The notes: a model not told the origin generated them from the sequence alone. A DNA stretch of 22,250 nt from Bdellovibrionales bacterium (GCA_037969075.1 JBBKWS010000106.1:1-22250); one strand, 5' to 3'; counted from the first letter of the stretch, positions 1-22,250 are shown. Numbers and translations are program-made.

Positions 1-118
1 ATCCAATTATACCAAGTAAAACGGTCGAGATAAAACCCATTTTCTGTGAGCCGGGAGTAATTGCTCTAGCGATAAGACCAACTACGAAACCAAATAAAAT
101 CCAAAGTAAAAATGACAT
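1..118 (-). CDS. GlsB/YeaQ/YmgE family (transglycosylase-associated) small membrane protein, 5' part; runs off the window edge
   Basis: Not in the ORF track. Manual translation from ATG at 118: MSFLLWILFGFVVGLIARAITPGSQKMGFISTVLLGIIG, matching the family pattern W-I-x-x-G-x-x-x-G-x-I-A-R-x-I-x-P-G...G-I-I-G. SD GGAGGA lies 4 nt upstream. Confidence 0.9.
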   Translation of the reverse strand, partial: MSFLLWILFGFVVGLIARAITPGSQKMGFISTVLLGIIG

Positions 119-142
119 AAAATCCTCCGGTAATAATGGAGG

Positions 143-170
143 ATCATAGATAATAACCAATCGATTGCAA
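143..170 (-). promoter_or_regulatory. Possible sigma70 promoter for the GlsB/YeaQ/YmgE gene
   Basis: TTGCAA (170-165), 16 nt spacer, TATGAT (148-143) on the minus strand, just past the upstream terminator. Confidence 0.45.
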
Positions 171-174
171 GAAT

Positions 175-204
175 AAAAAAGGCTAAGTAAAAACTTAGCC
201 TTTT
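175..204 (-). terminator. Intrinsic terminator (possibly bidirectional) after 227..511
   Basis: AAAAGGCTAAGT-AAAA-ACTTAGCCTTTT perfect inverted repeat; the A6 run at 175-180 gives a U-tract on the minus strand. Confidence 0.85.
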
Positions 205-226
205 AAAGTGAAGCGTTAAGGCTCAA

Positions 227-511
227 TTAAGCCACTTTTTGATTAGAAGCTAAACCTTTACTTATGAACGCCTTACAGCAATCATCCCAAAAGTTTTCTT
301 TAATTTTTTCTTCACTTCTGTTCATTTTAAACTTAGGAAATGTATTTTTCTCACAGTGCTCAGCAAATTCTGAATCTTTGCAAATATGCACTAACTTCAT
401 TAATAAGCCCACATGAACAGGCGTTATTTCTTTCATCATTTTTCTGATATTTGGCTCACCAGTTTGCTTTAAAAAATCATGTACAGTTATTAAGTCACTA
501 GCTGAAATCAT
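227..511 (-). CDS. Hypothetical protein, 94 aa
   Basis: Strong SD (AGGAGGA) before the ATG, own terminator and a FliA-like promoter; no family recognised. Confidence 0.8.
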   Translation of the reverse strand: MISASDLITVHDFLKQTGEPNIRKMMKEITPVHVGLLMKLVHICKDSEFAEHCEKNTFPKFKMNRSEEKIKENFWDDCCKAFISKGLASNQKVA

Positions 512-536
512 CTTTCCTCCTAATTGCTATGTATCT

Positions 537-563
537 TCATCGGCAATTTGGGTTATTACTATA
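537..563 (-). promoter_or_regulatory. Sigma28 (FliA)-type promoter
   Basis: Minus strand reads TATAGTAA-N11-GCCGATGA versus consensus TAAAGTTT-N11-GCCGATAA, with exact spacing, 25 nt upstream of ATG 511. Confidence 0.65.
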
Positions 564-570
564 AGCTCTA

Positions 571-589
571 ATGTATCATTTTGATACAT
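571..589. promoter_or_regulatory. Palindromic putative regulator-binding site
   Basis: ATGTATCA-TTT-TGATACAT, a perfect 8-bp inverted repeat in a divergent intergenic region. Confidence 0.55.
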
Positions 590-642
590 GGCACGCCGCA
601 AAGTCTTTTACAATCAACCTCTTGCAATACAAAATTTAATTT

Positions 643-1737
643 ATGACTATAATCAAAGAGAAACATATCTCCCTAAAAAATGAGAAGACTATAATACTTA
701 AAAGCTGCCTGGCAGGAGATGCAGAAGAAATCATAAAGTTTCGCAAAAAACTAGGTCACGAGACAACTAATACCTACCATCACCCTGATATGATTTTAGA
801 TCTCAAAGAACAAATTGACTATATCAACACTATTGAAAAGCATCCTCGCTCATTTTTTGTGACTGCATTTTACAATGGCAAGGTAGTAGGAAACCTAGGG
901 ATAACTCCCGTTAAAGACAAGCATCCTTGGACGCAGCACTTGGCTTATTTTGGTGTTGGCATATTAAAAGAATTTTGGGGCACTGGTCTTATTCGGGCTA
1001 TGCTTTCTGAAATGTCTAGATATGTAACTGAGATGGATTATAAAAAAATTGAAGCTACAGTAAAAGTTAGTAATGAGGCCGCAATACAAGCATATCTAGA
1101 TATTGGCTTTCACATTGAAGGCCTTAGAAAGCGCGCTACTATTGTAAATAATGAATACTTTGATGAATATCATATCGCAAAGTATTTAGATAAAAAAGAC
1201 TGGGCACCACCTATCATCAAAACAAATCGCCTACTACTACGCCCCATCACTATCAACGATGCTCAATCACTGTTTAATTACTGTAAGTTACCCGAGGTTA
1301 CGACCTATACACTTTGGGATCACCACAAAACATTGTTAGATACAAAAAAATGGATAAGGTCATATGTATTTAAAAAATACTTTGATCAAGAATTTGAGCC
1401 CCTTGCCGTCTGCAAAAAAGATGCTCCAGATACCGTAATTGGCACCATAGGATGCACCTCGAAAAATTCTAGTAAGACAATCTTTGAAATGGGCTTTGCT
1501 TTAAACCCAACTTATTGGAATCAAGGTATTACCACAGAAGCTGGCATTGCCTTGATAGACTATTTGTTTAAAAATACGAAGGCCTATAAAATCTATGCTA
1601 CTCACAAGGGGCCAAATATTAACTCGGGCAAAGCCCAACTAAAGATGGGTATGTCATATGAGGGAGAACTAAAAGAACACGTTTTCTCAAAAGGTAAACA
1701 TTGGGATATGAAATACTACAGCATATTTAAGTCTTAA
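643..1737 (+). CDS. Tandem GNAT N-acetyltransferase (two RimJ/RimL-like domains)
   Basis: Domain 1: GVGILKEFWGTGL...N-x-x-A-x-x-x-Y-x-x-x-GF-x-x-EG. Domain 2: IKTNRLLLRP...EMGFALNPTYWNQGITTEA...NINSGKAQLKMGMSYEG. Two acetyl-CoA binding motif A copies. Confidence 0.88.
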   Translation: MTIIKEKHISLKNEKTIILKSCLAGDAEEIIKFRKKLGHETTNTYHHPDMILDLKEQIDYINTIEKHPRSFFVTAFYNGKVVGNLGITPVKDKHPWTQHLAYFGVGILKEFWGTGLIRAMLSEMSRYVTEMDYKKIEATVKVSNEAAIQAYLDIGFHIEGLRKRATIVNNEYFDEYHIAKYLDKKDWAPPIIKTNRLLLRPITINDAQSLFNYCKLPEVTTYTLWDHHKTLLDTKKWIRSYVFKKYFDQEFEPLAVCKKDAPDTVIGTIGCTSKNSSKTIFEMGFALNPTYWNQGITTEAGIALIDYLFKNTKAYKIYATHKGPNINSGKAQLKMGMSYEGELKEHVFSKGKHWDMKYYSIFKS

Positions 1738-1778
1738 TCTACATTGTCAGCCTACTATTTATATGTCATATCTAATGC

Positions 1779-2597
1779 ATGTTTCTTACACTACTTCTGC
1801 AAATTGCATTTAGCTTTACCACTACCTACGATATCCAAGGGCACAGCTATCAAATATATCAAACTCATAAAAATAGCCCACTAATTGTTTTTTTTCATGG
1901 TTGTAATCAAAATGCCGATGATTTTTATCGATTAACTAATGGTACTAATCGCAGTGTAAAAGCCACTATTGTCTACGTTAATCAGAACCCTTTCTTTAAT
2001 TCTGCAAATTGCTGGAATTGGTTTTACGATTACAATCAAACCGTCAACTCAGGATCTGAGCTTGATGCCATTTACCAAAAAATTGTATATTTAAAAAAAT
2101 TGTACCAAGCCTCTTCAGTGCATATAGCAGGATTTTCTTCAGGGGCAGGAATGGCAATTAGTCTTGCCTTAAACTATTCTAAGGTTTTCAACTCTGCTTT
2201 AATACACTCTGGTCCTGCTTTTGGCTTGGCAAAAACTTCTTCACAAGCAAAAATCTTAATTGAGACTGGCACACTTGACGTCGACAAACTAGAGCCCATA
2301 ACACAATCTAATAAAAACCTAAAAACTGTAGTATTGGTTCAAGGCAAAAACGATATAAGGTTACACCCCAACAATCAGACTATATTGGCAGAACAGGTTT
2401 CATTTTTTCTTGGTGTGAATGCCAAATTAGACTATAGAAAGCGACAACAAGAGTTCACCAATGGTAAAAATAATTTGATTGTCTTTAGACTTCCTATTGC
2501 ACACCAGTGGGCCGGCGGAAACCCAGACAGTAACTACTCAGCTCCAAGTGAAATAGATATATTAAATTATTATTACTCTTCGATTGTTGGGATATGA
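1779..2597 (+). CDS. PHB-depolymerase-family (LpqC-like) esterase, probably exported
   Basis: Oxyanion FHGC, CWNWF, lipase box GFSSG, QGKND (Asp), HQWAGG (His); short hydrophobic N-terminus. Confidence 0.85.
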   Translation: MFLTLLLQIAFSFTTTYDIQGHSYQIYQTHKNSPLIVFFHGCNQNADDFYRLTNGTNRSVKATIVYVNQNPFFNSANCWNWFYDYNQTVNSGSELDAIYQKIVYLKKLYQASSVHIAGFSSGAGMAISLALNYSKVFNSALIHSGPAFGLAKTSSQAKILIETGTLDVDKLEPITQSNKNLKTVVLVQGKNDIRLHPNNQTILAEQVSFFLGVNAKLDYRKRQQEFTNGKNNLIVFRLPIAHQWAGGNPDSNYSAPSEIDILNYYYSSIVGI

Positions 2598-4372
2598 AAT
2601 TTTTTAAGATTCAAACTGGTAAAATCACTAAGTAAAGTAACAAATCTTTCTATTTTTTTATCAAGCGCAATTTCTGCCTCTTTAGTTACAACAAAATCCT
2701 TTCCCTCACCAATGCTTGCCACCATGTCATCACCAACAAAGAAATCTAATGCGGACTTCATAAGCGGGACAGAAAAACTTTCTGGAAATTGAATGAGTTT
2801 TCCATATTTTTGCTCTAAACTAAAGACTTCCTTAGCCCTAGTTTTGTAGGTATCGAACGTAAAAACTGAATTCGAGAAAGACTTCAATGTAAGCGCTGCC
2901 ACATAATAGCCTTCATATATATAGCTAAAACTAGAAGTAAACGGAGCTAATGAGGCTCCTAGTTGGTAAAAGTCATGGTTTGATAAAGAAAAACTTTCAT
3001 CAAAACTAAAATCTTCTTTATTTAAAATTTTTGCAATAATTCTTTTAATCAAAACGAACATTTCATCTGTTTCTGGAAGGTAAAACTCATGTTTTAATAT
3101 TTTTCTTTGCTCAAGAAAGAACGCTGTTAACTCATGATTATTCTTAACACTTCCTCTAAAAATATTAATCCACGCACTACTAATAAATAAGGGCACTAAA
3201 AAGTGATGCAAGATTGTATTTTTTAGATATAAAAGCTCTGATCTATTCTCATCTGGGACTGAGTAAAAGAATTTACCTAGCGAAGGCTTTTCAATATATT
3301 CTATTTTATTGTTTTCAACTAAAAGATCTAGTGAGCGCTTGATTTCATCGACCACATCTTTATTCAGAAGGTTTGGAGTCAGCGGAATACCGAAATCATT
3401 ACAGTAATCAAGAATCTGTTTAGCGCGATCAAGTATAGCCCCCAAGGTCAAAGCACCAGAGGTAGAATCCAACAGTACCATAGCCAAGAGTGACGTAGGA
3501 GAAACCATCATCCCCTTACCCACAGCTCTAAAACAACTAAAAGCAAGGTCTTGCACTTGTTTTTTTACATCCTCTTTAATCTCATCCACATAAATGGGAC
3601 TCCCTGCCTTAAGATGAATTGAACCAAATCGTTTCGAAAAAACCTTAAATATTTTTAGCAATTGCGCTGATGATTCTTGAACTTTCTTGCCGCCAAAAAC
3701 TTCTGCTGTATGAGATTTAGATTCTGGCAAGTATTCATGAGAAATGGATATAGGTAAAAAGCAAAGTGGCTTGTCCGTTTCTAATCTAGAGTAGGTTTCG
3801 CAAAGCATCTGAAACAATCCATATTTTGGAGGCAAAAGTTTTCCAGTACGAGATCTACCACCTTCAAAATAAAATTTAATGACTTTTTGTTCTTCTAAAA
3901 GAGTAAATATATAAGCTTCTAAAATATTTTTATATAAAAAATCATCTTTAAAAGATCTTCTAATAAAAAATGCGCCACCCTTACGAAACATTGTCCCAAT
4001 AGGAAAAACATTCAAGTTAATCCCGGCAGCGATATGCACAGGTAGTTTTAATTTTTTATAAAAAGCATAACTAATTCCTAGAAAATCTGCGTAAGATTGA
4101 TGATTTGGAACTAAAATTAAGTGTGTTTCTTTTGAAAGCTTAACGATATCCATGTCATCTTGCGATTGCAAACTGACATCATCATATAGCTTTGCAAATG
4201 TAGCATCAAAAAAACCAGCCATTTTCTCTACAAAACTTGGAGTGTAGGTAGCTGCAATTTCATTGTATATTTTATGGATTTTTTTACGTTCTGTTGGATG
4301 TGCGCTTAGATAGTCTTTTAACTTTGAATATTCGAATATTTTTTCCCATCCCATTAGTAGGTGATGAGGCAT
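2573..4372 (-). CDS. plsB: Glycerol-3-phosphate acyltransferase, PlsB/GPAT family
   Basis: NHQSYAD (HxxxxD), AAGINL, GAFFIRR, FEGGRSRTGK and a GPAT C-terminal region (YLKNTILHHF). Confidence 0.88.
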   Translation of the reverse strand: MPHHLLMGWEKIFEYSKLKDYLSAHPTERKKIHKIYNEIAATYTPSFVEKMAGFFDATFAKLYDDVSLQSQDDMDIVKLSKETHLILVPNHQSYADFLGISYAFYKKLKLPVHIAAGINLNVFPIGTMFRKGGAFFIRRSFKDDFLYKNILEAYIFTLLEEQKVIKFYFEGGRSRTGKLLPPKYGLFQMLCETYSRLETDKPLCFLPISISHEYLPESKSHTAEVFGGKKVQESSAQLLKIFKVFSKRFGSIHLKAGSPIYVDEIKEDVKKQVQDLAFSCFRAVGKGMMVSPTSLLAMVLLDSTSGALTLGAILDRAKQILDYCNDFGIPLTPNLLNKDVVDEIKRSLDLLVENNKIEYIEKPSLGKFFYSVPDENRSELLYLKNTILHHFLVPLFISSAWINIFRGSVKNNHELTAFFLEQRKILKHEFYLPETDEMFVLIKRIIAKILNKEDFSFDESFSLSNHDFYQLGASLAPFTSSFSYIYEGYYVAALTLKSFSNSVFTFDTYKTRAKEVFSLEQKYGKLIQFPESFSVPLMKSALDFFVGDDMVASIGEGKDFVVTKEAEIALDKKIERFVTLLSDFTSLNLKKFHIPTIEE

Positions 4373-4480
4373 TTTATTAGAATTGGCTAGCTGATTTTGA
4401 GGTTTTTGTAAAAAGCTATTGATTATGGTTAGCTAACACTTACTTAATTACATCAAAAACAGCGAATGCTGAGACATAAC

Positions 4481-4525
4481 GCAATTAGATCCCACGTAAA
4501 AATCTAACCATAGGATCTAATCTGC
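4481..4525 (-). other. RNA stem-loop between the 110-aa gene and plsB
   Basis: ATTAGATCC (4484-4492) / GGATCTAAT (4513-4521) inverted repeat, extendable by 4 pairs (2 G-U) only on the minus strand; no U-tract. Confidence 0.45.
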
Positions 4526-4529
4526 TCAA

Positions 4530-4862
4530 CTATTTTAAGTTTAAAATAGCGCCAACGCTATTCTCTAAGATTTCTTCACCTAGAGTATATTCATCAACCC
4601 ATTTTCCTTTACTATTCAGAGTTTGAACTGAAACTCTGTATTTATCTGAACTTGGAGGGTTGCCAAAAAATGTATTCGCTCCATCTCGCATCAAACCATT
4701 TGCAAAAGACACACAATGCTGTCTCTCACCAACGGGTTGCCCAAAACTTCCATCTGTTTGCACTGTTCTGCAATACGTATTGCCATCTAATAAACCGCTA
4801 ACGTCATCGGCAAATGCTGCAGAAAAACCTAACGCTATAAATATACCCATTATTACTCTCAT
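4530..4862 (-). CDS. Hypothetical secreted protein, 110 aa
   Basis: Signal peptide ending AFA-DD, SD AAGGAGA, two Cys. Confidence 0.8.
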   Translation of the reverse strand: MRVIMGIFIALGFSAAFADDVSGLLDGNTYCRTVQTDGSFGQPVGERQHCVSFANGLMRDGANTFFGNPPSSDKYRVSVQTLNSKGKWVDEYTLGEEILENSVGAILNLK

Positions 4863-4982
4863 ATAAAATCTCCTTTTATAGTTTTATAGATTTTAGTTTG
4901 CCAGTATTACAATAGCTTTAGAATCTTGCTGCTATATTGAAAAAGTTATGGGCGTTCCCTAATTGCGTTAAGAAATGAATAC

Positions 4983-5012
4983 AAAAAAAATCCGGCAATT
5001 AGCCGGATTTTT
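4983..5012 (-). terminator. Intrinsic terminator of fadE
   Basis: AAAAATCCGGC-AATTA-GCCGGATTTTT; the A8 run gives a minus-strand U-tract. Confidence 0.9.
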
Positions 5013-5032
5013 AAGTAAAATTTAACTTTTAA

Positions 5033-7489
5033 TTAGTAGCCATGATTGTTCGATGGCTTATAGAAATACTCTTCTGGAGAGAAATCATCAACTTGAATAG
5101 CATCTAACCTAACTGTCTCTGCTTGCTTCATTGTCTCGTACTCTGCTACATCAATAATTTTATTAGTAAAAGCCAACTCTACAAGCTCTAAACCTTTTTT
5201 CTTAGGTATGATTTTCTTGCGAACTGCTCTACGCATTTTTCTCTCGATATCCTCAGCTTTTTTTACCATGGTAAACGCATAAGCAAGTCGTCCGATCGCT
5301 TGGTCTTTTTCTTTAGGTACAAAGATCCCATCTAGCAATCTTGCCCGTTGCGCCGTATCTTGCTGAATCAAGTGCGAAACATCATGTGTATTTTTATCTG
5401 AAATTGTAGCTCCATAGATATTTAAGCCTGACCAAAAACGAATTGGGCCAGCCAAAATCCATTTAAGCACAGGAATATCTAAATTTTCATAGATACCATC
5501 CATTGCTCTTTGCATTTGTGTAAATGCATGCTGCATAGAATAGTCTAATAAAGGAATATCCTCTTTTGGCTTACCATCTTTTTCAAATCGATAAAGCACT
5601 GCAAAACCAAAGTACATCCATGATAAAAAGTCAGCGTAACGGCCCGTTAATTTACCACGCGTCTTTAATGAACCACCTAAGCCACCTAAAGCAACATCTG
5701 CCATTAAAGCAAATACTGCTGAGGCCCAAGACATCTTACGGAAATACTTCGCATGCGCGCCAGACACTGGAGACATCGACAGTCTGCCTCTTGTTACTGA
5801 TAGAAGCACGGCTCTAAATAAATTTCTAACAACATGGCCAACGTGACCCCAAAATGCTGCATCAAATGCTTTAGCATCATTTTTTTCTAGAGCATTTAAT
5901 TCTTTATATGCATACGGATGGGCACGAATAGCACCTTGTCCAAATATAATTAGTGTTCGAGTCAAGATGTTAGCACCTTCAACTGTAATACTGATTGGCA
6001 TCCCCATATAACCATTTGCTATAAAATTTCTAGGACCTCTAGAAATAGCATTACCACCCAAAATATCCATCGCATCATTGATTGCAATTCGTGACATCTC
6101 GGTTGCATTGTACTTACAGATTGCAGTCACAACAGGAGGTTTTACCCCTAGATCAAGACCCGAACATGTCAACCTACGTTGAGCCTCTAGGATATAAGAG
6201 AAACCTGTAATTCTAGCTAATGGTTCTTCAATCCCTTCGAACTTACCAATCGATAAACCAAATTGTTTACGAATTGTTGAGTGGGCAGAAGCTCCTAATG
6301 CAGCTTGACCTACTCCACCAGTTGCTTGTCCTGGCAAAGAAATTCCGCGTCCAGCTGCCAAACATTCCATTAACATTTTCCAACCGCGGCCCACACCAGA
6401 TTCTTCGCCAATAATAGCGTCTAATGGCACCACAACATCTTTACCCTGCGTAGGGCAATTGTAAAATGGAATCGTCAATGGATCATGTCTTTTTCCAACT
6501 ACCACTCCAGGAGTCTTTGTCGGAATCAAAGCGCAGGTAATACCAAGCTCTTCACCTTTACCTAATAAATTCTTAGGATCGCGAAGTTTAAATGCTAAAC
6601 CAAGTACCGTGGAAATAGCCGCAAGAGTGATATAGCGTTTATTCCAATTTAATCTTATATAAATTTTTCCATCATCACCCTTAAACAATTCACCACTCGC
6701 TGTGATAGAGCCTGCATCAGAACCTGCTGTCGGTTCAGTTAAGGCAAAACATGGAATCTCTTCACCAGTAGCAAGTCTTGGAAGATACTTATCTTTTTGT
6801 GCCTGCGTTCCATAATGAATTAATAACTCTGCCGGTCCTAAAGAATTTGGCACCATTACTGTAGTGGAAAGTGGTACACAGCGAGATGATAGGGTTTTAA
6901 TTACGCATGAATGAAGGTAAGCACTAAACCCAAGTCCACCATACTCTTTAGGAATAATCATTCCAAAAAACTTATCTCCCTTTAATGCATCCCATATTTC
7001 TTTCGGCAATGCTCTTTCTTGTGTAATCTTCCAGTCATCGGCCATCTGGCATATCTTATCGACCGGGCCATCCATAAAGGCCTGCTCTTCTGCTGACAAC
7101 TTTGGGTAAGGTACCTCTAACATTTTCTTAAAATTTGGTTTTCCAGAAAATAAATCTGCTTCGATCCAAACAACACCAGCTTCAAGCGCTGTCTTCTCAG
7201 TTTCTGATATAACCGGCACAAACTTTAATTTGTTCATTGCAAACATAACTACCTTAGATACAAGCAGGGTTCGCAAAGGTTTAATAATAAAGAGCAGTGA
7301 AATTAAAATGTACGTAATTAGCAACCACTCTGGTGCTGCGTAACCAATCAATAAAGTTGCAATAGCAATTCCCCATAATACATAAGGGGCTCCTAAAAAA
7401 CCGATTGCCAAAATTACTACTACTGATATCCCACACGCCACCGCGCCATATGGAATTAAAAAACCTGCAATGTTATCCAAAGCTGTCAT
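5033..7489 (-). CDS. fadE: Acyl-CoA dehydrogenase, long membrane-anchored FadE type
   Basis: 818 aa with N-terminal TM segments; ISETEKTALEAG, VMVPNSLGPAELL, CFALTEPTAGSDA, RKQFGLSIGKFEGI, ITVEGANILTR; C-terminal DUF1974-like region ending IQVDDF. Confidence 0.95.
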   Translation of the reverse strand: MTALDNIAGFLIPYGAVACGISVVVILAIGFLGAPYVLWGIAIATLLIGYAAPEWLLITYILISLLFIIKPLRTLLVSKVVMFAMNKLKFVPVISETEKTALEAGVVWIEADLFSGKPNFKKMLEVPYPKLSAEEQAFMDGPVDKICQMADDWKITQERALPKEIWDALKGDKFFGMIIPKEYGGLGFSAYLHSCVIKTLSSRCVPLSTTVMVPNSLGPAELLIHYGTQAQKDKYLPRLATGEEIPCFALTEPTAGSDAGSITASGELFKGDDGKIYIRLNWNKRYITLAAISTVLGLAFKLRDPKNLLGKGEELGITCALIPTKTPGVVVGKRHDPLTIPFYNCPTQGKDVVVPLDAIIGEESGVGRGWKMLMECLAAGRGISLPGQATGGVGQAALGASAHSTIRKQFGLSIGKFEGIEEPLARITGFSYILEAQRRLTCSGLDLGVKPPVVTAICKYNATEMSRIAINDAMDILGGNAISRGPRNFIANGYMGMPISITVEGANILTRTLIIFGQGAIRAHPYAYKELNALEKNDAKAFDAAFWGHVGHVVRNLFRAVLLSVTRGRLSMSPVSGAHAKYFRKMSWASAVFALMADVALGGLGGSLKTRGKLTGRYADFLSWMYFGFAVLYRFEKDGKPKEDIPLLDYSMQHAFTQMQRAMDGIYENLDIPVLKWILAGPIRFWSGLNIYGATISDKNTHDVSHLIQQDTAQRARLLDGIFVPKEKDQAIGRLAYAFTMVKKAEDIERKMRRAVRKKIIPKKKGLELVELAFTNKIIDVAEYETMKQAETVRLDAIQVDDFSPEEYFYKPSNNHGY

Positions 7490-7646
7490 AAATTCTCCTA
7501 CGTTATATAACGCTTACATTGTATCTCGTTACTATATAGAGAAACAACTAAATCAATAAAAGTGTTCCAAAACTATCCTTACCTAATAAGCTTCTATTGG
7601 CGCAAAGTACCAAGATAACTGGACTATTTTTAGTTTTACTCGCTGC

Positions 7647-7676
7647 TTGCAATATATTGTACTAATCAGTACAATA
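7647..7676 (+). promoter_or_regulatory. Sigma70 promoter of tetR with overlapping palindromic operator
   Basis: TTGCAA (7647-7652), 17 nt, TACAAT (7670-7675); perfect inverted repeat TATTGTACT-AATC-AGTACAATA (7655-7676) covers the spacer and the -10. Confidence 0.85.
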
Positions 7677-7683
7677 AAAGAAT

Positions 7684-8280
7684 ATGGAAACCCTACGACC
7701 TAAAGACAAAAAAGCAAAAATTTTGGACATTGCCTTTAAATTATTTCGTAAACATGGTTACCACGGTACAGGACTAAATAAGATATTAAACTTATCAAAC
7801 ACCGGTAAATCCCAGATGTATCACTACTTTGGTAGTAAGCAAGGTCTCACACGCCAAGTTATACAAGCTTATGCTGAACGAATATTACAAGAGACTGCTG
7901 CTTTTATGAACCATATAGAAAGCCTCGATGAGTTTGAAAAACTCATCGAAGGAAGTTTAAAATTAGTTAAAACTAACAATGAAATATGCGGCTGCCTTGT
8001 AGGATCCATGTGCGCAGAGCTAGCAACATCGGATGAGGTCATTCGCATAGAAATCTCCCATGTATTTGAAAAATGGAAAAACTTATTTAGTAAAGGACTG
8101 ACCCGCCTACAAGCAAAAGGCCTGCTAAAAGCAGATGCAGACACTGACGCTATCGCTGAGCATTTTTTGATAACTGCACAAGGTGCGTTTTTAATGGCAA
8201 AAGCTAATAAAGACCTTAGTATTGTGCGCAAAACCTTTTTGCAAGCCATACGGTATATAAAATCCTACGCGGCTGCTTAA
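7684..8280 (+). CDS. TetR/AcrR family transcriptional regulator (NemR/YxaF-like C-terminal domain)
   Basis: N-terminal HTH (LFRKHGYHGTGLNKIL...KSQMYHYFGSKQGL) and GCLVGSMCAEL motif. Confidence 0.95.
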   Translation: METLRPKDKKAKILDIAFKLFRKHGYHGTGLNKILNLSNTGKSQMYHYFGSKQGLTRQVIQAYAERILQETAAFMNHIESLDEFEKLIEGSLKLVKTNNEICGCLVGSMCAELATSDEVIRIEISHVFEKWKNLFSKGLTRLQAKGLLKADADTDAIAEHFLITAQGAFLMAKANKDLSIVRKTFLQAIRYIKSYAAA

Positions 8281-8298
8281 TGTACCATTTGGTACAAT
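8281..8298 (+). promoter_or_regulatory. Second TetR-type operator overlapping an extended -10
   Basis: TGTACC-ATTT-GGTACA (8281-8296), same core and spacing as the 7658-7673 site; contains TGgTACAAT (8290-8298). Confidence 0.7.
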
Positions 8299-8370
8299 TT
8301 GGTTTTCAGCAATATCTTTTGGTTGTGACTTTATTTTTGCTCTAGTAGGCTCATTTAGAAGGAGATTTTT

Positions 8371-8928
8371 ATGAAATCAGTATACATTTTTTTACTAACC
8401 ATTTGCTTTATACTTCCAACTCAAGCCAAAGAACTGCAGGGCTTCACTTTCAATGATAAGATTGAACTTTCTGGACATAGTTTGGTTCTTAATGGTCTAG
8501 GGCTAAGGCTCGCCACTTTCTTAAAAGTTAAAGTTTATGTGGCAGGACTATACCTAGAGAAGTCTGCAAAGACTGAGGCAGAGGTTATAGCACAAACACA
8601 AAGCAAAATGATTGAGCTTAGGTTTTTAACCAGCGTTGATAAAGGAAAATTGAAAGACGCCTGGAGTGATGGTTTCAAGAAAAATCTTGGCGTCGATGGC
8701 TACAACAAAGTCAGTGGCTCCGTTGCAACATTGAACTCATATATGAGCTCAATGAATAAAAATCAAATTATGAGATTTGCAACAATTGACGATACAGTTG
8801 TGGTAACAGTAAAAGATAAAGAGTTTCCACCAATAAAAGATGAGTACTTTGCAAAAAACTTTTTTAAGGTTTTCATTGGTTCAGTGCCCCCTAATGAAGA
8901 ATTAAAAGATGGCTTATTAGGAAACTAA
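8371..8928 (+). CDS. Chalcone-isomerase-like (CHI-fold) exported protein
   Basis: Signal peptide (TQA-KE); LVLNGLGLR, KVYVAGLYL, FIGSVPPNEELKDGLLG typical of bacterial Chalcone_3 proteins; SD AAGGAG. Confidence 0.9.
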   Translation: MKSVYIFLLTICFILPTQAKELQGFTFNDKIELSGHSLVLNGLGLRLATFLKVKVYVAGLYLEKSAKTEAEVIAQTQSKMIELRFLTSVDKGKLKDAWSDGFKKNLGVDGYNKVSGSVATLNSYMSSMNKNQIMRFATIDDTVVVTVKDKEFPPIKDEYFAKNFFKVFIGSVPPNEELKDGLLGN

Positions 8929-8932
8929 GTTT

Positions 8933-9922
8933 TTAATGAAACAACTTTGAAAATGGCTTACAAGCCATTCCTGTACTTAACTCAATGGGTCCTACTTTTA
9001 AGTATGACCTAAAAGAGTCCGATACTAACTCTCTTGCCACCCTCTGCAGTCCGTCCACGATAATATCAGACTCTCCTTTTAAAAAAGACGATGGCACCTC
9101 TGTTGTAAGAATTAAATATTGCTCCCCGCCATTCGCCAGAAATATTCCCAGCCTAGCCTCTTGCATTGCCATATACTTAAGACTCTCGTTCTCGCTAAGC
9201 ACTCTTTCTAAAGTTGCATTATATTCATGTAGGTAATCTCTCGTTGCAAGGCCGAAGCGATATCTAGTACTTTGACCTATTAAATGCATCAGATCACTAA
9301 AACCTGGGTACCTTATGATTTGTTCTTTGATATGAGTGTCTATATCCACATCGGATGCCCCACGAAATGTTGCCCTAACAAGCTCTATTTCCTCCGCGGT
9401 TAAATTAGACGGTCTATCGATATGAGTTAACTTATACGCAGCAGATAGAGTTATTTTTCCAGTAATAGAGTAACCTGACTTACTTTCTAAAGGGTCAAAT
9501 CCCATGGGCCTGTACGCAGACAAAAGTACAAAGGCACTATCAGATTTGGAAATAACAAAATGTCGCCCCTCACTCTCATTATTTACTACACCATCAGCTA
9601 AAGAAATATTATCCCAAGCATAAGAGACATTTGTCTGCAAATAAGCTAAAGAATCTGCAGTATAATACTCCCGTTGAATTACAAACTGACTGTCTTTATT
9701 AATTTGTTTTGCTAGCCAGTCTGTATTTTGAATTAGGGTTTCATTGCCTTGAATACTACTAGAAATCTCGGTCTCAGGTTTACCAAAACTTCGATCTTCA
9801 GCATATTTGTAGACAGTAGACATAGTCTTTCCATCTATAATACTAACCTTAACTTGTGAAAAAGCAGGTGTTGGCAATAACAGGCCCAGCAGTATGCTAA
9901 GTAAAGAAAAGAATTTATTCAT
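8933..9922 (-). CDS. Hypothetical secreted protein, 329 aa
   Basis: Long ORF with signal peptide (AFS-Q); no family recognised. Confidence 0.8.
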   Translation of the reverse strand: MNKFFSLLSILLGLLLPTPAFSQVKVSIIDGKTMSTVYKYAEDRSFGKPETEISSSIQGNETLIQNTDWLAKQINKDSQFVIQREYYTADSLAYLQTNVSYAWDNISLADGVVNNESEGRHFVISKSDSAFVLLSAYRPMGFDPLESKSGYSITGKITLSAAYKLTHIDRPSNLTAEEIELVRATFRGASDVDIDTHIKEQIIRYPGFSDLMHLIGQSTRYRFGLATRDYLHEYNATLERVLSENESLKYMAMQEARLGIFLANGGEQYLILTTEVPSSFLKGESDIIVDGLQRVARELVSDSFRSYLKVGPIELSTGMACKPFSKLFH

Positions 9923-10295
9923 AGTTGCCTTTATACCCAGCTATTAAAGACGTAACAACTACGCATAATAAAACTTATAGTATTTATCCAGTCGACTAAG
10001 TTATATACAAAATACGCTAGCCGTAACAATTAGAAGTAGATTTGAAATCTATTTGTTTCTTAATAAAATAATACTCGATGACTGTTCCCGTTTGGATTTG
10101 GGCGGCCTGCACCAAATTCTACAAATTCGCATATTTAGATTTAATATACCATCGATTACCATAGTAATATTAAGCTCTTAGACTCAGGTCTTTAGTCTTT
10201 ACTTTCACCGCAATCACTAGCTAAGTGGCGGTATTTTGTAATTTTTACTTTATTTCTATTAACAGCACCACTAAGCTAATAAGAAAGGACTCAAA

Positions 10296-11318
10296 ATGCC
10301 ATTAACAGCTTTGTTACTTTTGGTTTTTTCTTGGAATCTAGCCTCGGCACAATCAGATTGGGTGATGCACTATATACCCGGCGCAACCTGCGGTGACGGC
10401 AGTCCCTATACTATATTTACTAACAATATTGGTAGCAAGCATCTTAACTTTAAGTTTAATGGCGGGAATGCATGCTGGGATTATGATAGCTGCTTCGGTA
10501 AAGATCCCCTTACAAATATGAAAACTATCGAAAAGCAATCTGAGGATGATTTTTTTAACTTTAGCGAAAACAGTCCCGTAGCAAATTTTGACCGAGTGGT
10601 TTTCTCTTATTGCACAGGAGATGTGTACGTTGGGGATCATCAAGCTACCTATACAGATAAAGATAAAACAGCTACAGCAAATCATTACGGCAGATCGAAT
10701 GTACTAAAAGCATTAAACTACTTAGAGTCTATTGGCTTCCCGTTTGGGAGCTATGAAGAGGTTTCTGTTTACGGTAACTCTGCAGGGGCTTTGGGAGCTT
10801 TGTATAATGTTACTGTGATTGCTCCACGCTTTACACCACTAACACATAAAGTTTTAATTTTAGATGGGCCCGGACTACATTTTGGAAATGATTTTTGGAA
10901 AAAGTTTCCAGAGGCACAAGTCGCTGACTTCAGTTACGCATTTGGAGCTTATAACCAACCCGTAGATACTAACAATGGTAATTTAGCTTACATTATCCCA
11001 GCCATTTGTGAGCAAAATTCCGATTGGCATGTGGGCGTATTACAAGGCACAAAAGACATTACAATGTCGTGGGGCTTTGGTGAAATCAGCCCATGGGATC
11101 ATGAAAAATTAATTTTCTCTCCTCTTGGTATGTGGGAATATACAAAAAATAATTCTGACAACTGCGTTGGATTTGTACCTGATACCTTTAAACACACGTT
11201 TATGAGGCAAGAAAAGAATACAAAACAAACTGCAAAAAACTCTAAAAAAGAGAAAAAATCAGCCCTTCAGTTTGTGACAGATATCTTAAATAAAACTGAA
11301 TTCGAAAATTACAGATAA
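10296..11318 (+). CDS. Pectinacetylesterase/Notum-family secreted hydrolase
   Basis: Signal peptide; CGDGSP, GGNACWDYDSC, YCTGDVYVG, nucleophile GNSAG, candidate His in FKHT. Confidence 0.88.
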   Translation: MPLTALLLLVFSWNLASAQSDWVMHYIPGATCGDGSPYTIFTNNIGSKHLNFKFNGGNACWDYDSCFGKDPLTNMKTIEKQSEDDFFNFSENSPVANFDRVVFSYCTGDVYVGDHQATYTDKDKTATANHYGRSNVLKALNYLESIGFPFGSYEEVSVYGNSAGALGALYNVTVIAPRFTPLTHKVLILDGPGLHFGNDFWKKFPEAQVADFSYAFGAYNQPVDTNNGNLAYIIPAICEQNSDWHVGVLQGTKDITMSWGFGEISPWDHEKLIFSPLGMWEYTKNNSDNCVGFVPDTFKHTFMRQEKNTKQTAKNSKKEKKSALQFVTDILNKTEFENYR

Positions 11319-11321
11319 ACT

Positions 11322-11347
11322 AATGGCGCTACGGGTAGCGCCATTTT
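11322..11347. terminator. Terminator hairpin between convergent genes
   Basis: AATGGCGCTA-CGGG-TAGCGCCATT followed by TT. Confidence 0.85.
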
Positions 11348-11348
11348 C

Positions 11349-13421
11349 TTAGAACAAATTCTCTTTCAAAAACATAAACTTATAAGCTTCAAGCATAGAC
11401 CTCTGCTCAATATCAGCGGCCGTTGAATGCCCACCGTCAATATTTTCATAATACGTAACTGGTGCCCCCACTTGTGCCAGCCTGGCTGCCATCTTACGAG
11501 CATGCCCCGGATGAACCCTATCATCTTTAGTAGATGTAATAAGAAAAATAGGTGGGTACTTTGTTTCTGCATGAATGTTTTGGTACGGTGAATACTTTAA
11601 TATATAAGAGGCATCCTTGCTATTGTCTGGGTCTCCGTATTCCCCGATCCAACTCGCTCCGGCCAAAAGCTTATGATACCTCATCATATCCAGCAGCGGT
11701 GCTCCGCAAATCACTGCACCAAACAAATCTGGACGCTGCATTGCTACAGTACCTACAAGGAGCCCGCCATTGCTATATCCTTCAATTCCCAATTGCTTTG
11801 ATGTGGTAATTCCTTCTTTTATTAAGGCCTCAGCTACAGCAATAAAATCGTCAAACACTTTTTGTCTATTATGTTTTAATACTGATGTGTGCCAGCTAGG
11901 ACCAAACTCTCCCCCGCCTCGTAAATTTGCCAAAACATAAACTCCCCCTGCCTCTAACCAAGTTTTACCTTTTACAGCTAAATAATCTGGAGTGAGGCTA
12001 ATCTCAAACCCTCCATAGCCATAAAGTAATGTCGGCTTAGGCCCTTTTGCCTTTTTACTACGTATAATTGAATAAGGAACCTTAGTACCATCACGAGACT
12101 CTGCAAATTTTTGCTCGATCACTAAATTACTGTTATTAAAACGCTTTGGCAGCTCTGCTACCTTTTTTTCTTTCTTCTGAGAGTTAAAATACCAAATCTG
12201 CGGCGGTGTTAAAAAATCCGTATACTCTACGAACAACCTGTTTCCACTAAGGTCCGTACTAATCACATCTGTTGCCCCAACTTTGGGTAATTTAAGGGTA
12301 GCATAAGTCCAACTGCCATTTTTAAACTGCCATTTCATGATCTGACCACGCACGGAGTTTAGAAGTGATAGGTATAAAAAATCACTACTAATATTAATAT
12401 CAGTAATAGCTTGCTTCGAGTTAGGTGTAAAAATCACCTCTACTTTATTGGCCGCCCCCGCTTTTTCTAAATCAGATCTTTGGATAGAGACCAATGATCC
12501 AACTTTGACTTTATACCTGTCCCAATCTGATTTTGTTTCGAAAATCACTTGGTCATCAATGACTCCCCACAAAAGAATATCTTTCGGTACATCTAAACGT
12601 ACCAAACGATTGTCCTCAGTATAAATAAAATACTCTGTCTCATAAAAACTAGGGTTCTTATAAATCACCGAGAGTGGTTTCTTCGGGTGGTCATATACTG
12701 CTGCAGAAGCTGATACATAACTTGTATCAGCTTCAACTATTAGAGGGGCATCCTTATAAAAAGTACCTCTTGTCCAAAGACGCACTTGCCTAGCGTAGCC
12801 TGATGAAGTTAAAGTATCGGCTCCAAAATCCGTAGCTATAAACAACTGATTTTGGTCACGCCAAGCAACATCAGTTTTTCCTTCAGGCAAAATAAACCCA
12901 TCATTAACAAATGACTTAGTAGTTGTATCAAATTCTCTGGCAACTACGGCATCTTTTCCACCACGTGAAAGTTTAAACAAACACCTTCTATTATCTGGTT
13001 TTAAACAGTCGGCACCTTTCCAAACCCAATTTTCTTTTTCATCAATGGATAACTTATCGATATCAATAATTGTTTCCCACATAGGGTTTTTTGCCACATA
13101 ACTTTTAAAACTAGCTCTTCGATACATCCCCTTAGGGCTTTTAGGAGTTTGTAGATAGTTGTAGACATACTCACCTACAATCTTAACATAAAAAATTCGA
13201 TCATCGGCACCTAAGATAAAACTAACGTCTTTTTTTACCTTTTTAAATATTGATTGATGACTGTATTTCTCAGCAGTTTTTATGTTCTGGGCCTTTACCC
13301 AATCTAAAGATTGATTGCTCTCGATATTCTCGAGCCATAAAAATTCATCTTTATTAGACCCAGATGTAGATGCGCAGGAAATTATAAAAACAGACAAGAC
13401 TAAGTAAATGCATATTCTCAT
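11349..13421 (-). CDS. Prolyl oligopeptidase (S9A), probable lipoprotein
   Basis: Lipobox-like IISC; FLWLE, LLYGYGGF, NLRGGGEFG; catalytic GYSNGG, DDRVHP and GGH. Confidence 0.95.
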   Translation of the reverse strand: MRICIYLVLSVFIISCASTSGSNKDEFLWLENIESNQSLDWVKAQNIKTAEKYSHQSIFKKVKKDVSFILGADDRIFYVKIVGEYVYNYLQTPKSPKGMYRRASFKSYVAKNPMWETIIDIDKLSIDEKENWVWKGADCLKPDNRRCLFKLSRGGKDAVVAREFDTTTKSFVNDGFILPEGKTDVAWRDQNQLFIATDFGADTLTSSGYARQVRLWTRGTFYKDAPLIVEADTSYVSASAAVYDHPKKPLSVIYKNPSFYETEYFIYTEDNRLVRLDVPKDILLWGVIDDQVIFETKSDWDRYKVKVGSLVSIQRSDLEKAGAANKVEVIFTPNSKQAITDINISSDFLYLSLLNSVRGQIMKWQFKNGSWTYATLKLPKVGATDVISTDLSGNRLFVEYTDFLTPPQIWYFNSQKKEKKVAELPKRFNNSNLVIEQKFAESRDGTKVPYSIIRSKKAKGPKPTLLYGYGGFEISLTPDYLAVKGKTWLEAGGVYVLANLRGGGEFGPSWHTSVLKHNRQKVFDDFIAVAEALIKEGITTSKQLGIEGYSNGGLLVGTVAMQRPDLFGAVICGAPLLDMMRYHKLLAGASWIGEYGDPDNSKDASYILKYSPYQNIHAETKYPPIFLITSTKDDRVHPGHARKMAARLAQVGAPVTYYENIDGGHSTAADIEQRSMLEAYKFMFLKENLF

Positions 13422-13435
13422 AAGAGTGTCCTTAA

Positions 13436-13630
13436 TTAATAGTGCGGCGGCTTCTCATCACCTTGATTTATGTTGTCATTAGAAACTTTACTATTCATGA
13501 TTTTAACCATTTTCTCGATTTCGTCTATTTTTTTTTGTTGCTGATAGATCACATCGTTGAGTTGCTCTAGCAACTGCTCTTGGTGGGCGATTTTTATTTC
13601 AAGATCTACGAAACGCTCGTCTGATGACAT
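13436..13630 (-). CDS. slyX: SlyX family protein (start revised to 13630)
   Basis: ERFVDLEIKIAHQEQLLEQLNDVIYQQQ and C-terminal EKPPHY; SD AAGGAG precedes ATG 13630, not the ATG at 13672. Confidence 0.92.
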   Translation of the reverse strand: MSSDERFVDLEIKIAHQEQLLEQLNDVIYQQQKKIDEIEKMVKIMNSKVSNDNINQGDEKPPHY

Positions 13631-13785
13631 ATGGCTCCTTAACAACAGCTTCGTCAGTAAAATTGACAGCATAATTTAGGTGATATTATGGCACCACCAA
13701 AGATTTTTAACAAAAGTCTTTATCCTAATTGTTTTAAAGTCTTTTGACCACTAATTTATGCCTAGAGATTCATTAGGGGGGCCAA

Positions 13786-14172
13786 GTGAAGCTTATATAT
13801 TCTATCACTTTAATATTGCTATTGACCAATACGTCTTTAGCGAATGATTGTCGTTGCATTTTTAAATCTGGAAATCAAAAACAAACTACCGAAACCAGAA
13901 AGCATTGGTGGGGAACATCTATAGATTTTTATTGCGATTACAACTGTACTGTAGACGGGGTAGAGATGTTAGTAAGAGCTAACCATCAAACCTGGTGGAC
14001 TGGTAAAGAGCAGGGAAATGAGTTCATTTGTGAGGGCACAGTGTACGAACAAAAATACTCTACAGCTACAAGTTGGTTCTATTATGCCTATGTAAAGAGT
14101 AAGGCTTTTTCTCCTACTAAATCAAAATCTCATGATTTAAAAGACTTTGCAAATCAAGTAAATTGCCAATAA
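13786..14172 (+). CDS. Hypothetical small secreted protein with six Cys
   Basis: GTG start after AGGGGG; signal peptide (SLA-ND); 6 Cys in the mature part. Confidence 0.8.
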   Translation: MKLIYSITLILLLTNTSLANDCRCIFKSGNQKQTTETRKHWWGTSIDFYCDYNCTVDGVEMLVRANHQTWWTGKEQGNEFICEGTVYEQKYSTATSWFYYAYVKSKAFSPTKSKSHDLKDFANQVNCQ

Positions 14173-14193
14173 AAAACCCGGCACTGAGCCGGG
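14171..14193 (-). terminator. Intrinsic terminator of the FKBP gene
   Basis: CCCGGC-ACTGA-GCCGGG with A6 at 14171-14176 (U-tract on the minus strand). Confidence 0.85.
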
Positions 14194-14224
14194 CTTAATA
14201 ACTTAAAAATAATAATATTAAATA

Positions 14225-14953
14225 TTATTTTCCTTTTTTACCTTTCATTGCTGCTGGTTTAGCCGGAGCTTCTCCTGCAGAAATATCAATTAATTCAACT
14301 TCAAAAATCAAAACTGAATTAGGCGGAATACTTGGACGACCTCTCTCACCGTAAGCAAGAGCTGGTGGGATCACAAACTGATACTTAGAACCTTTTTGCA
14401 TCATTTGTAAACCTTCTGTCCATCCAGGAATTACACCACGAACCGGAAACTTCGCCGTTTGATTTCTCTTGTAAGAAGAATCAAATTCAGTTCCATCAAT
14501 AAGAGTTCCTTTGTAATGAACTTCTACTGTATCTGTATCCTTTGGTTTCGCTCCGCTACCTTCAGTAACTACTTTGTACTGTAGACCACTTGCAGTAACT
14601 TTAACTCCGTCTTTGGCTTTATTTTCTTCTAAAAACTTTTCTGATTTCTTAATATTCTCATCGCCTTCAGTTTTACGCTTTTCGATAAGCTCGTTTTGCA
14701 TCTCTTGCATTACTTTTTGCATCTCTTCTGGAGTTAAGCGACCTTCTTTACCAGCAATAGCTTCATCAATAGAGGCCGCTAATATATTTGTATCAACCTT
14801 AATACCTTGAGATTTTAAGTTTTGACCAATCTGTTGTCCGATTGTGTAACTGAATTTTTTCTCTGTTGTATCTAATTTTCCAACAGATTTACCGCAGCTA
14901 ACTACAGCTACCGTCGTTAATAGCAAAGCTATCTTTGCCGTTGATTTCTTCAT
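14225..14953 (-). CDS. fkpA: FKBP-type peptidyl-prolyl isomerase, FkpA/Mip family, lipoprotein (start revised to 14953)
   Basis: Lipobox VVSC; SYTIGQQIG dimerisation domain; TASGLQY, VHYKGTLIDGTEFDSS, VIPGWTEGL, IPPNSVLIFEVEL; SD AAGGAG before ATG 14953. Confidence 0.93.
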   Translation of the reverse strand: MKKSTAKIALLLTTVAVVSCGKSVGKLDTTEKKFSYTIGQQIGQNLKSQGIKVDTNILAASIDEAIAGKEGRLTPEEMQKVMQEMQNELIEKRKTEGDENIKKSEKFLEENKAKDGVKVTASGLQYKVVTEGSGAKPKDTDTVEVHYKGTLIDGTEFDSSYKRNQTAKFPVRGVIPGWTEGLQMMQKGSKYQFVIPPALAYGERGRPSIPPNSVLIFEVELIDISAGEAPAKPAAMKGKKGK

Positions 14954-15031
14954 TGTTGCTCCTTTTAACAAGCTATGTTTTACTTAACTTCAATAGGCTA
15001 TAGTAAATTATAGGAGGATTCAATTTCAGTC

Positions 15032-16261
15032 ATGAGATCATTGACGCAAAAAGTCTTAATTTTTAGTCTCCCTATTCTTATCTTTGGGTGCGCTAGAAGC
15101 ACAATAAAAGATAAAAACGAGGCTCTACGCCTAACTTCTGCTAGCATTGAGATAAATGATGATCTGGGACTCACCAGCTTTGCTCAGGATCTTAGCAACT
15201 ACATCAAAACCCTACAAAAAACCTCGTTCAAAAGACAGTTTTTTAACTACAGCAATACTATATGGACAGGCGAAGAAGTTATCAACGCTTACGAGGATCT
15301 GAATGCTTTTATGGCTACAAATCCAGATTTTGATAAGCTAAACCAATACATTAAAGAACATTTCTCATGGTTAGAGGTTTACGGTGCAGATGATTGGGGA
15401 CAGGTATTTATCACTTCTTATTTTGAACCGCTTTACCAAGGCTCACCTGTAAAAACTAAGACGTACTCACAACCCATCTATTTATTACCAAAAGATCTAG
15501 TTCAAATTGATTTAGAGGGTTTTACAAAAACTCATACTCAGCTAGAGCCTTATTTAGGCTATATAAATAAAGGACAACCTGGGCCACGGACACTGACTGG
15601 AAGAATCGACTTAAAAACTAAAAAAGTAAGTCCCTATTATAGTCGCGAAGAAATTGTAGATAAAGATAAACTCAAAAACAAAAATCTTGAGGTTGTTTGG
15701 CTCGATCCTATTGATAATTTTTTTCTACAAATACAAGGATCTGGCACTATAGCAATGGCTAAAGAAAATTTGCAGGTAGGCTATGCGGGACAAAATGGCC
15801 ATGCCTATGTGCCTATAGGTAAATTTGTAACTGATGTGATCCCAATAAAAGAACTTACTATGAGTAATCTGGTGGCGTACTTAAAAAGTCTACCGTACGA
15901 AGAACAGGCCAAAATCTTAAATCAAAATCCTAGCTATGTCTTTTTTCAAACACGCAAGACACGTCCGTTAACTAGTAGTGGTACCGAGGTCATTGATGGT
16001 CGCACTATCGCCACCGATTCTTTTTACTTACCTAAAGGTTTTATTGGGATGCTCGAGTTTCAAAAGCCTGACAAAGTTGAGTCTCCGAACTATCAAACCA
16101 TGCGCAGGCTTGTATTTAATCAAGACACAGGTGGAGCTATTAGAGGCCCTGGCAGAGTGGATTTATTTTGGGGTAAAGGAAGTCTTGCCGGTGACTTAGC
16201 CGGCAATGTAAAACACGATGGTAAACTTTGGTTTTTGCTACCTAAGAAAGTTCAGCCGTAA
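15032..16261 (+). CDS. mltA: Membrane-bound lytic murein transglycosylase A
   Basis: Lipobox IFGC; TSYFEP, FFLQIQGSG, YAGQNGHAY, NPSYVFF; 3D domain with IATD and QDTGGAIRGPGRVDLFWG. Confidence 0.95.
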   Translation: MRSLTQKVLIFSLPILIFGCARSTIKDKNEALRLTSASIEINDDLGLTSFAQDLSNYIKTLQKTSFKRQFFNYSNTIWTGEEVINAYEDLNAFMATNPDFDKLNQYIKEHFSWLEVYGADDWGQVFITSYFEPLYQGSPVKTKTYSQPIYLLPKDLVQIDLEGFTKTHTQLEPYLGYINKGQPGPRTLTGRIDLKTKKVSPYYSREEIVDKDKLKNKNLEVVWLDPIDNFFLQIQGSGTIAMAKENLQVGYAGQNGHAYVPIGKFVTDVIPIKELTMSNLVAYLKSLPYEEQAKILNQNPSYVFFQTRKTRPLTSSGTEVIDGRTIATDSFYLPKGFIGMLEFQKPDKVESPNYQTMRRLVFNQDTGGAIRGPGRVDLFWGKGSLAGDLAGNVKHDGKLWFLLPKKVQP

Positions 16262-17240
16262 ATTTCATTACCTCTGTAACATCAGCTTCATCAAGCCTTG
16301 CACCATATTTAGCAACAACCCGAGATGCAGCAAAGTTAGCCACTTGCGCAGCCTTTTTGTAATCGAAACCCTTTTCAATAGCTGCTAAAAATGCGCCCGC
16401 AAATACATCCCCCGCGCCAGTTGTATCAACCGCTTTCACCTTAAATCCATCAACAGTGTGAATAGCTTTTCCGTCGTAAACGATAGAGCCTAAAGCGCTT
16501 CTTGTAATCACAAAGTTAGATGCACAGGTTTTCATTTTTTCAACGGCATCATGAATCGTCTCGGTGCTTGTGAACGAAAGCACCTCTTTTTCATTAGCAA
16601 ATATTAAATCAATCCCTTCACCTACAATTTCATTCATACCATCTCTAAAGAATTCAATGATACCAGGATCCGAGAACGACAATGAGGTCAAAATACCTTT
16701 GTCTTTACAAAACTTCTTAGCAGCAAGTACCGCTGCTTTTGCTGTAGGAGATGCAACTAAATAACCCTCAATATAAAAATACTTTGCTTCCTCTAAGGCG
16801 GCATAATTTAATTGCTCTTCAGCAACTGTAGCCGTGATACCCAGAAAAGTTTCCATACTTCTCTCAGCGTCTGGTGTAATCATCACCAAACATTTACCCG
16901 TAATACCGTCTGGTAAATCTTGTTTATCAAAGTTTGAGTCCACATGTTGATTTTTTAGATCCTGATAAAAAAACTTGCCCGCATCATCGTTAGCCACTTT
17001 ATAAGAGTAAAATGACTTTGCCCCTAATTGTTGACTAGTAATAATCGTGTTAGCCGCACTACCACCACAACTACGCTTTTTAATTTTATGATTGATCTTT
17101 GACAACAACTTTTCTTGCCTAGGCTGATCTACAAGTACCATTAGACTTTTTTTAACCTCTAAGAGATTTAAATCTTCATCAGTAACTACTATCTCGTGGT
17201 CCACTAGTGCATTTCCAAATCCGTATACTGAATATTTCAT
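16242..17240 (-). CDS. PfkB-family carbohydrate/nucleoside kinase (adenosine kinase-like)
   Basis: GNALVD, GGSAANT, AERSMETFLG, FANEKE, VDTTGAGDVFAGAF. Confidence 0.92.
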   Translation of the reverse strand: MKYSVYGFGNALVDHEIVVTDEDLNLLEVKKSLMVLVDQPRQEKLLSKINHKIKKRSCGGSAANTIITSQQLGAKSFYSYKVANDDAGKFFYQDLKNQHVDSNFDKQDLPDGITGKCLVMITPDAERSMETFLGITATVAEEQLNYAALEEAKYFYIEGYLVASPTAKAAVLAAKKFCKDKGILTSLSFSDPGIIEFFRDGMNEIVGEGIDLIFANEKEVLSFTSTETIHDAVEKMKTCASNFVITRSALGSIVYDGKAIHTVDGFKVKAVDTTGAGDVFAGAFLAAIEKGFDYKKAAQVANFAASRVVAKYGARLDEADVTEVMKFTAELS

Positions 17241-17249
17241 ATTATCCCT

Positions 17250-17501
17250 TTACAGTGAAATTAGACCATCTATACCGCGAACCTCTTCGTATTTCGCAAT
17301 TACTTCTTCTGGATTAGAGAAGTGCATACGACAAGAAAAACGTAGGTAATTTCCTTTTGCTGATGGCTTGATATCATAGAGTTCTTTAGTAAAAACATCC
17401 TTGAGAGTCGAAAATGAACTGGCAGGAATTACAAATCTAAACTCGTAAGCTCCGGGCCAGGTATGTTCCGTCTGAAGTAGCTGTAGAAAGTTGTTTTCCA
17501 T
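17250..17501 (-). CDS. DUF493/YbeD-like protein (ATG 17501 preferred over TTG 17519)
   Basis: HTWPGAYEFRFVIP, PSAKGNYL and C-terminal GIDGLISL. Confidence 0.85.
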   Translation of the reverse strand: MENNFLQLLQTEHTWPGAYEFRFVIPASSFSTLKDVFTKELYDIKPSAKGNYLRFSCRMHFSNPEEVIAKYEEVRGIDGLISL

Positions 17502-17534
17502 ATAATTCTGGTCTAACAAAAGCCGGATAGTCTG

Positions 17535-18545
17535 TCACTTTGATTCTTTGGCCAATTGTAAGATCTGCTTAATTAAAGCCTTATAATTCATCCCTTTTTT
17601 GTGAGCTGATATAGAGAACTCATCGTCAGGAGATAGTGCTGGATTGGGGTTTGCCTCAATCACGTAAGGTACGCCCTCTGAGTTTAAACGTAGATCAATC
17701 CTAGCATAAGAGCTTAACTGCAGGTTCTTATATGTCCTTTTACAAACCTGCTCTATTCGCTTTAAAGTGGCAGGGTCAATCCCCTCGGCGACTTGAGAAA
17801 ATATTCCATTTTTAGCTCTATACTTTTCGTCCCATTTTACTTTTCTTGTGGCGAACTCAAAGTTGGGATCTTTTGACTTTGAAAAAACTAACTCGGTGGG
17901 AGGAAATATTTTTAAACGACCATTGCCCATAACAGAAACATACAGTTCTCGCCCTTCGATAAACTCTTCGACAATTGCATCTGTCTTGACCGTCTCGTGA
18001 ATAAATTCAATTCTCTCATTCAAACTTTTATCATCATATACAAGGGAGGCTTGAGAAATACCAAGAGATGCCTCTTCATTGAGGGACTTAACAAATAACG
18101 GAAAATGTAAGTCTTTTCTGGCAAACTTACGGTTCTTTTTTGCAACCGCAAATTTAGGAACAGGTATCCGGTGGTAAGTTAAAATCTTTTTTGTTAACGC
18201 CTTATCTCTTGATAAAATCAATCCCCGGGGATTACAACCTGTATACGCTAAACCAATTAACTCTAAGTAACTAACTACGTTGGCATCATATACTGCTTCG
18301 CCGTTAAACTCTTCTAACATATTAAATGCTAGATCTGGCTTATGCTCGAAATTCAGTTTGCGAATCGGTGATAAATCATCAGATAAAGGCGCCAAGATTA
18401 CCTCGTGCCCCAAGCTCTTTAATGTCTTGATAACATGATATTCCATCTTCCATTCTGCCGTTTCGGCCTCACTTACCTTAACGGTTAAATCTGGAACCAA
18501 AGATTCGTGAAGTAGAGCCAGTATTTTTATTTTTTTTACTGTCAT
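17535..18545 (-). CDS. ATP-grasp ligase of the D-Ala-D-Ala ligase superfamily, non-canonical
   Basis: YTGC...DKALTKKIL, FPLFVKS, EEASLGI, VEEFIEGRELYV, YARIDLRL, IEANPNP; lacks the Ddl GGxSxE and LHGxxGEDG motifs. Confidence 0.88.
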   Translation of the reverse strand: MTVKKIKILALLHESLVPDLTVKVSEAETAEWKMEYHVIKTLKSLGHEVILAPLSDDLSPIRKLNFEHKPDLAFNMLEEFNGEAVYDANVVSYLELIGLAYTGCNPRGLILSRDKALTKKILTYHRIPVPKFAVAKKNRKFARKDLHFPLFVKSLNEEASLGISQASLVYDDKSLNERIEFIHETVKTDAIVEEFIEGRELYVSVMGNGRLKIFPPTELVFSKSKDPNFEFATRKVKWDEKYRAKNGIFSQVAEGIDPATLKRIEQVCKRTYKNLQLSSYARIDLRLNSEGVPYVIEANPNPALSPDDEFSISAHKKGMNYKALIKQILQLAKESK

Positions 18546-19573
18546 GTGGAGAAAGAAATTCCTTTTTTCTCTATGGTTTTTTGTACTTTTAAAATCATCT
18601 TCTTTAGTGCTACTTGATCTTCTTTTTTAAGATATCTTAGGATTTGTGTCTTGCGCAGTAAAGGAGAATGTTTAAGTGACAATAAATATCTCATCTCGTA
18701 ATTAGTTAAAGCTTTACTTTTAGCGTACTTCAGGACCAATGCTTTAACTTTTTGAGTCTTCACTTCTTCTACAGGCTGATACTGTAATTGCTTTTCGATT
18801 TCTTTCCATGAAACACCAAGTAACTTCGCTTTGTTTTTATAATAGGTTCTTAGCTTCATTCGAGACTTCTTTGAATCTCCCACCTTATCCTTAAGTAGAT
18901 ACATCGGTGGAGAAGACTTTAATGTTTTTACTGTTTGGTCTATGTATTTTAATTTTTTCAATACTGTGCCAACGTACTTTTTCTTCCAACTACTTTTGGG
19001 ATTTAACCAAATTGCAAAGGTTTCCGCAAAGTCTTCATCAGGGTGAGTTTGCGCATAGTTACGTGGTAAGTTTTTAACAAACTTTCTGCTAAATAAAACT
19101 GGATAATAGGTTTTTGGATATTTTTTTGTACTGTTGCCAAACAGGGCTCTACGATCTTTACTATATCTAAGCTGATAGACTTTATCTACAATATGACCAG
19201 CTTCATGCCTAAGATATTTTAGAATATCAGATTTGCTCTTACCTTCACATTCTTTGTAAAAAGCCTCCTCTATTGCCATTAAGGTAGGGTGAGACAAATA
19301 AAATGGGATAGCTATGCCGTTCGTACCCTCAGGGTGAAACCACTCGGTAGAGAACCAATAATATGGCTTCCATCTAAATTGAGTTTTCTTCCACTCTTTT
19401 TCAAGAGACGTTATAGCAGAAGCAACAGGACCATCATTTAAACTCAACTTCAAATCACAAAATCTTAGGTCTAATAATTCGTTAACTGGAAGATTAAATA
19501 GGCCTGCCTTAGGCCTTGAAAACAGCTTCTTATATTTTGCTTGGTAGTATTTGATTTTCTCTTTTGCACCCAC
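18542..19573 (-). CDS. Putative zinc-binding metallopeptidase (zincin, Peptidase_Mx-like)
   Basis: LRHEAGH (HExxH), YAQTHPDEDFAETFA, IAIPFYLSHP; GTG start. Confidence 0.85.
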   Translation of the reverse strand: MGAKEKIKYYQAKYKKLFSRPKAGLFNLPVNELLDLRFCDLKLSLNDGPVASAITSLEKEWKKTQFRWKPYYWFSTEWFHPEGTNGIAIPFYLSHPTLMAIEEAFYKECEGKSKSDILKYLRHEAGHIVDKVYQLRYSKDRRALFGNSTKKYPKTYYPVLFSRKFVKNLPRNYAQTHPDEDFAETFAIWLNPKSSWKKKYVGTVLKKLKYIDQTVKTLKSSPPMYLLKDKVGDSKKSRMKLRTYYKNKAKLLGVSWKEIEKQLQYQPVEEVKTQKVKALVLKYAKSKALTNYEMRYLLSLKHSPLLRKTQILRYLKKEDQVALKKMILKVQKTIEKKGISFST

Positions 19574-19580
19574 GAAGAGA

Positions 19581-19609
19581 TATATAGAAAAGGCTCAACG
19601 TAGAGTCAA
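19581..19609 (-). promoter_or_regulatory. Possible internal sigma70 promoter for the peptidase-ligase pair
   Basis: TTGACT (19609-19604), 17 nt, TATATA (19586-19581), 7 nt, then GTG; no SD. The -10 lacks the final T. Confidence 0.45.
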
Positions 19610-19959
19610 TTACTGCCTTTATCGTTGGTCTTTCTTACAACCTCGATCTCTGCAGAAACTTTAAATTTGTGCTCTTCGACAAACCTTGAGGCCTCTTTTA
19701 CAAAGTCGATTTTTTTGATGATAGTTACAACTTCATTTCCAACTCGGTCCATCAGCTCCGCCTTAGACTTATTAGCCCCATCAATCAGTTTTCCGAGTAG
19801 GTCTTTTGGAAGCTTCAAGTCCTGCAAATACGTCCTAATCCCCTCTTCAGTGAGAAATGCGGCACTTACCCCTGTAGCCAAGAGTTTTTTAACAATCTCT
19901 GGAATAAGGCGTATTTTACCATCGTCATCAGACTCATCGTGTGGCGGCTTATTTTCCAT
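19606..19959 (-). CDS. Hypothetical helical protein with phasin-like N-terminus
   Basis: KKLLATGVSAAFLTEEGIR resembles phasin/PhaF-like amphipathic starts; overlaps the upstream SRPBCC gene by 11 nt. Confidence 0.75.
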   Translation of the reverse strand: MENKPPHDESDDDGKIRLIPEIVKKLLATGVSAAFLTEEGIRTYLQDLKLPKDLLGKLIDGANKSKAELMDRVGNEVVTIIKKIDFVKEASRFVEEHKFKVSAEIEVVRKTNDKGSN

Positions 19960-20380
19960 ATAGCTCTTTCACTCGTCTTGTATAGGCACTTATCATGTTG
20001 GGAAGGTTGGCCGCAATTAGCCCTTTTGTAATAGGACCTGGTATAAACATAGAGAACTTAGCCTCAACCGTATACTGCGCTCTTGTCTTGCCAGCTTCAT
20101 CTGCGAGTACCCATGACCCTTTGCTTTCTTTAAAGAGATCCCCGCCTGCAAATGTCCAAGAGATTTGATTCGGCTTTGAATGATCCATCCACAAATTGTA
20201 CTTAAAACTCTTAATCACACTCACCTGATACTCAACCAGCCATTTGTCGCCTTGTTTCTCGATCACTTTACAGGCTTTCACCTCATCCAAGAATTCAGAG
20301 TATTTATCATAATCAGTTATGATTTTATAAAACTCTGGAACGGTACATGAAAATATTTCTGATGTTGACGCACTAGCCAT
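19949..20380 (-). CDS. SRPBCC/START-fold protein (RatA/Coq10, polyketide cyclase-like)
   Basis: FYKIITDYDKYSEFLDEV, ISWTFAGGDLFKESKGSWVL, TRAQYTVE; SD AGGAG. Confidence 0.88.
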   Translation of the reverse strand: MASASTSEIFSCTVPEFYKIITDYDKYSEFLDEVKACKVIEKQGDKWLVEYQVSVIKSFKYNLWMDHSKPNQISWTFAGGDLFKESKGSWVLADEAGKTRAQYTVEAKFSMFIPGPITKGLIAANLPNMISAYTRRVKELYGK

Positions 20381-20476
20381 ATGTTCTCCTAGTATTTATA
20401 TCTCTCCATTGTGAGAGTAAACTGCATAAAATGGAAGGGTTTTTATGGATTTTGCTAGGTTTGTAAGCGGTTGAAT

Positions 20477-21703
20477 CTACTTCTTGGCAGCTGCTAACAG
20501 CCAATTATCTACACCATTTCGCCAAGCCGCTACCTCATAATTAAGAATAGTATTAGGAGTAACTCCCTCACCTTCGATGATTTCATCTTTCCAGTTTTTG
20601 TAGAGAGCAACAGGAATAGAAAGTGAATGTTGTTTACCAAAGTATGTCGGATACCAAATCGCAAGTAAAACTGCGCCCGAGGTAGTTTGCCCTAATAATT
20701 TGGTGCCTTTGCGAAGCCTAATAGCCTCAGAGAATATTTCTGCCGTCGATGCAGTATCACCGTCGATCAGCACATCTATGTCCCCGAGGTAACAAGGATA
20801 TTCAGCATAGGTTTGTAATTCTACCACCGATGAATTTTTAATAGCTTCTATCTGTGCGTTTCCATCCATATCTTCAGTGAAGACAGTATTAACTTCCTCT
20901 TTTTTTCTTGTTTGGATTAAGTATCCGATGTCAGTGGGTTCACACAAAAAAGAGCTTAATATTTTTTGCATAACTACAAAGTCGCCACCCGTATTACCTC
21001 TTAAGTCCAAAATTAAATGGTCGTAGACCTCTGCATTTTGAATTAGTTTTTTCCATTCATCTTGATCAAAATATACCGGTGTAAAACTCTTGAGTCGTAG
21101 GACTCCTGTTTTTTCTACCTTATATTTCTTGCTCTCTAATGTTTGGATTTGTGGTTGAAATGCGTAATGTATTTTTTTAGGCACAATTGAAACTTCAATT
21201 TCTTTACCATCACGCCATAATAAGATTTTACCATTAAATTTATTTACATCTGATGAAAAAATTGGAGGCTTATCGCCGAGTTTTAAAATCTCATCACCCA
21301 ACTCTATCTGGTGCTCAGCAGGACTGTCTGCAAGGACCTCTGTAACAATCCAATAGCCTTGCATTTGCTTTACACGAATCCCTGTGTCTGTGTCTGCCCC
21401 TAACCACATCTGTGACATCTCGGCAGGACTCCAAAGCTCTAAGTGTGAAGCTCCCATTGAAGATAAGTGCGATTGTATACGTCTGATCTGTGTTTGCTTA
21501 GTTGTACGATATTTTACAGCATCCGCAACCCGCTGGCATTCTTCATACCAGGTAGTAAGCGTAAGACTTGATTCATAAAAATGTGTGTTTACCAAATCAC
21601 AGATTAAATGACTGGCGATCATTAAATTACGACTCTTGTAGTATTGAAACGACAGAAGTGAAAAAAGACATAAGAGTAAGAAGTACCAAACGCGAACTAG
21701 CAC
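20477..21703 (-). CDS. S41 family peptidase with PDZ domain, N-terminally anchored or exported
   Basis: PDZ (TGIRV...VLADSPAE...GDEILKL), LILDLRGNTGG, TASTAE (catalytic Ser), IEGEGVTP. Confidence 0.9.
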   Translation of the reverse strand: MLVRVWYFLLLCLFSLLSFQYYKSRNLMIASHLICDLVNTHFYESSLTLTTWYEECQRVADAVKYRTTKQTQIRRIQSHLSSMGASHLELWSPAEMSQMWLGADTDTGIRVKQMQGYWIVTEVLADSPAEHQIELGDEILKLGDKPPIFSSDVNKFNGKILLWRDGKEIEVSIVPKKIHYAFQPQIQTLESKKYKVEKTGVLRLKSFTPVYFDQDEWKKLIQNAEVYDHLILDLRGNTGGDFVVMQKILSSFLCEPTDIGYLIQTRKKEEVNTVFTEDMDGNAQIEAIKNSSVVELQTYAEYPCYLGDIDVLIDGDTASTAEIFSEAIRLRKGTKLLGQTTSGAVLLAIWYPTYFGKQHSLSIPVALYKNWKDEIIEGEGVTPNTILNYEVAAWRNGVDNWLLAAAKK

Positions 21704-21709
21704 CCAGAC

Positions 21710-21738
21710 AGACTAGGTGTTAAGTCCTTAACATTCAA
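21710..21738 (-). promoter_or_regulatory. Sigma70 promoter of the S41 gene with a palindrome in the spacer
   Basis: TTGAAT (21738-21733), 17 nt, TAGTCT (21715-21710), 6 nt, then GTG; TGTTAAG-TC-CTTAACA at 21718-21733. Confidence 0.6.
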
Positions 21739-21743
21739 GGTAA

Positions 21744-21799
21744 TCCTAAAAAAACGAAAGAGAGCCCTTAGCACAAGGACTCCCCCGTTTTACTTAGGA
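21744..21799 (-). other. Extended RNA hairpin in the 3' UTR of the Fis-like gene (terminator or structured RNA)
   Basis: 24 pairs by manual folding, 4 of them G-U on the minus strand (A-C mismatches on plus), with a 5-nt loop. Confidence 0.7.
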
Positions 21800-21806
21800 G
21801 GTACAA

Positions 21807-22229
21807 TTAAGCTGCGCGATTTGCTTTACGGCGAGCTACTGAAGGATCTATTTGATACTGCTTTACTTTGCGATATAAAGTAGCGCGACCAATACCCAAA
21901 GCCTTAGCAGCTTCAGTTAAATTGCCACGGAACTCTAAAATAGCATTTTCAATAGCATCTTTTTCCACTTCATTGATAGTATGAACTTTTTTGTCATCTA
22001 CAAAACGATTTGGAAATGCTAATACCTTACCACCAACACTTTGACTGCCGGCTTGCAAGTTTACTTCTTCAGTATGCAACTGCGAACGAAAACCTGTATC
22101 TTCTAGACCATTGGTCCACTGTGAATGATTGTACGCATTTACGGTTACCCCGTTTTGTTGCGCCCAAGACCTTACTTTCTGTACTTCCATGTAGTCATCG
22201 CTGACTATGATTAGTAGAGAACGTGCCAT
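21807..22229 (-). CDS. Fis-family HTH (HTH_8) protein without AAA+ domain
   Basis: TINEVEKDAIENAILEFRGNLTEAAKALGIGRATLYRKVKQYQI; SD GGAGG. Confidence 0.9.
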   Translation of the reverse strand: MARSLLIIVSDDYMEVQKVRSWAQQNGVTVNAYNHSQWTNGLEDTGFRSQLHTEEVNLQAGSQSVGGKVLAFPNRFVDDKKVHTINEVEKDAIENAILEFRGNLTEAAKALGIGRATLYRKVKQYQIDPSVARRKANRAA

Positions 22230-22250
22230 TAAAAACCTCCCCTTATTAGT

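Follow-up and report, generated by a model that had tools for sequence, protein, structure and literature searches.

The window analyzed here, a 22,250-nucleotide stretch of DNA from a Bdellovibrionales bacterium, carries a peptidase gene and an overlapping ligase gene on its minus strand. The features that concern this pair are as follows.

18542..19573, minus strand: zincin metallopeptidase-like gene, 343 amino acids, GTG start, Peptidase_Mx (PF15887)
17535..18545, minus strand: noncanonical Ddl-like ATP-grasp ligase gene, 336 amino acids, matching PF07478, in a clade of its own and with site changes
18542..18545, minus strand: ATGA start/stop overlap of the ligase start and the peptidase stop, implying translational coupling
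19193..19207, minus strand: HExxH zinc motif HEAGH, peptidase residues 123 to 127, conserved in homologs
19022..19057, minus strand: peptidase motif YAQTHPDEDFAE, residues 173 to 184, with the conserved Tyr173 and the predicted third zinc ligand Glu184
19609-19581, minus strand: possible sigma-70 promoter TTGACT-17-TATATA, present in the sequence and tentatively assigned

The ATGA overlap described in the earlier note was confirmed at 18542 to 18545, and an overlap of exactly -4 at 53 of 86 distinct peptidase-ligase junctions makes it a family trait. The claim that the pair has its own promoter held only in part: both boxes are in the sequence, and L011, a close relative, has the same -35 box, 17-nt spacer, and 7-nt distance to the start codon, which makes such a promoter plausible but weak, whereas the promoter scan did not call the site and found 13 sites where 15.2 were expected by chance. 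If the promoter is real, the transcript would begin at about the GTG and be leaderless; read-through transcription of the pair is equally possible, since the upstream gene on the same strand ends only 32 nt from the peptidase gene. The closest named relative is a Bdellovibrionales metagenome-assembled genome, with 82 to 85% identity (L011, L015). Genes for a DUF493-like protein and a PfkB kinase lie downstream of the ligase on the same strand (window positions 16242 to 17519), in an order conserved only in close relatives (L015, L153). At 19606 to 19959, a 117-amino-acid open reading frame, for which Pfam and NCBIfam gave no match, overlaps a START-domain gene, and both are conserved in L011 and L153.

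The peptidase scores 38 bits against Peptidase_Mx (PF15887; cut-off, 27), although only positions 86 to 165 of the 236-position model are matched. Its catalytic domain spans about residues 25 to 225 and is followed by a helical C-terminal domain at about residues 270 to 340. Both zinc motifs named in the earlier note, HEAGH and YAQTHPDEDFAE, were found in the translation at residues 123 to 127 and 173 to 184. Among 129 divergent homologs, H123 is conserved in 99%, E124 in 98%, H127 in 100%, and Y173 and E184 in 98% each, and both motifs are intact in all 131 peptidases encoded at the loci examined. By analogy with other zincin motifs, E184 is predicted to be the third zinc ligand. A very divergent family peptidase in another genome (G214, L152:2337-3323; E value, 8e-33), encoded farther from its ligase, also keeps both zinc motifs. 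Three proteins of about 800 amino acids (P0503, P0504, and P0505) fuse the peptidase domain to Sod_Fe_C, two of them also to a topoisomerase IB core, and resemble multidomain proteins of mobile elements.

An AlphaFold model of the peptidase (pLDDT, 84) retrieved, among 48,161 chains, a lethal factor fold as its best match (1yqy; Z, 9.6; rmsd, 3.1; 135 aligned residues) together with the Pro-Pro endopeptidase PPEP-3 (Z, 8.1; rmsd, 3.7; 130 aligned residues) and a second Pro-Pro endopeptidase (Z, 7.4), all at Z scores only modestly above background for the structure library. Foldseek returned the same families at a nonsignificant E value of 0.02 at best, the Pfam ATLF score fell below its cut-off, no sequence match was found to any solved peptidase, and the C-terminal helical domain had no clear fold match. 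Lethal factor- and PPEP-type zincins are secreted endopeptidases that bind extended peptides, and a fold of this type would make a dipeptide a less likely substrate than a longer peptide or a protein. The likeness to lethal factor appears to lie only at the level of the fold, and nothing in the model suggests a secreted toxin. What the pair's peptidase shares with Peptidase_Mx and these zincins is the above-threshold PF15887 score, the HExxH with its downstream Tyr and Glu, and possibly the catalytic fold; it differs in its partial Pfam coverage, its additional C-terminal domain, and its lack of a signal peptide. The last point, also made in the earlier note, was borne out across the family by hydropathy, used as a stand-in for a trained signal predictor: none of the 120 peptidases or 120 ligases examined has a signal-like N terminus by this measure, which did score positive for three exported-looking proteins from the window. 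The peptidase had further been described as Lys rich, which is true of this protein (16.9% Lys, the 99.8th percentile of 1,382 open reading frames in the genome) but is specific to its lineage: the family median is 6.8%, which rules out Lys richness as a family clue, and the only family-wide trait of this kind is a net basic charge (median of +18 in 129 sequences).

The ligase belongs to the Ddl-like ATP-grasp enzymes, matching PF07478 (Dala_Dala_lig_C) with 103.8 bits compared to 22.2 bits for RimK. A structural model (pLDDT, 90.9) has the three-domain Ddl fold (Foldseek E value, 2e-24; TM score, about 0.75), the best solved matches of the ligase are Ddl and Van ligases, and its nearest relatives by structure and by sequence are all small-molecule ligases. 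It nevertheless falls below every Ddl and Van cut-off shown, including the curated thresholds of PRK01372 (132 versus 243) and TIGR01205 (129 versus 245.65), and it has no match to the Ddl N-terminal domain PF01820, for which the genome's only match is a gene elsewhere (C123:7997-8920). In that gene, the best PF07478 match of the genome, the canonical motifs are present, and the genes after it look by eye like ftsQ, ftsA, and ftsZ; the ligase lies outside the dcw cluster and is 27% identical to this Ddl. A separate locus outscored the family ligase on PRK01372 in 44 of 45 chosen genomes (40 of the 103 peptidase carriers and 5 of the 20 genomes with the ligase only, as counted below), the exception being a genome that is 90% complete (G239). 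A quickly searched, midpoint-rooted tree of 113 rows (41 of the 93 ligases linked to a peptidase, 22 members of the family whose fetched locus had none, 20 sister domains, and 30 Ddl sequences) united the 63 family rows on a single branch (SH-aLRT, 100) that is separate from Ddl (99), with the rows lacking a peptidase dispersed over the family clade. The earlier claim that the ligase is not the housekeeping Ddl is thus well supported: the ligase is not the genome's only Ddl, and a housekeeping role was rejected on the cut-offs, the separate ddl upstream of ftsA-ftsZ, the higher-scoring loci in other genomes, the clade, and the replaced D-Ala contacts described next.

In Escherichia coli DdlB, the amine of the first D-Ala (D-Ala1) is bound by Glu15, the oxyanion pocket is built from the NH of Gly276 and from Arg255, the second D-Ala (D-Ala2) is held in place by Ser281 together with Tyr216, and the phosphates are bound by Lys97, Lys144, and Lys215 (PMC5717164). 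These positions were mapped onto the ligase by way of the genome's own Ddl, whose numbering is shifted by 6 starting at residue 138, in an alignment of 93 peptidase-linked ligases with 30 Ddl sequences from the 45 genomes, the genome's own Ddl included. Every motif quoted in the earlier note was located in the translation: the ATP-grasp core is retained in DK (114 to 115), VK (152 to 153), EEFIEGRE, and RID (282 to 284), and the motifs that bind D-Ala are replaced by FNMLEEFNGE (74 to 83), EEASLG (157 to 162), and EANPNP (297 to 302). K115, K153, K237, R282, D284, E297, and N299 are each invariant (93/93), and equivalents of DdlB Lys97, Lys144, Lys215, and Arg255 and of the Asp/Glu/Asn metal ligands are retained, so the acyl-phosphate chemistry is likely to be intact.

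The substrate contacts are a different matter. All 30 aligned Ddl sequences keep the equivalents of His63, Ser150, Tyr216, Gly276, and Ser281. His63, which we take to contribute to the D-Ala1 site through the LHG motif, is Glu78 in all 93 ligases and His in none, compared to His in 30 of 30 Ddl sequences. Ser150 is retained in 5 of the 93 ligases and becomes Ala or Gly in the other 88, the Gly preceding it becomes Glu or Asp in 91, and Tyr216 becomes Trp, Phe, or His in 91; the Gly276 column holds mostly Asn, Gln, Asp, or Glu. Ser281 is replaced by Glu or Asp in 86 of 93 ligases, and the residue after it is Asp or Glu in 91. For the Glu15 column, which falls in a gappy N-terminal region of the alignment, the count is 42 of the 93 ligases. 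The replacements at ligase positions 35, 78, 158, 308, and 309 are acidic, and Glu35, Arg178, Tyr242, Arg286, and Asn301 are new, nearly invariant residues of the family. With an acidic pair where Ddl holds the acceptor carboxylate, a simple alpha-amino acid in the position of D-Ala2 is not the predicted acceptor, and a cationic amine would be favored, as judged from alignment columns of which the N-terminal ones are gappy.

Compared to Ddl and Van ligases (TIGR01205 and PRK01372), the pair's ligase shares the three-domain ATP-grasp fold and the ATP, Mg, and acyl-phosphate residues and differs in its D-Ala contacts, its lack of PF01820, its separate clade, its location outside dcw, and its coupling to a peptidase. 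Databases name many family members D-alanine--D-alanine ligase, and this label, like the solved Ddl and Van structures among the best matches, would suit an alternative cell-wall precursor chemistry in which a D-Ala-X ligase is paired with a peptidase that edits stem peptides, as Van ligases are with VanX or VanY. Scores under the Ddl and Van cut-offs, the loss of contacts to both D-Ala residues, the higher-scoring Ddl elsewhere in 44 of 45 genomes, and neighborhoods in which no mur or van gene recurs make this very unlikely and the least probable of the readings considered here.

The two genes travel together. In profile searches over 301 genomes of the host's phylum, the peptidase was found in 103 and the ligase in 122 (E value of 1e-69 or better; weaker matches from 1e-55 were excluded and were mostly tandem sister proteins of about 690 amino acids). 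Both genes occurred in 102 genomes, the peptidase alone in 1, and the ligase alone in 20, counts that include related genomes and are not independent, such that a Fisher p value overstates the association. Among the 102 genomes with both, the genes are adjacent on the same strand with the peptidase first in 91, farther apart on one contig in 8, and on different contigs in 3. Among the best 80 of 584 metagenome loci, the ligase was adjacent in 62, 2 lacked it, and 16 were too short, or 62 of the 64 loci with room to judge; homologs of the two genes are thus usually adjacent. Together with the overlap and the absence of signal-like N termini, this adjacency supports well the proposal of a coupled, cytoplasmic pair. 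The near absence of the peptidase without the ligase, set beside the 20 of 122 ligase genomes that lack a peptidase, is an imbalance to be expected of an eraser that has no use unless its writer is present, with a ligase that tolerates losing the peptidase time and again, and a repeat search for the peptidase at an E value of 0.01 in 5 of those 20 genomes found none. A mirror-tree comparison over 17 genomes, a crude measure with some partial sequences, gave a peptidase-ligase rho of 0.19 (216 of 2,000 permutations were as high), no better than the 0.19 for peptidase and Ddl.

The families are large: 6,515 of 8,000 scored candidates matched the peptidase, and 1,049 representatives were counted at 50% identity (E values up to 1e-30). 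A cultured carrier of the ligase is Aureliella helgolandensis (P0152), and among the named sources are Planctomycetota, Vicinamibacterales, Nitrospira, Steroidobacteraceae, Binatia, and Thermoanaerobaculia. The length ranges searched were 188 to 601 and 775 to 2,210 amino acids; a fused pair would have about 680. In a sample of 151 Chloroflexota genomes, 3 matched and one carries the pair (L232), and divergent Peptidase_Mx proteins without a linked ligase occur at other Chloroflexota loci (L017-L021 and L233). The pair is patchily distributed among close relatives. This patchiness, the tight coupling, and the single genome of 103 in the phylum with the peptidase and no ligase are what an addiction or defense pair might produce, in which the peptidase harms the cell if its target is not repaired or protected by the ligase. 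Such a role is nonetheless very unlikely, given the lone peptidases of Chloroflexota, the ordinary chromosomal genes that flank the pair, and the lack of any match to PADLOC defense models or to 72,556 plasmids and 50,697 phages.

No third gene beside the pair recurs across lineages, and the flanking genes vary. In three Oligoflexales loci (L012, L013, and L016), the pair adjoins genes that read by eye as an imuA-imuB-dnaE2 cassette and lexA, and the first two of these have a shorter peptidase and encode the ligase on the other strand. A DUF6642 gene lies beside the ligase in three genomes without the peptidase (L139:6068-6646, L140:4418-4996, and L142:698-1276), and within family f15, 11 of the 15 genomes that have the ligase encode DUF6642, as does 1 of the 19 that lack it. 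It has a His-Gly ... Gly-Ala-Cys pattern, which we take to be reminiscent of caspase/CHAT peptidases, and 11% of one Atlas cluster is CHAT; against a role as a replacement peptidase, just 3 of 12 genomes, which belong to a single family, have it next to the ligase, and it had no match in the PDB. The window's own genome also contains two RimK-like ATP-grasp genes (C188:16922-19555 and C143:6459-8255) whose neighbors read by eye as a GNAT-peptidase fusion or as a protease and a deacylase, and these are possible further ligase-hydrolase modules.

Another possibility is that the two enzymes modify and mature a ribosomal peptide from a precursor encoded in trans, with the peptidase releasing the core peptide. 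The accessible text of one survey describes graspetide-like ATP-grasp branches 7 and 8 as linked to peptidases without detectable precursors (PMC8939145), a setting that the pair could resemble. A ligase of the Ddl type rather than the RimK type, as the scores above indicate, the absence of a conserved exporter among the neighbors, and the finding that none of 373 nearby short open reading frames recurs beyond 6 closely related loci make this quite unlikely; the pair has neither the linked precursor nor the graspetide-class ligase of graspetide clusters.

Sister ligases outside the family broaden the comparison. Ddl-like ligases, often with two tandem domains, are followed by a Peptidase_S58 gene at five loci (L171:3270-6417, L186:376-3730, L187:3845-7019, L189:3976-6107, and L188:3465-7822), in the last of which one ligase domain is fused to the S58 peptidase. 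Two Anaerolineae loci contain up to four Ddl-like ligases with a GNAT gene (L183:4268-10722 and L182:6630-11852), with a lysine 2,3-aminomutase upstream in L183. These sisters share with the pair's ligase Asn75, Glu78, Arg286, and linkage to amide-handling enzymes; they fall outside the 63-row clade, lack Glu35, Tyr242, and the acidic pair at 308 and 309, and have other partners. Their independent linkage to S58 suggests that the pairing of a ligase with a hydrolase has arisen more than once in this group of ligases.

The replacement of His63 by Glu is common to ligases beside lysine aminomutase and GNAT genes (10/10) and those beside S58 peptidases (10/10). Along with the Ddl fold and ancestry of the ligase, this could indicate that the pair synthesizes and turns over a small amide or short oligomer, such as a conjugate of a beta-amino acid, diamino acid, or polyamine or a nitrogen store comparable to that of cyanophycin synthetase and its hydrolase; a stand-alone unit of two genes would need no substrate gene if it used common metabolites. 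Lysine aminomutase-like genes show no enrichment in genomes with the peptidase (78 of 103, versus 145 of 198 others by hand count; Fisher p, 0.68), are found in 0 of 14 genomes of family f20 although 12 of these carry the peptidase, and are not adjacent to the pair in its own genome; beta-lysine as an obligate donor was rejected on this lack of enrichment. The modeled peptidase fold, moreover, would be that of endopeptidases and not dipeptidases. We regard this main rival as possible, if rather unlikely.

Systems that pair ATP-grasp ligases with peptidases have been predicted in print, in line with the earlier note, although in other families (PMC3495828, PMC6376114, and PMC8939145). In bacterial peptide-tagging operons with ATP-grasp, alpha-E, transglutaminase, and Anbu proteins, the ligase and peptidase are described in the accessible text as predicted writer and eraser (PMC3495828 and PMC6376114), and the role of the Anbu/transglutaminase operon is stated there to be unconfirmed (PMC6376114). 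The proposal of a ligase as writer and a peptidase as eraser is the point of likeness; the ligase of those operons, as described in these texts, is glutathione synthetase-like, whereas that of the pair is Ddl-like, in a unit of only two genes. No alpha-E, transglutaminase, or Anbu gene recurs beside the ligase, whose neighbors in the window are the DUF493, PfkB, and START genes and the unnamed open reading frame. The accessible portions of PMC11888242, PMC7824862, and PMC3410885 contain nothing on a Peptidase_Mx/Ddl-like pair, and none was found in the published literature searched, although the survey by Iyer et al. (2009) or its supplement may list it.

The reading that we tentatively prefer, at a probability of about 45%, is that the pair forms a conserved module in which the ligase writes and the peptidase erases, in the cytoplasm, a single amide linkage on a target whose gene lies at another locus. 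It draws on the intact zinc motifs, the retained ATP, Mg, and acyl-phosphate residues of the ligase and its acidic replacements, the copresence of both genes in 102 of 103 genomes and their usual adjacency, the scarcity of the peptidase without the ligase, the S58 linkage of the sister ligases, and the published predictions for ATP-grasp operons; weighing against it are the absence of a linked substrate gene, the 20 genomes with only the ligase, the lone Chloroflexota peptidases, the null mirror-tree result, and the small-molecule ligases among the relatives. In such a module, the ligase, like Ddl, would convert a carboxylate to an activated acyl-phosphate. The donor would be something other than D-Ala, its amine held by the family-specific Glu35 and Glu78. 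The acceptor, since Ser281 and the next residue are changed to Glu or Asp, would lack a carboxylate at the position of D-Ala2, and a Lys side chain, the basic end of a peptide, or another cationic amine would fit best. The lethal factor/PPEP-type zincin would then remove or trim the added group. A more specific version, reversible tagging of lysines or basic amines of cytoplasmic proteins by a Ddl-derived writer and a lethal factor-like eraser across Bdellovibrionota, Planctomycetota, Acidobacteriota, Nitrospirota, Gammaproteobacteria, and others, is more doubtful than the writer/eraser reading as such.

The pair is a real, widespread two-gene module of predicted function. A ligase that has lost the D-Ala sites and is often labeled D-Ala-D-Ala ligase is present in 102 of the 301 sampled genomes of the phylum and among thousands of proteins elsewhere, so inventories of cell-wall enzymes can be misled. 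Because the module consists of only two soluble enzymes, its chemistry is directly testable. That chemistry would supply the first substrate for a zincin of the Peptidase_Mx type, and it could either bear out the prediction, made long ago and still awaiting confirmation, that bacteria use ATP-grasp enzymes in writer/eraser tagging or bring to light a new amide metabolite.
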